DNA of 64,000 nt from Escherichia phage Mt1B1_P17. The notes under the pieces are model-generated. The model was not told the origin of the DNA, did no database searches, and saw only the letters and a list, made by a program, of their open reading frames with translations. How positions within the stretch are numbered: position 1 is the stretch's first letter; each line of letters begins with the position of its first letter. Positions 1-64,000 of the stretch are shown here, in pieces. The position numbers and the translations under genes are program-made. The stretch lies in sequence record NC_052662.1. One strand, written 5' to 3'.

Positions 1-70
1 CAGGTGTCCGAATTCCTGGCGAGAGTTAGATAAAGTAATTCCTTTAGCCATTTAATTTAATCTCCTAAGA

Positions 71-1186
71 TTATTGTTTCTGGGCTTTTTTAAGTTCAGC
101 AGCTTTCTGACTAATCAGTTCAGAAGAAGATTTAGCTACAGGTTGAGTATTGATCACGTCAACACCACGTTCTGTTCCAAATTCTTTCTTAACTGCGTCC
201 ACTTCTGCACGTGCTTTTTCGAATGCTTTGACGATAGTTTCAGCGATATCTTTATTGTCTACCAGATATTTAACGAGAGCTTCAACTTTGTCTTCTTCTA
301 CGAAAGAATAGGATTTAACAACAGTTGTATATTCTTCTTCGATACGAGCTTGTTCAGCTTTACGAAGTTCTTCTGCTTCCTGTTCTGCCTTAGCGATTTT
401 TTCCTGTGCTTCAAGTTCTGCGGCTGCACGTGCATCTGCGGCTGCTTTTTCTACAGCTTCAGCGATCTGTGCTTTCATCAGTTCTTGGAATTCAGCAGAT
501 TTCAGGAATTCTTCTTTGTTGATATTTTCCAAAGGGGTTTCTCCTTTATTGATTCCAGTTGTGTTTGCAGATTTATCACCTGCGGGGTTAGCCTCTGCAT
601 CCACAGAGTTTGTATTAGCTTTAGCGTGAGCTTTCACTAAATAATCTTTAACTTGACTTTGTTTCAAGGAACTCTTAACGAGATTACTCAAAGCATCGTC
701 TAAAACGTCCTCAAAGAAATCAATGGAGATCATTACATCACCATCAACAACTTGATAATCAGTAACACGAACAACAGGTTTAGCAACCTCTTCAACTTCA
801 ACATTCAGTCCGTCAACTTTAAAGCCAACAGAGAACATACCGTTATCTGAACAGAAAATTGCAACGTTCGCATCGAAGTCAGCATCAATAACGTAAACCC
901 AATCCCAACCAGCTTCAAATTTTTCACGCACTTTTTCAGAAATGCGATCCATCACTTGTTGAATATAGCTTTTACGTAACTCTGTAACATCTTCTCCCAT
1001 TTTAGTGAGAGCTTCTAACTTTTCAAAAGTTATGTCTGGAGATCCGTCTGACTTAAATAAAAGGGGGGTATTGTAACCAGATGCCGCTCCACCTTGAAAA
1101 TCAAAAGTGTAAGCAATATGAGCACCTAGTGACTCTTCCGTAGCTTTTCCAGAAAAGTCTACGTTAGTTAAATATGTATTTGCCAC
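71..1186 (-). CDS. putative head scaffolding or morphogenesis protein
   Basis: 371 aa; C-terminal half is a highly charged Ala/Glu/Lys coiled-coil-like stretch (AEAEELRKAEQARIEEE); sits downstream of terminase and putative portal on the same strand. Confidence 0.35.
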   Translation of the reverse strand: MANTYLTNVDFSGKATEESLGAHIAYTFDFQGGAASGYNTPLLFKSDGSPDITFEKLEALTKMGEDVTELRKSYIQQVMDRISEKVREKFEAGWDWVYVIDADFDANVAIFCSDNGMFSVGFKVDGLNVEVEEVAKPVVRVTDYQVVDGDVMISIDFFEDVLDDALSNLVKSSLKQSQVKDYLVKAHAKANTNSVDAEANPAGDKSANTTGINKGETPLENINKEEFLKSAEFQELMKAQIAEAVEKAAADARAAAELEAQEKIAKAEQEAEELRKAEQARIEEEYTTVVKSYSFVEEDKVEALVKYLVDNKDIAETIVKAFEKARAEVDAVKKEFGTERGVDVINTQPVAKSSSELISQKAAELKKAQKQ

Positions 1187-1188
1187 GA

Positions 1189-1668
1189 TTAGTCCTTCTT
1201 GACTTTAACGCCCATTGCGCCTATACTCAAACCTTTAAGAACGCCGTCTTTACGAGCTTGATATAATTCAGGGTCGTTGAATTGGATTTTAACGAGGGGA
1301 GTTCCTTCCACAACGAGTTCGTCACCAATGTAACAATCGACTTCATTTACCCAAGCTTTAATTGGAGAAAACTTATCGGTGTTCTTCATGTGACCAAGAT
1401 TACCACTAATGTTGGTAATATTCTCATTGAAGTTGTCAACCATCTTCCTGATTTCCAAATCAGACATGCGCTCTCCGTGGAGATCGTCTTCTTCAGGTGG
1501 ACAATACAAGACCTCAATAACCTGCATCTTTTCTTCATCAAATTTATTTTGTTTGACTAGAGTTTCAGGTTTTTGAGATGGTATAGAATCTTGTTGGGAT
1601 TCAGAATTCTCTTTAAAACCAGCGAAGGTTTTGAAGAGTTCCCACAGTGTATCTTTATTGAGTTCCAT
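1189..1668 (-). CDS. hypothetical head-assembly protein
   Basis: 159 aa ORF, 3 nt from the neighbouring ORF, in the packaging/head module; no motif recognised. Confidence 0.3.
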   Translation of the reverse strand: MELNKDTLWELFKTFAGFKENSESQQDSIPSQKPETLVKQNKFDEEKMQVIEVLYCPPEEDDLHGERMSDLEIRKMVDNFNENITNISGNLGHMKNTDKFSPIKAWVNEVDCYIGDELVVEGTPLVKIQFNDPELYQARKDGVLKGLSIGAMGVKVKKD

Positions 1669-1697
1669 TTGAAACCTCTTAAAAACAGATATCCCAT

Positions 1698-1736
1698 AAA
1701 TCTTAGTCTACAGGATATTTGTTGTTTTGTCAATAG
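1698..1736 (-). promoter_or_regulatory. sigma70-like promoter (TTGACA, 17 nt spacer, TAGACT) for the 1189..1668 gene
   Basis: plus-strand ttgtcaatag at 1727..1736 reads CTATTGACAA on the minus strand; one of four copies of this motif in the window. Confidence 0.45.
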
Positions 1737-1761
1737 AAAAATTAAAAAATATTAAATATTT

Positions 1762-3327
1762 TTAATTCGACAGGTTTTGTGCTGAAGGATCTAAAGCAGA
1801 AACAGTATCAGATGTTCCAGTTCCCGCTGTAGCTAAACCATCTCCTGATCGTGAAGTTTTGTCAGGCATATAGTTATCCATGAATTCAAAGAATTTCTCT
1901 TTATTGGCAACAATATCATCAGGGATGCGATATTCAAAACCAATTTTTTCAAGAAACTCGTTAATAACTTCTGGGGTTAAAGGTATTGCACCAGAGGCTA
2001 CCAACTGCTGAATAGCTTTAGCATTTACTTCAATATCAGGATCACCCATTTCACCACTGACAAACTTAGGCATATCTTCATCAGAAAGGAAGATATTGTT
2101 TAGTCGTAGTGTTTGAGGGATCAGTTGAGAGTTTATAGCTTCTACAACAATATCTACATCTCGCTCAATAAAATGAGACAATAGTGTTTGTTTGTTGTCA
2201 GAAAGCGCAAAACTTCCTGCGTCACCATCACCCATAATCAACACACCCGCACCAAAGCGGTTATAAATATCCAGTTTACGTTGTTTGATTAGTGCTTGAG
2301 TGTCAAACTGTTTACCCGTGCCATCAACACCTTGGAATACAAGATCGTATTGACGCATCACTGTGCCTTCATAAACGTCTGAAGGCAACACCATGTAGGC
2401 TTGCTCACCAGAGTGCAGGTTAGCGATGTTGGCTTGGAGAACTCGAAGAGATTGTGCTTCATCCCCCGCAGGATCTAAAGATGCCCTGTTTAGAATGTCA
2501 CTTGGAACCTTAAGAACTGGCATACCGCCTAAATCTTTAGATACCCCAATAACCTCAAATTCCTGAATAAGAGATTTTTCACGCCAGCTACGATATACAG
2601 CTAAAAGCGGACTAACTCCTAATGGGTTATTCTCTGTAATGTTGCTACCAACAAATAAAACTTTACTGAAAGGAATTTCTTTAATACCCGTTTCTAAAGT
2701 TGTATTACCTGGAGCTAACATCGTATTGGTGATATTCTGGTTAACAGATAGAATAGAACGTCCGTCTGCCGAATATGTAAAAGGTTGAGCCATGTGAAGA
2801 GTGTCTTGTGGTCTAAAAGCCAGTTTGGTTAATCGCCAATACCCAAAGTAAGGACTTTTAGGGTCTTCATCCAACTCATAAACTTTCTCTGCGAATGCAA
2901 AACCGTATTGCTTATATGTCAAAAGTGATCTAACATATTGACGTAGAGGGGCTTGCATATTGCGCAACATGTAATCAATAAACTTAGCAGCTTTTCTTGA
3001 CTTTGCCGAGTTTACATTGTATTTTATCTTGAAATCAAAGAATGCTCTATCTACAAAGATATATGTAGCGTCAAGAGCAGTAGCTACATCAGGGTCTTCA
3101 CCCATCTCTTTAAAAGTGCGAATACATTCTGGGAAACGAGTCTCATAAGGTTGCATGAAATTCGTAAATGCTTTGATTGAGTTTAATCCGATCGTTCCTA
3201 TTTCAGGTGACAGGAGTAACGTTTTCTCTTTCTCTGCCTCTTTTGTTGGAGAGAGAGCAGCTTTATTTGCAGCACCTTTGTCCCAGTATTCTGACTTTTT
3301 AGTGTACGTTCTTTTTCCTGTTGACAC
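1762..3327 (-). CDS. putative portal protein
   Basis: 521 aa ORF immediately downstream of the large terminase on the same strand; size and position typical of a portal; no diagnostic motif read. Confidence 0.45.
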   Translation of the reverse strand: MSTGKRTYTKKSEYWDKGAANKAALSPTKEAEKEKTLLLSPEIGTIGLNSIKAFTNFMQPYETRFPECIRTFKEMGEDPDVATALDATYIFVDRAFFDFKIKYNVNSAKSRKAAKFIDYMLRNMQAPLRQYVRSLLTYKQYGFAFAEKVYELDEDPKSPYFGYWRLTKLAFRPQDTLHMAQPFTYSADGRSILSVNQNITNTMLAPGNTTLETGIKEIPFSKVLFVGSNITENNPLGVSPLLAVYRSWREKSLIQEFEVIGVSKDLGGMPVLKVPSDILNRASLDPAGDEAQSLRVLQANIANLHSGEQAYMVLPSDVYEGTVMRQYDLVFQGVDGTGKQFDTQALIKQRKLDIYNRFGAGVLIMGDGDAGSFALSDNKQTLLSHFIERDVDIVVEAINSQLIPQTLRLNNIFLSDEDMPKFVSGEMGDPDIEVNAKAIQQLVASGAIPLTPEVINEFLEKIGFEYRIPDDIVANKEKFFEFMDNYMPDKTSRSGDGLATAGTGTSDTVSALDPSAQNLSN

Positions 3328-3428
3328 TTGTTCCTCCAGTCAGGTATAAAATCGTTAAGGCAAGGCTGTATTATATACAACCTCACCTATCTAGTTATAA
3401 TACACTTTAAAGTGACTTTTGTCAACAA

Positions 3429-5504
3429 TTATCTTTTACGGACACTATACGGTTGGTGAAATCCGCTGTTCATTCTACTGTATCCTGTAGGAGCATTTGT
3501 TGTTGTAGGGATAGCTACTGCTTTGAAAGTATTCTCTTTTGACAGAGTATTAAAACAAGAGGCAGCAGCATCGGGAATGTCATCTTTAATAGTGGCTGTA
3601 GATCTTTCACCATTGAAAGATTCCAATTCTTTATAAAAGTGGGTTAAAGTTTCCACATTAGGGAAAGAATCTTCAACAATATAAACAAAACCGTTTTGAC
3701 ACGCACTACTAAAAGGCATAAAACGCTGAAGCTTTTTCTTGTTACCTGGCATAGCATCTGGTTTAACAACAAAACCTTCTAGAATAAGTTTCTTTGCAGA
3801 CTCTGTGTATTCTATTGTCCCAGCACCAGATGGGTCTTTAGGAAGCACTACTGTAACTTCTGGTCCATCAATCTTACATTGATTTAGAATCAGGTTATCC
3901 CTTTCCCCAGGTAGTCTTCGAAACCTTCCGAAAATTTTACTTTTCTCATCCACAGCATCATAATCATAGTCGCCAAAGATGTAGATATTACCATCTTGAT
4001 CTTTACCCATTTTGACAGATGTTGTATAGTCTGGATAACGGTAAGTTTCTGTAGGAACTGAAACAGCTTTATCCCATGCTCGCATTAGTTTAAGATTGTT
4101 AGGAACATCTTTATAAGATATTTTATGTAACCATTCACGTTGAAAGAAAGATTCTTTCTGGATACGTGCAAACCAACAACCGTCCAGAAGCTGTGCTCTT
4201 TTGATAGCTGTTTGTGATTTAAGCTGTGCTAAGTAATTAGGGTTAAGCCTAATGAGTTCTGGGTTATCAAATATTGTCCCACCAATAAATACGAAAGTTT
4301 GTGGTTCAATAACAACTGTCTCCCCTGTATTAGGGTTTTCCATGAAACAGTTTTCTGGATATTTTTCTTTCAGTTCTTCAGGTGTGTCAGCAAAAACAGG
4401 TTCATCGTTAACAATGATGAAATATTTTTGTTTACCACACATATCTTCTCTAGGATAACCACCCTCATCAAGATAAGGTAACACCCAATTCAAAACCCAA
4501 CTATCTGCGTCAGGGTTACATGTGCACAACATGAAACTTGTTTCTGACTCTGAACGCATACGTCCCAGAAGATAGAGCATTTCATATTGTGTGAAGTGGG
4601 TTAACTCGTCAAAACCTACCATTGAATACTGTGTACCCTGATGGTTTGTTTCTGCTGTTACGTTATCATTTTCCAAATGGTCAAATTTGAGGGTTCCACC
4701 ACCAGTGGCTTCAAAAATGATATCCATTGTACTTTCTTTTACGTGTGGTTGTAAAGGAAGATACAAACGTTTTGCTTCTGTAAACAGACCACCTGGTTTA
4801 CGGTGAGCAGTGGTGTTCTTACGGAAAAGTATTCCACCAAACAAAGGGTCTTTGTAGGCGTATTTTAAAGCTTTCAGCAATAGCAGACGAGACTTGCCGC
4901 TATTCCCAGTAACGAAGCAGTGATCGCCACGTCTAAAGACAATATAGCTGCTTGGAGTCTCAAAACAATATTTCTTATCATCTGTTGAAATAACCTCGTG
5001 TATTTTTAAGTAAGTGCTCTTTTTACCAGGTATGTTAAAAGGAACACGTTTACCGAATGGATTTTCTACATAACCTTGCAGGGGTTTTCCTATTTGCTGT
5101 AATGCAATAAGATCTCCTACAAGAATCTCGAAATGTTTCTTTGATTTCTTTTTCTTATAGAATACAAAACGGTGTTCCATACTAAGTTCTTGGAATAATC
5201 CTACACCATTTGTTATTCTGTATAGGTTATCTCCATTTAAATCGTATTCTACAAAATAAGGTGTTACCAATTCTAAACGCTTATTCTTAGGATTGTATTG
5301 GTAAATATCCTCTCCCGAATATTCACTAATCTGCCTCCAACCATCTTTTGTAAGATATTCCGTTTCAGCAGAAACACATCCAGCGGCACCACCATAAATC
5401 ATAACTTCTGGCATTAAATCCATTGCAAGAGTCTGTTTACCTGGTTGAGCCTTTACCTCAATATCTACTCCAGCTAAACTACCTGCTGCCTTTTTCTTTG
5501 CCAC
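3429..5504 (-). CDS. terminase large subunit (ATPase plus nuclease), interrupted by an in-frame mini-intein
   Basis: 691 aa; Walker B-like VGFDELTHF, LCTCNP motif; P-loop is split as GGAAG / intein / SGKS, which rejoins to GGAAGSGKS. Confidence 0.85.
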   Translation of the reverse strand: MAKKKAAGSLAGVDIEVKAQPGKQTLAMDLMPEVMIYGGAAGCVSAETEYLTKDGWRQISEYSGEDIYQYNPKNKRLELVTPYFVEYDLNGDNLYRITNGVGLFQELSMEHRFVFYKKKKSKKHFEILVGDLIALQQIGKPLQGYVENPFGKRVPFNIPGKKSTYLKIHEVISTDDKKYCFETPSSYIVFRRGDHCFVTGNSGKSRLLLLKALKYAYKDPLFGGILFRKNTTAHRKPGGLFTEAKRLYLPLQPHVKESTMDIIFEATGGGTLKFDHLENDNVTAETNHQGTQYSMVGFDELTHFTQYEMLYLLGRMRSESETSFMLCTCNPDADSWVLNWVLPYLDEGGYPREDMCGKQKYFIIVNDEPVFADTPEELKEKYPENCFMENPNTGETVVIEPQTFVFIGGTIFDNPELIRLNPNYLAQLKSQTAIKRAQLLDGCWFARIQKESFFQREWLHKISYKDVPNNLKLMRAWDKAVSVPTETYRYPDYTTSVKMGKDQDGNIYIFGDYDYDAVDEKSKIFGRFRRLPGERDNLILNQCKIDGPEVTVVLPKDPSGAGTIEYTESAKKLILEGFVVKPDAMPGNKKKLQRFMPFSSACQNGFVYIVEDSFPNVETLTHFYKELESFNGERSTATIKDDIPDAAASCFNTLSKENTFKAVAIPTTTNAPTGYSRMNSGFHQPYSVRKR
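4902..5378 (-). mobile_element. mini-intein (Hint domain, about 159 aa, no endonuclease domain) inside the terminase P-loop
   Basis: residues 43-201: starts CVSAETEYLTKDGW (block A-like), internal SMEH (block B-like), ends ...HCFVTGN followed by Ser +1; excision restores the Walker A motif. Confidence 0.7.
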
Positions 5505-5513
5505 ATTCCCTCC

Positions 5514-5858
5514 TTATTCAGCAATAATACCTTTTTCTTGCAGTGTTTTAATATATGTTTGTAAACCTAAAACCTTTCGTCTATCTTGCTCCCAAAGAGC
5601 ATTGTTTTGAGTTTGGTTGTTAACAACTTCAGATCTACTAACCCCTCTTGCAATTTGATTTTTAGTGTATGGCACAGGTGTCGATACTTTATCCATCAAG
5701 TCCGAATCTGGACCTTTAACCTTTTCTATGGCTACAGCCTTACACTCATCAATAAGAACTGGGGAAACTTTTGTTGATGATGAACAACCCGTCATCATTA
5801 GGGGCAAAGCAAGACATACTGCCAGAATTAGTTTTTGCATAATTCGTTGTATCCTCAT
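5514..5858 (-). CDS. putative o-spanin (outer-membrane lipoprotein, Rz1-like)
   Basis: 114 aa; signal peptide with lipobox LMMTGC; its start is embedded out of frame in the 3' end of the upstream i-spanin-like ORF. Confidence 0.5.
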   Translation of the reverse strand: MRIQRIMQKLILAVCLALPLMMTGCSSSTKVSPVLIDECKAVAIEKVKGPDSDLMDKVSTPVPYTKNQIARGVSRSEVVNNQTQNNALWEQDRRKVLGLQTYIKTLQEKGIIAE

Positions 5859-6141
5859 TGATCGTTTGTTTCTTCTTCTCTAAATCTGCTTTTAATTGTG
5901 CATTGTTTTTAGACAAGTTGTTTATTTGAGTATTTAATAATGCTCTTTCTTCGTCTGCTCTTTTTTGAAGAACATCAAAATCTTGTTTTGCTTTTGCTTG
6001 GGCTGCTTGATATACTTGCGTTTGATAGGCAACACCATCTTTGTAGCCAGACTCACGTATCTTGTTATAAGCAAACATTCCGGCAAGAATAAGAACAACA
6101 ATTAAAACAAAACTTAATACAGTTTTAGTCTTTAGATTCAT
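5749..6141 (-). CDS. putative i-spanin (Rz-like)
   Basis: 130 aa; N-terminal transmembrane helix (LSFVLIVVLILAGMFAY) followed by a coiled-coil region; overlaps the lipoprotein ORF. Confidence 0.5.
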   Translation of the reverse strand: MNLKTKTVLSFVLIVVLILAGMFAYNKIRESGYKDGVAYQTQVYQAAQAKAKQDFDVLQKRADEERALLNTQINNLSKNNAQLKADLEKKKQTINEDTTNYAKTNSGSMSCFAPNDDGLFIINKSFPSSY

Positions 6142-6191
6142 TATCTTCTACTTCCTCATAAAATTTTATTTTAGGAAGAGAAGGGGCGTTG

Positions 6192-6362
6192 TTAACTATC
6201 TTCTTCACTTCCATCGGTTGAGCCTCCGCTAGGATCTCTTCCCAAGTCTTCTCTGTCATCATAAAGTTCTTCCTCTAAGTTCCAAGCCCGTGTGTAATCA
6301 TTCTTTTTATCTTTATGATAAGAAGAACGGTTAAAATCATTTTTAACTACAAAATTGCGCAT
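6192..6362 (-). CDS. small acidic hypothetical protein (56 aa)
   Basis: ATG preceded by GAGGAGG; below the 60 aa cutoff of the ORF track. Confidence 0.3.
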   Translation of the reverse strand: MRNFVVKNDFNRSSYHKDKKNDYTRAWNLEEELYDDREDLGRDPSGGSTDGSEEDS

Positions 6363-6420
6363 ATTTTATCCTCCTCATATCTGATCTTATCACAAAATGA
6401 TATATAATTGCAAGCATTAA

Positions 6421-6455
6421 AAATAAAAAAGCCCCTAACCTTTCGGAGAGGGGTG
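6421..6455 (-). terminator. Rho-independent terminator after the 6503..6799 gene
   Basis: GC-rich hairpin (GCCCCTAACC...GGAGAGGGG) followed on the minus strand by a T-run (plus aaataaaaaa); second small hairpin GGGGCAAAGCCCC at 6475..6487. Confidence 0.55.
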
Positions 6456-6502
6456 TTAAAAATAACAAGGAGGAGGGGCAAAGCCCCAAGAGAGGAGAGG
6501 GA

Positions 6503-6799
6503 TTAGATTACGATCTTTTTAGGAACGTCATCTGTATTCTGCACGGCAGGGGTTTCTTCTTCCATAGCTTCATAATGTTCTTCTAACCATTCTTCTACTT
6601 GCTCTTTAATAGCTTTAGCTGCTTGGAAGCGGAGAGGTTTTGCTGCATCCTTATCATTAACAAGTTCAACAATATACCGCATAGCTTCTAAATAATGCTC
6701 TGCAAATAATTCTTTTACACTTGCTTGCGCCGCATCCATTGCGTAAATCTGTTGCATTTCGGCTGTTGGTCTTCCACGACCACGTTTTAGTTTAGGCAT
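6503..6799 (-). CDS. hypothetical protein with basic N-terminus (KRGRGRP)
   Basis: 98 aa ORF; AT-hook-like basic motif; could be a small DNA-binding protein, function unknown. Confidence 0.5.
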   Translation of the reverse strand: MPKLKRGRGRPTAEMQQIYAMDAAQASVKELFAEHYLEAMRYIVELVNDKDAAKPLRFQAAKAIKEQVEEWLEEHYEAMEEETPAVQNTDDVPKKIVI

Positions 6800-7006
6800 A
6801 ATAAAATCCTCCTAAACTTTATCTTAACATATAAAAAATAATAAGTCAAGTTTTATTCAATAGATAGCAAAAAGCCTCCAATAAGGAGGCTAATAAATAC
6901 TGTTAATTTGAAATGCTTTATTATAATTGTGCGTTAAGGAGTCGCACCCCTCCATCTTAGAAGGAACCAGGCAAGGTCTTCAAAGATACCGCTGGCAAGC
7001 GATATT

Positions 7007-7085
7007 TGGAGGCGGGAATTGGATTTGAACCAATGATCTCCAGCATATGAAACTGGCGAGGACGACCAGACTCCTCTATCCCGCT
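7007..7085 (-). tRNA. tRNA-Met (anticodon CAT; could also be Ile-lysidine or initiator)
   Basis: cloverleaf read by hand: anticodon stem CCAGT/GCTGG, loop TTCATAT, T-arm ATTGG-TTCAAAT-CCAAT, CCA encoded; position 1-72 mismatched. Confidence 0.7.
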
Positions 7086-7091
7086 ATTAGG

Positions 7092-7161
7092 TATCCCGTG
7101 CTGGATTCGAACCAGCATCACAATAAGTTGTGGAACTCTTATCCTGTAAGTCTAACGGGAA
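7092..7161 (-). tRNA. atypical tRNA-like element (possible pseudo-tRNA)
   Basis: perfect T-arm GCTGG-TTCGAAT-CCAGC and 6/7 bp acceptor stem, but only about 70 nt and no canonical anticodon arm could be folded. Confidence 0.3.
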
Positions 7162-7163
7162 AT

Positions 7164-7237
7164 TGGTTGTTTCGACAAGAATCGAACTTGTGTCTCACGA
7201 TTATCAGTCGTGGGTTCTACCATTGAACTACGAAACA
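7164..7237 (-). tRNA. tRNA-Ile (anticodon GAT)
   Basis: acceptor TGTTTCG/CGAAACA, D-arm GTTC..GAAC, anticodon stem CACGA/TCGTG with loop CTGATAA, T-loop TTCGATT, CCA encoded. Confidence 0.8.
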
Positions 7238-7243
7238 TTAAAT

Positions 7244-7320
7244 TGGTCGGAATTGCAGGATTCGAACCTGCGACCCTACGCTCCCAAAGCGTATGCTCTA
7301 CCAAACTGAGCTAAATTCCG
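7244..7320 (-). tRNA. tRNA-Pro (anticodon TGG)
   Basis: acceptor CGGAATT/AATTCCG, D-arm GCTC..GAGC, anticodon stem TACGC/GCGTA with loop TTTGGGA, T-arm GCAGG-TTCGAAT-CCTGC, CCA encoded. Confidence 0.8.
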
Positions 7321-7325
7321 TTATA

Positions 7326-7401
7326 TGGCTGGTCTGTCTGGATTTGAACCAAACCTACGACAGTCAAAGTGTCGTGTGCTACCTGACTACACTACAAACC
7401 A
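7326..7401 (-). tRNA. tRNA-Gln (anticodon TTG)
   Basis: acceptor TGGTTTG/CAGACCA (one G-U pair), anticodon stem CGACA/TGTCG with loop CTTTGAC, T-loop TTCAAAT, CCA encoded. Confidence 0.7.
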
Positions 7402-7499
7402 ATAAATCATTTAATGAAGGGCAACCAGAAGAGGTGTGAGAGAAGGAGAAAACCATGAGTAAAAGAGAAAGTTTTCTGGCAACCCTTTATTAAATAATT

Positions 7500-7573
7500 T
7501 GGAGCGTTCTACGAGGATCGAACTCGTGCCGCCGACTTGGAAGGACGGAATGCTACCGCTACACCAAGAACGC
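7500..7573 (-). tRNA. tRNA-Gly (anticodon TCC), tentative
   Basis: acceptor GCGTTCT/AGAACGC, T-arm ACGAG-TTCGATC-CTCGT, anticodon loop CTTCCAA with one T-T mismatch in the stem, CCA encoded. Confidence 0.55.
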
Positions 7574-7584
7574 CCTACCTCTTT

Positions 7585-7613
7585 ACTATACTACATTTTA
7601 CTATTGGTTGTCA
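7585..7613 (-). promoter_or_regulatory. sigma70-like promoter (TTGACA, 17 nt spacer, TATAGT) reading into the tRNA sub-cluster
   Basis: CTATTGACAA motif copy on the minus strand, about 35 nt upstream of the tRNA-Gly 5' end. Confidence 0.5.
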
Positions 7614-7887
7614 ATAGTTTTATTGAGTGGGACAGTGACGAGTATCCCATTGGGTGACTAGCCCTACGTTCGGTAAGCTAACTTAAAATAATACAAAACC
7701 AAAGTCAAATATTATTCTTCGTTGCTGTCGATGGGAGAGCCGCTTCTTCTTTTGCCCCATCCAACCCTACTCCGGTCAAGTTTCAGGTAACTCTTTTTGT
7801 GATCAACACAATACTAAGAACACTGTCTTTCGAGCAGACCTTGTGCACAGGATACGACGATCAATCACAGTGCTCTTAATGTTGTGT

Positions 7888-7962
7888 TGGTGCTCCCACT
7901 CTGAATCGAACAGAGATCCACGGATTACAAAACCGTTGTAATAGCCATTATACTATAGGAGC
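7888..7962 (-). tRNA. tRNA-Thr (anticodon TGT), tentative
   Basis: acceptor GCTCCTA/TGGGAGC, T-arm CTCTG-TTCGATT-CAGAG, anticodon loop TTTGTAA on a 4 bp stem with one U-U pair, CCA encoded. Confidence 0.5.
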
Positions 7963-7968
7963 AAAGCT

Positions 7969-8045
7969 GGGACTCGGCAGGATTCGATACCTGCAATTCC
8001 AGAAGCCTCTTGGCGACTGGGGGTTTACCTTAACTCTACAAGTCC
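7969..8045 (-). tRNA. atypical tRNA-like element with 8-nt T-loop
   Basis: 7 bp acceptor stem (GGACTTG/CGAGTCC) and T-arm GCAGG-TATCGAAT-CCTGC, but the central region folds as an extended hairpin, not a canonical anticodon arm; no CCA. Confidence 0.3.
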
Positions 8046-8052
8046 ATAATTC

Positions 8053-8138
8053 TGGCGATGAGTATAGGATTTGAACCTATATCGTTCTTTCGAACACGGA
8101 TTAACAGTCCGCCGCTTAAACCATTCAGCCAACTCATC
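8053..8138 (-). tRNA. type II (long variable arm) tRNA, anticodon loop reads GTT
   Basis: acceptor GATGAGT/ACTCATC, anticodon stem GCGGA/TCCGT with loop CTGTTAA, 15-nt variable arm hairpin GTTCGAAAGAAC, T-arm ATAGG-TTCAAAT-CCTAT, CCA encoded. Confidence 0.5.
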
Positions 8139-8144
8139 TTAATT

Positions 8145-8232
8145 TGGTGGTGAGTGATGGAGTCGAACCACCCGAATCGCAATGATAACAGATTTACAGT
8201 CTGCCCCGCTACCCCTACGGAATTAACTCACC
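8145..8232 (-). tRNA. tRNA-Tyr (anticodon GTA), type II
   Basis: acceptor GGTGAGT/ACTCACC, anticodon stem GCAGA/TCTGT with loop CTGTAAA, long variable arm, T-arm GGTGG-TTCGACT-CCATC, CCA encoded. Confidence 0.7.
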
Positions 8233-8362
8233 TAAATACTAATATTTAAATTCTTTTTAAAATAGCCAGTGTTCACACCACTAACTATGAGTTATCGGTA
8301 AGATGGTGGAGGCCATCTGCCGAAAGTTTACTCTATTAAAGTAAGCTATATTAAAAAGAACT

Positions 8363-8448
8363 TGGCGGTAGATGTAGGACTCGAACCTACACGCCGTTTC
8401 CGACTACAGTTTAGCAAACTGTCGTGGCTACCATTTCACCAATCTACC
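8363..8448 (-). tRNA. tRNA-Ser (anticodon GCT), type II
   Basis: acceptor GGTAGAT/ATCTACC, anticodon stem ACAGT/ACTGT with loop TTGCTAA, long variable arm, T-arm GTAGG-TTCGAGT-CCTAC, CCA encoded. Confidence 0.8.
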
Positions 8449-8452
8449 AATC

Positions 8453-8543
8453 TGGCGGAAGGAGGGAGAGTCGAACTCCCAAGGCTCTTTCAAGCTCGGC
8501 GGTTTTCAAGACCGTTTTCGTCGCCACGTCGATTTGCCCTTCC
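8453..8543 (-). tRNA. tRNA-Ser (anticodon TGA), type II
   Basis: acceptor GGAAGGG/TCCTTCC, anticodon loop CTTGAAA, long variable arm, T-arm GGGAG-TTCGACT-CTCCC, CCA encoded. Confidence 0.7.
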
Positions 8544-8551
8544 ATACTTAT

Positions 8552-8580
8552 AATCTAACATAAAATAATGTTAGTTGTCA
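8552..8580 (-). promoter_or_regulatory. sigma70-like promoter (TTGACA, 17 nt spacer, TAGATT) upstream of the tRNA-Ser pair
   Basis: third copy of the CTATTGACAA motif on the minus strand. Confidence 0.4.
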
Positions 8581-8777
8581 ATAGTTTTTTAAAACATTTT
8601 ACCATGAATGGTGACTCCACCAACCCCCGTTCTCAACGAACGGTGCTCTTCGAGCATTTATGTCTTCTAATATAACCGTGGCCTTTGTTTATAATGTCTG
8701 ACATACTTGCCTCATTCTCTGCCACCATGATCAGTAGTGGGTTCAAATCACTTGAGCTAATTCATGTTAAAATGTTC

Positions 8778-8852
8778 TGGTGTCTTTACAAGGAATCGAA
8801 CCTTGACTAAGAGTTTAGAAGACTCCTGTGCTATCCATTACACCATAAAGAC
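8778..8852 (-). tRNA. tRNA-Arg (anticodon TCT)
   Basis: acceptor GTCTTTA/TAAAGAC, D-arm GTGT..CAC, anticodon stem GGAGT/ACTCT with loop CTTCTAA, T-arm CAAGG-TTCGATT-CCTTG, CCA encoded. Confidence 0.8.
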
Positions 8853-8854
8853 GT

Positions 8855-8929
8855 TGGTGGCCCTGGCTGGTTTCGATCCAGCTACCTATCGGTTATGAGC
8901 CGACAGCTCTCCCATTGAGCTACAGGGCC
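8855..8929 (-). tRNA. tRNA-Met (anticodon CAT; second CAT tRNA)
   Basis: perfect acceptor GGCCCTG/CAGGGCC, D-arm GCTC..GAGC, anticodon stem GTCGG/CCGAT with loop CTCATAA, T-loop ATCGAAA, CCA encoded. Confidence 0.7.
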
Positions 8930-9133
8930 ATAAATGTGGTAACAGAGACGCTGACGATTGTAGAGAACCGCTACATTCTCTAAGACCAAGCCCAACTTTC
9001 AGCGTAAAAGTTCTTGAGCCGAGACTATTCCTTTTCCTCTTTGGTAGCTAACCTCTGAAGAAGTAGTCTCTAACACTACCGCAGTGCAAGCCCCTCTTAA
9101 CAAAAGTCAACGACCCTGTTACCACACTTGATG

Positions 9134-9167
9134 AACGTATCCTAACATATGAAGGATACGTTTGTCA
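9134..9167 (-). promoter_or_regulatory. promoter-like TTGACA box overlapping a 9-bp inverted repeat (possible operator)
   Basis: fourth CTATTGACAA copy (plus 9162..9167); downstream element is the palindrome AACGTATCC-N11-GGATACGTT (9134..9162); -10 is weak. Confidence 0.35.
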
Positions 9168-9175
9168 ATAGTTAT

Positions 9176-9490
9176 TTAAGCATATTCTGTTACTTCTTCA
9201 CTATCTTTCTTTTCTAGAAGAGCAACAACCAAAGCTTCTGCGTTAAAAGTATTAATTTCAAGATCCATCTCTCGCATCAGAGCCAAGAAATCAATAACTT
9301 TAACATCTTTAGTGATTACAATAGAAGTTGTACCATTGTTTTCAGATGTGTATTTTTCTGGATGGAAAAGAAAAACTGCATTGCCGTTACCATCTTCAAA
9401 CACGTGTTTTTCTAATAGAGACATTGTTCCTCCTAATCTGTTAGTTGTTCGTCCTCTACCAAGTTTGACACGAGAACGTCTGTTATACAT
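9176..9490 (-). CDS. hypothetical protein
   Basis: 104 aa ORF, first gene of the leftward unit upstream of the tRNA cluster. Confidence 0.5.
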   Translation of the reverse strand: MYNRRSRVKLGRGRTTNRLGGTMSLLEKHVFEDGNGNAVFLFHPEKYTSENNGTTSIVITKDVKVIDFLALMREMDLEINTFNAEALVVALLEKKDSEEVTEYA

Positions 9491-9684
9491 TGATGCTGAT
9501 AAACCCTTTCGGGACTATCATCAAAAGCCAAACCTGTGCAAATAGAACAGAGGTCTGATTCCTTGATGACTCCATTTTTATCACGTCTGGAGTGGTTTGT
9601 CAAATGCCTATTACAAGCACGGCACCTAAAATAAAAGCTATTTTGCATATATCCTTCGAACCCCAAATGGGGAGTGATCGGCAT
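9433..9684 (-). CDS. hypothetical Cys-rich protein (CxxC ... CxxC)
   Basis: 83 aa ORF overlapping the downstream ORF by 58 nt; true start may be internal. Confidence 0.3.
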   Translation of the reverse strand: MPITPHLGFEGYMQNSFYFRCRACNRHLTNHSRRDKNGVIKESDLCSICTGLAFDDSPERVYQHQCITDVLVSNLVEDEQLTD

Positions 9685-9721
9685 CTCCTCACTTCTAGTT
9701 TAGCACGAAGGATATCTTAAG

Positions 9722-9907
9722 TCAACTAGGAATAATTTTATCCTTTTTGGTTTCATAACCAGTCCAATCTAAATCCTCCCAGCCTTCATCATCGTCTAAC
9801 ACATTGTCATCATCATAAGATGCAATGTTATAAATAGAACGTGGATTACAAGACATACAATCTTTAATAGGCACATGATGCCATTTGCACGGATTCTCGC
9901 TAATCAT
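9722..9907 (-). CDS. hypothetical small Cys-containing protein
   Basis: 61 aa ORF; a TATAAATA box (plus tatttata at about 9972..9979) lies about 65 nt upstream on the minus strand. Confidence 0.45.
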   Translation of the reverse strand: MISENPCKWHHVPIKDCMSCNPRSIYNIASYDDDNVLDDDEGWEDLDWTGYETKKDKIIPS

Positions 9908-9949
9908 TGCACACCTCCATTCTTGTTAAGATGTTCCGTACTGTACTTC

Positions 9950-10140
9950 ATACTGATCTATAGATCAAGTATTATTTATAATAATTTATTATTTTATTTT
10001 TAATTGATAGAAGTTGATCTGTACGTACCAGTTCTGATACACTGTACCTGTTTGTTAGATCTAATAATTATTTATTATTAATATTTAATAATTATTAATC
10101 TAGTACAGAGTACAGTACTTGAGTACAGAGTACTACATCA
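9950..10140. repeat. AT-rich divergent intergenic region with palindromes and short direct repeats
   Basis: palindrome TGATCTATAGATCA, a roughly 45-bp AT-rich imperfect inverted repeat centred near 10075, and AGTACAG x3 with AGTACT palindromes at 10101..10135. Confidence 0.5.
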
Positions 10141-10388
10141 ACAACCTAAAACCTTAACTCGCTGCGCTCGTTAATAGATTTCTAGGGTAGCATACTTCGA
10201 ACACAAAAGTCAAGAGTTTTATTAAAAATTATTTTCTGTGTGCAAAAACCTTGCTTAAACAGGTAGCAATAGTATATCCTATAACATAAGCTTCATAAGA
10301 GGCTCGTAGAGCAAGTTCACTTACTAGGTAAGGTGATTTATCATCTTATATATAAAAAGTGCGTCAGAGACGCGTTTAGGAGGCTAGA

Positions 10389-10712
10389 ATGAGATTTACA
10401 AGACAAGAGGTAGTTGTGCTGGACGAAGCAATGACAATGATCGTCTTTTACTATGAGGATATCTTCTGTGCAGCATATCATTTAAATGACATTCAGATTG
10501 AATGGCAGCAGATAGCATTCCTGTTGGACAAGAGTAATCATTTGGATGGTTTTGAGTATTTGGAGTGGGATGGTGCAAAGGAAGTTAAAATTGTAGGGTT
10601 AAATCACGATCAGATTGTTGACATGCAATGTAAGTTGTGTCATTATCAGTTCTCAAACAAAGTCAAACTCGAAAGGCAATTGGAGGTGGTTAAAGATGAT
10701 AGCACTAATTAG
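10389..10712 (+). CDS. hypothetical protein
   Basis: 107 aa; RBS AGGAGG before the ATG; first gene of the rightward block. Confidence 0.55.
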   Translation: MRFTRQEVVVLDEAMTMIVFYYEDIFCAAYHLNDIQIEWQQIAFLLDKSNHLDGFEYLEWDGAKEVKIVGLNHDQIVDMQCKLCHYQFSNKVKLERQLEVVKDDSTN

Positions 10713-10812
10713 TGAGAATCCAGTCCTGACAACAATTGTTCTGATTTTTGCCATGTGTGTGGTTCACGATATTCTGGTAAGTTATTTTGACAACAAAGGA
10801 GGTAAGAAATGA
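10696..10812 (+). CDS. small hydrophobic protein (38 aa)
   Basis: internal ATG of track ORF 10615..10812, preceded by GGAGGTGG; single predicted transmembrane helix. Confidence 0.35.
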   Translation: MIALISENPVLTTIVLIFAMCVVHDILVSYFDNKGGKK

Positions 10813-11003
10813 AAGACGTTATTCAAATGGTATTCCGTGTAACTCTAGATGGTATACACGTTGTTAAAGGCACACAGAACTACACAGAAGCGAAAGAACA
10901 CTTCTTAGAGTGGATTGATACACTGAAGACACAAGATGTGTCCTACAGCCGTGTTACGCTTACTGGCGACCATACCCCAATCATGGAGTACGTAAAGAAA
11001 TGA
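10809..11003 (+). CDS. hypothetical protein
   Basis: 64 aa, start overlaps upstream stop, RBS AAGGAGG. Confidence 0.5.
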   Translation: MKDVIQMVFRVTLDGIHVVKGTQNYTEAKEHFLEWIDTLKTQDVSYSRVTLTGDHTPIMEYVKK

Positions 11004-11239
11004 GCAACTATCCAATTACAGGCGTAACCTATTCTTGTGTAGCAAAAGGTGGTTTATATACAGTAGTGGAATTTCCAAAACCTGCCGGAATATCTAAAGT
11101 GTTTGATCCTGTGGTTATCTATGAAGATCTTAGAACAGGTCAACGTTACTGGAGATTTGTGAATGACTTTTTAGATCGTATGGAGGTAGTAAGTGGCGAA
11201 AACACCGAAGAAGTTATCAAAGCCAAAGAACGTTACTAA
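11000..11239 (+). CDS. hypothetical protein
   Basis: 79 aa, start/stop overlap with upstream gene. Confidence 0.5.
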   Translation: MSNYPITGVTYSCVAKGGLYTVVEFPKPAGISKVFDPVVIYEDLRTGQRYWRFVNDFLDRMEVVSGENTEEVIKAKERY

Positions 11240-11546
11240 GAAACCGAAAAACGAGGTTCTCAAAGTAGCTAAATCAGTTCCTAAGAAAGATAAATTTGAT
11301 ACGGAGGCATTCGTCTTTGACACACCAATCGAGAAGATTGAAGAAGCGTTGCAACGTCTTGAGGAGCAGGAGGCAGATCCAATGGCTGAACCACTCACGG
11401 CAGACCAAATTTATTGGTGGGGAATATGGATTTTGCAACTACCAGAAGCAAAAAGAAGAGGGATGACTTCAGTTCCTACTTGTGCAAAAGAAGCGGCTGT
11501 GTTAGGTTTGTATGAGAAATCTAAAAAGAGGAGCAAAAAGAAATGA
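11193..11546 (+). CDS. hypothetical lysine-rich protein
   Basis: 117 aa, GTG start after GGAGG; N-terminus KKxxKPK repeats (histone-like basic tail). Confidence 0.45.
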   Translation: MAKTPKKLSKPKNVTKKPKNEVLKVAKSVPKKDKFDTEAFVFDTPIEKIEEALQRLEEQEADPMAEPLTADQIYWWGIWILQLPEAKRRGMTSVPTCAKEAAVLGLYEKSKKRSKKK

Positions 11547-11824
11547 TCAAGACTTTCCTGAAGTGTGTAAAAGCAACAGATAATGAGTGGTACTCTGGAT
11601 TATTCACTGCTGGCAAGAAATACGAGATCCTCAACGGGACAGGCAAGAAGTTTTCTCTCGTTGTAAACGATGAAGGCACGAAGCAAATGGTATTTGCTGA
11701 AAGTTCTGTTTATGGTATCTTTGAAGTAGTGCAAGAAGGCTCTCCAATGATTCTGGAGTATCATAGCACTAATAAACCATATACTGCTATGGATGTTATC
11801 AACAACAAGAGGAATGCAAAATGA
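11543..11824 (+). CDS. hypothetical protein
   Basis: 93 aa, overlapping start/stop, RBS GAGGAG. Confidence 0.55.
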   Translation: MIKTFLKCVKATDNEWYSGLFTAGKKYEILNGTGKKFSLVVNDEGTKQMVFAESSVYGIFEVVQEGSPMILEYHSTNKPYTAMDVINNKRNAK

Positions 11825-12003
11825 TTTTACTCTATTCCGGTAAGGCAAAATACATGCAAGGTGTTAAACGTGTAGAGGTTACTAAGACAGTAACAATCGG
11901 GAAATCTTTTATCGTTTATTATTTCCTTGTTAATGGGAAGGAGTATGCTGTAGCAAAGACCTTGGTTGATAAGGGTAAAACGTGGAAAGTGGAGGCACTA
12001 TGA
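11821..12003 (+). CDS. hypothetical protein
   Basis: 60 aa, overlapping start/stop. Confidence 0.45.
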   Translation: MILLYSGKAKYMQGVKRVEVTKTVTIGKSFIVYYFLVNGKEYAVAKTLVDKGKTWKVEAL

Positions 12004-12206
12004 TCCCTGTAGCTGGGTGGGTGGTATTGGCAACACTTAATGGGAATGTTACTGTGGAGACTAAAACCATCTTCAAAGCACCAGAAGATTGCTATAACTC
12101 CTTGGTAACTTGGCCTCGTGATGAGGATGATAAGGCAGAGTATCATTGTTTTTACATTGAGGGTAAGCCTGTAGAATTTGAGGTTAAAGTGAAGGAGGAA
12201 AAATGA
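11982..12206 (+). CDS. hypothetical protein
   Basis: 74 aa. Confidence 0.45.
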   Translation: MESGGTMIPVAGWVVLATLNGNVTVETKTIFKAPEDCYNSLVTWPRDEDDKAEYHCFYIEGKPVEFEVKVKEEK

Positions 12207-12673
12207 GAATTAAAGTAACTAAAGCTTACGATGATAACCCGAAGTTTATCTCTTTGAATAAGAGTTATGGTGTCGAAAACGGCGATGAGTTCGAGGTTAT
12301 CGATCTTTTTGAGGATCACGGGTATATTGTCAAAGCCCCAATCACAGAGCAGGCTATTATCATCTTACGCACAGAGGCTGTTGAGGTAGGTTCTGATGAA
12401 CCTCAATATGACAGCCCATACATGACAGAGTGGATTGTGGCTGTAGATGTTGGAGGCAGGGTTTCTGTATTGAAAGCTCCTAATCTCCATCCTAGTTTTA
12501 CAGAGAACGGTTTGACAGCTTTAGATTACGGGTTGCCAGAAGATGTTGAGAATACACCGCCAGGTATGTACCGTTGGATTTGCTCTTTCCATGAAGAGAA
12601 GGATTGGGAATCAGGGCTTGTAGATGATTGGCATTTTGAAGTGGAGAGTTCTTTTTTAATCATGCCAGCTTAG
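12203..12673 (+). CDS. hypothetical protein
   Basis: 156 aa, RBS AAGGAGG. Confidence 0.55.
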   Translation: MRIKVTKAYDDNPKFISLNKSYGVENGDEFEVIDLFEDHGYIVKAPITEQAIIILRTEAVEVGSDEPQYDSPYMTEWIVAVDVGGRVSVLKAPNLHPSFTENGLTALDYGLPEDVENTPPGMYRWICSFHEEKDWESGLVDDWHFEVESSFLIMPA

Positions 12674-12683
12674 AGGAGGTTAT

Positions 12684-13040
12684 ATGGGTACTATTATTTG
12701 GCTTGATGATTTACGTGATCCAAAAGATTATGGTTGTCCAGATGCAATCTGGTTTAAAACATCACAGGAACTTCTTGCCTCTCGCTACATGAATGAGGTG
12801 CAGAAGGGTTATCGTTTTGTAGACGAGTGGCATTTTGACAACGATTTGGGTGAAGATTCTGACCAAGATGGGTATGATGTTTTCCTGTGCCTGGAAGAAC
12901 TTCTGGCGTTTGGTAAACCTTGCTTTGGTTCACCTACCATTTTCGTGCATACTTCTAATCCCGCCGCTGGGGATAAATTCATGCTTGCAAAAGAATCCAT
13001 GCTGCGTTATGGTATTAAAATGATTCGTGTGCACTACTAA
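12684..13040 (+). CDS. hypothetical protein
   Basis: 118 aa, RBS GAGGAGG. Confidence 0.55.
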   Translation: MGTIIWLDDLRDPKDYGCPDAIWFKTSQELLASRYMNEVQKGYRFVDEWHFDNDLGEDSDQDGYDVFLCLEELLAFGKPCFGSPTIFVHTSNPAAGDKFMLAKESMLRYGIKMIRVHY

Positions 13041-13049
13041 GGAGAAAAC

Positions 13050-13193
13050 ATGCATCATTCGGTTTGGTCGGAACAAGAAGAGGACGAAGGTTACTTTATC
13101 TACCGAGAAGAAGAGGATTGGCCCGACACAAGTAATGATCTTTTACTTCCAGACACTAGTTTTTTCGAGGATAACTTAAGAGAGGAGGATTAG
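13050..13193 (+). CDS. small acidic hypothetical protein (47 aa)
   Basis: ATG after AAGGAG; below the ORF-track size cutoff. Confidence 0.4.
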   Translation: MHHSVWSEQEEDEGYFIYREEEDWPDTSNDLLLPDTSFFEDNLREED

Positions 13194-13199
13194 GAAACA

Positions 13200-13556
13200 A
13201 TGAGTGGTATTGAAAACAACATTTGTTACCAACCTCTTACCTGGATTGGTGAGGGTCATTATGCGCAACGTGTTATCGTCTGTGCTGCGAATAAGTATAT
13301 TTTGAATAATGGTGAAGAGTTAATTATTCCTTGTGTTCGACATGCAAATCCTGTACTATATGCACAGTTAAGCGTGTTGAAAGAAGCAGGTGTAATCAAC
13401 AAAACTTTGTGCACACCAGATAATCAAGGCTTTATCGATCAGTATTACAATTGGTGGAGTCGTGCGGATGCTTACATCATCGCGGAAAATGCTGACCAGA
13501 TCGACCATGAGCGTAATGGTCACGACCATGAATTATTTAGCGAGGGATTATACTAA
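13200..13556 (+). CDS. hypothetical protein
   Basis: 118 aa, RBS GAGGAGGA. Confidence 0.55.
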   Translation: MSGIENNICYQPLTWIGEGHYAQRVIVCAANKYILNNGEELIIPCVRHANPVLYAQLSVLKEAGVINKTLCTPDNQGFIDQYYNWWSRADAYIIAENADQIDHERNGHDHELFSEGLY

Positions 13557-14107
13557 TGTTTATTACAAGCGATTTGCATTTTATGCATAAACGTATTCGA
13601 GAGTTTGCTCCTGAATATCGTCCGTGGGAAGATATGGACCACATGACAGAAGCCTTGATCGAAGCATGGAACAAATGTGCTACTACTCCTGGTGTTAAGA
13701 TGTGGCATTTGGGCGACTTCTGTTTCGGAACTGAAGAAGATACCCGTAAAATTGCTTCCCGTCTCCAAGGAGATATCACCTACTGTGTTGGGAACCATGA
13801 CTACAGCAAACACCGAGAAGTGCTTGCAGAGTATGGAGAAGTGGTGTATTATGACGAAGTGAAATATCAGAAGCTGTTCTTCGTCTTAAGCCATTACCCT
13901 ATGGCCTCCTGGAATAAACAAGGTCGTGGATCAATCATGCTACACGGGCATTCCCACGGATCTTTCCCTGATGAAGCTTATGGTAAAATGTTAGATGTGG
14001 GTTGGGATGCACACGGAAAAATCTTGCATTTTGATGAGATAATTTCTATGATGAGTAAACGAGATATCGTGACTGTAGACCATCACAAAATAATCAAAGG
14101 AGAATAA
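13556..14107 (+). CDS. calcineurin-like metallophosphoesterase (candidate RNA end-healing phosphatase)
   Basis: 183 aa; motifs DLHFMH, GDFCFG, GNHDY, LHGHSHG; immediately followed by ligase-like and kinase genes. Confidence 0.7.
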   Translation: MFITSDLHFMHKRIREFAPEYRPWEDMDHMTEALIEAWNKCATTPGVKMWHLGDFCFGTEEDTRKIASRLQGDITYCVGNHDYSKHREVLAEYGEVVYYDEVKYQKLFFVLSHYPMASWNKQGRGSIMLHGHSHGSFPDEAYGKMLDVGWDAHGKILHFDEIISMMSKRDIVTVDHHKIIKGE

Positions 14108-14108
14108 T

Positions 14109-15041
14109 GTGGCTAAATTTAATTGCGACGATTTGGTTGAAAAAGGTTTAGTTCATAAGAAAACATATAAAGAAGGAGAGTATTCTGGTCTATCTGTTCT
14201 TAAGTATAAGAACAAAGTTTTCTGGGATAACTTATGGAGCATTGATTCTCGTCTTCTAGAATGTCGCGGAATCGTTGTTGATGCTGATGACAATGTTGTT
14301 ATTTGGCCTTTCACTAAGATTTTTAATCGTTTTGAGAATGGCACAGATCTACCAGCGGATGAACTTGTAGATGTGGTTCGTAAAGTAAATGGTTTTATGG
14401 CCTCTGTAGGTGTATATAAAGGTCAACTTATTGTATCGACAACAGGAAGCCTTGAATCAGATTTTGCAAGTATTGCAAAGAATCATATTGTTTCAGAGTG
14501 TGATGACATAGAACATTTCATCAAATGGACAGAGAGTGCAAAAGCAACTTTCCTTTTTGAAATCTGTGATCCTTCTGATCCGCATATTGTCGAAGAAGAA
14601 CCAGGTGCATACTTAATTGGTGCCAGAATTCAAAATCCTGATGGGACAAGTTTTATGTTACCTGAAGGTGCTCTTGATGGAATTGCTTCTGTCACCAAAT
14701 TTAAGCGTCCTGAAGTTCATCCAATGGTTAAGTTTTCAGATGTTGTTGAAATGTCTAAACATTGTAAACACGAAGGGTTTGTAGTTCGTGAAACAAACTA
14801 TCCGTTCAACTTACTTTTAAAAATTAAATCACCACACTATCTTACTAAGAAGTTTCTTATGCGCGGTGGAGATAAAAAGTGGGATCTGATTTGGGATAAT
14901 CCAAAAAATGCCAAACAAATGGTTGACGAAGAATATTACGCTTTGTTAGAATGGATTCGAAATAATTTTACGAAGATTCAATGGGCTGCTTTAAATCAGC
15001 AAGAGCGACGTGAAAAAATCGAAAACTTTTTTGGAGGATAA
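14109..15041 (+). CDS. putative RNA ligase-like nucleotidyltransferase
   Basis: 310 aa; KxNG motif (RKVNGF) as ligase motif I, KxK motif (LLKIKSP) as motif V; 2 nt from the upstream gene. Confidence 0.5.
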   Translation: MAKFNCDDLVEKGLVHKKTYKEGEYSGLSVLKYKNKVFWDNLWSIDSRLLECRGIVVDADDNVVIWPFTKIFNRFENGTDLPADELVDVVRKVNGFMASVGVYKGQLIVSTTGSLESDFASIAKNHIVSECDDIEHFIKWTESAKATFLFEICDPSDPHIVEEEPGAYLIGARIQNPDGTSFMLPEGALDGIASVTKFKRPEVHPMVKFSDVVEMSKHCKHEGFVVRETNYPFNLLLKIKSPHYLTKKFLMRGGDKKWDLIWDNPKNAKQMVDEEYYALLEWIRNNFTKIQWAALNQQERREKIENFFGG

Positions 15042-15446
15042 ATGAAACAACTTATCATTTTACGTGGTGTTTCAGGTGCTGGTAAATCTACAGTAGCAGA
15101 AATTATTTCTGAAGGTTATTGGCCTATCTGTGAGGCAGATCAATATCATTGCACAGAGAGTGGTGTTTACGATTGGAAGCCAGAAAATGTAGGTAAAGCA
15201 CACGCATGGTGTCAGGGTATTGTTCGTGATGCTATGGCATCTAATCTTAACAAGATTATTGTTTCTAATACTTCAACCACAGAGAAAGAACTTAAACCTT
15301 ATCTAGCTCTTGCTGAAGAGTTTGGTTATCAAGTTATCTCTTTAGTTGTTGAAAATAGGCACGGTAATGATTCAATTCACGAGGTTCCACAATATATCCG
15401 TGATCAGCAAGAGAAACGTCTTCGTGGTTCACTTAAACTTCAATAA
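15042..15446 (+). CDS. P-loop polynucleotide 5'-kinase-like protein
   Basis: 134 aa; Walker A GVSGAGKST, acidic residue in CEADQY, size and layout like the T4 Pnk kinase domain. Confidence 0.6.
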   Translation: MKQLIILRGVSGAGKSTVAEIISEGYWPICEADQYHCTESGVYDWKPENVGKAHAWCQGIVRDAMASNLNKIIVSNTSTTEKELKPYLALAEEFGYQVISLVVENRHGNDSIHEVPQYIRDQQEKRLRGSLKLQ

Positions 15447-15455
15447 GGAGAAATA

Positions 15456-15782
15456 ATGCAGATTTATACAGATGATCGTAAATATGAGACAATTTTAGAT
15501 GAAGATACTGGACGAATTACCGTTCTCCGTCACGGTGAAGAGTGGCGTGATGAAACGGGAGACAATTATATCTTGTCTCTGATTCATCTTATTGAACAAA
15601 TGCGTGATGATTACGCTGAACTGCATTATGAAAATGAGGCTAATAAAGTAAAATTTGAAAATGAATTAGAAGAGAAAGAATCCGAAATGGTATATCTAAA
15701 AGAAGAGATCTCCCGTTTGGAGGAAGAGATTGATGCTCTTCAAGAAGAGATTTACGAACTCAACAACGAACTTAACGCTTAA
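15456..15782 (+). CDS. hypothetical coiled-coil protein
   Basis: 108 aa, C-terminal heptad-like EE-rich segment. Confidence 0.5.
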   Translation: MQIYTDDRKYETILDEDTGRITVLRHGEEWRDETGDNYILSLIHLIEQMRDDYAELHYENEANKVKFENELEEKESEMVYLKEEISRLEEEIDALQEEIYELNNELNA

Positions 15783-15791
15783 GGAGGGATT

Positions 15792-15983
15792 ATGAAAAAA
15801 GATATCGTTGTTGTTGGTTGGCTGACTTGCCCTTGTGGTAGTAATGACATAACTGTAAACACAGAGGGTGATAAAAATTATTTATTCTACGGGGATAAAA
15901 TCACTTGCAATACCTGCGGACGTGTTGGTATTATAGAAACCGATGATTGTTGTGCTTTTGAATCTTGGGATGAAGAAGAATGA
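15792..15983 (+). CDS. small zinc-ribbon protein
   Basis: 63 aa; CPCG ... CNTCG pairs. Confidence 0.5.
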   Translation: MKKDIVVVGWLTCPCGSNDITVNTEGDKNYLFYGDKITCNTCGRVGIIETDDCCAFESWDEEE

Positions 15984-16201
15984 GTACTGCATTTTATGTT
16001 CGTAGCGGAGACGAGGATTTTTTAGCTACTTTTGATGACGGTGATCTTGAAGATATGTATGAAGATATGCTTGACTATGCCAAAGGGCAAGGTTTCACAA
16101 GCATTGATTACATGTTGGCAACATCTACAACGTTACTCGACGCAGATTTGGATGAAGTGTGTAACAGATTGAAAATTTCAGTTTTTAAATGGGAGGACTA
16201 A
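15980..16201 (+). CDS. hypothetical acidic protein
   Basis: 73 aa. Confidence 0.45.
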   Translation: MSTAFYVRSGDEDFLATFDDGDLEDMYEDMLDYAKGQGFTSIDYMLATSTTLLDADLDEVCNRLKISVFKWED

Positions 16202-17316
16202 TGCAACAAACAAATCAAACGCTGTATGGTAAAGATTCAAAAGGAAAACTTAAACAGTGGACAGTGTATACAGATGGTGCAGTTGTTACTGTAGCTCATG
16301 GAAGAGTAGGTGGAAAAATCACAGAAAAATCTTATACAGCAGAAGCAAAAAACATTGGTCGCTCCAATGAAACAACACCGGAAGAACAAGCTGAACTTGA
16401 AGCTTTTGCCAAATGGACAAAACAGTTAAAGAATGGTTATTATAAAACAAAAGAAGAAGCTGAAAACCATGTTCCTTCCACACCAATGAAATGCCAGGAT
16501 TATAAAGATTATCCTGAAAGGGTTGTGTTCCCTGGTTATGCACAATACAAACTGAACGGGTTACGTTCTATGATTAACATGAAAGGAGAGTGTTTATCAA
16601 AAGCTGGGGAAGTGTATAACCTGCCACCTCATTGGAAAGGTATTCCAAACTTTATTAGTGAAGTTGTTGGTCATCCTCTTGATGGTGAAGTGTTTGCTGG
16701 GTTAGGTGTCCTTAGTCTGCAACAAATTAACAGCGCCTGGAAGAAGCATAATGCAAATACACCTTTGCTGAATTATTACGTATACGATATTCCAGTTCCA
16801 GATCTACCGTTTGAAAAACGTGTTGATGTTCTTGCTGCTCTTAAGGCAGTAGTTGAAGATTATGGTCTTGATGAGCTTATTTGTGTAGTTCATACAGAGT
16901 ATATTGAAAACCAAGAACAGTTTGATGCTTTCTATGAAAAAGCTTTACTTGAGAAAGCTGAAGGTGTAGTATATCGTAATGCTCACGGAGTTTACGAATT
17001 TGATAAACGTTCTTATGACGTTATTAAACGTAAGCCTCGCCATACCCTTGAAGTTAAAGTAACAAATTCAAAAAGTGATAAAAATGGCGATGGAGTGTTG
17101 ACAGGTGAGATGGAAAATGGTAAAGTAGTCGAATTCTTAATGCGTAAAGATGCTCATGAGACTATCAATTATCGTAAAGCAGAGAATGCTTCTACCTTGA
17201 TTAATCAGTTTGTTGAAATAGAGTATGAAGAATTTTCAGATGAAGGTATTCCAACAAAACCTGTTGGTGTTCGTATTCGAGAAATGATCCCAGGCACTTG
17301 GGAACCAGCAGAATAA
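16189..17316 (+). CDS. ATP-dependent DNA ligase
   Basis: 375 aa; motif I KLNGLR (KxDG-type), later KxK motif (VIKRKP); size matches small phage-type ligases. Confidence 0.6.
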   Translation: MGGLMQQTNQTLYGKDSKGKLKQWTVYTDGAVVTVAHGRVGGKITEKSYTAEAKNIGRSNETTPEEQAELEAFAKWTKQLKNGYYKTKEEAENHVPSTPMKCQDYKDYPERVVFPGYAQYKLNGLRSMINMKGECLSKAGEVYNLPPHWKGIPNFISEVVGHPLDGEVFAGLGVLSLQQINSAWKKHNANTPLLNYYVYDIPVPDLPFEKRVDVLAALKAVVEDYGLDELICVVHTEYIENQEQFDAFYEKALLEKAEGVVYRNAHGVYEFDKRSYDVIKRKPRHTLEVKVTNSKSDKNGDGVLTGEMENGKVVEFLMRKDAHETINYRKAENASTLINQFVEIEYEEFSDEGIPTKPVGVRIREMIPGTWEPAE

Positions 17317-17325
17317 GGAGGAAAA

Positions 17326-17520
17326 ATGTTCTTAGCCATTTTAATCGTTTTCAGTGTGCTTTCTTTTTATTGTATGAATGCTTCGGAAAGCTTTCCTAAG
17401 AATTCAAAGAAAAGAACCGTATGTATTGCGATTGATTCATGTATGTCTGGAGTTGGGTATGCGGTAGTTTCTTGTTTCTTAGCTTATCATTGTGCAAAAT
17501 ACCTGGAGGCATTTTTATGA
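17326..17520 (+). CDS. small membrane protein
   Basis: 64 aa, hydrophobic N-terminus. Confidence 0.4.
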   Translation: MFLAILIVFSVLSFYCMNASESFPKNSKKRTVCIAIDSCMSGVGYAVVSCFLAYHCAKYLEAFL

Positions 17521-17699
17521 TAATTTTAGCAACAATTCTTATGATGTTGATAGCCATTGCTATTGTAATTCTGGCATCTTTTCCGGCGGATAAATGGTAT
17601 TTCAATATTCCACGTATGCTTGTTTTCGGTTTCGCAGGAATTTACATGGGTGAGACTGTAGTAAATATTAGCAACTTTCTAGAAAGCTATTTTAAATAA
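17517..17699 (+). CDS. small membrane protein
   Basis: internal ATG of track ORF 17439..17699; two hydrophobic helices. Confidence 0.4.
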   Translation: MIILATILMMLIAIAIVILASFPADKWYFNIPRMLVFGFAGIYMGETVVNISNFLESYFK

Positions 17700-17708
17700 G
17701 GAGTTATA

Positions 17709-18434
17709 ATGATCGAGAATTTTTTTAAAGATATTAAATTCGATACTGAATTTTTCAAAAATGCAGCAAAGCACGTAATTGATTGGAATGCCAAAGCACG
17801 AGGTGGTGAACAACCTGAATTCACTCAAGAGTTATTTATGTCCCAAATCGGGTTCGTTCGTGAAGAGCTTAAAGAGTATGAAACAGCCGCGAAAGTAAAC
17901 GATCATGTAGAACTCTTGGATGCAGCAGCGGATATTTTTGTAGTATCCAGTTATCTGACTTACATGTTCTTTGGTGAAGAACATACGATGAATTTCTTGG
18001 ACTATGCTGTAGGCGATGTTTTTACTCCAACTGTGTATACTGATTTTGATGCTTTGGAACAAACATTTACAGAGCCAGTTCAAATGGCACTAATGGCTGC
18101 TGGTATTATGCGTATGTCTCGTGACACTCTAATCCGTTCAAAATATCCAGAAAAGAAAGTTATTAAAGAGGTATTGAAAAGTAATGATTCCAAGTATCCA
18201 ACTAAACAACAGTTGCTGAAAACTTGGAAAACTTCGGATATCGATTCAGCCATTGCACAAGAATGCGCTGCAATTGAAGAACGAAATGCCAATCGTCCAG
18301 AAGGGGCATACACTGGTGTTCATGCTGTTTATAATGAAAAACAGAAAGTGTATGTGTTCTTTGATGATAAAGGTAAGATCATGAAACCATCGACCTTTGT
18401 CAAACCTAATATTGCAGGTATTATTAACAAGTAA
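17709..18434 (+). CDS. MazG-like nucleoside triphosphate pyrophosphohydrolase domain protein
   Basis: 241 aa; EELKEYETAAKVNDHVELLDAAADIF resembles the MazG ExxExxE ... D metal-binding helix pair. Confidence 0.45.
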   Translation: MIENFFKDIKFDTEFFKNAAKHVIDWNAKARGGEQPEFTQELFMSQIGFVREELKEYETAAKVNDHVELLDAAADIFVVSSYLTYMFFGEEHTMNFLDYAVGDVFTPTVYTDFDALEQTFTEPVQMALMAAGIMRMSRDTLIRSKYPEKKVIKEVLKSNDSKYPTKQQLLKTWKTSDIDSAIAQECAAIEERNANRPEGAYTGVHAVYNEKQKVYVFFDDKGKIMKPSTFVKPNIAGIINK

Positions 18435-18442
18435 TGTTGTAA

Positions 18443-18462
18443 GCCGCCCTTTACGGGCGGTA
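18443..18462 (+). terminator. hairpin after the MazG-like gene (weak terminator)
   Basis: GCCGCCC-TTTAC-GGGCGG stem-loop, no clear T-run. Confidence 0.35.
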
Positions 18463-18490
18463 ATGTGAGATGTATTAAATAGGAGGAAAC

Positions 18491-19369
18491 ATGTTTGTAA
18501 AATCTTTTAAATCCGCTCTGCCTATGGTTGTTGGTGACGATGCTTCTGTAGCATCCCTTAACAGCATTACAGATATTCCTCTGGAATTTGTAACAGCAGA
18601 AGGCTCCCAGTCACACACTATCGGTCTTGTTCGTTTCGAAGATGACTCTAAATTTGTAAAAGAGTTTTCAGATCTTGAACTGCTTAATGTAGGTCAATCT
18701 GTGAAGAAGGTAGATAAAAAGAAAGTTAAACGTATTCTGAATGAACGTCTAGAAGAAATGCGTCAGGACATGGAGAGCGAAGGTAAAGAGTTTTATGTCG
18801 ATAAAGAAGTAGTCAAAGCAATGAAGGAAGATATTGAATTTGCACTATTGCCTGAAACAGAACCTGAAGATTTCTTTAACTATGTTGTCTTGGATAAAAC
18901 TACGAATCTTCTTTATGTTCTTAATGGAAGTAAAAAGGTTGCAGAAGAGATTACTTCTTTCCTCCGTTCCGTTCTGGGGACTTTCCCTTCGGTAGGTTTT
19001 AGTGTGCACGAAGAAGCTATTGTAAAAGGTTTTGGTGAATTGCTGGAGAATCACGAAGCAGATCGTATTACTCTCGGAAATTATATCAAAATGGAGGATA
19101 GCGAGGGCGTTGTTGTTTGGAGTAAAGAATCCCTATACGAGTCTAAAGCTGTCGAACTAAAAGAAGATGGTAAAGATGTTGTTGCAATCGGTCTTGAATA
19201 TGACGGTGTTGTAGATTTTGTAGTGGATAAAGAGTTTAAACTTTCTAAACTACGTTTTCCGAAATATTTTGCAGACGAAGAAGGTAGTATTGAAGCTTCG
19301 GTCCTTCTGTGCTTCAATGAGATTCGAGGTCTGATGGAAGATTTAACCAAAGCAACAATCCTTAAATAA
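18491..19369 (+). CDS. hypothetical acidic protein
   Basis: 292 aa, RBS AGGAGGA. Confidence 0.6.
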   Translation: MFVKSFKSALPMVVGDDASVASLNSITDIPLEFVTAEGSQSHTIGLVRFEDDSKFVKEFSDLELLNVGQSVKKVDKKKVKRILNERLEEMRQDMESEGKEFYVDKEVVKAMKEDIEFALLPETEPEDFFNYVVLDKTTNLLYVLNGSKKVAEEITSFLRSVLGTFPSVGFSVHEEAIVKGFGELLENHEADRITLGNYIKMEDSEGVVVWSKESLYESKAVELKEDGKDVVAIGLEYDGVVDFVVDKEFKLSKLRFPKYFADEEGSIEASVLLCFNEIRGLMEDLTKATILK

Positions 19370-19373
19370 GTTC

Positions 19374-19402
19374 TTGACTTGCGGGATTAGTTATGATATT
19401 AT
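19374..19402 (+). promoter_or_regulatory. sigma70-like promoter (TTGACT, 17 nt spacer, TATTAT)
   Basis: near-consensus boxes with exact 17-nt spacing; followed by leader hairpin GCCTACCT...AGGTAGGC plus TTTTT at 19403..19431. Confidence 0.5.
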
Positions 19403-19441
19403 GCCTACCTACTTAATGAGGTAGGCTTTTTAGGAGGCGTT

Positions 19442-19651
19442 ATGAAAAAGATTCTGACAGTCGTTCTTTTAGCTTTTAGTTTCACAGTAGCAGCAGGTCA
19501 AATTACTTTAATCTTGTCTGATTCTGAAGTTAATGGCAATACAAAATATTGCTACTATTCTAACGCTAACCAAGATGAAGTTATAGCAATCCCGAAAAGT
19601 CGTCAATGTCCGTATACTAAAACATTCTCAACAGAGGATGACGATGAATAA
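19442..19651 (+). CDS. small secreted protein
   Basis: 69 aa; signal peptide MKKILTVVLLAFSFTVAAGQ; stop TAA is in frame with the following long open frame. Confidence 0.5.
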   Translation: MKKILTVVLLAFSFTVAAGQITLILSDSEVNGNTKYCYYSNANQDEVIAIPKSRQCPYTKTFSTEDDDE

Positions 19652-20092
19652 TTAGGGGGAAATATTAGCGGTTATATTTTAATTAAACCTGAAGATCTTC
19701 ATTTATATGTCAACGAAGAAACAATAGCTGCAATTGATTATGATCAGATCGCTTTCCAAGCAGCGTCTGCGTTAGAGAAAAGAACAATCATTGCGAAGCA
19801 CATCCCTTCAGGTGCTCAAAAGGAATTTAAAAATAAGACAGAGTTTTGGGGTAAAAGCAAGACTAAAATTGGAGGTTGGCTAGGAGATACAAATGCAGAA
19901 AGAGCCTCCAAAAACAAACGTCCCTTCACAAAGGAAGAGTTCGAAATCATTGATAAGCAATACCCGCCAGAAGATATCGGACACACCTTCCAAGCAGCTA
20001 AAACAAAAGTCTTAGGTATTCTAAAACATCTACGTTTAGAAAAATATTGCGGAGTTATTGGCGTAGGAAAAACTTTCAGACACGCCTTCAAA

Positions 20093-20782
20093 ATGCCTGT
20101 AGAATATAAATCTGAACGATTAGATATCAAACCACTTCAGCTTTCAGAAACCAAAGATTATCTTGTGGAGTTCCACAATGGTGATGTTGTTACTGTAATA
20201 GAAGCTGATGATGAGTTAGAGAAGTATGGTTTCCAAGGTTATAAAGATTATAAAAGGACGGGTAAATTTTCTTATATCGTTGTATCTATAGATAAAGATA
20301 GTTTACATACTCCTAGTATCCTTTTTAATTTCTACAAAGAGGATGGAGTATTTAAAAATCCAGATATAATTCTTATTGACGAGTCTATTGGCGATATATG
20401 GATCGTAGATAAAGGTAAAAAGAAAGAAGTTAAAGGTTGGGGCAGTTACTGGTTAGCATATCAGATGCTAATGGGAGATAAAACAGATAGTATCCGACCT
20501 TATCAAGATTTTGATATTAAGTTCGGAGATATTACTTGTTTTAATCTTCTTTCAGCTTGTAAAACTCAAGCAGAACTTTTCCAAACAGTTAAAGATACTT
20601 ACTACTCGTGGTTCCCAGATGGTGTTAATTTTACTTCTTGGGATGGAGAAGAAGTCCATATGACAACAGATGAATGGATAGAAACAATTTTCCAGTTGGT
20701 ATACATGAAACGCTGGGATAATGACGATACAACATTTGAGAGTATGCTTCAGTCATACATCTCACAACAGGAGGCAGAGTGA
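20093..20782 (+). CDS. hypothetical protein (ORF stays open upstream to 19652 without ATG/GTG/TTG)
   Basis: 229 aa from first ATG; the same frame is stop-free for 147 codons upstream and is in frame with the 19442..19651 ORF. Confidence 0.5.
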   Translation: MPVEYKSERLDIKPLQLSETKDYLVEFHNGDVVTVIEADDELEKYGFQGYKDYKRTGKFSYIVVSIDKDSLHTPSILFNFYKEDGVFKNPDIILIDESIGDIWIVDKGKKKEVKGWGSYWLAYQMLMGDKTDSIRPYQDFDIKFGDITCFNLLSACKTQAELFQTVKDTYYSWFPDGVNFTSWDGEEVHMTTDEWIETIFQLVYMKRWDNDDTTFESMLQSYISQQEAE

Positions 20783-21738
20783 GCAGATTAACAGAAGAGC
20801 AGAAAGCAGATATCCTTAGTATGAGTGCAGAGGGTATGTCTTCTCGTAATATTGCAGCAATTGTTTTAGGTAGCCCAACAAGAAAAAGCACAGTAAATGA
20901 TTTCCTTGCACGTTTCAGTGGAAGTAAACAAGAACCCGTTAAAAAGAAACAACCAGTTATTAAAATTATTGATGTTGAAACTGCACCAGAGATTGCATAT
21001 ACTTTCCGTCGATTCAAAGCCTTCATTTCTCCAGACCAGGTGATTCGCAGAGGTTATTTGTTATCCTACTCTTCTGCTGACCTATATACTGGTGAAGTGG
21101 AAGGTAAGAACTTGTCTTCTTATCCTCTTTTTGATATTGATCATACAGATGATTGGGAGCTTTGCCAAGATCTTTGGAACCTTCTGAATGAGGCAGATGT
21201 AGTTGTGGCACACAACGGATATAAGTTTGACCGTGCATACATTAACCAACGATTTGCATATCACGATATGGCTCCTCCTTCTAATTATGTAGTCGTTGAT
21301 ACATTGAAGGCAGCTAAGAAACAATTTGCACTTCCTTCCAACTCCCTTAAAGAAATGGGAGCATATTTCGAAACAGAAAGTGAAAAACTGGATAACGAGG
21401 GGTTCCCTTTATGGAAAGCATGTTGTGAAGGTGATCGTGATGCTTTTGAACGTATGCAGATTTACAATGATGGCGATGTTGTTTCACTCCGTGATTTGTA
21501 TATGAAAATCCTTCCGTGGATTCCACAGCATCCTAACTTATCCGCTTATTACCCAGATGAGAAAGTCCGTTGTTCTCGTTGCGGCAGTGATCATGTTCAC
21601 GTTGTTACTGGTAAGCAATACCACACTGCGGTAAGTTCTTTCGATATCATTCGTTGTGAATCTTGTGGAGGTTTGTCACGTAGTAGAGCAAACACCAGAT
21701 CCAAAGATAAACGAGCAGCAACTATTATTGGAATCTAA
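20779..21738 (+). CDS. DnaQ-like 3'-5' exonuclease with N-terminal HTH and C-terminal zinc ribbon
   Basis: 319 aa; Exo I IDVETA, Exo II VVVAHNGYKFD, Exo III-like YNDGD; Cys pairs CSRCG/CESCG at the C-terminus. Confidence 0.5.
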   Translation: MSRLTEEQKADILSMSAEGMSSRNIAAIVLGSPTRKSTVNDFLARFSGSKQEPVKKKQPVIKIIDVETAPEIAYTFRRFKAFISPDQVIRRGYLLSYSSADLYTGEVEGKNLSSYPLFDIDHTDDWELCQDLWNLLNEADVVVAHNGYKFDRAYINQRFAYHDMAPPSNYVVVDTLKAAKKQFALPSNSLKEMGAYFETESEKLDNEGFPLWKACCEGDRDAFERMQIYNDGDVVSLRDLYMKILPWIPQHPNLSAYYPDEKVRCSRCGSDHVHVVTGKQYHTAVSSFDIIRCESCGGLSRSRANTRSKDKRAATIIGI

Positions 21739-21744
21739 TAATCA

Positions 21745-21770
21745 GGGAGCTTATTGCTCCCTTTTTTTAT
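21745..21770 (+). terminator. Rho-independent terminator
   Basis: GGGAGC-TTATT-GCTCCC followed by TTTTTTTAT. Confidence 0.7.
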
Positions 21771-21825
21771 TGACAAAAATTTGATATTAGTGTATACTCT
21801 GCTAACCACAATAAAAGGAGGAAAT

Positions 21826-22053
21826 ATGAGCATTACATTAACAGGTAACGAAATTTTCGAACTGTTTGAAATGTTAGGTCTAAACTATACCATCGAGAAA
21901 GACCCAGATTTACTTGACGTTGAAATAACAATTCAAGAAGATACAGCAATCTACAATGATGATGGTGATGTTATCTATCAAGGTAGGGTAGCTTATTATA
22001 CAGACTACCCAGAAGAAGGCGCAGTAGGAATTCAGGAGGAAAATTATGTCTAA
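21826..22053 (+). CDS. hypothetical protein
   Basis: internal ATG of track ORF 21754..22053, preceded by AAAGGAGG. Confidence 0.5.
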   Translation: MSITLTGNEIFELFEMLGLNYTIEKDPDLLDVEITIQEDTAIYNDDGDVIYQGRVAYYTDYPEEGAVGIQEENYV

Positions 22054-22447
22054 TGCTTTTGATAATCAGGTTGACGGTGATCACTACACAAAAATGGCAA
22101 TGCAACCTATTGAACTAGCTTATTTGGTTGGTGGTACGCCTTGTTTTTGCAAATTGGCAAAATACGCAACACGTATTAAAGGTGAACGTCAGATTAACCT
22201 AGATAAAGCTATTCATTGTATTGAACTAGAAAGAACCCTTATGCAAAATAACACGTATATGGTTCGTGAAAATTATCCATCTATGACAAATGCAGCTAAA
22301 CATGATCAAGCTATGCTTCTTATTGATTTCTTCACAAAAGATCCTTTAGTACGAGTAGCACTGAAACACATGTATAACTCTTCTTATGTAGATGCAATCG
22401 AAGCTATTAAACAACTTAAGGAACGTATTAGTGGCGAGCAATACTAA
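22046..22447 (+). CDS. hypothetical protein
   Basis: 133 aa, RBS GGAGGA. Confidence 0.55.
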   Translation: MSNAFDNQVDGDHYTKMAMQPIELAYLVGGTPCFCKLAKYATRIKGERQINLDKAIHCIELERTLMQNNTYMVRENYPSMTNAAKHDQAMLLIDFFTKDPLVRVALKHMYNSSYVDAIEAIKQLKERISGEQY

Positions 22448-22537
22448 ACAATATGGAGCAGGAGAAGTTTATAAAATATTCAACCGAAAAGGTGATAAAC
22501 TTTTACTAACTTTGACTATTCCAGAAACAATGTGCAA

Positions 22538-22566
22538 GGCGGGGTTAGACCGCCTTTTGTTTTTTA
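22538..22566 (+). terminator. Rho-independent terminator
   Basis: GGCGGGG-TTA-GACCGCC followed by TTTTGTTTTTT. Confidence 0.7.
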
Positions 22567-22614
22567 AACACAATATCCCACCAGGGGAATATACAGCTAA
22601 AAAGGTGAGCAATA

Positions 22615-23190
22615 TTGGCAGGTGAACCAAAAATAATGTGGGGTGAAGGAACACCCTGGAAAACACAAGCTGAATTTTATACTTATCTTAGGGGATGTTT
22701 TAGAAAAGCATGGATGAGACACCCTAATAAAATTAAGGTTATCAATGCAAGGCGTTTTAAAGTTGATCGAGTAGATAAAGACGGCAATGTGATGATAGAC
22801 AAGAAAACTGGAAAACCAAAACAAGTTTGGAATTGTGAGTGCGAAATATGTGGACATAGAGGAGGAATGAAAGACTTCCAAGTGGATCATATTCACGCAG
22901 CAAAACAACTTCAATGTTTTGATGATATTCCTCTTTTTGTTTTCCGTTTAATCTATGTGAAAGAAGAAGATTTGCGAATGGTTTGTAAATTGTGCAACTC
23001 TATTCTTGCTTATGCAGACAAGCAAGGTATATCTTTTGAAGAAGCGAAAGCTGAAAAAGAAGCGATAGCTTTGTGCAGAGCTAAGAAAGATAAAGCATGG
23101 CTGAAGAAGCGTAAAATAGAACCTGAAAGCACAGTAGCGAAACGCCGCAAACAAATAGTCAAAATCCTATTGCAGGAAATTGAAAGTTAG
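22615..23190 (+). CDS. putative HNH (His-Me finger) endonuclease
   Basis: 191 aa (TTG start; ATG at 22636 also possible); CECEICGHRGG ... DHIH motif plus later CKLCN. Confidence 0.4.
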   Translation: MAGEPKIMWGEGTPWKTQAEFYTYLRGCFRKAWMRHPNKIKVINARRFKVDRVDKDGNVMIDKKTGKPKQVWNCECEICGHRGGMKDFQVDHIHAAKQLQCFDDIPLFVFRLIYVKEEDLRMVCKLCNSILAYADKQGISFEEAKAEKEAIALCRAKKDKAWLKKRKIEPESTVAKRRKQIVKILLQEIES

Positions 23191-23226
23191 TATAAGATAA
23201 CTATACTAAAAGAGAGAGGAGGTTTT

Positions 23227-23835
23227 ATGCAGATAGTATGTGATTGGGATTTAGTTGTGGCTCCATTAGATGTTGCTTGGTTAGAATGGTTGAATAAGAT
23301 TAGTGGACTTGGTGTTAAGATAGACACATTCACAAAAAATGCAGACTATGATCTTACCAACTACTTTCCTGGTTTCAGGGAGGAGTTCAATATAGATCCT
23401 TACGGATTTCTGGATAATCCTCATCTCTATGATACAATGGGTTTTGTTCCAGGTATGCCAGATTTCTTAAAGTATGTTTCAAGGAAAGGTAGCAATCTTT
23501 TGATCGCAAGTGTGACAAAAGGTGGTCACTTAAGTTCTAAACATAAGCATGTTTTAAGAACATTAGATACGATTGATTTTAGCAAAGGATCTGGCAACGG
23601 CTTTTTTGCTACGAAAGAAAAATACTTATTGCCTTGTGATATAGCAATAGATGACAGGGCTGATAACCTACTATATTTTCCAGATGAAGTGGTTAAAATA
23701 TATTTTAATACGCCTTATAAAGATAACCATCTAGAAGAACTAAAGAAAAAACCAAATGTTGTGATCACAGGTTTAGAAGATCAGTGGCTAACATGTTTGG
23801 ATGTTTTTAACACTTTGAACAATTTTAAAAACTAA
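23227..23835 (+). CDS. HAD-like 5'(3')-nucleotidase (tentative)
   Basis: 202 aa; N-terminal CDWDLVVA resembles HAD motif I DxDx(T/V). Confidence 0.4.
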   Translation: MQIVCDWDLVVAPLDVAWLEWLNKISGLGVKIDTFTKNADYDLTNYFPGFREEFNIDPYGFLDNPHLYDTMGFVPGMPDFLKYVSRKGSNLLIASVTKGGHLSSKHKHVLRTLDTIDFSKGSGNGFFATKEKYLLPCDIAIDDRADNLLYFPDEVVKIYFNTPYKDNHLEELKKKPNVVITGLEDQWLTCLDVFNTLNNFKN

Positions 23836-23844
23836 GGAGAAAAA

Positions 23845-24843
23845 ATGACAAAACAGATTTCGGCTAGTATTATTGCGCATTCCATCACTGAAGACGGAAA
23901 AGAGATTGTAACTTTTGAACTAGAATATCCACGTATTATTCATTCAGAATTGATGACTCACCGCCTGTTCAGTCGTAATGCTGCTTCTAGCCGTGCTATA
24001 CCTGTTAAAACACTGATTGAAATGGTGCGAAATCAACCTGCTCGTCCTTATCGTTTTGGGGCTAACCAACCTGGTATGCAGGATAAAGGTGTTGATCATG
24101 ACGCTCTTATTGATGCAGGTTATACTGCTCAAGAGTGGTGGGATCTTGCCGCGCTTAGTGCAGCACGTTTTGCAGAAGAATTCTCTTTGGCAGGGTACCA
24201 CAAACAAGTTGCAAACCGTCTTCTGGAACCTTTCCAACGAATTAAAACAGTTCTGACAGCAACAGAATATGAAAATTTCTGGTGGCTGCGTGATGACAAA
24301 GAAGCCGATCCTACTATCGAAGCTTTGGCTAAAGAGATGCACAAAGAGTATGAAGGATCTACACCAGAAGTGCTGAAACCAGGGCAATGGCACACACCTT
24401 ATGTAGACCATTTCTATGATACTATTGGCACAGAAGGTGACGATCATTTTGTTTTTGGTGGATACTACGTTCAAGATGAATCTGGAGAAGTTGTTGTGCT
24501 TACTTTGGAAGAAGCCAAAGCTATTTCAGCTTCGTGTTGTGCACAGGTTAGCTATCGTCGTTTGAATGCAACTAAAGATAAAGCTTTAGATATCTATGGT
24601 CGTTTGCTGACTGGGCGCAAGGTTCATGCTTCTCCGTTTGAACATCAAGCCACTCCAATGCAAGAAACATACGAACAATATGGAGAGAACTGTTTTGAAG
24701 ATTTGTTTATCAATGCTCCTTGGGATTTTAACTCTTGGGAGCCAGGCATTACCCATGTAGATCGTAATGGTAAGTTTTGGTCTGGCAATTTCAAAGGCTG
24801 GATTCAACATCGTCAACTTTTAACAAATCATACTAAATGGTGA
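23845..24843 (+). CDS. thyX: flavin-dependent thymidylate synthase ThyX
   Basis: 332 aa; ThyX signature RHR-x7-S (HSELMTHRLFSRNAASSRA). Confidence 0.75.
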   Translation: MTKQISASIIAHSITEDGKEIVTFELEYPRIIHSELMTHRLFSRNAASSRAIPVKTLIEMVRNQPARPYRFGANQPGMQDKGVDHDALIDAGYTAQEWWDLAALSAARFAEEFSLAGYHKQVANRLLEPFQRIKTVLTATEYENFWWLRDDKEADPTIEALAKEMHKEYEGSTPEVLKPGQWHTPYVDHFYDTIGTEGDDHFVFGGYYVQDESGEVVVLTLEEAKAISASCCAQVSYRRLNATKDKALDIYGRLLTGRKVHASPFEHQATPMQETYEQYGENCFEDLFINAPWDFNSWEPGITHVDRNGKFWSGNFKGWIQHRQLLTNHTKW

Positions 24844-24941
24844 TCTGTTTAAATAGTTATTGACTTTAGTATTAGTTTTAGTATAATATAGCACAATACT
24901 GGGAGGAGGTGAGTCCTCCCATTCAAAATGAAGGAGAAAAT

Positions 24942-25352
24942 ATGTCATTAGTAAATACTACAACTTGGGCTACCGTAAGCATGTCTACTGTAATGTCTAC
25001 CCCTATCTGGAAACTAGAATCAAATAAACACAATGGTAATATCCCACACGAGAAACAAAATGCTGTTATTAGAGCGTCGCTTGTAATGCTGGGTATGGCT
25101 GAAGATTCACACTATTCTGTTGAGCGTAATGTGAATATCCGAAGCAATAACGATAAGCGAGTAGTGTTTGCAAATACAACGCTTTTCACTTTCCCTGTTT
25201 CACCTAATTGTGGTTTTAAACGAATCTATCAAGAAAATGATATTTTTCATTTTGGTGATGAAGAATTTACAGGTTGGGGTGCGTCACATATTAAGATGGA
25301 TGATTTCGGTAACTCTTATGATCCTGCGAAAGCAGATGATACTAATCAATGA
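24942..25352 (+). CDS. hypothetical protein
   Basis: internal ATG of track ORF 24909..25352, after AAGGAG. Confidence 0.5.
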   Translation: MSLVNTTTWATVSMSTVMSTPIWKLESNKHNGNIPHEKQNAVIRASLVMLGMAEDSHYSVERNVNIRSNNDKRVVFANTTLFTFPVSPNCGFKRIYQENDIFHFGDEEFTGWGASHIKMDDFGNSYDPAKADDTNQ

Positions 25353-25603
25353 GAGGGACAATGACTGATAATAAATATGAAGGCTGTGAAATCGAAGTCT
25401 ATTTTGATGAAACTGTTGGTTGTAATGTAACTGTAATTCTAGACACTTCAAAACGTTTATCTCCTAAAAGACAAGAAGCAGACCGTCGAGCAAAAGCAAA
25501 AGGGTTTGATGACATAACTCATTTTGAAGGTTTTCTATATGCTAATGGACTTTTTAATGAAATGAAGTTCGGTTATGATGTAGATGTTTTGAATATGCAT
25601 TAA
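25349..25603 (+). CDS. hypothetical protein
   Basis: 84 aa, overlapping start/stop. Confidence 0.5.
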   Translation: MRGTMTDNKYEGCEIEVYFDETVGCNVTVILDTSKRLSPKRQEADRRAKAKGFDDITHFEGFLYANGLFNEMKFGYDVDVLNMH

Positions 25604-25619
25604 TAATAGGGAGGAGAAG

Positions 25620-27860
25620 TTGATTCGTTTTGTAACTAAATCTAACGGTAAGACAGAGGAGTTTAATCCAGAAAAACTTCGCAAGTGGTCTGAATTTGCA
25701 GCAGGTAAACTAAACTGGTCTGAAATTGAATTAGAAGCTGTGAAGCGGTGTTATGACGGTGTGTCTACACGTGATCTGCATAAAGCAATGATTGCAGCGT
25801 GTATTGACAAGAAAACACAAGCTTACAGTGATATGGCAGGAAGACTTCTTCTGGGTATGATTTACAAACAGGCTCATGGGGGATACCACAGTATCCCTTC
25901 ACTGAATACCTTTTATCATGATATGGTAGAACGTGGACATTGGGCTAAAATGGATTATACTGATGAAGAGATCAAAGAAATCGGTAAGATTGTAAAGCAT
26001 AATAAAAATCTAACTTATGGTTATTCTGTTTTACGTCAGATGGTAGATAAATATCTTATTCGAGATGCAGTAAACGATGTGGTGCATGAGTCTCCACAGT
26101 TTCTTTTCATTGGTATCGCAATGAAGGTTATGGAGATCCAACCAAAAGAACGCCGTATAGAAGATATTAAAAAACTTTATACTTATGTTAGCGATCTTAA
26201 GATTAATCTGCCATCGCCGTATCTGACAACTCTACGAACTCCAATCAAAGGAAGTGCGTCTTGTTGTTTATTCCGTGCAGACGATACGGCAGAATCTTTA
26301 GCCATTGCTAATTACTTAGCTCATGAGTATACGTTGAATAACGCAGGTATTGGTGTTAATCTTCAAACTCGTGCCACAGGTCAAGGTGTTAAGAATAATC
26401 GTATTATTCATGGTGGTCTTCTTCCGTATCTGAAATGGATGGAAGATAGTGTTGGAGCTTCGAAGCAAGCAAGCCGTGGAGGTAGTGCTACAGTTACCTT
26501 TACCATACTTGAACCAGACTTCGACGATCTGATTCGACTGAAGAATCCAACAACACCTATAGATAAACGAGTAGACAAACTGGATTATTCTATTGTTGTT
26601 AACCGTTCGTTCTTGCGTCGAGCAGCAAAAAACGAAGATTGGATGTTAGTTAGTTGTGATGATGCTCCTGAACTTTATGAAGCTTTGTATAAAAGTGAAG
26701 AAGAGTTTGATGCAGTTTATGACAAAGTAAGCCGTCGTCGCATTAAGAAAAAATTTGTTAAGGCTCGTGATCTTCTGACAGAGATTATTGTTCAACGTGC
26801 AGAAACAGGACGTATTTACATGTTCTTTGCTGACAACGTTAACAACCATACACCTTTCCTGGATACGGTGTATCAATCAAACCTGTGTCAAGAGATCTTC
26901 TTACCAACTAAAGCTTTCCACAGTATGCCGGATCTCTTTACTGGTGAGAATACAGAAGATCAAGAATTGGCTTTATGCTTCTTATCTTCTATTGTTGCTG
27001 GTCGTGTATTACCTGAAGAATATGAAGATGTTGCATACTACACTGTATTGACAATTGACAACGTTATTGAAACAATGGATTATCCATTTAAACATAACGA
27101 AATAACTGCTAAAGCACGTAGATCTATTGGTGTAGGCATTACAAACTTAGCGCATTACTTGGCAAGTAATTTTGTAAATTATTCAGATGCTTATGCTAAA
27201 AAATTAATGCATGAACTTGCAGAACGTCATTACTTTTGGTTGGCAAAAGCCTCTCTGCGTCTGGCTAAGGAAAAAGGTAATGCGGAGTGGATCGATAAGA
27301 CCAAATGGCCTCAAGGTTGGCTACCAATTGACACTTATGCTAAAACAGTAGATAGTATCGGTAATTTTGATCTTAAAATGGACTGGGAAGGCTTACGTGC
27401 TGAAATCATTGAACAAGGTGGTATCCGTAACAGTGTCTTGGCTGCTATTGCACCTAATGAGTCCAGCAGTTTGGTAAGCAATACTACTAACTCTCTGTAC
27501 CCTGTTCGTGATACTATTATGTATAAACAAAGTCAGAAAGGTAGTGTATTATTTATTGTTCCAGACTACGAAAAACTGAAAATGTTCTACCAATCTGCCT
27601 GGGATACTCCGGCTAAAGATCTTGCAGAAATGTATGGTATTTTTACCAAGTTTACGGACCAAGGAATTTCTTGTGATTCTTGGTTAGATTATTCTAAATT
27701 GGTAGGGGGACGTTTATCAGTTAAAGAAGAGATGAAATTTATTTTGAACTTTGCTAGACTGGGTGGTAAGTCATTGTATTACCTTAATAGTAGAACAAAA
27801 TCAGCAGATTCTTTAGCACAAGAAGATTCTGATGGTGGTTGTGAAGCTTGCAAGATGTGA
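25620..27860 (+). CDS. nrdA: ribonucleotide reductase class I alpha subunit with ATP-cone
   Basis: 746 aa, TTG start after GGGAGGAG; N-terminal ATP-cone; catalytic NLCQEI motif; C-terminal Cys pair CEAC. Confidence 0.9.
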   Translation: MIRFVTKSNGKTEEFNPEKLRKWSEFAAGKLNWSEIELEAVKRCYDGVSTRDLHKAMIAACIDKKTQAYSDMAGRLLLGMIYKQAHGGYHSIPSLNTFYHDMVERGHWAKMDYTDEEIKEIGKIVKHNKNLTYGYSVLRQMVDKYLIRDAVNDVVHESPQFLFIGIAMKVMEIQPKERRIEDIKKLYTYVSDLKINLPSPYLTTLRTPIKGSASCCLFRADDTAESLAIANYLAHEYTLNNAGIGVNLQTRATGQGVKNNRIIHGGLLPYLKWMEDSVGASKQASRGGSATVTFTILEPDFDDLIRLKNPTTPIDKRVDKLDYSIVVNRSFLRRAAKNEDWMLVSCDDAPELYEALYKSEEEFDAVYDKVSRRRIKKKFVKARDLLTEIIVQRAETGRIYMFFADNVNNHTPFLDTVYQSNLCQEIFLPTKAFHSMPDLFTGENTEDQELALCFLSSIVAGRVLPEEYEDVAYYTVLTIDNVIETMDYPFKHNEITAKARRSIGVGITNLAHYLASNFVNYSDAYAKKLMHELAERHYFWLAKASLRLAKEKGNAEWIDKTKWPQGWLPIDTYAKTVDSIGNFDLKMDWEGLRAEIIEQGGIRNSVLAAIAPNESSSLVSNTTNSLYPVRDTIMYKQSQKGSVLFIVPDYEKLKMFYQSAWDTPAKDLAEMYGIFTKFTDQGISCDSWLDYSKLVGGRLSVKEEMKFILNFARLGGKSLYYLNSRTKSADSLAQEDSDGGCEACKM

Positions 27861-27866
27861 TGAAAC

Positions 27867-27890
27867 TAGGGGCTTCGGCCCCTTTTTATT
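27867..27890 (+). terminator. Rho-independent terminator
   Basis: AGGGGC-TTCG-GCCCCT followed by TTTTTATT. Confidence 0.7.
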
Positions 27891-27904
27891 GAGGAGAATT
27901 TTAA

Positions 27905-28990
27905 ATGGCAGCAATTAATTTACACAATGAAGTTTACAAAACAGGAAAATATCCAGTATTTTTGGGGGAGCAATTAGGGATCTTTGATTCTGTTAACGTA
28001 ACTTATCCAGAAATGCACAAACTCTACAAACTTCAAAAAGCACAAGATTGGGATGAAAACGAAGTTAATCTGGATCAGACACGTAAAGATTTCGTAGCTT
28101 GTTCTAAAAACAACTATGATGTTATGATTAAAAACTTATCGTTCCAATGGGAAAATGATTCTCTTGCAAAATCAATAATCACTTTGTTCTCTCCATTCTT
28201 GAGTAACAATGAAGCCTGTGCTATGATGATGAAGCAGAGTGAAATGGAAGTTCTCCATGCGTTAACGTATTCTGAAATAATCCGTCAATGTACTCCAGAT
28301 CCAATTGAAGTCATCAATCAGATTATGATTAATGATAAAATTTTCAATCGTATGGGTATCATTGCTGATATCATGGGTCAGTTGGAAGAAGCTGGTCATA
28401 AGTATGCTCTAGGATTGATTGAAGCTAACGATGAACTTCGCTTGTTGATTCTTAAAGGGATGGTAGCCCTGATTGGATTAGAAGGTATTCAGTTTATATC
28501 TTCCTTCTCTGCTACTTTTGCTATGGCAGAACAACAACTGTTTGTTGGGGCTTGTAAACTGATCCAGAAAATTATGCTAGATGAAATCTTGCATGTTAAG
28601 ATGGATTATGCTGTAATTGATGCATTGATGCATGACCCAATTTGGCGTAAAATTTACGAAGATAATATTGAAGAGTTGACTTTGATCCTCGACACTGTTG
28701 TTGAACAAGAGGAACAGTGGTGTGACTACCTGTTTAGTGAAGGTCGTTTTATTGTAGGTCTTAACGCCGAATTGTCTAAACAGTGGGTTTATTTCAATGC
28801 TGCTCCTATTTATCGTCGATTGAAAATGAAAGCCAAGTTTAAAGCACCTAAACATAGTCCTTTAGCTTGGATGGAAAAATGGTTGAATCCTGATTTGATT
28901 CAGTCAGCAGCCCAAGAGATTCAGTTAACTAATTACAAATTGAATTCAGCTAACAAAGATCTCTCTGATGATGAGGAGCTTGACTTCTAA
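27905..28990 (+). CDS. nrdB: ribonucleotide reductase class I beta subunit
   Basis: 361 aa; ferritin-like ExxH motifs (MEVLHALTYSE, LDEILHVK); directly follows nrdA. Confidence 0.8.
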   Translation: MAAINLHNEVYKTGKYPVFLGEQLGIFDSVNVTYPEMHKLYKLQKAQDWDENEVNLDQTRKDFVACSKNNYDVMIKNLSFQWENDSLAKSIITLFSPFLSNNEACAMMMKQSEMEVLHALTYSEIIRQCTPDPIEVINQIMINDKIFNRMGIIADIMGQLEEAGHKYALGLIEANDELRLLILKGMVALIGLEGIQFISSFSATFAMAEQQLFVGACKLIQKIMLDEILHVKMDYAVIDALMHDPIWRKIYEDNIEELTLILDTVVEQEEQWCDYLFSEGRFIVGLNAELSKQWVYFNAAPIYRRLKMKAKFKAPKHSPLAWMEKWLNPDLIQSAAQEIQLTNYKLNSANKDLSDDEELDF

Positions 28991-29199
28991 TGATTTTGAG
29001 ATGTGTTGGTATAATCGACACATTCAAAGACGTTTTTGACAAAGGGGCTTCTTATGAAGCCTCCGAAATGAAGAATGGTTTTTGTGATGTATTCGGTAAA
29101 CGCCCGAAGAAAAACGGCGATCCTTGGCTAGGAGTTATGTCTTGTGGTCATATTATTGTAAATGGTGTTGCCAAGTTTGAAATAATTAAGGAGGAATAA
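28990..29199 (+). CDS. hypothetical protein
   Basis: 69 aa. Confidence 0.4.
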   Translation: MILRCVGIIDTFKDVFDKGASYEASEMKNGFCDVFGKRPKKNGDPWLGVMSCGHIIVNGVAKFEIIKEE

Positions 29200-29352
29200 T
29201 GGCTGAAAAACTTATTTTTTGTCCTGTGTGCGGTGGGACTGGACAGATGGAAGTGGAAATTATGGTAACATTTCCTTGCCTGAATTGTCATGGTGAGGGA
29301 CGAGTAGTAATCTTTGAAAAAGAAGGGTTGGAGGTAGAAGATGGAGAGTGAA
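29200..29352 (+). CDS. small zinc-ribbon protein (about 50 aa)
   Basis: ATG after AAGGAGG; CPVCGG ... CLNCHG; below ORF-track cutoff. Confidence 0.4.
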
Positions 29353-29494
29353 AAAGAGTATGTTCGCATTCCACGAGAATTAACAGATCACATTGCAGAA
29401 GCAATAGCTTTCGAAGCTAGATGCTGTGGAGGCATTGCTTACGATATTTATGAAGCAATTATTAAAGCTGCTCAAGAAGAGGAGGAGATGAAAA

Positions 29495-29821
29495 ATGGGT
29501 ATTGATATCGAATGGCGTATGTTACAGGGTGCACCTTTTAATAAGTGGGAAGAGGCTGTAGGAGAAGATCCTAGAATTGAAGAAGAATTTGATGGAGATT
29601 TTAACTGGTTCTTACAAGAAGGTCTTGACTTAAGCCGCATCTCTCCTTTCTACGATGCAGATGAGTCTTATTGCATATATGGCCTTGATTTAGAAGGTGG
29701 AGAAGGAAGCATAGCTGTAGATCTTGAGCAATTGAATGAGAATGCAAAAGAAGCCTATGCAGAGCTACTTGAAAAATATAACATTAAAACGGAAACTATT
29801 ATTTCTCAACATGTCTGGTAA
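29495..29821 (+). CDS. hypothetical acidic protein
   Basis: 108 aa, RBS GAGGAGGAG. Confidence 0.5.
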   Translation: MGIDIEWRMLQGAPFNKWEEAVGEDPRIEEEFDGDFNWFLQEGLDLSRISPFYDADESYCIYGLDLEGGEGSIAVDLEQLNENAKEAYAELLEKYNIKTETIISQHVW

Positions 29822-29830
29822 GGAGAGAAA

Positions 29831-30397
29831 ATGAAAGTAGAAAAAACAAAAATTGAAGGTGCGGTAATTATCAAACCAGACGTTTATAAAGATGATCGTG
29901 GTTTCTTTTTAGAAACATACAATGAACAAAAATACGAAGATATCATTGGTAAACAAACTTTCGTTCAAGATAATATGTCTAAATCAAACTTCGGTGTTTT
30001 GCGAGGAATGCACTTTCAAACAAATAATCCGCAAGGTAAGCTTGTTCGTTGTGTAAGTGGGGAAGTATTGGATTTCGCTGTAGACTTACGTAAAGACAGT
30101 CCAACTTACGGTGCTTGGGACGGTGTTGTTCTTCGTGCACGACACCATACGCAGTTTTGGCTTCCTCCTGGTTTGGCACATGGCTTTATAGTTTTGAGTA
30201 TGGATGCGATCTTTGAATACAAATGCACAACTCCATACGACCCTTCTAGTGAACAAAGTTTACGTTGGGATGATCCTGACATAGGGATCGATTGGGGCTT
30301 CGATATGATTTTTGACGAAGGTTTTAAACCTATCTTATCAACAAAAGATGCAATGGCTAAATCTTTTCAACAGTTACGTAGCGAGGGTGTATGCTAA
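29831..30397 (+). CDS. dTDP-4-dehydrorhamnose 3,5-epimerase (RmlC-like cupin)
   Basis: 188 aa; RmlC motifs GVLRGMHFQ and LPPGLAHGF. Confidence 0.75.
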   Translation: MKVEKTKIEGAVIIKPDVYKDDRGFFLETYNEQKYEDIIGKQTFVQDNMSKSNFGVLRGMHFQTNNPQGKLVRCVSGEVLDFAVDLRKDSPTYGAWDGVVLRARHHTQFWLPPGLAHGFIVLSMDAIFEYKCTTPYDPSSEQSLRWDDPDIGIDWGFDMIFDEGFKPILSTKDAMAKSFQQLRSEGVC

Positions 30398-31233
30398 CAT
30401 ATCTGGTATTGGGCGGTAATGGACAACTGGGACAAGCTTTACGTAAAGTGGTTCCTTCAAATGTATCTTTAATTTATCCTAAAGAACGTGTAGATATTAC
30501 AAATTTTGAAGCTGTGCGAAACGCTATTGTTGAAGATTATGTAGATGGTGTTATTAATTGCGCCGCTTATACGGCTGTAGATAAAGCAGAACATGATTTT
30601 GCTACTGCTTTGGCTGTTAATGCGTATGGACCTGCAAATATTGCGGCAGTGTGCAGCAAACTTAAAATTGATTTTGTGCATATTTCTACAGATTATATTT
30701 TTAATTATTCTCATCCTATTTTTGAAGATACTACACCTAACCCAATAAACAATTATGGGTATACGAAAGAACTTGGTGAAAAAATGGTGCGAGGAGTTAA
30801 CCCAAATGCATATATTATTCGAACAACCTCGGTATATAGCGAATTTGGAAATAACTTTCTAAAAACCATGTTGTCTCGCTATAATGATGGACAACGTGAT
30901 TTTATTATTGTTGCTGATCAGTTCTCTTGTCCAACATATGCTCCAGATTTAGCAGAAGCTATTTTTGAAGTATTAAAAACAGGTTGGTCAAGGTCTGTTA
31001 AGACTTACCATTTTGCAGGAAGCCATCTTATTTCTTGGGCGGAGTTTGCGGAAAAGATCTTGACACAGATGCCAGAACCTGTTAAGATATCGGCGGTATC
31101 AGCTTCAACCTATAATGCTCCAGCAGCACGTCCGGTGAAGTCACAACTAGTAACCAGTCACTATCTTACAAAATCAGATTTAAATAAAGGTATTGAACAG
31201 TCTTTAGCAGTATTACTTAATAAGGAGAGGTAA
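30391..31233 (+). CDS. dTDP-4-dehydrorhamnose reductase (RmlD-like)
   Basis: 280 aa; Rossmann LVLGGNGQLG and catalytic YGYTKELGE. Confidence 0.7.
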   Translation: MLTYLVLGGNGQLGQALRKVVPSNVSLIYPKERVDITNFEAVRNAIVEDYVDGVINCAAYTAVDKAEHDFATALAVNAYGPANIAAVCSKLKIDFVHISTDYIFNYSHPIFEDTTPNPINNYGYTKELGEKMVRGVNPNAYIIRTTSVYSEFGNNFLKTMLSRYNDGQRDFIIVADQFSCPTYAPDLAEAIFEVLKTGWSRSVKTYHFAGSHLISWAEFAEKILTQMPEPVKISAVSASTYNAPAARPVKSQLVTSHYLTKSDLNKGIEQSLAVLLNKER

Positions 31234-31493
31234 TGGAATTTGTAATTTTTGGTAAACCTAACTGTCAATTTTGCGAAATGTCAAAACAACTATTAACCAT
31301 GCGCAATAAACAGTTTGAATATTTAAGTCTTGATCAAGACTATGATTTAGAATCAATGACTAAAACAGTTGTTGATCTTACCGGAGTTCCTCCACGCACA
31401 TTTCCACAAATTCTGTCTGAAGTGAACGGGGAGGTAACATACGTAGGCGGTTTTACCGAACTGCGTGATCTCATGGCTCAAATTGCGGAGTAA
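31233..31493 (+). CDS. glutaredoxin/thioredoxin-like protein (NrdC-like)
   Basis: 86 aa; CxxC active site in GKPNCQFCEMSK. Confidence 0.65.
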   Translation: MEFVIFGKPNCQFCEMSKQLLTMRNKQFEYLSLDQDYDLESMTKTVVDLTGVPPRTFPQILSEVNGEVTYVGGFTELRDLMAQIAE

Positions 31494-31655
31494 CAATTAT
31501 GAAAAGTAAACAGAAACGTAAGATCTTTTCTCGTGCTTTGGCAAATGAGCTGAAGTCCAACATAAAGAAAACGAAACCAAAACGTGAAACTTCTCCAGAA
31601 CATCTGTTGTTTAACGAGTTGGATCACGGAGTAGGAGACGACGAATAGGAAGTAA

Positions 31656-32156
31656 ATGGCTAAAGTAGTAGATGAGTTTGATATGCTACGAGTCGATGAA
31701 GGACTGAAGCTTACTGTTTATCAAGACCATCTTGGTTATTGGACAGTCGGCATAGGACACCTTCTGACTAAAATAAAAGATAAAGCAAAGGCTATTCAAA
31801 TCTTAGATAATCTTCTTGGTCGTAAGACTAATGGAGTTATCACAGAAAAAGAAGCCCGTCAAATCTTTGCTGACGATGTTGCAAAAGTGAAGAGAGACAT
31901 AAAAAACAGTACTATCTTATCACCAATCTATGATAAGGTTAGTGATACTCGTAAATTGGGAATAATTAACATGGTTTTCCAGTTGGGGTTAAAAGGTGCT
32001 GAAGGGTTTCAAAATAGCTTGACTTTAATCAGCAATGCATATTATACTCAAGCAGGTAAAAACATGCGTAAAAGCCGATGGTATAGCCAGACGCCAAACC
32101 GTGCTGAACGAGTAATTAAAGTTCTGACTTCTGGAACTTTAGATGCTTACAACTAA
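31656..32156 (+). CDS. T4-type lysozyme (GH24 endolysin)
   Basis: 166 aa; near-identity to T4 lysozyme landmarks: LRVDEGLKLTVYQDHLGYWTVGIGHLL, NMVFQLG, KSRWYSQTPNRAERVI. Confidence 0.9.
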   Translation: MAKVVDEFDMLRVDEGLKLTVYQDHLGYWTVGIGHLLTKIKDKAKAIQILDNLLGRKTNGVITEKEARQIFADDVAKVKRDIKNSTILSPIYDKVSDTRKLGIINMVFQLGLKGAEGFQNSLTLISNAYYTQAGKNMRKSRWYSQTPNRAERVIKVLTSGTLDAYN

Positions 32157-32160
32157 TAAA

Positions 32161-32180
32161 GGGGCTTCGGCCCCTTCTAA
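32161..32180 (+). terminator. hairpin terminator after the lysozyme gene
   Basis: GGGGC-TTCG-GCCCC followed by ttctaaaa. Confidence 0.5.
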
Positions 32181-32193
32181 AAGGAGTGCTACT

Positions 32194-32952
32194 ATGGGAA
32201 ATAAAACCGCAGCTAAAACACAACGGCAGAAACTGGCTAATTCAGCAAAGATTGAAAGCCGTTATGCAGCAAAAGCGGTAGGTAATGACGATTACCGTTT
32301 AGATGAATTTATGCCTGAAGGGGACCAAAATAAGATTGTTCAAAGCATGATCTGGAATGATCTGACTGTTGTAAATGCTCCGGCAGGGACTGGTAAAACC
32401 TCTGTTGCTTTATGGAAAGCTTTGCAGATGCTTCGTTCAGGAGACTTCCGTAAACTACTTTTTATCAAGAACCCTACTGAAGTCGGAGATGACCAGATTG
32501 GTTTCTTGTCTGGGGATAAAACAGATAAACTAGCAGCACACTATGAATCTACAAAACGTATTTTCCAGCAATTCATGACAGCCAACAAATTGGAAAACGA
32601 TATTGGATCAGGTAAGATCGAATTGAATATTCCTAACTATTTGTTGGGGGCTACCCTGGATAATACAATCGTCATTATTGACGAAGCACAACTTATGTCA
32701 ACAGAAACACTTAAACTTCTTATTGAACGTGCAGGTATTAATACGCATGTTATTGTATTAGGCGATGTTCGCCAGACATATGCAATTAAAAAACGTAGCA
32801 ATGGTCTGCATCAAATTTTGGAACTTTTATATCCAGAGAATGAAGAAGGTGTTCGTGAGCCAATTGTAGATTTTATTGGATATGTTGAACTGACAACGGA
32901 CGATAATAAACGTGGACGTTTGTCTAAACTGATTACTGAAGTGTTTATTTAA
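32194..32952 (+). CDS. phoH: PhoH-like ATPase
   Basis: start moved to internal ATG after AAAGGAG (track ORF 32143 would run through the terminator hairpin); Walker A NAPAGTGKTS, Walker B IVIIDEAQ. Confidence 0.7.
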   Translation: MGNKTAAKTQRQKLANSAKIESRYAAKAVGNDDYRLDEFMPEGDQNKIVQSMIWNDLTVVNAPAGTGKTSVALWKALQMLRSGDFRKLLFIKNPTEVGDDQIGFLSGDKTDKLAAHYESTKRIFQQFMTANKLENDIGSGKIELNIPNYLLGATLDNTIVIIDEAQLMSTETLKLLIERAGINTHVIVLGDVRQTYAIKKRSNGLHQILELLYPENEEGVREPIVDFIGYVELTTDDNKRGRLSKLITEVFI

Positions 32953-32984
32953 TAATGTGGCAGGGAAGCCATTTATAAGGAGGA

Positions 32985-33488
32985 TTGATGGGTGTAGCAA
33001 CAATAGCTATCGGAAGAAGCGGTATAGATGAGTGCTATCAAACGGGACTCGTAAAACCTAACGAATTTCGTCAAATTTGTGTAAACCATATTGAAAAAGA
33101 GATTGCTCTTACTTTAGAGAATATGACCCTCCGAGATAAACTGGAAATGTTTAAATGTTGGTGTCTAGGAGAAGATTGGCTTTTAAACCATTTTCAAGAA
33201 CTTTCTGATAGTAAAGAAAGCTTGTTTGATTGTATAATAGGAATAGCTGGCTCCGATCCTAGCCTTCTGCACATAACAGAAGAAGAGGCGAAGTTACTGT
33301 TCTTAAGTAATTTGTTTAATAAGAAAGCACTGCTTGTTCGTGATTGCAGTGATCTTCTTAATAACCCGCTCGCAACGTCTGATCAAATTTTTGTTGACAA
33401 AGAGACACTACGTGCGATAGAATACATCTGCAAATACGTGAATGGCGGGAAAGCGGTTCTTAAAACATTAACAGAGGAGGAAGAATAG
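32985..33488 (+). CDS. hypothetical protein
   Basis: 167 aa, RBS AAGGAGGA. Confidence 0.5.
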   Translation: MMGVATIAIGRSGIDECYQTGLVKPNEFRQICVNHIEKEIALTLENMTLRDKLEMFKCWCLGEDWLLNHFQELSDSKESLFDCIIGIAGSDPSLLHITEEEAKLLFLSNLFNKKALLVRDCSDLLNNPLATSDQIFVDKETLRAIEYICKYVNGGKAVLKTLTEEEE

Positions 33489-34180
33489 TGACGACAATTA
33501 TTGCAACCAAAAATAAGATTTTGAGTGACGGTAAGGTAACTTTTGGTGGACGTGTAGATTCTATTAATTTCAAAAAGGTCCGAAAAATTGGAGATTACCT
33601 TGTAGGTGGTGCTGGTCGTCTGACCTCCGTGCTTTCTTTCTTTCAATGGTTTGAACAAAATCTACAGTGCGAAGCAGCACGTGATGCTGTCCCTGGTTTG
33701 ATGATTCACTCTGATCCAGATAAAGAAGATGAAGAGTTTATTGCACTTGTTGTTCATCCAGACGGACGTATTTTCCTGCACGAAGGTAACAACCCAACAC
33801 GTGCATATCCGATTGATGAAGAATATTATGCAGTAGGGAGTGGGTCAGATTTTGCTTTAGCTGCTCTTGATGCAGGGGCAACACCAGAACAGGCTATGGA
33901 AGTAGCTAAAAAGCGAGATGCTTTTTCTGGTGGTGAAACATTTATTGAAGAACAAGACGAGATTATTGAATTAACAGATGATGATTTAGAAAACTTCTCC
34001 AAAGAAGAATTGATCAATCTTTTGAAATTCGGTAATCCCTACGGTGAAGAAGAACCTCGTAACGTGGCAGGTAACGAGGCGGATACTGAAGAAAAATCTG
34101 TTGCAGAAAACAACTTGACTTCTAAATCTGAAAATATTAATCTCGTAAATGTGGCGGATTTCGAAGGAACCGCTATTTAA
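33488..34180 (+). CDS. HslV/proteasome beta-like Ntn peptidase with acidic C-terminal extension
   Basis: 230 aa; mature N-terminus would be TTIIA (Thr nucleophile), GGAGR and GSGSDFALAALDAG motifs match HslV landmarks. Confidence 0.55.
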   Translation: MTTIIATKNKILSDGKVTFGGRVDSINFKKVRKIGDYLVGGAGRLTSVLSFFQWFEQNLQCEAARDAVPGLMIHSDPDKEDEEFIALVVHPDGRIFLHEGNNPTRAYPIDEEYYAVGSGSDFALAALDAGATPEQAMEVAKKRDAFSGGETFIEEQDEIIELTDDDLENFSKEELINLLKFGNPYGEEEPRNVAGNEADTEEKSVAENNLTSKSENINLVNVADFEGTAI

Positions 34181-34185
34181 CAAAC

Positions 34186-34208
34186 TGCCCCTTCGGGGGC
34201 ATTTCTTA
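34186..34208 (+). terminator. hairpin terminator
   Basis: GCCCC-TTCG-GGGGC followed by a T-rich tail. Confidence 0.5.
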
Positions 34209-34225
34209 AACATAGGAGATTAATA

Positions 34226-34660
34226 ATGTTACAAGTTCCTGCTAAGTTTGTTGAAGGCGCTATCCACTCTTACCGTCAAACATGTAAGAGGGCAAGAAAC
34301 TGTTTAGATGGTCTGGTGGCAAAAACCTATACTGTTGAAAAGAAGAAACGTTGGTTTGGCAAAGATGTTTATGAAGTTAATATTTTTGGTGAACATAAAC
34401 TAAACCATGACACTCCTGAAAACATGTTAGAAATATTTCTAAGAGATGACAAAATATCTCCTATGGATTACCAACTTTTAAAATTTTATGATTCTTCTTT
34501 GGCTATTGATAAGTTTGTTGAAGATATTCTGTCTAGAAAAACAGATAAAAACACTTATCCTCTAGAAGCTGATCAAATAGGATTATTAAACGAGATTTCA
34601 TCCTTCAAAGAGTTGGATAATATTACAAAAGAGGAGATTTTAGATGGCATTAGATTATGA
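34226..34660 (+). CDS. hypothetical protein
   Basis: 144 aa, RBS AGGAGA. Confidence 0.5.
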   Translation: MLQVPAKFVEGAIHSYRQTCKRARNCLDGLVAKTYTVEKKKRWFGKDVYEVNIFGEHKLNHDTPENMLEIFLRDDKISPMDYQLLKFYDSSLAIDKFVEDILSRKTDKNTYPLEADQIGLLNEISSFKELDNITKEEILDGIRL

Positions 34661-35153
34661 TCGCCCAACGAGCGATTATTATCCGACACCGCAAAAAGCA
34701 ATCAATAGTTTGTTTAGTGTTATAGATTTCAAAAATCTAAAGGAAGAAGGTTGGGTTTTTGCAGAACCTTGCAGAGGTGAAGCTGAAGCGATTTATCGCC
34801 ATTTTCCTGAAGGTTCAGAATATTGCGAACTTGAAGAAGGTAAAGATTATTTTAGTCATGAATGGGAAAATCGTCCCGACATTATAATCACAAATCCTCC
34901 ATTTAAGTTAGCAATGGAGTTCTTGGAAAAGAGCTTAAAAGAGGCGGATGTTTGTATTTATCTTCTTCGGTTGGGCTTCTTGGAGTCAAAGAAACGACGA
35001 GAGTTCCATCAAAAGAATCCACCAACAAACCTTATAGTCCTTTCAGAACGGCCTTCGTTTGTTGCAGGTGGAACAGATAAGACAGCATACGCTTGGTATG
35101 TATACGACCCAAAGAATCGTTTGGGCCTCTCTCAACCATTTTATTTTGTTTAA
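34644..35153 (+). CDS. putative N6-adenine DNA methyltransferase (small)
   Basis: 169 aa; motif IV IIITNPPF; short for a full methyltransferase so the call is tentative. Confidence 0.4.
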   Translation: MALDYDRPTSDYYPTPQKAINSLFSVIDFKNLKEEGWVFAEPCRGEAEAIYRHFPEGSEYCELEEGKDYFSHEWENRPDIIITNPPFKLAMEFLEKSLKEADVCIYLLRLGFLESKKRREFHQKNPPTNLIVLSERPSFVAGGTDKTAYAWYVYDPKNRLGLSQPFYFV

Positions 35154-35165
35154 GGAGTGTGAACT

Positions 35166-35402
35166 ATGGGTAAACTAATTATGACAGTGGCTATTGATTT
35201 TGATGAAGTAGATGAAAGCCTCAACCTTTCACTTTCTACTGACGTAGATGGCGAAATGGATAATATTGAAGCAGCTACTGCTCTTTTCTTCAAAAAAGCC
35301 ATTGAAGTTTATGCCGAACATGCTGCAAATCAGGCAGTAGATTACGGTGGTATCGTGCGAGCTTTAGTTCACTCTACCGAGGGCAATGACTGGGAAGATT
35401 AA
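35166..35402 (+). CDS. hypothetical protein
   Basis: 78 aa. Confidence 0.5.
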   Translation: MGKLIMTVAIDFDEVDESLNLSLSTDVDGEMDNIEAATALFFKKAIEVYAEHAANQAVDYGGIVRALVHSTEGNDWED

Positions 35403-35605
35403 TGGCTTACAATTATTACTGCATTTATGCACATGAAAAGAAAAAAGGTGACACTGGGACTAACGTTTATGCGGAGTCCGAATCTCATGCAAAAGAGATT
35501 GGTGCTATCCTTTTATCACGCTGGACTGGAAATAATTACAGTGCAGAAGATATGTTTGCAGAAGTGGATTCTAGTATCCAAGAAGACAACATAACAACTA
35601 CGTGA
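35402..35605 (+). CDS. hypothetical protein
   Basis: 67 aa, start overlaps upstream stop. Confidence 0.5.
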   Translation: MAYNYYCIYAHEKKKGDTGTNVYAESESHAKEIGAILLSRWTGNNYSAEDMFAEVDSSIQEDNITTT

Positions 35606-35614
35606 TATACTTAT

Positions 35615-35640
35615 ACTCCCTTTTCGGAGGGAGTATTTTA
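35615..35640 (+). terminator. hairpin terminator
   Basis: ACTCCC-TTTTCG-GAGGGAGT followed by ATTTTA. Confidence 0.5.
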
Positions 35641-44956: not shown

Positions 44957-45238
44957 TCAAGCCTTAGCGTAGAAAAACTTCTCATATTCAGATTTTGTTA
45001 CGATTGTGGGGCAATCTTTTGTTCCATCCTCGATAACAGGGGCTTCTACCATTCTGGTGTTGAATAAGCAATAAGTTCCACGCATGTAAATACCCAGTTT
45101 TGTTTCTACGATGTGCTCTTTACTTACGCTTGAAAACTTAATCTCACCATCGGAGTCTCTTATAGCAATAAGCGCATGTTCGGGCCAATCTTTTCCTTTT
45201 GCTCCTAAAGCATTATACAATTCTTGAACGAGTTCCAT
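44957..45238 (-). CDS. hypothetical protein
   Basis: 93 aa. Confidence 0.45.
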   Translation of the reverse strand: MELVQELYNALGAKGKDWPEHALIAIRDSDGEIKFSSVSKEHIVETKLGIYMRGTYCLFNTRMVEAPVIEDGTKDCPTIVTKSEYEKFFYAKA

Positions 45239-45250
45239 ATGACCTCCTTA

Positions 45251-45451
45251 TTAAATAACAAATTTTTCTTCTTCTGGCTTATCGTAATCTGGAGAATAAA
45301 CATGTGCGGGATTAAAACCTTTAAAATTTCCGCGACCTTTACGTGGACAGTTGAATGTGCGAGCTTGATGATCCCCAAAAGATTTCCCACAATGCATACA
45401 TTTAAAATCAGTGCGTTTAGTCATGCCATATCTCCTTTTAAAAGGCTGCAC
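45251..45451 (-). CDS. small zinc-binding protein
   Basis: 66 aa; CMHCG ... NCPRKG. Confidence 0.45.
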   Translation of the reverse strand: MQPFKRRYGMTKRTDFKCMHCGKSFGDHQARTFNCPRKGRGNFKGFNPAHVYSPDYDKPEEEKFVI

Positions 45452-45476
45452 CTATTGAAGATGCAGCTTTGATAGA

Positions 45477-45578
45477 TTATTTAGATGAGTCTAAAATGTC
45501 TTTTACTTTTGCCGTGATAACGTCTTGATATTTGTTAATAAGATAGCCTACAACTACACCTACGATAAATGAAACCAT
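45477..45578 (-). CDS. small single-pass membrane protein (33 aa)
   Basis: ATG after AAGGAG; hydrophobic core FIVGVVVGYLI; below ORF-track cutoff. Confidence 0.3.
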   Translation of the reverse strand: MVSFIVGVVVGYLINKYQDVITAKVKDILDSSK

Positions 45579-45587
45579 TATTTCTCC

Positions 45588-46196
45588 TTATTTAAGTGGT
45601 GAGAGAACAATCTCTCGGTTTTTTAAGAACCAAAGCACGTCATCTTGGTCATAGTCTGATCCCTCTGTAGTAGAATTTTTGATAGAATCAAAAAACCAAC
45701 GAGGTATACCAAAACAACTTCCAGATGACTGCATGTCTTTCTGCGACATTTTAAATGTAATTGGAAAATCACAATTATCAATCTCTCGGATATCTGCTGA
45801 AGATAAGATTGTAACTTCAACCAGTTCGTCGTTAGATGTAGTATCGTTGTCTTCCTGAATAATGTCAAATGCTTTTTGCACATCTTTTGCATCTAATGTT
45901 AAACCTGTGGCTTTCTGAAAAGCCGAAACAAAAATTAGAGCTTCTTCAGAGCAAGGGGCTTCCAGCAAATGAGCCATAATAGGTGACAAGCAAATGTTAA
46001 GATCTTTGTCATACCAACGAACAATCCACACAGGCGTTGCTCCGTTTTGTTTGTCACGAGCCAAAATTGTAACGTGCTGACCTTCTTCTGGTATATGATA
46101 CAAACCAGAAAAACCAGGACCTGTAGTAGATTTTTTGACACGCGCTACGTGTCCAACTTCTAAAGGATCTTTACCATCCCAAATCTTCTCTTCCAT
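45588..46196 (-). CDS. hypothetical protein
   Basis: 202 aa. Confidence 0.5.
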   Translation of the reverse strand: MEEKIWDGKDPLEVGHVARVKKSTTGPGFSGLYHIPEEGQHVTILARDKQNGATPVWIVRWYDKDLNICLSPIMAHLLEAPCSEEALIFVSAFQKATGLTLDAKDVQKAFDIIQEDNDTTSNDELVEVTILSSADIREIDNCDFPITFKMSQKDMQSSGSCFGIPRWFFDSIKNSTTEGSDYDQDDVLWFLKNREIVLSPLK

Positions 46197-46204
46197 ATAA
46201 CCTC

Positions 46205-46468
46205 CTAAATAACATCTTTGAAATAGTGAATCACTTCAATATTATGGTACAAAGTGCTTCGCTCTTTTGTGTACTCTGTTTTAGTAACAAACACTTTTGC
46301 AATACCGTACTTATGCGCTGGTAGGCTTGGATTGGTTTGCATAATTTCTTTCACTACACTTATAGTTTCGTGCTCGGATTCCCAATAAGTGAAGTAACCC
46401 TCACTATCAACGATTAAAGACTCGTTTTCAAGATCTACAAAACAGAAAAATATTGACGGATGGCTCAT
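46205..46468 (-). CDS. hypothetical protein
   Basis: 87 aa. Confidence 0.45.
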   Translation of the reverse strand: MSHPSIFFCFVDLENESLIVDSEGYFTYWESEHETISVVKEIMQTNPSLPAHKYGIAKVFVTKTEYTKERSTLYHNIEVIHYFKDVI

Positions 46469-46632
46469 TCTTTTTCTTCAACCTTCCTCAAAGCTTTTTG
46501 ATCGAATATGGCGTGTTGCAATTCCCCGTTTTCATCGAACCAAGTTACTTTACAAGATTCACCATAACTTTCTATTACTGTCATTTGTTTGTTTGCACCT
46601 TTAAGGCAAACCACATCACCTACTTGCATCAT
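46465..46632 (-). CDS. small hypothetical protein (55 aa)
   Basis: ATGA start/stop overlap with the downstream gene; below ORF-track cutoff. Confidence 0.35.
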   Translation of the reverse strand: MMQVGDVVCLKGANKQMTVIESYGESCKVTWFDENGELQHAIFDQKALRKVEEKE

Positions 46633-47078
46633 GATTGAGTTCCTTTTTGTTTTTCAATAGCTGCACGAATTTCTGCTAAAGGTTCTGCTACCAAGTCTTC
46701 AACTTCTTGGATTTGTTCATTCATCACATCACGAACCATTTGAATACGCTCTTCAAGGGAAACAGCAAGTTCATCTGCATAAGCCATATTAAGAACGTGG
46801 TAGAAATTTTCTTGTGCACTTAAAGCACCAGATAACAAATAATCCTGATCTTCCTCTGGTAAAAGCATGTGTTGCTCATATTCAGCAAAAGTGTTTTTGT
46901 TAATCTCAAGCAAAGCACCCATCATAACATCATACTGATAATCTTTATGACCAGGGTTGTTTAAAATAACATCTTCAAAGATATTAAGAAGAATCTTAGT
47001 AACAAAAGCATTGTTTTCGGCACCTTCCATCTGACGGATTACCGTGATTACTTCTTTTTCTTTAGCGTTTTGGCTCAT
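46629..47078 (-). CDS. hypothetical protein
   Basis: 149 aa. Confidence 0.5.
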   Translation of the reverse strand: MSQNAKEKEVITVIRQMEGAENNAFVTKILLNIFEDVILNNPGHKDYQYDVMMGALLEINKNTFAEYEQHMLLPEEDQDYLLSGALSAQENFYHVLNMAYADELAVSLEERIQMVRDVMNEQIQEVEDLVAEPLAEIRAAIEKQKGTQS

Positions 47079-47268
47079 AGTGTTTCTCCTCTGATTCTAT
47101 TTGGATATAACCTGTGGTTTTGCACGGGTTACACTCGTAAATTTGACCTACGTCCGCCATAACATATCCTGCACCACCACAATAGGGGCAAGGCATAGGA
47201 GGACAAGGTATGGACGTAGTGATTGTTACGACATTATCAATTTCCAACATTTTCGCCATTATTACCAT
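47062..47268 (-). CDS. small zinc-ribbon protein
   Basis: 68 aa; CPPMPCPYCGG ... CNPCKTTG. Confidence 0.45.
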   Translation of the reverse strand: MVIMAKMLEIDNVVTITTSIPCPPMPCPYCGGAGYVMADVGQIYECNPCKTTGYIQIESEEKHYEPKR

Positions 47269-47510
47269 TCCGCTATTAACGTCAAACCAAGTGCATCGTT
47301 AAAACGCTCAACATTTGAGTATAGGTATGGAGGGGTTATTTGCTCTAAAATTTGTGCTGCTTCCACTTGGTGTTCTATGTTTTGAGAAGTTCGGGCATAA
47401 ACTAAGACACCCATTTTATTCAAAATAAAAACAGAATCAGACCCATCCAGCTTATCAACGGCTGCATACATTTTAGTCATATCTTCTCCTGGATTACCAT
47501 TCAGCAACAA
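47262..47510 (-). CDS. hypothetical protein
   Basis: 82 aa. Confidence 0.45.
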   Translation of the reverse strand: MLLNGNPGEDMTKMYAAVDKLDGSDSVFILNKMGVLVYARTSQNIEHQVEAAQILEQITPPYLYSNVERFNDALGLTLIAEW

Positions 47511-47709
47511 GACTAGGATTCATAGCAAAAGCTTTGAAAGTTGTTATGTCATGACTAACATTAAAACTAACACCTTTTACTTTCTCTAGTATTTGAACTT
47601 TTGTCTCTCCGTCCCACGGTAGTATGATAACACCATCTCCTGTGATCAACCACCAATGGTTCTCTCCATCTCGTGAATCTTTTGCTTTGTATAGAAAATT
47701 GGAACTCAT
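47494..47709 (-). CDS. hypothetical protein
   Basis: 71 aa. Confidence 0.45.
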   Translation of the reverse strand: MSSNFLYKAKDSRDGENHWWLITGDGVIILPWDGETKVQILEKVKGVSFNVSHDITTFKAFAMNPSLVAEW

Positions 47710-47829
47710 TCTTCCTCCTGTTCGGTATTATTCACCTGTGAGACACAATGTAACACAAGCTTTGTGAGTTTGTCAAGGATCTAATTACATTCTACAGAAG
47801 AAGAGGGTTAATAACTATAGGAATAGTCT

Positions 47830-47900
47830 TACTATAGGTGCAATACTAGTTAAGACTTAGATTGATAGGTAAGACTTATCTTAAACAGATAATTGATAGG
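47830..47900. repeat. short direct repeats in an intergenic region
   Basis: ATTGATAGGT at 47861 and 47891, TAAGACTTA at 47851 and 47871, related CTATAGGT at 47832. Confidence 0.45.
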
Positions 47901-47988
47901 TGAATCAGCATTGACTTTTTCAAAAAAATATGGTACCCTAAACATATGTTTACGAGCGATAGCGAGTAGTAGATTTCTATATAATAAT

Positions 47989-48022
47989 GTTTCATGTTAC
48001 TCACGATAGTGAGGTATGAAAC
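47989..48022 (-). terminator. nested-palindrome hairpin, likely terminator of the 48070..48279 gene
   Basis: GTTTCAT-GTTACTCAC-GATA-GTGAGG-TATGAAAC, followed on the minus strand by an AT-rich tail. Confidence 0.45.
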
Positions 48023-48069
48023 GTAAGTGAAGGTAGATAAACTATGATCATCTATCTACCATCTATTAA

Positions 48070-48279
48070 TCAATATAGATCTAATGTTAGACTAACAGTT
48101 ATCCAACAAACAATAGCAGTCCATATAACAAGTAATGATCTACAAACTACATCCCATTCAAATACATTGTATGTTAACCATTCTCCCATCACAACAGAAG
48201 AACCCAACCAACATCCAACAACAACTATAATCCAATAAAAGAATCCTACAGTAGAGTATACAGCAAAAGCTTTTAACAT
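48070..48279 (-). CDS. small membrane protein (two predicted transmembrane helices)
   Basis: 69 aa; hydrophobic segments FYWIIVVVGCWLGSSVV and LLVIWTAIVCWITV. Confidence 0.4.
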   Translation of the reverse strand: MLKAFAVYSTVGFFYWIIVVVGCWLGSSVVMGEWLTYNVFEWDVVCRSLLVIWTAIVCWITVSLTLDLY

Positions 48280-48692
48280 CTTTCCTCCAGAAGTTGTTCA
48301 ACAGTTTGACGAGTATGATTGTCCCAGTAAACCTTAGTGAAGTCAAGAGTTCCTTGTTCGTTTCTCTTAGTTTCGAAGAAGTATCCGCCTTCTCTTTCTA
48401 CTCTGTCTCTAATGTGCTCTATAAGGTGCTTTTTACAAGATGCTGATAAACAATAGTCATACTCCCCACGAAGCAATGCTATAGCTGCAAGTCTGTTATC
48501 ACCAACTTGAGATATTGTCCAAGAAAGCATACTACCTTCTATACCTAAAGGTGTTTGTCGAATGGAATATCCACCATGCCGACTGATAGAAATTATGGCA
48601 AGTGGTTCTCCTGTTAGGGATCTTCCTAATGCACCTTCTGTTGGACTTCCTTCAATAACACGTTTGAAAAAAGCTTTGATCTTACCTAACAT
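48273..48692 (-). CDS. hypothetical protein
   Basis: 139 aa. Confidence 0.5.
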   Translation of the reverse strand: MLGKIKAFFKRVIEGSPTEGALGRSLTGEPLAIISISRHGGYSIRQTPLGIEGSMLSWTISQVGDNRLAAIALLRGEYDYCLSASCKKHLIEHIRDRVEREGGYFFETKRNEQGTLDFTKVYWDNHTRQTVEQLLEERC

Positions 48693-48711
48693 AAGTCCCC
48701 CCCTTAAAAAC

Positions 48712-48846
48712 TTACTTGTTTAAAGTATCTCTTACTTGTTCTGCTTGACGTTTAGTAATAAAAGTCCCAACCGAAACGTTAAATTCATTGACTACAGAGA
48801 ACGATCCATCACGATTCTCACGAATATTAAACAATTTCTTACTCAT
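48712..48846 (-). CDS. small hypothetical protein (44 aa)
   Basis: ATG after GGAGG; below ORF-track cutoff. Confidence 0.35.
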   Translation of the reverse strand: MSKKLFNIRENRDGSFSVVNEFNVSVGTFITKRQAEQVRDTLNK

Positions 48847-49042
48847 TTCTACCTCCTTCGATGCTTTGTGCCGTACCATCCCAAGCCATTAGAATATTTG
48901 CCAATAGTTCACGAGGCTCTTTAAACCAAACTTCCATTTCATCAAGAATCTCGTCCGTGTCGTAAGTATAACCTGGAACACCAAGTTCGCATTTCTTAAG
49001 ATAGCTTTCTAACCAGCGGTGATAATTCTTAACCCCATTCAT
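48839..49042 (-). CDS. hypothetical protein
   Basis: 67 aa. Confidence 0.45.
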   Translation of the reverse strand: MNGVKNYHRWLESYLKKCELGVPGYTYDTDEILDEMEVWFKEPRELLANILMAWDGTAQSIEGGRNE

Positions 49043-49415
49043 ACTGTGCTACCTTTTCTTTTACCCAATCTACACGATCTTTATCATAATGTTGAGTGCC
49101 AAGGAAAAGACCATTGTGGAAACTTTCCTCACCGAAAGGATAAATTGGATCTAAACCATCTTCTTCAAACAACATTTTTAATCGATTTGATGTAGATTTC
49201 TTAGTTTCTGAGTTGTAGTTTGTGGTTATAAGCCAATCTTCCAAACAACGACACAAACCTTGACGAGAATCCCAAGGAAAAACACAATCTCCGATAGGAG
49301 CTTGTTCCGCCCATTTCAACCAGCCTTTAAAAAAGTTATACAGTATATAGTCTTCAGTGTAATACATTATCTCCTCCTTTACGTATACAATAACACCCCG
49401 AAGAACGGGGTGCAA
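49029..49415 (-). CDS. paralog family A member (divergent)
   Basis: 128 aa; shares F-x-x-W-L ... GLC ... PF ... R-V-x-WVKEK with six other ORFs. Confidence 0.5.
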   Translation of the reverse strand: MHPVLRGVIVYVKEEIMYYTEDYILYNFFKGWLKWAEQAPIGDCVFPWDSRQGLCRCLEDWLITTNYNSETKKSTSNRLKMLFEEDGLDPIYPFGEESFHNGLFLGTQHYDKDRVDWVKEKVAQYEWG

Positions 49416-49418
49416 CTG

Positions 49419-50030
49419 TTATTTAATCTGTTTAAAAATTTCGTTTGGAACGGTACCGTTTAAAATACCTTCTACGATCTCTTGTGCAGACGTGTAAGAG
49501 AGTCCAAAAGAAGCTACGCCTAAAATTGCCTCCTTCAAAGGATCTGGCAGGGGTTCAAAATTACCTGCAACAAAGCCACCTGCACAAGCAGCGCCTTCAT
49601 CATCCCAGAAAACAACTGCTACATCGTTACCATGCGAAGTTGTGCGATGTGCAATAACTTCAACTTCGGTGCCTTCTTTAGGAACAGAATAAGAACTGTC
49701 CCAAGAATATCTTTCCAAATCAGGAACAAAGATAACCTTTTCACCTACTGGCGGCAGTTCACAACGATAATACCAAGAATTTTTTTCGTTCATTGTTTTA
49801 TTTTCCTCCACGTCTTCAAAAGTAACGATCCAATCGTAGCCGTAAGAAAACGGATATTTTAGATCTAAAGAATAAGTTTGACCTAGATCGTCCTCAACAA
49901 GAACCATCCTGTCAAAGTTTGCGATGTTAGGATTATGTTTAATGATAGGGTATGTTTCCCCTACAGTAAATTGTCCCAAATGGTAAAGTTCATCTCTCCA
50001 AGTAATTTGGATATGAGTGCATTGAATCAT
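49419..50030 (-). CDS. hypothetical protein
   Basis: 203 aa. Confidence 0.5.
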   Translation of the reverse strand: MIQCTHIQITWRDELYHLGQFTVGETYPIIKHNPNIANFDRMVLVEDDLGQTYSLDLKYPFSYGYDWIVTFEDVEENKTMNEKNSWYYRCELPPVGEKVIFVPDLERYSWDSSYSVPKEGTEVEVIAHRTTSHGNDVAVVFWDDEGAACAGGFVAGNFEPLPDPLKEAILGVASFGLSYTSAQEIVEGILNGTVPNEIFKQIK

Positions 50031-50034
50031 AAAA

Positions 50035-50307
50035 TCACCCCCAAGAAATATTTATATATCTTACAATGTTTGCACTGTCTAAAGCCATGTTTGCACCACA
50101 CCCACGCTCGCGCCAGTAACTAACAATACCTTCGCAGATACTTTCTTGTATCTTCTTATCACTTGGCATTTCTAGTATAAGACTTGGATTGTGGATGTTT
50201 ATGTTATAATATCCTTCCTCTGCGGCTTGAGCTACCAATTTACTTACTTTTTCAAAGTACGGGGAATTAGTGGCATCTGCCATTGTTTTTAAGGTTTGTC
50301 TATCCAT
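50035..50307 (-). CDS. hypothetical protein
   Basis: 90 aa. Confidence 0.45.
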   Translation of the reverse strand: MDRQTLKTMADATNSPYFEKVSKLVAQAAEEGYYNINIHNPSLILEMPSDKKIQESICEGIVSYWRERGCGANMALDSANIVRYINISWG

Positions 50308-50705
50308 TATTCTGCCTCATCATAGAAGAAATCCAACTCTTGTTCCAGTTGTTTAACTCGATCCTTAACCCACTGTACACGTTTTTCATTAAACATGCAA
50401 CGTTTTTCCTTACACTCTTGCTCAAAAGATTTTGCTGTGTTAAATGGGAAAGTTGTATCTAAGCCAGCGTTTTCAAAACTGGCTAATTGCATACCATAAA
50501 CAGAATATGCTAGAGAATGCTCTGCCCGAAATTCATCACTTATATACATACGCAGACCTCGGCATAAGCCAACATCAGCGTAACCACTTTCTCTTGGAAA
50601 GAGACGGAGGTGTTCTAACCAATTATTATAGAAATCTAAAAGAATCCTCTTACACTTCAAATCGATTGTCATAAAAAGTTTCTCCTTCATCAAACAAGTT
50701 GGCAA
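50307..50705 (-). CDS. paralog family A member
   Basis: 132 aa; FYNNWL ... GLC ... FPFN ... RVQWVKDRV. Confidence 0.5.
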   Translation of the reverse strand: MPTCLMKEKLFMTIDLKCKRILLDFYNNWLEHLRLFPRESGYADVGLCRGLRMYISDEFRAEHSLAYSVYGMQLASFENAGLDTTFPFNTAKSFEQECKEKRCMFNEKRVQWVKDRVKQLEQELDFFYDEAE

Positions 50706-51072
50706 GATTGTTCACGGCAATCTGGGTGGAAAGAAGACAACTGTTTGCAGACACATAAGCACGAGCTATTTTGTAAACATAAACTTTCGTATTACAATTG
50801 TCTAGGATCGGAAGACTTTCGTCGATAGCATCTATAACACTAAACATCACATCTAAAACTTTAATGGTGAGTGTTGTATTTGTATCTTCGTAACCTTTTT
50901 CAATCAGACCTGAATAGAAGGTATAGTCCTCAACAGTTCGTCGTTTAAATTGGCGCATAAAATCGGAACCATCTGTAGCAGAATTGAACAAATTTTCAAA
51001 AAATACGTCCCATCCTGCAAAAAGGGCTGATAGCATGATTAAGTGATCTATAGATTCATTTTCTTGTTTCAT
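50650..51072 (-). CDS. hypothetical protein
   Basis: 140 aa; overlaps the upstream gene by 56 nt, start may be internal. Confidence 0.45.
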   Translation of the reverse strand: MKQENESIDHLIMLSALFAGWDVFFENLFNSATDGSDFMRQFKRRTVEDYTFYSGLIEKGYEDTNTTLTIKVLDVMFSVIDAIDESLPILDNCNTKVYVYKIARAYVSANSCLLSTQIAVNNLANLFDEGETFYDNRFEV

Positions 51073-51080
51073 ATCCTCTC

Positions 51081-51758
51081 CTATTTAATGTTCAGTCTGG
51101 CACACAAACGAGAAACAGTCTTAGCATCCCATTTACCACCACGTGCTGTTGCTATTTTCTTACTATTGAATTTTTCAGCAATAGTTTTGTAAGGTGTATT
51201 TAAATCTCTAAGGATCTCCAAACGTTCACGAAATGTCTCTGCAAAAGCGTCTGCTTTAACAGAGTTGTATTCCATTTTTCCTTTTCTACGTGCAGCGGCA
51301 GTTTTAGGATTAGCACTGCCTAATAAAACACCTTTGCTTTTTGCTACAGCAAGACCCTTTTTAATACGATCAGCAATACCTCTAACTTCTTGTTCAGCCA
51401 GAACAGATAGAAGCTGTATAACCATTTTATCTGCGTCTGGCATGATGGCTATCTTAACATCGATCATCTCCAGAAGAGTTGCTACGGAGGCGTTGTTACG
51501 ACCCAAGCGGTCAACTTTAGCTACCAATAAAGTTGCTCCGGTAGCTTTACACATTTCAACCGCTTTGACCAGTTCTTTACGTTGCTTCCAATCGCCCTTA
51601 CCCGAATAGTATTCAGAAAATTGACCAATAACTTCAGCATCAGGCACAGAGTCTAAGAAGTAACGGATATCGTTCTCTTGGCTCTCCATACCATATTGTG
51701 CCTCACCTTTTTTCTGTTTAGAAAGACGACTGTAAACAACAAACTTTTTCATAACCAC
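51081..51758 (-). CDS. serine recombinase (resolvase/invertase family)
   Basis: 225 aa; catalytic-domain motifs VVYSRLS (Ser nucleophile) and LLVAKVDRLGRN; C-terminal HTH-like region. Confidence 0.65.
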   Translation of the reverse strand: MVMKKFVVYSRLSKQKKGEAQYGMESQENDIRYFLDSVPDAEVIGQFSEYYSGKGDWKQRKELVKAVEMCKATGATLLVAKVDRLGRNNASVATLLEMIDVKIAIMPDADKMVIQLLSVLAEQEVRGIADRIKKGLAVAKSKGVLLGSANPKTAAARRKGKMEYNSVKADAFAETFRERLEILRDLNTPYKTIAEKFNSKKIATARGGKWDAKTVSRLCARLNIK

Positions 51759-51822
51759 TCCTAAACTATTACTGTATTCTCACTTTACAAAACGAATAAA
51801 CACTTGTCAAGGTATTTATTAT

Positions 51823-52035
51823 TTACAGCCATTCTACTCTTAAGCAGTATTCCTCGACATGTTGTTTACGCTTGTTTTTGTCTATGTAAGTGTATTCAAC
51901 AAATGTCCCAAGATAGTCCTTGTCTACATTGTGTGGGCTATTGATTGGACATTTAGTACGACAAACCCGTTGCCACTGACGAAGAATTACGGCTTTGTTT
52001 TTAGGATCAAAGGGATGAGGGTAATGTGCCTTCAT
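51823..52035 (-). CDS. hypothetical protein
   Basis: 70 aa. Confidence 0.45.
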   Translation of the reverse strand: MKAHYPHPFDPKNKAVILRQWQRVCRTKCPINSPHNVDKDYLGTFVEYTYIDKNKRKQHVEEYCLRVEWL

Positions 52036-52359
52036 TCACGACTCCTGTTTTAGTCGAAAAATATTTTGAATAACGAGAGATGTATAGTTATCACCTAGTC
52101 CCATAAGTTCTACTTCCAAGTTTCGAATATCTTCCACCGTAGGAGGATATGTTGGTAAAAATGCTTGAGCATTGCCAGATCCAACCTCATTACTGTAAGC
52201 AGTTGTAAAATTGTAAGATACAAAACATGAAACACCTTTTTGTCGGTACCCGATTAATCGACGAATACACCAGATAAGAGCCAAGCCTATGAGAACACCT
52301 CCTAAACCAGCTAACAAGAAGGATAAGTTCATAATAGCTTCGTTAACAACTGCTTGCAT
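52036..52359 (-). CDS. hypothetical membrane protein
   Basis: 107 aa; N-terminal transmembrane helix LSFLLAGLGGVLIGLALIWCI. Confidence 0.45.
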   Translation of the reverse strand: MQAVVNEAIMNLSFLLAGLGGVLIGLALIWCIRRLIGYRQKGVSCFVSYNFTTAYSNEVGSGNAQAFLPTYPPTVEDIRNLEVELMGLGDNYTSLVIQNIFRLKQES

Positions 52360-52369
52360 TCTTTTCTCC

Positions 52370-52669
52370 TTAGTTATGTAAACCCAAATGTGCTACAACT
52401 TCTCTACGATAAGATAACTGCATAGCGATTTTATAGCCAGGATGAAAACCATTTACATCAATGTCATCAAACCAAACCTCAAACGAACCGTGCTTAAGAG
52501 TCATTAAGTTGATATACCATTCGATAGTATAATGATCGTCAGCAATACCTTCGATGTAAAACTCTCGGCAACAATGAGATAAATCTTCACTTGTTTCACG
52601 TTTCCAGTCTTTGATAGCACCCTTCTCTTTAGCTTTATTCAGAATGTGGATCAGGTCTTCAACTTGCAT
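52370..52669 (-). CDS. hypothetical protein
   Basis: 99 aa. Confidence 0.45.
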   Translation of the reverse strand: MQVEDLIHILNKAKEKGAIKDWKRETSEDLSHCCREFYIEGIADDHYTIEWYINLMTLKHGSFEVWFDDIDVNGFHPGYKIAMQLSYRREVVAHLGLHN

Positions 52670-52722
52670 ATCTATCTCCTTTGTGGTTAATCTTTATATT
52701 TTAAATATTGTACCGTCTTCTG

Positions 52723-53136
52723 TCAAATAGCTTCTTTCTCTAAAACAACCCTTTGGATCACAACATCTTCAATGTTTGCCAAACAATGACCCAAAGTCAA
52801 TCCTGCCTTGAAAGGTGCTTGTAGTTTGGATTCGGCTTCTACGCGAACAGAATGTTCCGCTCCGCACATGGTGTAATCTACACGGTAAACGTTTAAACCT
52901 AAGAACATAGATTCTTCTTCCTCACAACAAGGATTGAGTTCAGCCCAGTCCCAAGCATCTCCTTCTAAAGCAAATGGAGTGTTGTAATTGAAGAAAGTGC
53001 AGCGCGGATATTCCCCGTTGAAAGAATCTTTCAGCAGAATATATTTCTTACCGTTTGCATGGAAGAGTTCTCCTTTGATAACCTTACCTACAAGGATATC
53101 ACTGTTAGTGGAACGGGTGCAAATAAACTTTTTCAT
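52723..53136 (-). CDS. hypothetical protein
   Basis: 137 aa. Confidence 0.5.
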   Translation of the reverse strand: MKKFICTRSTNSDILVGKVIKGELFHANGKKYILLKDSFNGEYPRCTFFNYNTPFALEGDAWDWAELNPCCEEEESMFLGLNVYRVDYTMCGAEHSVRVEAESKLQAPFKAGLTLGHCLANIEDVVIQRVVLEKEAI

Positions 53137-53190
53137 GATTTTCTCCTCTCTGTTTCGATGAGATGATTATGACAAAGACAGATCCTTCTG

Positions 53191-53517
53191 TCAACCAATT
53201 ATTTCTTCTGCTACACGTTCTTTTACCCAGTTCACACGATCCACATTCAAATGACAACGGCTTTTTTCCGCTTCTAAGGTGTACTTTCCAAAATTACTGT
53301 TGAAAGGCAACACCATAACCAAACCTTTGAGGTAGAACTGCTCATGCATTTCATCCAGTACAGGTTCGTATCGTTCGCTTTCTCCTATGTCGTAAAAATC
53401 ATAGAGGTTCGTGCACAAACCTGTGCAACGGGTGAACGGTTCACCTTCAGGAGCACCAGCTTCCAACCATGCCAAATACGTGCGGTAAAATGTTAATAGT
53501 TCTTCGCTCATTTCCAC
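53191..53517 (-). CDS. paralog family A member
   Basis: 108 aa; FYRTYLAWLEAGAP ... GLC ... LPFN ... HLNVDRVNWVKERV. Confidence 0.55.
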   Translation of the reverse strand: MEMSEELLTFYRTYLAWLEAGAPEGEPFTRCTGLCTNLYDFYDIGESERYEPVLDEMHEQFYLKGLVMVLPFNSNFGKYTLEAEKSRCHLNVDRVNWVKERVAEEIIG

Positions 53518-53720
53518 TCTCCTTCGTGATAGTAAACCTCAAAAGAATAGTAAGTGAACATGCTCATTGTAACACCTGCCATTTCTGGATCAAAGGGGGT
53601 GTTGTTATACATGTCAACTACTGCCTGACCCGCTGCTTTGGCATGTGCTGCTGAATCACATGCACAAACATCTTTCTCCCACGGAAACTTGCCATCATAC
53701 TTAAGACGGACAATCCACAT
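53508..53720 (-). CDS. hypothetical protein
   Basis: 70 aa. Confidence 0.45.
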   Translation of the reverse strand: MWIVRLKYDGKFPWEKDVCACDSAAHAKAAGQAVVDMYNNTPFDPEMAGVTMSMFTYYSFEVYYHEGEWK

Positions 53721-53722
53721 GC

Positions 53723-53950
53723 TTATTCCTCCATCTCAAACCATTCAGGGAACACTTTATGGAAGACACGGGTTGTTTCCAAAAGGAATTCCAATTCTTT
53801 TTCCAGATCTGCGTTCCAATCGTGCACTTTAACATTGATTGCCAATGCACTTGCACGGCGACTTAATTCTTGACAGATTGGATCACGCAGAACTATTGAG
53901 TCGTAAAACTGACAAACGGCCTCAAGTTCATACCAGTTATAATCCGACAT
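53723..53950 (-). CDS. hypothetical protein
   Basis: 75 aa. Confidence 0.45.
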   Translation of the reverse strand: MSDYNWYELEAVCQFYDSIVLRDPICQELSRRASALAINVKVHDWNADLEKELEFLLETTRVFHKVFPEWFEMEE

Positions 53951-54276
53951 TATTCATCCTCCTCTGCAATACGATCTCTTACCCAATTAATCCTGTCCAC
54001 GTTCAGGTGACATACCTCTGCATCTGATTCTAAGACATATGCATCGTAGTTCTCATTGAAAGGGAGTTCTTGACTCAACCCTTTGTAGTAAAACTGTGAG
54101 TGCATTTCGTCTGACAAGGTTGTTATAAGGAGATTGTAGCCATCTGCGTGCACATAATCGAACAAGTTGGCACACAAACCGCAATCTCGCCGAAAAGGTT
54201 TACCATCAGGAGCACCAACATCAATCCATGCTAGATAAATTTTATAAAACTCCATCAACCCTGCGCTTGTTTTCAT
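53950..54276 (-). CDS. paralog family A member
   Basis: 108 aa; FYKIYLAWIDVGAP ... GLC ... LPFN ... HLNVDRINWVRDRI. Confidence 0.55.
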   Translation of the reverse strand: MKTSAGLMEFYKIYLAWIDVGAPDGKPFRRDCGLCANLFDYVHADGYNLLITTLSDEMHSQFYYKGLSQELPFNENYDAYVLESDAEVCHLNVDRINWVRDRIAEEDE

Positions 54277-54514
54277 TTAGCCACCTCGTTAGTTTTTCTT
54301 GCTCTTTGTTTGCGCGTTCTAAGCTTCTAAACTTTAAACAAAGGGAACGAGAATCCCTACCCATGCACAAGCTTTCATCTAAGCTGTGCTCCCCAACCAA
54401 CCAAAGAGAATATGTTTGAACATCTAACCCATAGTTTCTGTCTTTCCATAATCTCACCCCAAGAACATCAAAAGGCGCTTCCGCGACTAAAGAAAGAAAC
54501 CGATCTTTATTCAT
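54242..54514 (-). CDS. hypothetical protein
   Basis: 90 aa. Confidence 0.4.
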   Translation of the reverse strand: MNKDRFLSLVAEAPFDVLGVRLWKDRNYGLDVQTYSLWLVGEHSLDESLCMGRDSRSLCLKFRSLERANKEQEKLTRWLNENKRRVDGVL

Positions 54515-54576
54515 ATTACACCACCTTTCTCACGTTGATAATGTATGTATACCATACATAAAATAAATGTCAAGGC

Positions 54577-54777
54577 TTATCGACACAGATAGTTGTAACG
54601 ATCTGCTTTATCCTCTGCTTTAGCAAAGTCAGCAATCAAGGAAGTTTTGAGTTCTTCCAACTCTTTCACCCAAGAGTCGTAATCGTCCTGTGTTTCTCCA
54701 ATAGTTTGGAGAAAACAATCGTCGTAGCCAATAGACATGGCTAGCTCGATAATACGTTCCAGTTTTTCTTCCATCAT
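54577..54777 (-). CDS. hypothetical acidic protein
   Basis: 66 aa. Confidence 0.45.
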   Translation of the reverse strand: MMEEKLERIIELAMSIGYDDCFLQTIGETQDDYDSWVKELEELKTSLIADFAKAEDKADRYNYLCR

Positions 54778-55136
54778 TTCTCTCCTTCTACAGGCTTCTG
54801 TTTAACATAAAAGTAAGCACCACGAGCAAGATACAAATCATGTTCAATATCGCTCACAGGAAAACCATCTGGATTTTTAAAACCATCTTCTACAGCCAAA
54901 ATGAGAGATCGTAAACTGATAGCTAACAACTCCATTTGATCTTGTAGTTTTCTATTTTCTGCGTAAAGGTTTTTGCATTTTTGTTCTGCATTTTTCCATT
55001 GTTCTAATGCATGATCATAGCGGTGCATAAGAATAGCTTTTTCTTGTTCACGCTTAAAAGTTTCTTCGCAAATGAAACCTGTGCCTAAACCAGTTTCTTC
55101 GTCTTTGACAAACACTTCAACAAAATCTTTAGACAT
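54774..55136 (-). CDS. hypothetical coiled-coil protein
   Basis: start moved to internal ATG (MSKDFVEV) preceded by AGGAG, which removes the overlap with the upstream ORF. Confidence 0.45.
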   Translation of the reverse strand: MSKDFVEVFVKDEETGLGTGFICEETFKREQEKAILMHRYDHALEQWKNAEQKCKNLYAENRKLQDQMELLAISLRSLILAVEDGFKNPDGFPVSDIEHDLYLARGAYFYVKQKPVEGEK

Positions 55137-55137
55137 A

Positions 55138-55401
55138 TTATCTCCTATTTGCTTTCGGATACTCCCAACCCTCTGGGAGATCTTCTTTACACATCCACTC
55201 AAAAGGCCAGCGACAATAACTGTGCCACTTTCCATTGAGATACAAACAATCTTCATCTACTGGTCCACAAGGGTTGATAACTACAACACACCCTTTTGCT
55301 CGCCAATATTGAACTATTTCAGGGTAAAAACAAGAAACGTCGGTCCACTCCCAAATACGTTCATCATTCAAACGGTATGCTGCTGGCAATGTCTCTTTCA
55401 T
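55138..55401 (-). CDS. hypothetical Cys/Trp-rich protein
   Basis: 87 aa; multiple Cys and Trp (CFYPEIVQYWRAKGC, CGPVDEDC). Confidence 0.45.
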   Translation of the reverse strand: MKETLPAAYRLNDERIWEWTDVSCFYPEIVQYWRAKGCVVVINPCGPVDEDCLYLNGKWHSYCRWPFEWMCKEDLPEGWEYPKANRR

Positions 55402-55405
55402 ATTA

Positions 55406-55861
55406 TTAAACCTCTGTCAAAGAGAAACGCCAATCCTTACTACTACCTACGCCAAGGAAGATATAGTCTCCGGTACTAACGGAAATACGCCAAGCGGGAA
55501 TCCAATCAGGAATCTCTGGCTTATGGCTGTAACCATAACGATCACCATCCGAGTCTGTTGCAATATAATTAACAAATTCAGGAACATCTAAAGTTTCACC
55601 TTGATACTCTACACGCTTGAAGCCATCTTCCACTTCTTTCTCACCTTCTACCAGACAAGCAAGAAGTTTGATGTGAGGGCAAGTGAAATCTTGTCCTGGA
55701 TAACGTGAACGGATATCGGTTAACAATGCGATCACAGCATCCGATAACTCTTTATAATCCTCATATCTTACAAATGTGCCTTCTGTCGGATCATCAGGAC
55801 ACAAACGCCAAACATCGTTGCAGTTTACAGCATAATGTCGCACTTTAGTCATAAATACCAC
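55406..55861 (-). CDS. hypothetical protein
   Basis: 151 aa. Confidence 0.5.
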   Translation of the reverse strand: MVFMTKVRHYAVNCNDVWRLCPDDPTEGTFVRYEDYKELSDAVIALLTDIRSRYPGQDFTCPHIKLLACLVEGEKEVEDGFKRVEYQGETLDVPEFVNYIATDSDGDRYGYSHKPEIPDWIPAWRISVSTGDYIFLGVGSSKDWRFSLTEV

Positions 55862-55862
55862 C

Positions 55863-56261
55863 TTATCGTTGCGTACAATCAGCTTCTAGAGTAAGAACAT
55901 TCGTTATTGTTTTATCATTTTTTAGAAATGCAAACCAAGCTAAAGTGTCTCGATACTCTGTGCGCATCATTACTACTTCAGTAGTGCCAATAAACTGTTG
56001 TGAACCATACATAGCACTACCATCTTTACTTTTTTCTCCTGTGTGTTGCAGAATGCCACTCATCAAAGCACCACCTGAATTTTTAAGGATAAAGGAGTTA
56101 TCTTTATTAATGACAACAGAAGCCATTTTCTTAGGACCAGAAATCACTTCACCTTTCAGATTTTTAACAACCACATCTGACACACACTCATAAACTTGAG
56201 ACGCATTTGCTGTTCCGAGTGATGCAATGAGTAACAATAAACCTACGATGATCTTTTTCAT
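55863..56261 (-). CDS. secreted hypothetical protein
   Basis: 132 aa; signal peptide MKKIIVGLLLLIASLGTANA. Confidence 0.5.
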   Translation of the reverse strand: MKKIIVGLLLLIASLGTANASQVYECVSDVVVKNLKGEVISGPKKMASVVINKDNSFILKNSGGALMSGILQHTGEKSKDGSAMYGSQQFIGTTEVVMMRTEYRDTLAWFAFLKNDKTITNVLTLEADCTQR

Positions 56262-56356
56262 ATAAACTCTCCTCTTTATTTACCCGACGCGCCCCTGTTG
56301 GGCGGAAAGGGTTGTACGCAAAATTTTTAGCTCCAATCGTCGGGTGTCCCGACTCC

Positions 56357-56563
56357 TTACGCTTTTAATGTTTTAACAGAATGACAAGCTTTGCAAACCA
56401 TCACCGGAACAAGTTCATCTCCATTATCCGAATAAATCACTGTTTTCTTCATTCTGCCACCACATGAACAATACTCCGTATGATCCACTGGAATATTAAA
56501 TATTCCGTAATCACTTTCATACTGTTTCTTACATATGGACACTGCTTTTGTAAAACAAGACAT
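56357..56563 (-). CDS. small zinc-binding protein
   Basis: 68 aa; two Cys pairs. Confidence 0.45.
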   Translation of the reverse strand: MSCFTKAVSICKKQYESDYGIFNIPVDHTEYCSCGGRMKKTVIYSDNGDELVPVMVCKACHSVKTLKA

Positions 56564-56565
56564 AC

Positions 56566-56787
56566 CTACTCCGAAAGAACATTCACTTCATCAGAGAAAA
56601 ATACGTAATCACAACCTTCCCAAACATCTTCTTCAAACCACTCCCATCCCTCAACTTTGGACATTTCTTCTATCGTAACAAAGAATGTTGTCATATCATC
56701 GCTAACAAGATGTGCTTCAACAACAAAAGGAATCTGAACATTCTCAAAACCAACATAACCCAATACATCACAAACTCTAATTTTCAT
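56566..56787 (-). CDS. paralog family B member
   Basis: 73 aa; MKIR ... EGWEWFEEDVWEGCDYVFF, similar to the 62193..62423 ORF. Confidence 0.5.
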   Translation of the reverse strand: MKIRVCDVLGYVGFENVQIPFVVEAHLVSDDMTTFFVTIEEMSKVEGWEWFEEDVWEGCDYVFFSDEVNVLSE

Positions 56788-56788
56788 A

Positions 56789-56989
56789 TTATGCTCCTTT
56801 GTAGATTATGTTGGTGCGTTCACACTCTGCTACCAGCAAGCGATTAGCGATGTTGTCCATAGGAACATCAATCTCTACGCTCCAGGCGTTGATATACACT
56901 TCTTCAATCTTTGCTCCAAGCGTTTGTGCGATCAGGGCAACAGCCCCAGCATATTCAAGTTTAATCTCAATTACCATTTTGCACCTCAA
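56789..56989 (-). CDS. hypothetical protein
   Basis: 66 aa. Confidence 0.45.
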   Translation of the reverse strand: MRCKMVIEIKLEYAGAVALIAQTLGAKIEEVYINAWSVEIDVPMDNIANRLLVAECERTNIIYKGA

Positions 56990-56991
56990 GG

Positions 56992-57228
56992 TTATTTATC
57001 TTGCTTGTATCTTACAAGGCGATCACACTCTAGGTCAAGAAATTTCTCCGCATTTCGTTCATGTTTGAGCACAATACATTGTTCTTTCCAGTCTGTAGCT
57101 CTTTGCTGCGCTGCTCCTGGGTCAAAATCCCAAAGCCATGCCGCGAAAAGAACAACCATAACAATTACTAAGAAACTAAACACTATTGGCATTGCACATC
57201 CTCCTGTGTAGCATGGTCTTTTACCCAT
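56992..57228 (-). CDS. small membrane protein
   Basis: 78 aa; transmembrane helix IVFSFLVIVMVVLFAAWLW. Confidence 0.45.
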   Translation of the reverse strand: MGKRPCYTGGCAMPIVFSFLVIVMVVLFAAWLWDFDPGAAQQRATDWKEQCIVLKHERNAEKFLDLECDRLVRYKQDK

Positions 57229-57497
57229 TTTATACGGGCAGCATTCAAATGCAATAGCCCGTTTCTTTGTGCAAAATCATATTTAAACCAGTCTCCGTCA
57301 TCAAACGGGTATTCTTCAGACAATCCTGCCTCACGGAATTGCATTTGCATTTCATAATTTAGATCATCATAACCTCCAGTCCAAAGGTAGAGGCAACTAC
57401 ATAATCCTTTATCATGCCAGAAAGGATTATTATCTGGAGCACCAGCTAATAGCCAGTTATGATATGCCTGATAAAATTCTTTAAGTTCTTCTGACAT
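57183..57497 (-). CDS. paralog family A member
   Basis: 104 aa; FYQAYHNWLLAGAP ... GLC ... YPF ... HLNAARIKWVKDH. Confidence 0.5.
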   Translation of the reverse strand: MSEELKEFYQAYHNWLLAGAPDNNPFWHDKGLCSCLYLWTGGYDDLNYEMQMQFREAGLSEEYPFDDGDWFKYDFAQRNGLLHLNAARIKWVKDHATQEDVQCQ

Positions 57498-57674
57498 TTA
57501 ACCTCCTGTATACAGTGTTGAAAGATACACAGCAAAAGCATTCTCGGCTGTTTTCACCTCCTCTTCAAGATCTTCACGCTCTGCTGGCGTTAATGCATTC
57601 CGCACAGCAGCGTCTGCTTCTCGGATTTTTCTTACTAAACGTGAAACATCTTTCAGTTGTTGAAAAGTAGCCAT
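57498..57674 (-). CDS. small hypothetical protein (58 aa)
   Basis: ATG after AGGAG; below ORF-track cutoff. Confidence 0.4.
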   Translation of the reverse strand: MATFQQLKDVSRLVRKIREADAAVRNALTPAEREDLEEEVKTAENAFAVYLSTLYTGG

Positions 57675-57689
57675 AATCTTTCTCCTGTT

Positions 57690-58049
57690 TTAGTTAGTGT
57701 CACGCCATTCGGCAATCTCTTCGGCTAAACGATCACAAGAATCGAAAGCCACTTTACCTTCACTAGGGTAGTTCCAGAAGACACCCCGTGAATCTGTAAT
57801 ATTTATATGATACTTGTCCCACATCTCTTTTGCAAGTGGTCGATCAACATATCCTTCAAAATATACTTCAGTTTCTGCTGAATACGGAGTGTAATCGCTT
57901 GCAGCAAAAACGTCCTGGAAGATGACCATCACGTTACGTGTTGTGCTTGGGTACATCAATTGGTGAAATTTCAACAACCTTCCGTTGATCCTAACAACAT
58001 CTCCTTCAAACAAGGAGATATCTTTTACTTTACGAAATTCTCCGCTCAT
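57690..58049 (-). CDS. hypothetical protein
   Basis: 119 aa. Confidence 0.5.
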   Translation of the reverse strand: MSGEFRKVKDISLFEGDVVRINGRLLKFHQLMYPSTTRNVMVIFQDVFAASDYTPYSAETEVYFEGYVDRPLAKEMWDKYHINITDSRGVFWNYPSEGKVAFDSCDRLAEEIAEWRDTN

Positions 58050-58058
58050 TTTACCCCC

Positions 58059-58250
58059 TTAATACACATCTCCTACAAACCAGATTTCTGGATCGCCATA
58101 CTGATCCTTCTCGTAAGATTTATAGACACTACAGCAATATTTCAAAACACCATCGACAAAGATTGTTGATCTTTCTTCTGGAATCTCTGTGATTTCACCT
58201 TTACGGGTTTCGAAGATGGTATCACCATTTTCAATTAGTCTGATTTTCAT
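58059..58250 (-). CDS. hypothetical protein
   Basis: 63 aa. Confidence 0.45.
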   Translation of the reverse strand: MKIRLIENGDTIFETRKGEITEIPEERSTIFVDGVLKYCCSVYKSYEKDQYGDPEIWFVGDVY

Positions 58251-58449
58251 ATCGTACTTCCTTCAATGCGAGTAATGCATTCACCAGATTATCAACACCT
58301 TGATCATCCAGTGCAATAACATCAAAGTTAAACCCTGTATCAGTTGGGACTTTACGTTTTATGGTGTAATAGTCTCCTTCATGACGTTCAACATCCGCGT
58401 ATGGGTAACTGCTGTTTGGATCATGTTTTACGCGAATAGATGTTTTCAT
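58231..58449 (-). CDS. hypothetical protein
   Basis: 72 aa. Confidence 0.45.
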   Translation of the reverse strand: MKTSIRVKHDPNSSYPYADVERHEGDYYTIKRKVPTDTGFNFDVIALDDQGVDNLVNALLALKEVRYENQTN

Positions 58450-58940
58450 GTTTTGTTCTCCTCTTTAATTGCAATACGGAGCTTATTAGCTTCTCTCACC
58501 TGGAACATGAAGTCTTTCTTCTTCATAATGCCAATAGACATTTCATCCAGTTCTTCTGGGTGAATCTGAAGATTACGGCGATCAGACAGGAACCAAGTTT
58601 TCTCCCACCAGAAGCGTTGATCCTCCTCTTCGTGATATTTATATGTCTCTTTTTCTTCTTCTGTGAGAAGTTTGAATCGGTTTTTCGCTTCGTACCTCAT
58701 TGGGGTATGAAAAGGAATGCCATTATCACCATTATACACCGCAGACGTACCCAGACAATAACCAGTTTCTGCGTCGATCATTTGGTAGTGAAACTCACAC
58801 TCCAGTTCAACATACTCTAAATCCCCATAAAAATCACTAATCAAGAAAGCAATGTAAGTTTCACCGTGTTCGGGAACAAATTCTTGCTTTGTCAACATCT
58901 CCAGTTTCAAACCTGCCATTGCTTTCTCCTTTTTAGTCAA
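58446..58940 (-). CDS. hypothetical protein
   Basis: 164 aa. Confidence 0.5.
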   Translation of the reverse strand: MTKKEKAMAGLKLEMLTKQEFVPEHGETYIAFLISDFYGDLEYVELECEFHYQMIDAETGYCLGTSAVYNGDNGIPFHTPMRYEAKNRFKLLTEEEKETYKYHEEEDQRFWWEKTWFLSDRRNLQIHPEELDEMSIGIMKKKDFMFQVREANKLRIAIKEENKT

Positions 58941-59232
58941 ACCAGTTGTATTCAGAAGGGTAACGAGCGTAGTTTGGCTTGTACCCCAGCCTTTTCATCT
59001 TAACAGACATACGAGTGAAGCCAAAGGTTGTTTTGCCCTTAGACATAAACTTCTTCCCACTCTTCATTGGCTTCTTAGGGTCTTTGATCGTCTGGTGTAA
59101 CGCTCGCGCAAGCCACAAAGTGTATGCGCTCGGCACTTGATTAACTTTCATCTTGTTACCTTTCATCGAAACCTCCTCAGTGAACTTCGTGCCAAGTGCC
59201 AAACTCTTCTGCTGATACTTTAGGAACGGCAT
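58933..59232 (-). CDS. hypothetical basic protein
   Basis: 99 aa, Lys-rich. Confidence 0.45.
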   Translation of the reverse strand: MPFLKYQQKSLALGTKFTEEVSMKGNKMKVNQVPSAYTLWLARALHQTIKDPKKPMKSGKKFMSKGKTTFGFTRMSVKMKRLGYKPNYARYPSEYNWFD

Positions 59233-59386
59233 GAGTTTCTCGGTATTTGTTTAAAGCTTTCTCAACGGCTGTAGCAAAAACATCTTGAGATTTGTGAGGC
59301 ATATAATAAGCGCGTCCCATATATGCCAGTGCATCACGTAATTCTTCTGCTTGCTCTTGTGTAACTGTCAACGTGATAGTAACCAT
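59177..59386 (-). CDS. hypothetical protein
   Basis: 69 aa. Confidence 0.4.
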   Translation of the reverse strand: MVTITLTVTQEQAEELRDALAYMGRAYYMPHKSQDVFATAVEKALNKYRETHAVPKVSAEEFGTWHEVH

Positions 59387-59628
59387 TATTCAATTGCCTC
59401 CAATATAAAGTAAGTAATAAGAACCACAACCCAAGAACACGCTAAAGTTAAAAACATATTGATCCAATGTCTTTGCCTTTCTTTTGCTGTGCGTCTTCGG
59501 TAGCCTACAAGTCTATCGTATACATAAGGTCCATCTTCCAAAGAGAAAATCAAAACAATAACGGGAGTAACGAAAAAGACTGCTATAAACAAAACAATCT
59601 CTGCAAGCATTATTTCACCTCGGACCAA
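59386..59628 (-). CDS. membrane protein (two predicted transmembrane helices)
   Basis: 80 aa; hydrophobic segments at both ends. Confidence 0.45.
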   Translation of the reverse strand: MVRGEIMLAEIVLFIAVFFVTPVIVLIFSLEDGPYVYDRLVGYRRRTAKERQRHWINMFLTLACSWVVVLITYFILEAIE

Positions 59629-59909
59629 TCAATAGTGATCCACTCGTATGCCCCGTTCAGATCCATTTCTTTATAAACAACAAGCCCACGCTCACGAAGA
59701 ATTGCTACTGCTTCATCCATCCATTTCACCTGATTGTAGATTTCCCCTGGGTGAGTAGGAGAATTATCCAAACCAAAATCAGATGGCGTGAAATTTCTTG
59801 AAGAGTTTCCCGCTCGTGCTTCAGCAAAACATGTCTCGATCACTTCTTCAACAGGGAAGTTGAAGGAAGCTTCTTTTGCAATACGGCGTAACTGTTCGGT
59901 CAGATTCAT
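59610..59909 (-). CDS. hypothetical protein
   Basis: 99 aa. Confidence 0.45.
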   Translation of the reverse strand: MNLTEQLRRIAKEASFNFPVEEVIETCFAEARAGNSSRNFTPSDFGLDNSPTHPGEIYNQVKWMDEAVAILRERGLVVYKEMDLNGAYEWITIDWSEVK

Positions 59910-59936
59910 CTTATTCTCCTTTCGTTGTGCGAAACA

Positions 59937-60374
59937 TTACAGCAGATCTAATGCTTTCAACTCTTCTTTCAATGATTCAGGCAAGTCACATTCAATGTCA
60001 ATCAGAGATAACAAGTGACCAACAATGCCTTCCAGATGTTGATACTCACTATAACTTATAAATTCAGAATTGTAAACAGAAACATCCTTAGTTTCTTTCA
60101 CAACTTCCCCCGCAGACACGCACATAAAAAAGTTACGCTCTCCGCGAGCTAACAATATCTCCCAACTTCTGAACGGATACTGTCCAGCTTCAATAATATC
60201 CCCGCTGTCCAATAAAGTCAATGAGCAAACAGACCCTGATTCACTAACATCTTCGACGCGGAAACAAGACCCTTCAATCAAAGCCGCCATTTTGAAATTT
60301 TCATCAGAGATCATAGAGAAAGCTTCACAGGCAGCTTTACTTTTGAAACAGTAAACAGCATTAACTTTAAACAT
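59937..60374 (-). CDS. paralog family C member (N-terminal domain only)
   Basis: 145 aa; N-terminal region resembles the two upstream tandem ORFs (VY-x-F ... G ... F-x-V ... G). Confidence 0.45.
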   Translation of the reverse strand: MFKVNAVYCFKSKAACEAFSMISDENFKMAALIEGSCFRVEDVSESGSVCSLTLLDSGDIIEAGQYPFRSWEILLARGERNFFMCVSAGEVVKETKDVSVYNSEFISYSEYQHLEGIVGHLLSLIDIECDLPESLKEELKALDLL

Positions 60375-60386
60375 AACATTCCCCTT

Positions 60387-60842
60387 TTAAACAAAAGATA
60401 CGCCGATGGTAGCAACAACCAAACGTTTATAAACTTCAACCTCTTCTGTAGGATTAGCCATTTTATGCTCTGCTGCTTCTTTCAAAGCTTCTTCATAACT
60501 TTCAAATCCAGAAATACAGGTGTCATCAGTCATTACAACATACCACTCTTCTTTTGTTGTATCAACAGGTTCTTCTTGGGGTTTTCCACGACCACCACGA
60601 ATACCACCGTCAACAAAATAATCTATATGAGCAGAATTGATTATGTAACGATCCCCATCACTAGCAGTGATAACACCGTCTCTCCCTATCACAACAATTG
60701 ACAAGATATTACCATTTGCATCAGTGCTCAACACCTCGAAAAAATTCTCTCCAATGATAGCAGCAATACTGTTATCAAAGGTAGAATATAATCGCATATA
60801 ATCTTCATCCTGGAAACGGTAGACATGACCTTCTTTGAACAT
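60387..60842 (-). CDS. paralog family C member
   Basis: 151 aa; shares N-terminal and C-terminal (EEWYVVMTDD ... EVEVYKRLVVA) regions with 60848..61348. Confidence 0.5.
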   Translation of the reverse strand: MFKEGHVYRFQDEDYMRLYSTFDNSIAAIIGENFFEVLSTDANGNILSIVVIGRDGVITASDGDRYIINSAHIDYFVDGGIRGGRGKPQEEPVDTTKEEWYVVMTDDTCISGFESYEEALKEAAEHKMANPTEEVEVYKRLVVATIGVSFV

Positions 60843-60847
60843 TGGCT

Positions 60848-61348
60848 TTACTCCTTATCAATAGTGATTGTGGCGTTTGCTACTGCAACACGAGCGTAAA
60901 TCTCAACCGTCTTCGACGGATAATCCTTCTTAGCTTTTGTAGCGACTTCAGAAGCTTTTTCAAAACTAGAACAAACATCTACACACTCTGATCCTACGAT
61001 CACAACATGCCATTGTGGTTCTGCTTTACCCATTGTTTCCTCCTTTACTTCTTCAAAATATTTAAATTCTTCGTTATCAATCAAATAAGTATACGAATTA
61101 AACCCTGGGGTAACACCTGCTGTATAGAGGGTACCGTTGATATAAAACTCAAGAACATGACCATACTTATCATCTGTATTCATAACTTTGAAAACTTCGT
61201 TTCCAATCGCTTGGCAAACAGCAATATTTGCTTTGTCATGTGTTGCCATATCTCCTTGGTCAGCAACGCTTTTGAATTTATAAGTAAACCCTACTTTAAA
61301 CACGATGTGCTCCTTCTTGTTCAAGAGTAAAAGGAATGATTTCACCAT
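60848..61348 (-). CDS. paralog family C member
   Basis: 166 aa; C-terminal PQWHVVIVGSEC ... VEIYARVAVA aligns with the downstream paralog. Confidence 0.5.
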   Translation of the reverse strand: MVKSFLLLLNKKEHIVFKVGFTYKFKSVADQGDMATHDKANIAVCQAIGNEVFKVMNTDDKYGHVLEFYINGTLYTAGVTPGFNSYTYLIDNEEFKYFEEVKEETMGKAEPQWHVVIVGSECVDVCSSFEKASEVATKAKKDYPSKTVEIYARVAVANATITIDKE

Positions 61349-61490
61349 AGCTGTATTGCATGGTATTCACTTCTGCTTCTGCACGTTGTGCTAGTTCTAA
61401 TGTTGCACAGATCTTGTAAGGAACAGTGCTGCATTGGCTCCAGCCTGGGGTATTCTTTGTTACTAAATATACAGTAGTTCCTTTATTCAT
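61296..61490 (-). CDS. hypothetical protein
   Basis: 64 aa. Confidence 0.4.
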   Translation of the reverse strand: MNKGTTVYLVTKNTPGWSQCSTVPYKICATLELAQRAEAEVNTMQYSYGEIIPFTLEQEGAHRV

Positions 61491-61944
61491 AACTTTCTCC
61501 TCCTAACTCATCATACCATTTCAAAGCGTCTTTTGGAAGCATACCAAAATCTTCTTTCAGTTCTTTTTCAATCTCTTCTTGCATTTCCATCAGCGTTTTC
61601 AGTTGACGGACTTTTTTGTGCATAGCCACATTCCTTTCATTAAGGTTTGTCACTACATTATTTGCACGACTCGGTGGAAATGACAAAGGTTTCACGGGAA
61701 GATAATCTTCGATATTATCTAGTGCGTTACGAAAATTATGATCCAAGAAACGCACATCTACACGATTGTAATCGGCAGCTACAACAGTGAACACTTTAAA
61801 CGGCACATTGGATAAAGTATGTTGCACACAGACAGTACCCATATTACCTTCAATTTTACTGGTAACTTCCAGCAAACCTGTATGAGCACTAACATAATCG
61901 TGAACACATTGCACATAAGCTGCCAGTATAGTGAATTGTCTCAT
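61483..61944 (-). CDS. hypothetical protein
   Basis: 153 aa. Confidence 0.5.
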   Translation of the reverse strand: MRQFTILAAYVQCVHDYVSAHTGLLEVTSKIEGNMGTVCVQHTLSNVPFKVFTVVAADYNRVDVRFLDHNFRNALDNIEDYLPVKPLSFPPSRANNVVTNLNERNVAMHKKVRQLKTLMEMQEEIEKELKEDFGMLPKDALKWYDELGGESYE

Positions 61945-62189
61945 TTTCTACCTCCCCATAATGCTAACATTTTATTGAAAATGGAAACGCGTCGTGCGCG
62001 AGATGCCATATCATAGTTCATTCTTTCCGTCTCTGCAAGAAATTGATCTACTGTAATCAACGCTTCTGTTTTCTCTTTCAGAGTTTGCATATTCATCCAT
62101 TCACATTCGGAGTACCAATTATCGAAATACAAACTATCAAGAAGATCCATTGCTGCTTCGTTCTGTTGTGGTGTGATCATTGCACACAA
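61941..62189 (-). CDS. hypothetical protein
   Basis: 82 aa. Confidence 0.45.
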   Translation of the reverse strand: MCAMITPQQNEAAMDLLDSLYFDNWYSECEWMNMQTLKEKTEALITVDQFLAETERMNYDMASRARRVSIFNKMLALWGGRK

Positions 62190-62192
62190 CCT

Positions 62193-62423
62193 TTAATAGA
62201 CAATTTCATATTCGTGAGGAAAGAAAACATAATCTTCCCCTTCTCGTGCATCTATCTCGTCCCAAAACCACTCCTGCACTTCCATCATCTTCGAGAATCG
62301 CACATGAGCAAGCCCACTGTATTCCACTGTAGCTTCCAACACAAGTGGAAATTTTGCATGTGCCAATCCTTTATAACCACCATCATTCTCAATACGAATT
62401 TTCATACGTTTCATGTTATGCAT
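62193..62423 (-). CDS. paralog family B member
   Basis: 76 aa; MKIRIEN ... EWFWDEIDAREGEDYVFF. Confidence 0.5.
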   Translation of the reverse strand: MHNMKRMKIRIENDGGYKGLAHAKFPLVLEATVEYSGLAHVRFSKMMEVQEWFWDEIDAREGEDYVFFPHEYEIVY

Positions 62424-62625
62424 CTTTCATATTCTCCACGAAGTGACGAGCAACAGGATTCCCGTGGAAATATTCATTGATGAAATCGATCACACACGTT
62501 TCACTGCCTGTCACAACGGACGGTGCGAAGTTTCGGAACTGCACGAGTACACGACTTGCATTAGCAAGGGTGTGCACACGATCAGTGTTAGCTAAATACA
62601 AGGATACAGTTTTCATATTTGACAT
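62416..62625 (-). CDS. hypothetical protein
   Basis: 69 aa. Confidence 0.45.
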   Translation of the reverse strand: MSNMKTVSLYLANTDRVHTLANASRVLVQFRNFAPSVVTGSETCVIDFINEYFHGNPVARHFVENMKDA

Positions 62626-62684
62626 TTCAATCTCCTCATTGGCTATCTGTTATGCGCGGTATGCAAACTATCATACAGACATTT

Positions 62685-63053
62685 TTATTCAATGCAAGCA
62701 TTATTTGCATCTTCAATTCTGTCTTTCACCCATTGAAGACGTAACGTGTTGGTATGACACGCCAAGTTTATACACTCTGAAAGGTAATCCATGCAATCTG
62801 CATTGAACGGAAGATTGTAGTCCAACCCTGCACATGTAAATTGTTTCCTCATTTCATATTTCAAACGGTCCAACAAACTATCCCGCCATCTTCTATCTTC
62901 TTCTCTAGTTGTCTCACCAACAAAATCATTTACATAATCTACCAGACAACCACATAAGCCACTCGTTGTGCGATTCATTGCAGGATAGTTGGCAATCCAT
63001 GCTTTATAGAAGCGAAGCAATGTTGCACTGCTCAACGGAATACTATTTGTCAT
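62685..63053 (-). CDS. paralog family A member
   Basis: 122 aa; FYKAWIANYP ... SGLCGC ... LPFN ... RLQWVKDRI. Confidence 0.55.
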   Translation of the reverse strand: MTNSIPLSSATLLRFYKAWIANYPAMNRTTSGLCGCLVDYVNDFVGETTREEDRRWRDSLLDRLKYEMRKQFTCAGLDYNLPFNADCMDYLSECINLACHTNTLRLQWVKDRIEDANNACIE

Positions 63054-63387
63054 TTTTCTCTCCTTCGTAATCTTGAATTCTATCTAGCACCCATTGTATA
63101 CGATGTTTGTTTTTATAGCAAATAAGTTTTTTATGTTCGAAGGTGTATTCTTCATAACCACCTTCATTAAACGGGAAATTGTAATCCAATCCTGCACTAA
63201 TAAACTGTGATTTCATCTCCTGTTGTAGACGAGGTAACAGTTCATCAGGATATGTTCCCTCTACATACTTAATCAAACATATGCACAAGCCACTCGTTGT
63301 GTGACCTTCTACCTCACCAGCAAGCCAAGCTTTGTAAAACTTCATTAGACGTAAACTACTCAACGGAACATTTTTACTCTCTTGCAT
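63043..63387 (-). CDS. paralog family A member
   Basis: 114 aa; FYKAWLAGEV ... SGLCIC ... FPFN ... RIQWVLDRI; first gene of the leftward block. Confidence 0.55.
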   Translation of the reverse strand: MQESKNVPLSSLRLMKFYKAWLAGEVEGHTTSGLCICLIKYVEGTYPDELLPRLQQEMKSQFISAGLDYNFPFNEGGYEEYTFEHKKLICYKNKHRIQWVLDRIQDYEGEKNDK

Positions 63388-63399
63388 GATAATCTCCTC

Positions 63400-64000: not shown

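Follow-up and report, generated by a model that had tools for sequence, protein, structure and literature searches.

The small serine recombinases Gin, Hin, Tn3/gamma-delta resolvase, and Sin have a catalytic domain, a helix E, and a set of active-site residues in common, and they recombine DNA through a phosphoserine intermediate and subunit rotation. DNA invertases of the Hin/Gin/Cin/Pin type are proteins of ~190 aa with an HTH_7 domain. They act on two inverted ~26-bp sites around an adjacent invertible segment, both orientations of the segment are found among isolates or reads, and a Fis-dependent enhancer is contained in the recombinase gene. Classical resolvases need HTH_7 and a res region with accessory sites; for Tn3 and gamma-delta, this region contains several dimer subsites and is located directly upstream of the gene, on a transposon or plasmid. 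Tn3/gamma-delta resolvases also double as repressors.

Large serine recombinases, such as Bxb1, PhiC31, SPbeta SprA, and A118/LI, are 450-700 aa in length. They contain a recombinase domain, a zinc ribbon, and a coiled-coil, and in the large serine integrases the zinc ribbon and coiled-coil control the directionality of attP x attB recombination. The IS607 family, to our knowledge the only transposases that are serine recombinases, has an N-terminal MerR-type HTH followed by the catalytic domain, and is often accompanied by tnpB. Cre-lox of phage P1 is a functional analogy only: Cre is a lone phage recombinase with one site per genome, which cyclises terminally redundant DNA and resolves multimers without rearranging the genome sequence. 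It differs in being a tyrosine recombinase, and in belonging to a temperate phage that persists as a plasmid.

The gene analyzed here was found in a stretch of 64,000 nucleotides from Escherichia phage Mt1B1_P17 (NC_052662.1), hereafter the window. The original prediction described it as a resolvase/invertase-family serine recombinase with a C-terminal HTH, and proposed either a Gin/Hin-like inversion switch or a mobile cassette that delivered the neighboring genes.

The recombinase gene and its protein

The ORF list of the window includes a minus-strand ORF at 51081..51758, and both motifs quoted in the original prediction, VVYSRLS and VDRLGRN, were found in it. The true start is the ATG at 51752, not the GTG at 51758, because AGGAG is present 5 nt upstream of the ATG, the GTG overlaps the same RBS, and the database homologues are also 223 aa in length. 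The protein then begins with MKKFVVYSRLS and consists of 223 aa. The features of the locus are as follows:

51081..51752, minus strand: coding sequence of the small serine recombinase, stop codon included (223 aa)
51720..51722, minus strand: Ser11 codon; this residue of the motif Y7-x-R9-x-S11 is the predicted nucleophile (invariant in 28 homologues)
51096..51308, minus strand: C-terminal helical DNA-binding-type domain, residues ~149-219, "recombinase-like HTH" (weak PF07508 match, fold, and family profile)
51758..51762, minus strand: RBS AGGAG, 5 nt upstream of ATG 51752 (read from the sequence)
51782..51810, minus strand: TTGACA-N17-TAAAGT, a predicted sigma70-like promoter that fills the 64-bp gap before the recombinase (consensus scan, 10/12 positions)
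51823..52035, minus strand: upstream neighbor of 70 aa, homologue of phi92 gp013 (47% identity), not part of any recombinase unit
50650..51072, minus strand: downstream neighbor, a 140-aa ORF whose RBS overlaps the recombinase stop codon, not part of any recombinase unit

The window is 97-99% identical to ~60 genomes of Phapecoctavirus (phAPEC8-like, Stephanstirmvirinae), which are lytic myoviruses of ~150 kb, and its terminal repeats are of the phi92 type. The setting of small ORFs in a lytic phage, recognized already in the original prediction, is a long early-gene block on the minus strand; ORF-by-ORF BLASTP revealed its correspondence to the early genes 001-036 of phi92. Window base 64000, on the minus strand, aligns with base 1 of phi92, where the annotated 343-bp direct terminal repeat starts; the repeat would thus occupy ~63,660-64,000 of the window, next to 1.6 kb of non-coding DNA. 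By this alignment, ~12 kb separate the recombinase gene from the left physical end of the genome. The predicted promoter (51810-51782) is identical in phAPEC8 and Schickermooser, and the phi92 copy of the recombinase has TTGACT-N17-CATACT at the equivalent relative position. The recombinase is thus probably expressed early. In phiWec186, the gap upstream of the recombinase is just 10 bp. No transposon ends, transposase, or tnpB were seen near the recombinase among the ORFs of the region.

The Pfam search detected the Resolvase domain PF00239 at residues 7-144, with the e-value 5.4e-18 and a score of 65.9 bits against the curated cut-off of 23.3 bits, and the match covers positions 2-144 of the 145 model positions. 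The PHROG search matched PHROG 125, "DNA invertase", with the e-value 1e-32. Both matches score far beyond chance, and they bear out the family proposed at the outset. PF00239 is also matched by 28/28 family members. In the alignment of 28 homologues, with identity down to ~32%, Y7, R9, S11, R58, D81, R82, R85, and E122 are invariant. Judged from this conservation, the full serine recombinase active site, R9, S11, R58, D81, R82, and R85, is present. Alignment places the D-R-L-x-R block on VKKLDRLGRD of the Tn3 and gamma-delta resolvases, while the other equivalences to gamma-delta (R8, S10, R45, D67, R68, and R71) were assigned by motif. The PF00239 match and the catalytic residue set place the protein in the serine recombinase superfamily.

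In the AlphaFold model, which is confident (pLDDT 92), an alpha/beta catalytic domain is followed by the long helix E (residues 109-139) and by a C-terminal domain of four helices. Small invertases and resolvases are related to the protein with profile e-values from 4e-17 to 1e-14 and a fold rmsd of ~3 A, and the chemistry is presumably the same as that of Gin, Hin, Tn3 resolvase, and Sin. The loop preceding helix E is ~7 residues shorter than that of gamma-delta resolvase. Gin aligns only over residues 44-158 (profile e-value 3.6e-17), and small serine recombinases of known structure match the fold of the catalytic part only, as does ISC1926 TnpA. In the IS607 family the order of the two domains is reversed relative to this recombinase.

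The C-terminal domain is where the protein departs from the small recombinases. HTH_7 (PF02796) is matched by 0/28 family members in Pfam, this recombinase included, whereas PF07508 is matched by 19/28 and HTH_62 (PF20552) by 8/28. In the recombinase itself, a weak match to PF07508 "Recombinase" was found at residues 189-218 (model positions 19-48 of 102). The C-terminal HTH of the original prediction therefore holds as a helical, DNA-binding-type domain, not as the HTH_7 of Hin, Gin, and resolvases. At 223 aa and with a C-terminus of the PF07508/PF20552 type, the protein also differs in size and architecture from the ~190-aa invertases.

The sole full-length fold matches among solved structures are the large serine recombinases Bxb1, SPbeta, and PhiC31, and the family profile reaches residues 59-244 of SPbeta and 58-214 of Bxb1. 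The C-terminal helices match the start of the "recombinase domain" of the large proteins. The motif of the C-terminal domain is IAxxLNxxGxxTxRGxxWxxxxVxR, of which IAxxLNxxGxxT..G..W..xxV is shared with them. By profile and fold, the C-terminal domain is of the PF20552/PF07508 type and resembles the opening part of domain two of the large serine integrases. The remainder of their recombinase domain is absent here, as are their zinc ribbon and coiled-coil, and Pfam gave no match to the zinc ribbon PF13408. NCBIfam returned matches to YneB, XisF, Mpi, and CcrB only, all far below threshold. No signs of integration were seen for the recombinase: the phage is lytic, and matches at the Phapecoctavirus level are to phage records only. 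The authors of the phage SKA64 report likewise found no prophage matches (PMC10282059).

The gene is under strong purifying selection. Synonymous and non-synonymous codon differences in the recombinase are 11/0 against ETEC-TG, 10/0 against phAPEC8, and 13/0 against nieznany, in sum 34 synonymous differences and 0 amino-acid changes at ~2% silent DNA divergence. In the downstream ORF (50650..51072), the counts against the same relatives are 5/4, 3/5, and 8/5. The flanking small ORFs, unlike the recombinase, tolerate amino-acid replacements among close relatives. The protein is accordingly predicted to be an intact and catalytically competent enzyme. Invariant catalytic residues and strong purifying selection speak against the corollary of the original prediction, that a gene lacking nearby repeats and with invariant gene order would be domesticated or inactive.

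One copy is an exception. The recombinase of Schickermooser was at first sight a divergent allele with 80% amino-acid identity; this was rejected, and it is the same allele, frameshifted, with eight small deletions clustered in ~400 bp that include the N-terminal half and the upstream gene. These deletions mark a pseudogene, or else the assembly is locally wrong. If the frameshift is real, the recombinase is dispensable for plaque formation.

Family, distribution, and relocation of the gene

Homologues covering 95-100% of the recombinase length numbered 75. The profile search against 1.84 billion representatives revealed 3,907 clusters at 50% identity with e-values of 1e-30 or lower, and most of the best 150 clusters are 215-240 aa in length and aligned to profile positions 1-220. 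By its length and domain content, the protein falls in the group of ~220-aa "recombinase family proteins" with a Resolvase domain and HTH_62 or a partial Recombinase domain. This family is very large, and its members are found on phages, prophages, and genomic islands. The hosts of the phages carrying homologues include E. coli, Klebsiella, Vibrio, and Shewanella.

The recombinase is at one locus in 63/63 Phapecoctavirus records matching the region, and its flanking genes are the same within the genus. Its protein is 100% identical to those of ETEC-TG, phAPEC8, and nieznany, and at least 99% identical in 61 records (tblastn). The protein is thus already known, having been deposited dozens of times under various names: phAPEC8_0049 is a "putative site-specific recombinase", the ESCO13 copy a "resolvase", the UP17 copy a "serine recombinase", and the ETEC-TG copy a "DNA invertase", and several GenBank records mislabel it as "methionine ABC transporter ATP-binding protein". 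Gene 053 of phi92, "DNA invertase", is the orthologue, with 57% identity, the same length, and the same domains.

In ICP1, a homologue is found only in a few isolates, within a replaced/variable multi-gene block. Three bacterial loci were examined. On an Aeromonas island, the homologue is 58 bp from a large serine integrase; in Gemmatimonadaceae, it is on a T7-like-looking prophage with a phage-type RNA polymerase and a large serine integrase ~6 kb away; and the third, a genomic island, encodes tyrosine integrases. Because each of these elements has a separate integrase, the homologue is an accessory gene in all three, not the element's integrase.

ORFs within 2.5 kb of the recombinase were compared among nine lineages: the window, phiWec186, phi92, a Klebsiella phage, Vibrio phage 1.170.O, ICP1, the Aeromonas island, the Gemmatimonadaceae prophage, and another genomic island. 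No co-travelling neighbor genes were found, and beyond close relatives the recombinase alone is common to the nine lineages. A cassette that delivers its neighbors, as had been suggested, is contradicted by this comparison and by the fixed locus in the genus.

The gene itself has been relocated. In phi92 and Klebsiella phage phi1_175008, the recombinase belongs to the opposite strand block and has gp054 and gp052 as its neighbors. The corresponding position in the window is an empty site:

35606..35650, plus strand: spacer of 45 bp that contains a hairpin and a T-run and separates the homologues of phi92 gp054 (35402-35605) and gp052 (35651-35845)

In the phi92-like phages, the recombinase and its promoter occupy exactly this position. 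Both the window copy and the phi92 copy have a sigma70-like promoter directly upstream, and both end with ...LNIK-stop followed by the RBS of the next gene. These comparisons indicate that the recombinase moved as a single unit between the Phapecoctavirus locus and the phi92-like locus. The mobility in the original prediction is favored on one partial point: a lone gene, together with its promoter, occupies separate places in the two sister genera. This does not extend to the neighbors said to be brought along. At the RBS/start-codon region, the phi92 junction on the recombinase side, CAGGAGGGTATTATG, is similar to the junction of the empty site in the window, AAGGAGGGATTATG. Junctions of this kind point to relocation by ordinary gene-sized phage exchange, rather than site-specific insertion by the recombinase's own activity.

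Search for an invertible segment and recombination sites

Inverted repeats were searched for in 15 kb around the gene, in the 64-kb window, and in a 151-kb composite genome made by joining ECO340P1 to the window. No inverted pair better than chance was found in any of the three, and the paired inverted ~26-bp sites of the Hin/Gin/Cin/Pin systems are absent there. In the composite, all inverted pairs of 20 bp or more are (bidirectional) terminator hairpins. The local and whole-window searches for direct repeats gave no convincing pair of sites flanking the recombinase, and the other matches of the repeat searches are RBS/start-codon similarities and paralogous coding repeats. Flanking sites had not been identified by eye in the original prediction either. 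The region directly upstream, where Tn3 and gamma-delta have their res region, is here a gap of 64 bp filled by the promoter, with no repeated dyads.

Three candidate pairs were rejected as being at chance level. The pair 50052-50089/52188-52225 brackets the gene (38 nt, 71% complementary), and it has many equals in the window and is inside coding sequence. The pair 51722-51741/51860-51879 around the promoter (20 nt, 80%) was judged to be at chance level. The pair 19429-19453/51741-51765 (25 nt), also at chance level, merely represents two RBS-ATGAAAAAG starts. Two of these three candidates fall within coding sequence.

Upstream dyads of bacterial and Vibrio-phage homologues were considered as a guide to the site, and were discarded; they share no motif, and none recurs in the window. 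They include a 32-bp palindrome at the locus L014, a palindrome with 18-nt arms at the locus L009, and a 29-bp palindrome over the RBS in Vibrio phage 1.170.O. A 35-bp palindrome just past the window end has a 7-mer in common with that of L014, in the opposite orientation, and this was taken as coincidence. No match to the Fur-box consensus was found with up to 3 mismatches allowed.

Gene order was compared by megablast in three pieces. Across all 64 kb, ~60 genomes show one collinear place per record, save for breaks at record ends, and gene order is likewise invariant in ~60 genomes in the 24.5-kb module of tail fibres and tail spikes, which is not part of the window. The apparent rearrangements of WPEC1, 2, 4, and 6 (9-13 "places" per query) were dismissed as assembly chimeras, with 150-nt tiles in both orientations, and not inversion isomers. 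The two segment orientations known among isolates for Hin/Gin/Cin/Pin systems are thus not seen around this recombinase in ~60 consensus genomes. The tail genes are tens of kb from the recombinase, on the opposite side of the genome.

With no inverted-repeat pairs, collinear genomes, and no HTH_7, a Gin/Hin-like switch is rejected at the level visible in consensus genomes. The original prediction had itself proposed a repeat search and a comparison of gene order as checks, and had named the result obtained here, no repeats and an invariant order, as the one that would speak against its proposal.

Possible roles of the recombinase

The best explanation of the locus, with a probability of about 0.5 as a whole, is that the gene encodes a lone, intact, and fixed recombinase of standard mechanism, which may have its role on phage DNA and was relocated by exchange. 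By inference from other family members, a recombinase dimer would bind a dyad site of ~30 bp through the C-terminal domains, and two bound dimers would synapse. Ser11 would then cut both strands with a 2-nt stagger, forming 5'-phosphoserine links; half of the tetramer would turn by 180 degrees, and the ends would be rejoined. The substrate of the recombinase may be the replicating DNA of the phage itself, on which it would act early and at a single site in each genome unit. In such a resolvase-like or Cre-like reaction, terminal-repeat-bounded or multimeric DNA would be converted to unit-length molecules.

This resolvase/Cre-like action on the phage's own replicating DNA is tentative, and stands only narrowly ahead of the alternatives, at odds well below even. 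Only a reaction of this class, producing unit lengths at a single site, leaves consensus genomes without a footprint, and it would account for the lack of both visible repeats and isomers. The paper on phage SKA64, the only published comment found, proposes the same resolvase role, without data (PMC10282059). Several observations oppose this role. No candidate recombination site was identified on the phage genome, in the window or in the 151-kb composite, and the repeat searches found no lox-like site. For terminal-repeat phages packaging from concatemers, no requirement for multimer resolution or for cyclisation by a recombinase is known, and this counts against the role. The absence of a res region and HTH_7 counts against a resolvase-like role in particular. 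The short promoter-filled upstream gap, missing in phiWec186, and the frameshift in Schickermooser are also on the opposing side.

It is rather unlikely that the recombinase performs some undescribed job in the lytic cycle, which could be Cre-like cyclisation or monomerisation at a single-copy site near the terminus, or the attack or manipulation of foreign DNA, be it that of the host, of a satellite, or of a competing phage.

Action wholly outside the phage's own DNA is quite doubtful. The enzyme would in that case recombine or cut a site in the chromosome of the host, in a prophage or satellite residing there, or in a competing phage, as part of host takeover or inter-element conflict. A foreign target would agree with a site pair that is not visible in the phage genome and with a predicted host-type early promoter among small genes of the host-takeover type. 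Two of the three bacterial homologue loci, those of Aeromonas and Gemmatimonadaceae, are on elements also encoding a large serine integrase, and interference of a lytic phage with the serine integrase of a satellite is known from ICP1, whose Adi acts on that integrase (PMC9638900). Adi is an unrelated protein of 147 aa, and the paper was therefore rejected as a link to the recombinase. The hosts, from E. coli and Klebsiella to Vibrio and Shewanella, are however too diverse for an obvious conserved target, and no gain is evident from recombining the DNA of a host about to lyse. In PADLOC, neither the recombinase nor its neighbors had a match, apart from one below threshold.

A selfish minimal mobile unit, in which the recombinase with its promoter inserts itself, or a gene that marks a neighbor-delivering cassette, is improbable. 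Different loci and opposite strand blocks in Phapecoctavirus versus Justusliebigvirus/Klebsiella phages, together with the precise empty site in the window, are what such a unit would leave, and the patchy occurrence in ICP1 isolates and the abundance of the family on prophages and islands fit it as well. Within the genus, however, all 63 records carry the gene in one position, and none lacks it. The repeat searches found neither direct nor inverted repeats on its flanks, the junctions are at RBS/start codons as in ordinary gene shuffling, no neighbor co-travels, and the domain order is unlike that of the IS607-family transposases. An intact and fixed copy under purifying selection fits a useful gene better than a parasite.

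A domesticated DNA binder or regulator that has lost recombination is very improbable. In its favor, recombination products are visible in no genome comparison, the possibly disrupted copy in Schickermooser belongs to a phage that is still viable, and the repressor function of Tn3/gamma-delta resolvases offers a precedent. A binder alone would be free to lose catalytic residues, and this contradicts it: R9, S11, R58, D81, R82, R85, and E122 are invariant among homologues down to ~32% identity, and the close relatives differ by silent changes only. Last, a switch of the Gin/Hin/Cin type, flipping a segment such as the tail fibres between inverted ~26-bp sites, is hardly credible: Gin is among the best relatives with solved structures, "DNA invertase" is the label of PHROG 125 and many GenBank records, and a weak inverted repeat brackets the gene, but that repeat is ordinary for the window, every inverted pair of at least 20 bp in the composite is a terminator hairpin, HTH_7 is absent, and ~60 genomes are collinear over the window and over the tail module, whose genes are tens of kb away.

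On present evidence, the lone recombinase does not represent a new kind of system. It is a lone, fixed, early gene of the whole subfamily, mislabelled in several records. It poses a small puzzle, as strictly lytic phages keep an apparently active site-specific recombinase without a visible substrate. The finding also bears on phage therapy, for which phAPEC8-type and phi92-type phages are popular candidates. Genome screens of therapeutic phages raise a flag for possible lysogeny at any recombinase. This one lacks the domains by which a serine recombinase becomes an integrase, and knowing this helps to read such flags correctly.

Recombinase copies and their records

The 223-aa small serine recombinase of Mt1B1_P17 (51081-51752, minus strand) appears disrupted in the record of one genus relative, Schickermooser (locus L002, NC_048196). 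Eight deletions of 1-7 nt lie within about 400 bp at positions 3,900-4,300 of that genome, corresponding to 51,520-51,912 in the window, and they frameshift the recombinase in its N-terminal half as well as the upstream gene at its end. The rest of the Schickermooser genome is about 97% identical to the window. This deletion cluster points to a pseudogene or, alternatively, to a local fault in the assembly.

More distant homologues are found in other arrangements. In Aeromonas (loci L009-L011), a homologue 42% identical to the phage recombinase (8,001-8,654) is convergent with a 501-aa large serine integrase (8,713-10,218), with 58 bp between them, and the pair is located at the margin of an integrated element with a DUF5906 primase-like gene. 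Whole recombinase units of about 220 aa are also repeated in tandem, in 2-7 copies, within proteins of 400-900 aa (P0076-P0087 and others), which constitute a minority of the top matches in the search of protein representatives. These proteins reflect genuine tandem arrays or else the fusion of separate gene calls.

Several public records contain errors of annotation or probable errors of assembly. The recombinase is named "methionine ABC transporter ATP-binding protein" in some records, and its 70-aa upstream neighbour (51823-52035, minus strand) is named "putative ABC transporter ATP-binding protein" in others; LR597654, MW175890, OR352955 and MN850648 are among the records with one or the other mislabelling. 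WPEC4 (L020, PV682947) includes, at 39,250-45,580, chains of tiles of about 150 nt in both orientations, derived from window 29,520-29,671, 36,367-36,521, 62,983-63,135 and 6,347-6,496, and the same was observed in WPEC1, WPEC2 and WPEC6. All four were deposited in GenBank as "complete genomes". The tiles are of read length, and the chains are interpreted as assembly chimeras rather than as biological rearrangement.

Paralogues, hairpins and repeat arrays

At least seven dispersed paralogues of one family of about 105-130 aa, similar to gp006 and gp010 of the related phage phi92, were recognized in the early block of the window, and the main families of direct repeats detected in the repeat search stem from them.

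gp006/gp010-like paralogues and hairpins in the window
49029-49415, minus strand, paralogue
50307-50705, minus strand, paralogue
53191-53517, minus strand, paralogue
53950-54276, minus strand, paralogue
57183-57497, minus strand, paralogue
62685-63053, minus strand, paralogue
63043-63387, minus strand, paralogue
35606-35650, spacer between gp054-like and gp052-like ORFs, hairpin and T-run (ACTCCCTTTTCGGAGGGAGT TTTT)
44,570-44,593, perfect hairpin with a 10-bp stem (AAAGGCACCC-AAGT-GGGTGCCTTT), T-runs on both strands

The spacer at 35606-35650 is exactly the position occupied by the recombinase and its promoter in phi92-like phages. The perfect hairpin marks the convergence of the plus-strand block encoding DprA, a methyltransferase and Sir2 with the minus-strand early block, and is probably a bidirectional terminator.

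Beyond the window, the relative ECO340P1 (L021, 440-8,550) contains at least 10 direct copies of an element of about 30-40 bp, GCGGCACCATTGCCGCCCTACGTGGTAAA, composed of a stem-loop and a conserved tail, and the copies are placed in the spacers that separate very small ORFs. This array is regular and cassette-like, and recalls the promoter-stem-loop elements of T4-type phages.

The left genome terminus

In the alignment to phi92, base 1 of phi92, where the 343-bp direct terminal repeat annotated in that phage starts, corresponds to the last base of the window (64000, minus-strand reading). Thus, the window end is the physical left genome terminus, and the counterpart of the repeat is at about 63,660-64,000. 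Fur-box-like AT-rich dyads are present at about 63,724-63,745 and 63,905-63,925 and are kept in the phi92 repeat; the strict Fur consensus, with up to three mismatches allowed, did not match these dyads.

A near-perfect 35-bp palindrome, ATTAGCTCGCTATG-N7-CATAGCGTGCTAAT, is located about 415 bp past base 64000 in ECO340P1 (L023, 2,338-2,372), in a 1.6-kb non-coding stretch adjoining the terminus. Its copies are identical in three genomes (that one, L001 25,413-25,447 and L013 9,217-9,251). The palindrome is a candidate protein-binding site near the terminus.

Follow-up and report, generated by a model that had tools for sequence, protein, structure and literature searches.

The DNA analysed here, called the window, is a stretch of 64,000 nucleotides (positions 1-64000) from Escherichia phage Mt1B1_P17 (NC_052662.1), a Phapecoctavirus, that is, a phAPEC8-like myovirus of the Stephanstirmvirinae. 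Close to its end, three neighbouring minus-strand ORFs, named C1, C2 and C3 in this study (Table 1), belong to a block of small, co-oriented genes that lies at the genome end, within a minus-strand block stretching from ~44 kb up to the last position of the window. GC skew changes sign near 10 kb and again near 44 kb, marking the coding-strand switches. When positions 59000-62500 were compared with public sequences, 122 phage records were matched, with 98.7% identity to OP562383, and the array genes are listed as 'hypothetical protein' in nearly all matching records. In one record, LR597654, the labels are 'RNA metabolism moderator of RB51' for the C1 orthologue and 'goF mRNA metabolism modulator of RB69' for that of C2.

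The gaps between C1, C2 and C3 are only 5-12 nt long, each gene is preceded by its own ribosome-binding site, and a consensus scan found no minus-strand terminator between the three genes, which appear to belong to a single transcription unit. In a search for promoter consensus sequences, 20 promoter-like sites were counted vs 15.9 +/- 4.8 expected, so that promoters are not enriched; this result has no bearing on the timing of expression.

In the ORF list, C3 extends from 60848 to 61348 (166 aa); the in-frame ATG at 61348 lies within the upstream 64-aa gene and was rejected as a genuine start. Seven bases beyond an AAGGAG site, a GTG at 61303 overlaps the stop of the 64-aa gene (GTGTTTAA); five relatives carry an ATG at this very position, and the C3 orthologue has an annotated length of 456 nt in OP562383 and OP595145. 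The ribosome-binding site, the ATG of the relatives and the 456-nt annotations together define C3 as a protein of 151 rather than 166 aa, so that the span of 59937-61348 given in a preliminary description of the locus keeps its lower bound and loses its upper one. With the start corrected, all three proteins begin with MFK. The GTG (61301-61303) differs from the ATG of the five relatives by a single base and may lower the translation of C3 in this phage.

Table 1. Genes and domains of the array and neighbouring genes mentioned in the text (positions in the window)
Feature	Position	Strand	Size, pI	Remarks
C1	59937-60374	minus	145 aa, pI 4.4	From the ORF list
C1 N-domain	~60117-60374	minus		GoF-like beta-barrel; N-domain HMM E 3e-26
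C1 tail			~58 aa	Acidic, poorly predicted; unrelated to the C-module of C2 and C3
C2	60387-60842	minus	151 aa, pI 4.4	From the ORF list
C2 N-domain	~60609-60842	minus		GoF-like; N-domain HMM 5e-22
C2 linker				Gly/Arg-rich; between N-domain and C-module
C2 C-module	~60390-60566	minus		beta-beta-alpha-beta; C-module HMM 2e-31
C3	60848-61303	minus	151 aa, pI 5.0	GTG start
C3 N-domain	~61046-61303	minus		GoF-like; short linker after it
C3 C-module	~60857-61033	minus		beta-beta-alpha-beta
Upstream gene	61296-61490	minus	64 aa	Match to phrog_24303, unknown function; outside the GoF-like family
Gene upstream of the array	61483-61944	minus	153 aa	Homologue of phi92 gp001
Small protein	62193-62423		76 aa	
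GLCxCL family gene	62685-63053	minus	122 aa	Match to phrog_2510, unknown function
GLCxCL family gene	63043-63387	minus	114 aa	Match to phrog_2510, unknown function
GLCxCL family gene	57183-57497	minus	104 aa	

Paralogy and predicted structure

Whole-protein Smith-Waterman comparisons gave scores of 152 for C2-C3 (z 22.6), 57 for C1-C2 (z 5.4) and 56 for C1-C3 (z 5.2), and in no pair did any of 1000 shuffles equal the real score. Restricted to the N-domains (~85 aa), the z values were 8.3 (C1-C2), 9.0 (C1-C3) and 11.6 (C2-C3), again with 0/5000 shuffles reaching the real scores. C2 and C3 also have a C-terminal module of ~55 aa in common (z 13.1, 5000 shuffles), with the motif WYVV...EEVEVYKRLVVA in C2 and WHVV...KTVEIYARVAVA in C3, whereas the tail of C1 is unrelated to the tails of C2 (z 0.2) and C3 (z -0.7; 5000 shuffles). 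These results bear out the preliminary description, which had read the three ORFs as tandem paralogues with a common N-terminal region and a C-terminal segment confined to the two larger proteins, and which had named alignment against shuffled controls and structure prediction as the ways to check it.

N-domain identity between the paralogues is 21-36%, and at the DNA level only short repeats are found between them, of which just that at the common gene start (first 11-14 nt) is meaningful. The low identity of the N-domains and the restriction of DNA likeness to the gene starts indicate that the duplications are old. No further copy of the domain was detected in the 64-kb window by phmmer, hmmsearch or iterated jackhmmer. 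A second paralogous family, characterized by a GLCxCL motif, is present on the same strand (Table 1), its three members having Smith-Waterman z values of 15-47 against shuffles.

All three proteins are acidic (net charge -7 to -15, pI 4.4-5.0), as are their isolated N-domains, and the near-invariant residues of the family (M1, F2, K3, Y8, F10, I33, F38, G48, G63 and F83) belong to the hydrophobic core or are glycines. AlphaFold2 models were built on an 18-sequence family alignment (hereafter A2) for C3. The C3 model consists of two confidently predicted domains (mean pLDDT 86), namely a beta-barrel with two inserted helices (residues 1-86) and a beta-beta-alpha-beta module (residues 99-137), which flank a disordered linker (residues 89-95, pLDDT <50). 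In the C1 model, the N-domain has the same topology (pLDDT ~88) and the tail (residues 88-130) stays below 50. The predicted N-domains of the paralogues superpose at 1.2-1.8 A over 90-94 alignment columns in Foldseek. The barrel is predicted to be a bent antiparallel one of the SH3-like or 'LSm-like' type, with FeoA and DtxR-type SH3 domains as the closest solved structures. The proteins combine an N-domain, a flexible acidic linker and a variable C-terminal domain.

Conservation, gene content and breakpoints

Orthologues from 11 related genomes were collected from GenBank phage records, and dN/dS was calculated pairwise by the Nei-Gojobori method. The ratios were 0.13 for C1 (12 sequences), 0.16 for C2 (9 sequences) and 0.36 for C3, the last having little power as it comes from 6 sequences with ~1% divergence and very few substitutions; the flanking genes gave 0.09-0.35. 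Orthologues are 96-100% identical, and the DNA identity of the trio is 95.7-99.2% across 60/60 matching records. C1 occurs in all 60 of these records with a protein identity of at least 95.9% wherever it stands alone, and 9 records in an 80-90% identity band apparently reflect the joining of C1 by BLAST to an adjacent two-barrel gene. Judging from these ratios and identities, the array genes are under ordinary purifying selection, like their neighbours, and the diversifying selection suggested in the preliminary description is not borne out. Phages differ in how many family members they carry and in which combination, and not in the sequences of those members.

Among relatives, far greater divergence is seen in the 153-aa gene upstream of the array (dN 0.14, dS 0.40, amino-acid changes in 68/153 codons) than in its neighbours (dN ~0.01), which suggests allelic replacement rather than gradual change. 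Its phi92 homologue, gp001, is annotated 'transcription-repair coupling factor fold', and the Pfam TRCF match of the gene itself reaches merely E 0.06.

Natural isolates carry one to four family genes (Table 2). About two-thirds of the records are viable isolates without C3, and nepoznato and ukendt are without C2, which argues that C2 and C3 may be dispensable. Besides the single-barrel genes, a 261-aa gene (designated NNC) combines two barrels with one C-module, for example in ESCO13 and ukendt, and metagenomic relatives with two or three serial barrels were also detected (P0018, P0037 and P0046, the latter two with three). Barrels and C-modules are recombined as well. The phAPEC8 hybrid, gp239 (locus L012, 1648-2097), joins a C2 barrel (99% identity) to an NNC C-module (98%), and in a gene of phiWec190 (locus L005, 3001-3519) a C2-like barrel (41%) is paired with a C-module of the C3-like kind (42%). 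In most loci examined, the 64-aa gene is gained or lost together with C3 as one cassette; ukendt has the 64-aa gene without C3.

Table 2. Family genes and the 64-aa gene in related phages
Phage	Family genes	64-aa gene
nepoznato	C1 only	
ukendt	NNC + C1	present
vB_EcoM_01	C2 + C1	absent
phAPEC8	hybrid + C1	absent
ESCO13, phAPEC8_ev052	C2 + NNC + C1	absent
Window, ABPW7, DE16, tuntematon	C3 + C2 + C1	present
ESCO37, ECO340P2	C3 + C2 + NNC + C1	present
phiWec190	two divergent two-domain genes	
phi92	one gene, gp003 (third gene after the left terminal repeat)	

The breakpoints of gain and loss are sharp and coincide exactly with start codons or conserved gene starts (ATGTTTAAAG...). They were located at 60374, 60842, 61303 and 61490 in the window and at 2733, 2433 and 3918 in the loci L014, L009 and L003, respectively, and their context is either a shared string of 11-14 nt (ATGTTTAAAGT[AGG]) or a ribosome-binding site followed by ATG. 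ATGTTTAAAGT marks the limits of the NNC cassette that lies between C2 and C1, a ribosome-binding site plus ATG marks those of the cassette of the 64-aa gene and C3, and in ukendt the switch from the C3-upstream context to NNC coding sequence takes place within ATGTTTAAAGTAGG. The simplest explanation of these sequence patterns would be that the array expands and contracts by recombination at short conserved gene starts.

Two additional genes carry pieces of the array. In nepoznato (locus L013, 2027-2479), which lacks C2 and C3, the last ~28 codons of C2 are kept at 100% identity as the 3' end of an annotated 150-aa gene occupying the usual place of the 153-aa upstream gene; this 150-aa gene looks like a deletion fusion. 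The metagenomic protein P0026 (141 aa) is a chimera whose N-terminus resembles the 76-aa protein of the window (MHNMKRMKIRIE...) and whose C-terminal half is the tail of a two-barrel GoF-like gene with its C-module; this, too, points to the shuffling of cassettes in the early region.

Relationship to GoF and possible role

All three proteins matched the same PHROG families (phrog_622, 3710, 5347 and 5804) through residues 1 to ~95, with weak matches also to families named goF. The E-values were 7.8e-10 (phrog_622) and 6.4e-7 (phrog_3710) for C1 and 8.6e-33 for C2, the latter being a full-length match to phrog_3710. GoF of phage T4 is itself a full-length member of phrog_622 (4.6e-38) and also matched phrog_3710, 5347 and 5804. 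In hhalign, A2 aligned with T4 GoF at 93.4% probability (E 2.4e-7), placing residues 2-85 onto GoF residues 5-89, which fall in the published GoF N-domain (residues 1-91). When A2 was searched by hmmsearch against 1.84 billion representative proteins, just 34 were found at E up to 1e-3, among them P0035 (E 4.8e-6), which represents a cluster that goes under 'goF mRNA metabolism modulator' in the Aeromonas phages PX29 and AsFcp; iterated jackhmmer pulls in T4 GoF as well. Pairwise comparison with the GoF N-domain gave z ~6 for the N-domains of C1 and C3 and a non-significant z of 1.6 for that of C2. With the C1 model, Foldseek matched the 'GoF putative mRNA metabolism modulator' of VR7 (E 2.4e-5), and a Foldseek search of predicted viral structures matched dozens of uncharacterised proteins of 145-180 aa from T4-like phages. 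Pfam gave nothing above threshold for C1-C3, and its only hits were sub-threshold (DUF2782, DUF7336 and, for C3, FRD2); a sequence search of the PDB with the family profile gave nothing meaningful, and no related loci were found in viral contigs with C2 alone as the query.

Based on these homologies, C1-C3 are very probably members of the GoF family. Our main reading, to which we assign a probability of roughly 0.7, is that the triplet represents an anciently diverged tandem array of GoF-family genes. Their products would likely be early accessory binders in the sphere of mRNA metabolism or host factors. The proposal of the preliminary description that the array encodes a host-interaction factor becomes plausible through membership of this family, apart from the selection regime attached to it.

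In T4, GoF is an early, abundant (~20,000 copies per cell) and dispensable protein (PMC12152347). The goF mutants D25Y and G84R allow T4 to grow on certain rho mutants, and GoF(D25Y) stabilises gene 41 mRNA post-transcriptionally (PMC12152347). In reporter assays, RNA was stabilised only by the D25Y mutant and not by wild-type GoF or MotB.1 (PMC12152347). The genes of the array would most likely be co-expressed early in infection; the hints are positional, namely their tight packing in a co-oriented block of small genes and the place of phi92 gp003 as third gene from the left terminal repeat. Their products would act as non-enzymatic binders encoded by accessory genes, with one to four per isolate. 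The conserved barrel may dock on a common partner with a part in mRNA metabolism or in transcription termination, the candidates being RNA itself and host factors like Rho and the degradosome, and the variable C-terminal part would then set what is recruited or blocked. Gene starts (ribosome-binding site and ATGTTTAAAG...) would be the sites at which recombination produces new versions of the array. The location of the conserved residues in the hydrophobic core and at glycines argues for binders rather than enzymes. The acidity of the proteins and their barrels speaks against direct non-specific RNA binding and matches the absence of an RNA effect for wild-type GoF. Binding to RNA or to a host factor as the actual mechanism is put forward only tentatively, and we consider it possible rather than probable.

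Among the other explanations, a chance or compositional similarity, or ORFs that are not genes, could appeal to the low pairwise identity of C1 to C2 and C3, and was excluded for practical purposes (we give it a negligible chance) by the shuffles (0/5000), the shared PHROG families, the confident and superposing N-domain models, the purifying selection on orthologues in dozens of genomes and the ribosome-binding site before each gene. A role in metal handling, with kinship to FeoA or the SH3-like domain found in DtxR/IdeR repressors, is extremely unlikely, considering that sequence identity to these proteins is just 5-15%, that Pfam returns no FeoA match and that no cluster of His, Cys, Asp or Glu is conserved, the invariant residues being hydrophobic or glycine, and the published analysis of GoF came to the same conclusion (PMC12152347). 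The presence of tandem paralogues with such divergent N-domains, in a region of variable gene content, would fit a rapidly diversifying host-interaction factor (for example receptor-, immunity- or defence-facing) whose copies are under positive selection. Against this explanation, which we regard as quite improbable, stand the near-identity of the orthologues across 60 phage records, dN/dS values that do not exceed those of the flanking genes, the old divergence with no DNA similarity past the gene starts, and the nature of the proteins themselves: their small size, acidity and cytoplasmic type, and sequences in which neither a signal peptide nor features of structural proteins are visible.

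The main rival accepts the family assignment and dissociates it from RNA: as early, accessory binding proteins, C1-C3 would block or imitate some host protein, for example in counter-defence or host shut-off, with the barrel as a generic protein-protein module and the C-termini picking the targets. Such a role is compatible with membership of the GoF family, and we hold it to be rather unlikely since any small domain would be expected to give structural scores of this kind and since the genetics of the family (rescue by goF on rho hosts and the effect on gene 41 mRNA) points to RNA and termination. Returning to the array of early GoF-family binders as the preferred reading, a more far-reaching version of it would regard the array as a combinatorial toolkit, in which one SH3-like docking barrel is combined with interchangeable C-modules or is itself multiplied, and new sets arise by recombination at the 11-14-nt gene starts, providing adaptors for differing targets in host RNA metabolism or defence. 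This version is speculative and unlikely to hold in full; if true, it would mean lineage-specific adaptor sets with consequences for host range.

Whatever the role, three 'hypothetical proteins' of widely used therapeutic-candidate E. coli phages now have a family assignment. The natural variants (one to four genes, hybrids and a constant C1) provide material for finding the partner of the GoF barrel.

Comparison with known systems

The T4 family comprises GoF (comC-alpha), Frd.2 and MotB.1, for which an 'LSm-like fold' and a layout of N-domain, linker and variable C-domain have been described (PMC12152347). The features of Hfq and Sm/LSm proteins (Sm1/Sm2 motifs, a ring-forming oligomer and basic RNA-binding faces) were not found in C1-C3. 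The resemblance to FeoA and to the C-terminal SH3-like domain of DtxR/IdeR (CATH 2.30.30.90) is one of fold only, with no sequence similarity or metal ligands, and no Pfam match to FeoA (PF04023) was obtained at E up to 1. For the C-module, a small alpha/beta fold of the type seen in ClpS or the C-terminal domain of ribosomal protein L7/L12 is only a lead: ClpS is twice as large as the module, and no sequence match to either was found (Pfam gave just DUF7336 at E 0.015, and the PDB none).

T4 GoF (NP_049624) is an early protein of similar size (141 aa vs 145-151 aa) and acidity (pI 4.6 vs 4.4-5.0) to C1-C3, and it has the same layout of barrel, linker and C-terminus and the same barrel-closing motif, (G/K)-(F/Y)-F-(D/E)-E-V. 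The differences are an overall identity of merely ~23%, a C-terminal part that is unrelated in sequence to those of the trio (z about 0 or below), and the replacement of D25, the residue with a known phenotype, by His22 in C3. Frd.2 and MotB.1 are likewise early, small and dispensable in T4. Their hhalign alignments are collinear but weak (17% probability for MotB.1 and 10% for Frd.2); MotB.1 aligns over residues 1-82 and Frd.2 over 17-123, with the same predicted barrel and domain boundaries as the trio, and C3 has a weak Pfam FRD2 match (E 0.028). The proteins of the window are clearly nearer to the GoF branch than to Frd.2 or MotB.1.

Structural relatives also include uncharacterised proteins of 145-180 aa from Proteus phages phiP4-3 and PM2, Pectobacterium phage PM2, Aeh1, S16, CC31, Klebsiella phage F48 and others, which match C3 in Foldseek at E 1e-10 to 1e-5 and 15-27% identity, several T4-like phages giving more than one match to the C3 model. 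Many of these proteins align with it over ~150 columns; as this exceeds the 86-residue barrel, the alignments suggest that the T4-like proteins may also have a C-terminal module. In phi92, HMM searches detected both the N-domain and the C-module in gp003.

The GoF family of early T4 proteins is already known, and the array, which reveals no new kind of system, is an ordinary though tidy example of it. The family has been treated as one of the Tevenvirinae, with phAPEC8-like and phi92-like phages unmentioned (PMC12152347), and literature searches for goF in Phapecoctavirus and for early genes of Stephanstirmvirinae returned nothing useful. What is modestly new is its reach beyond the Tevenvirinae into the Stephanstirmvirinae (Phapecoctavirus, Justusliebigvirus/phi92 and the phiWec group), where it takes the form of variable tandem arrays and multi-barrel fusions with breakpoints at gene starts: T4 has a single goF, whereas three to four members stand in tandem here.
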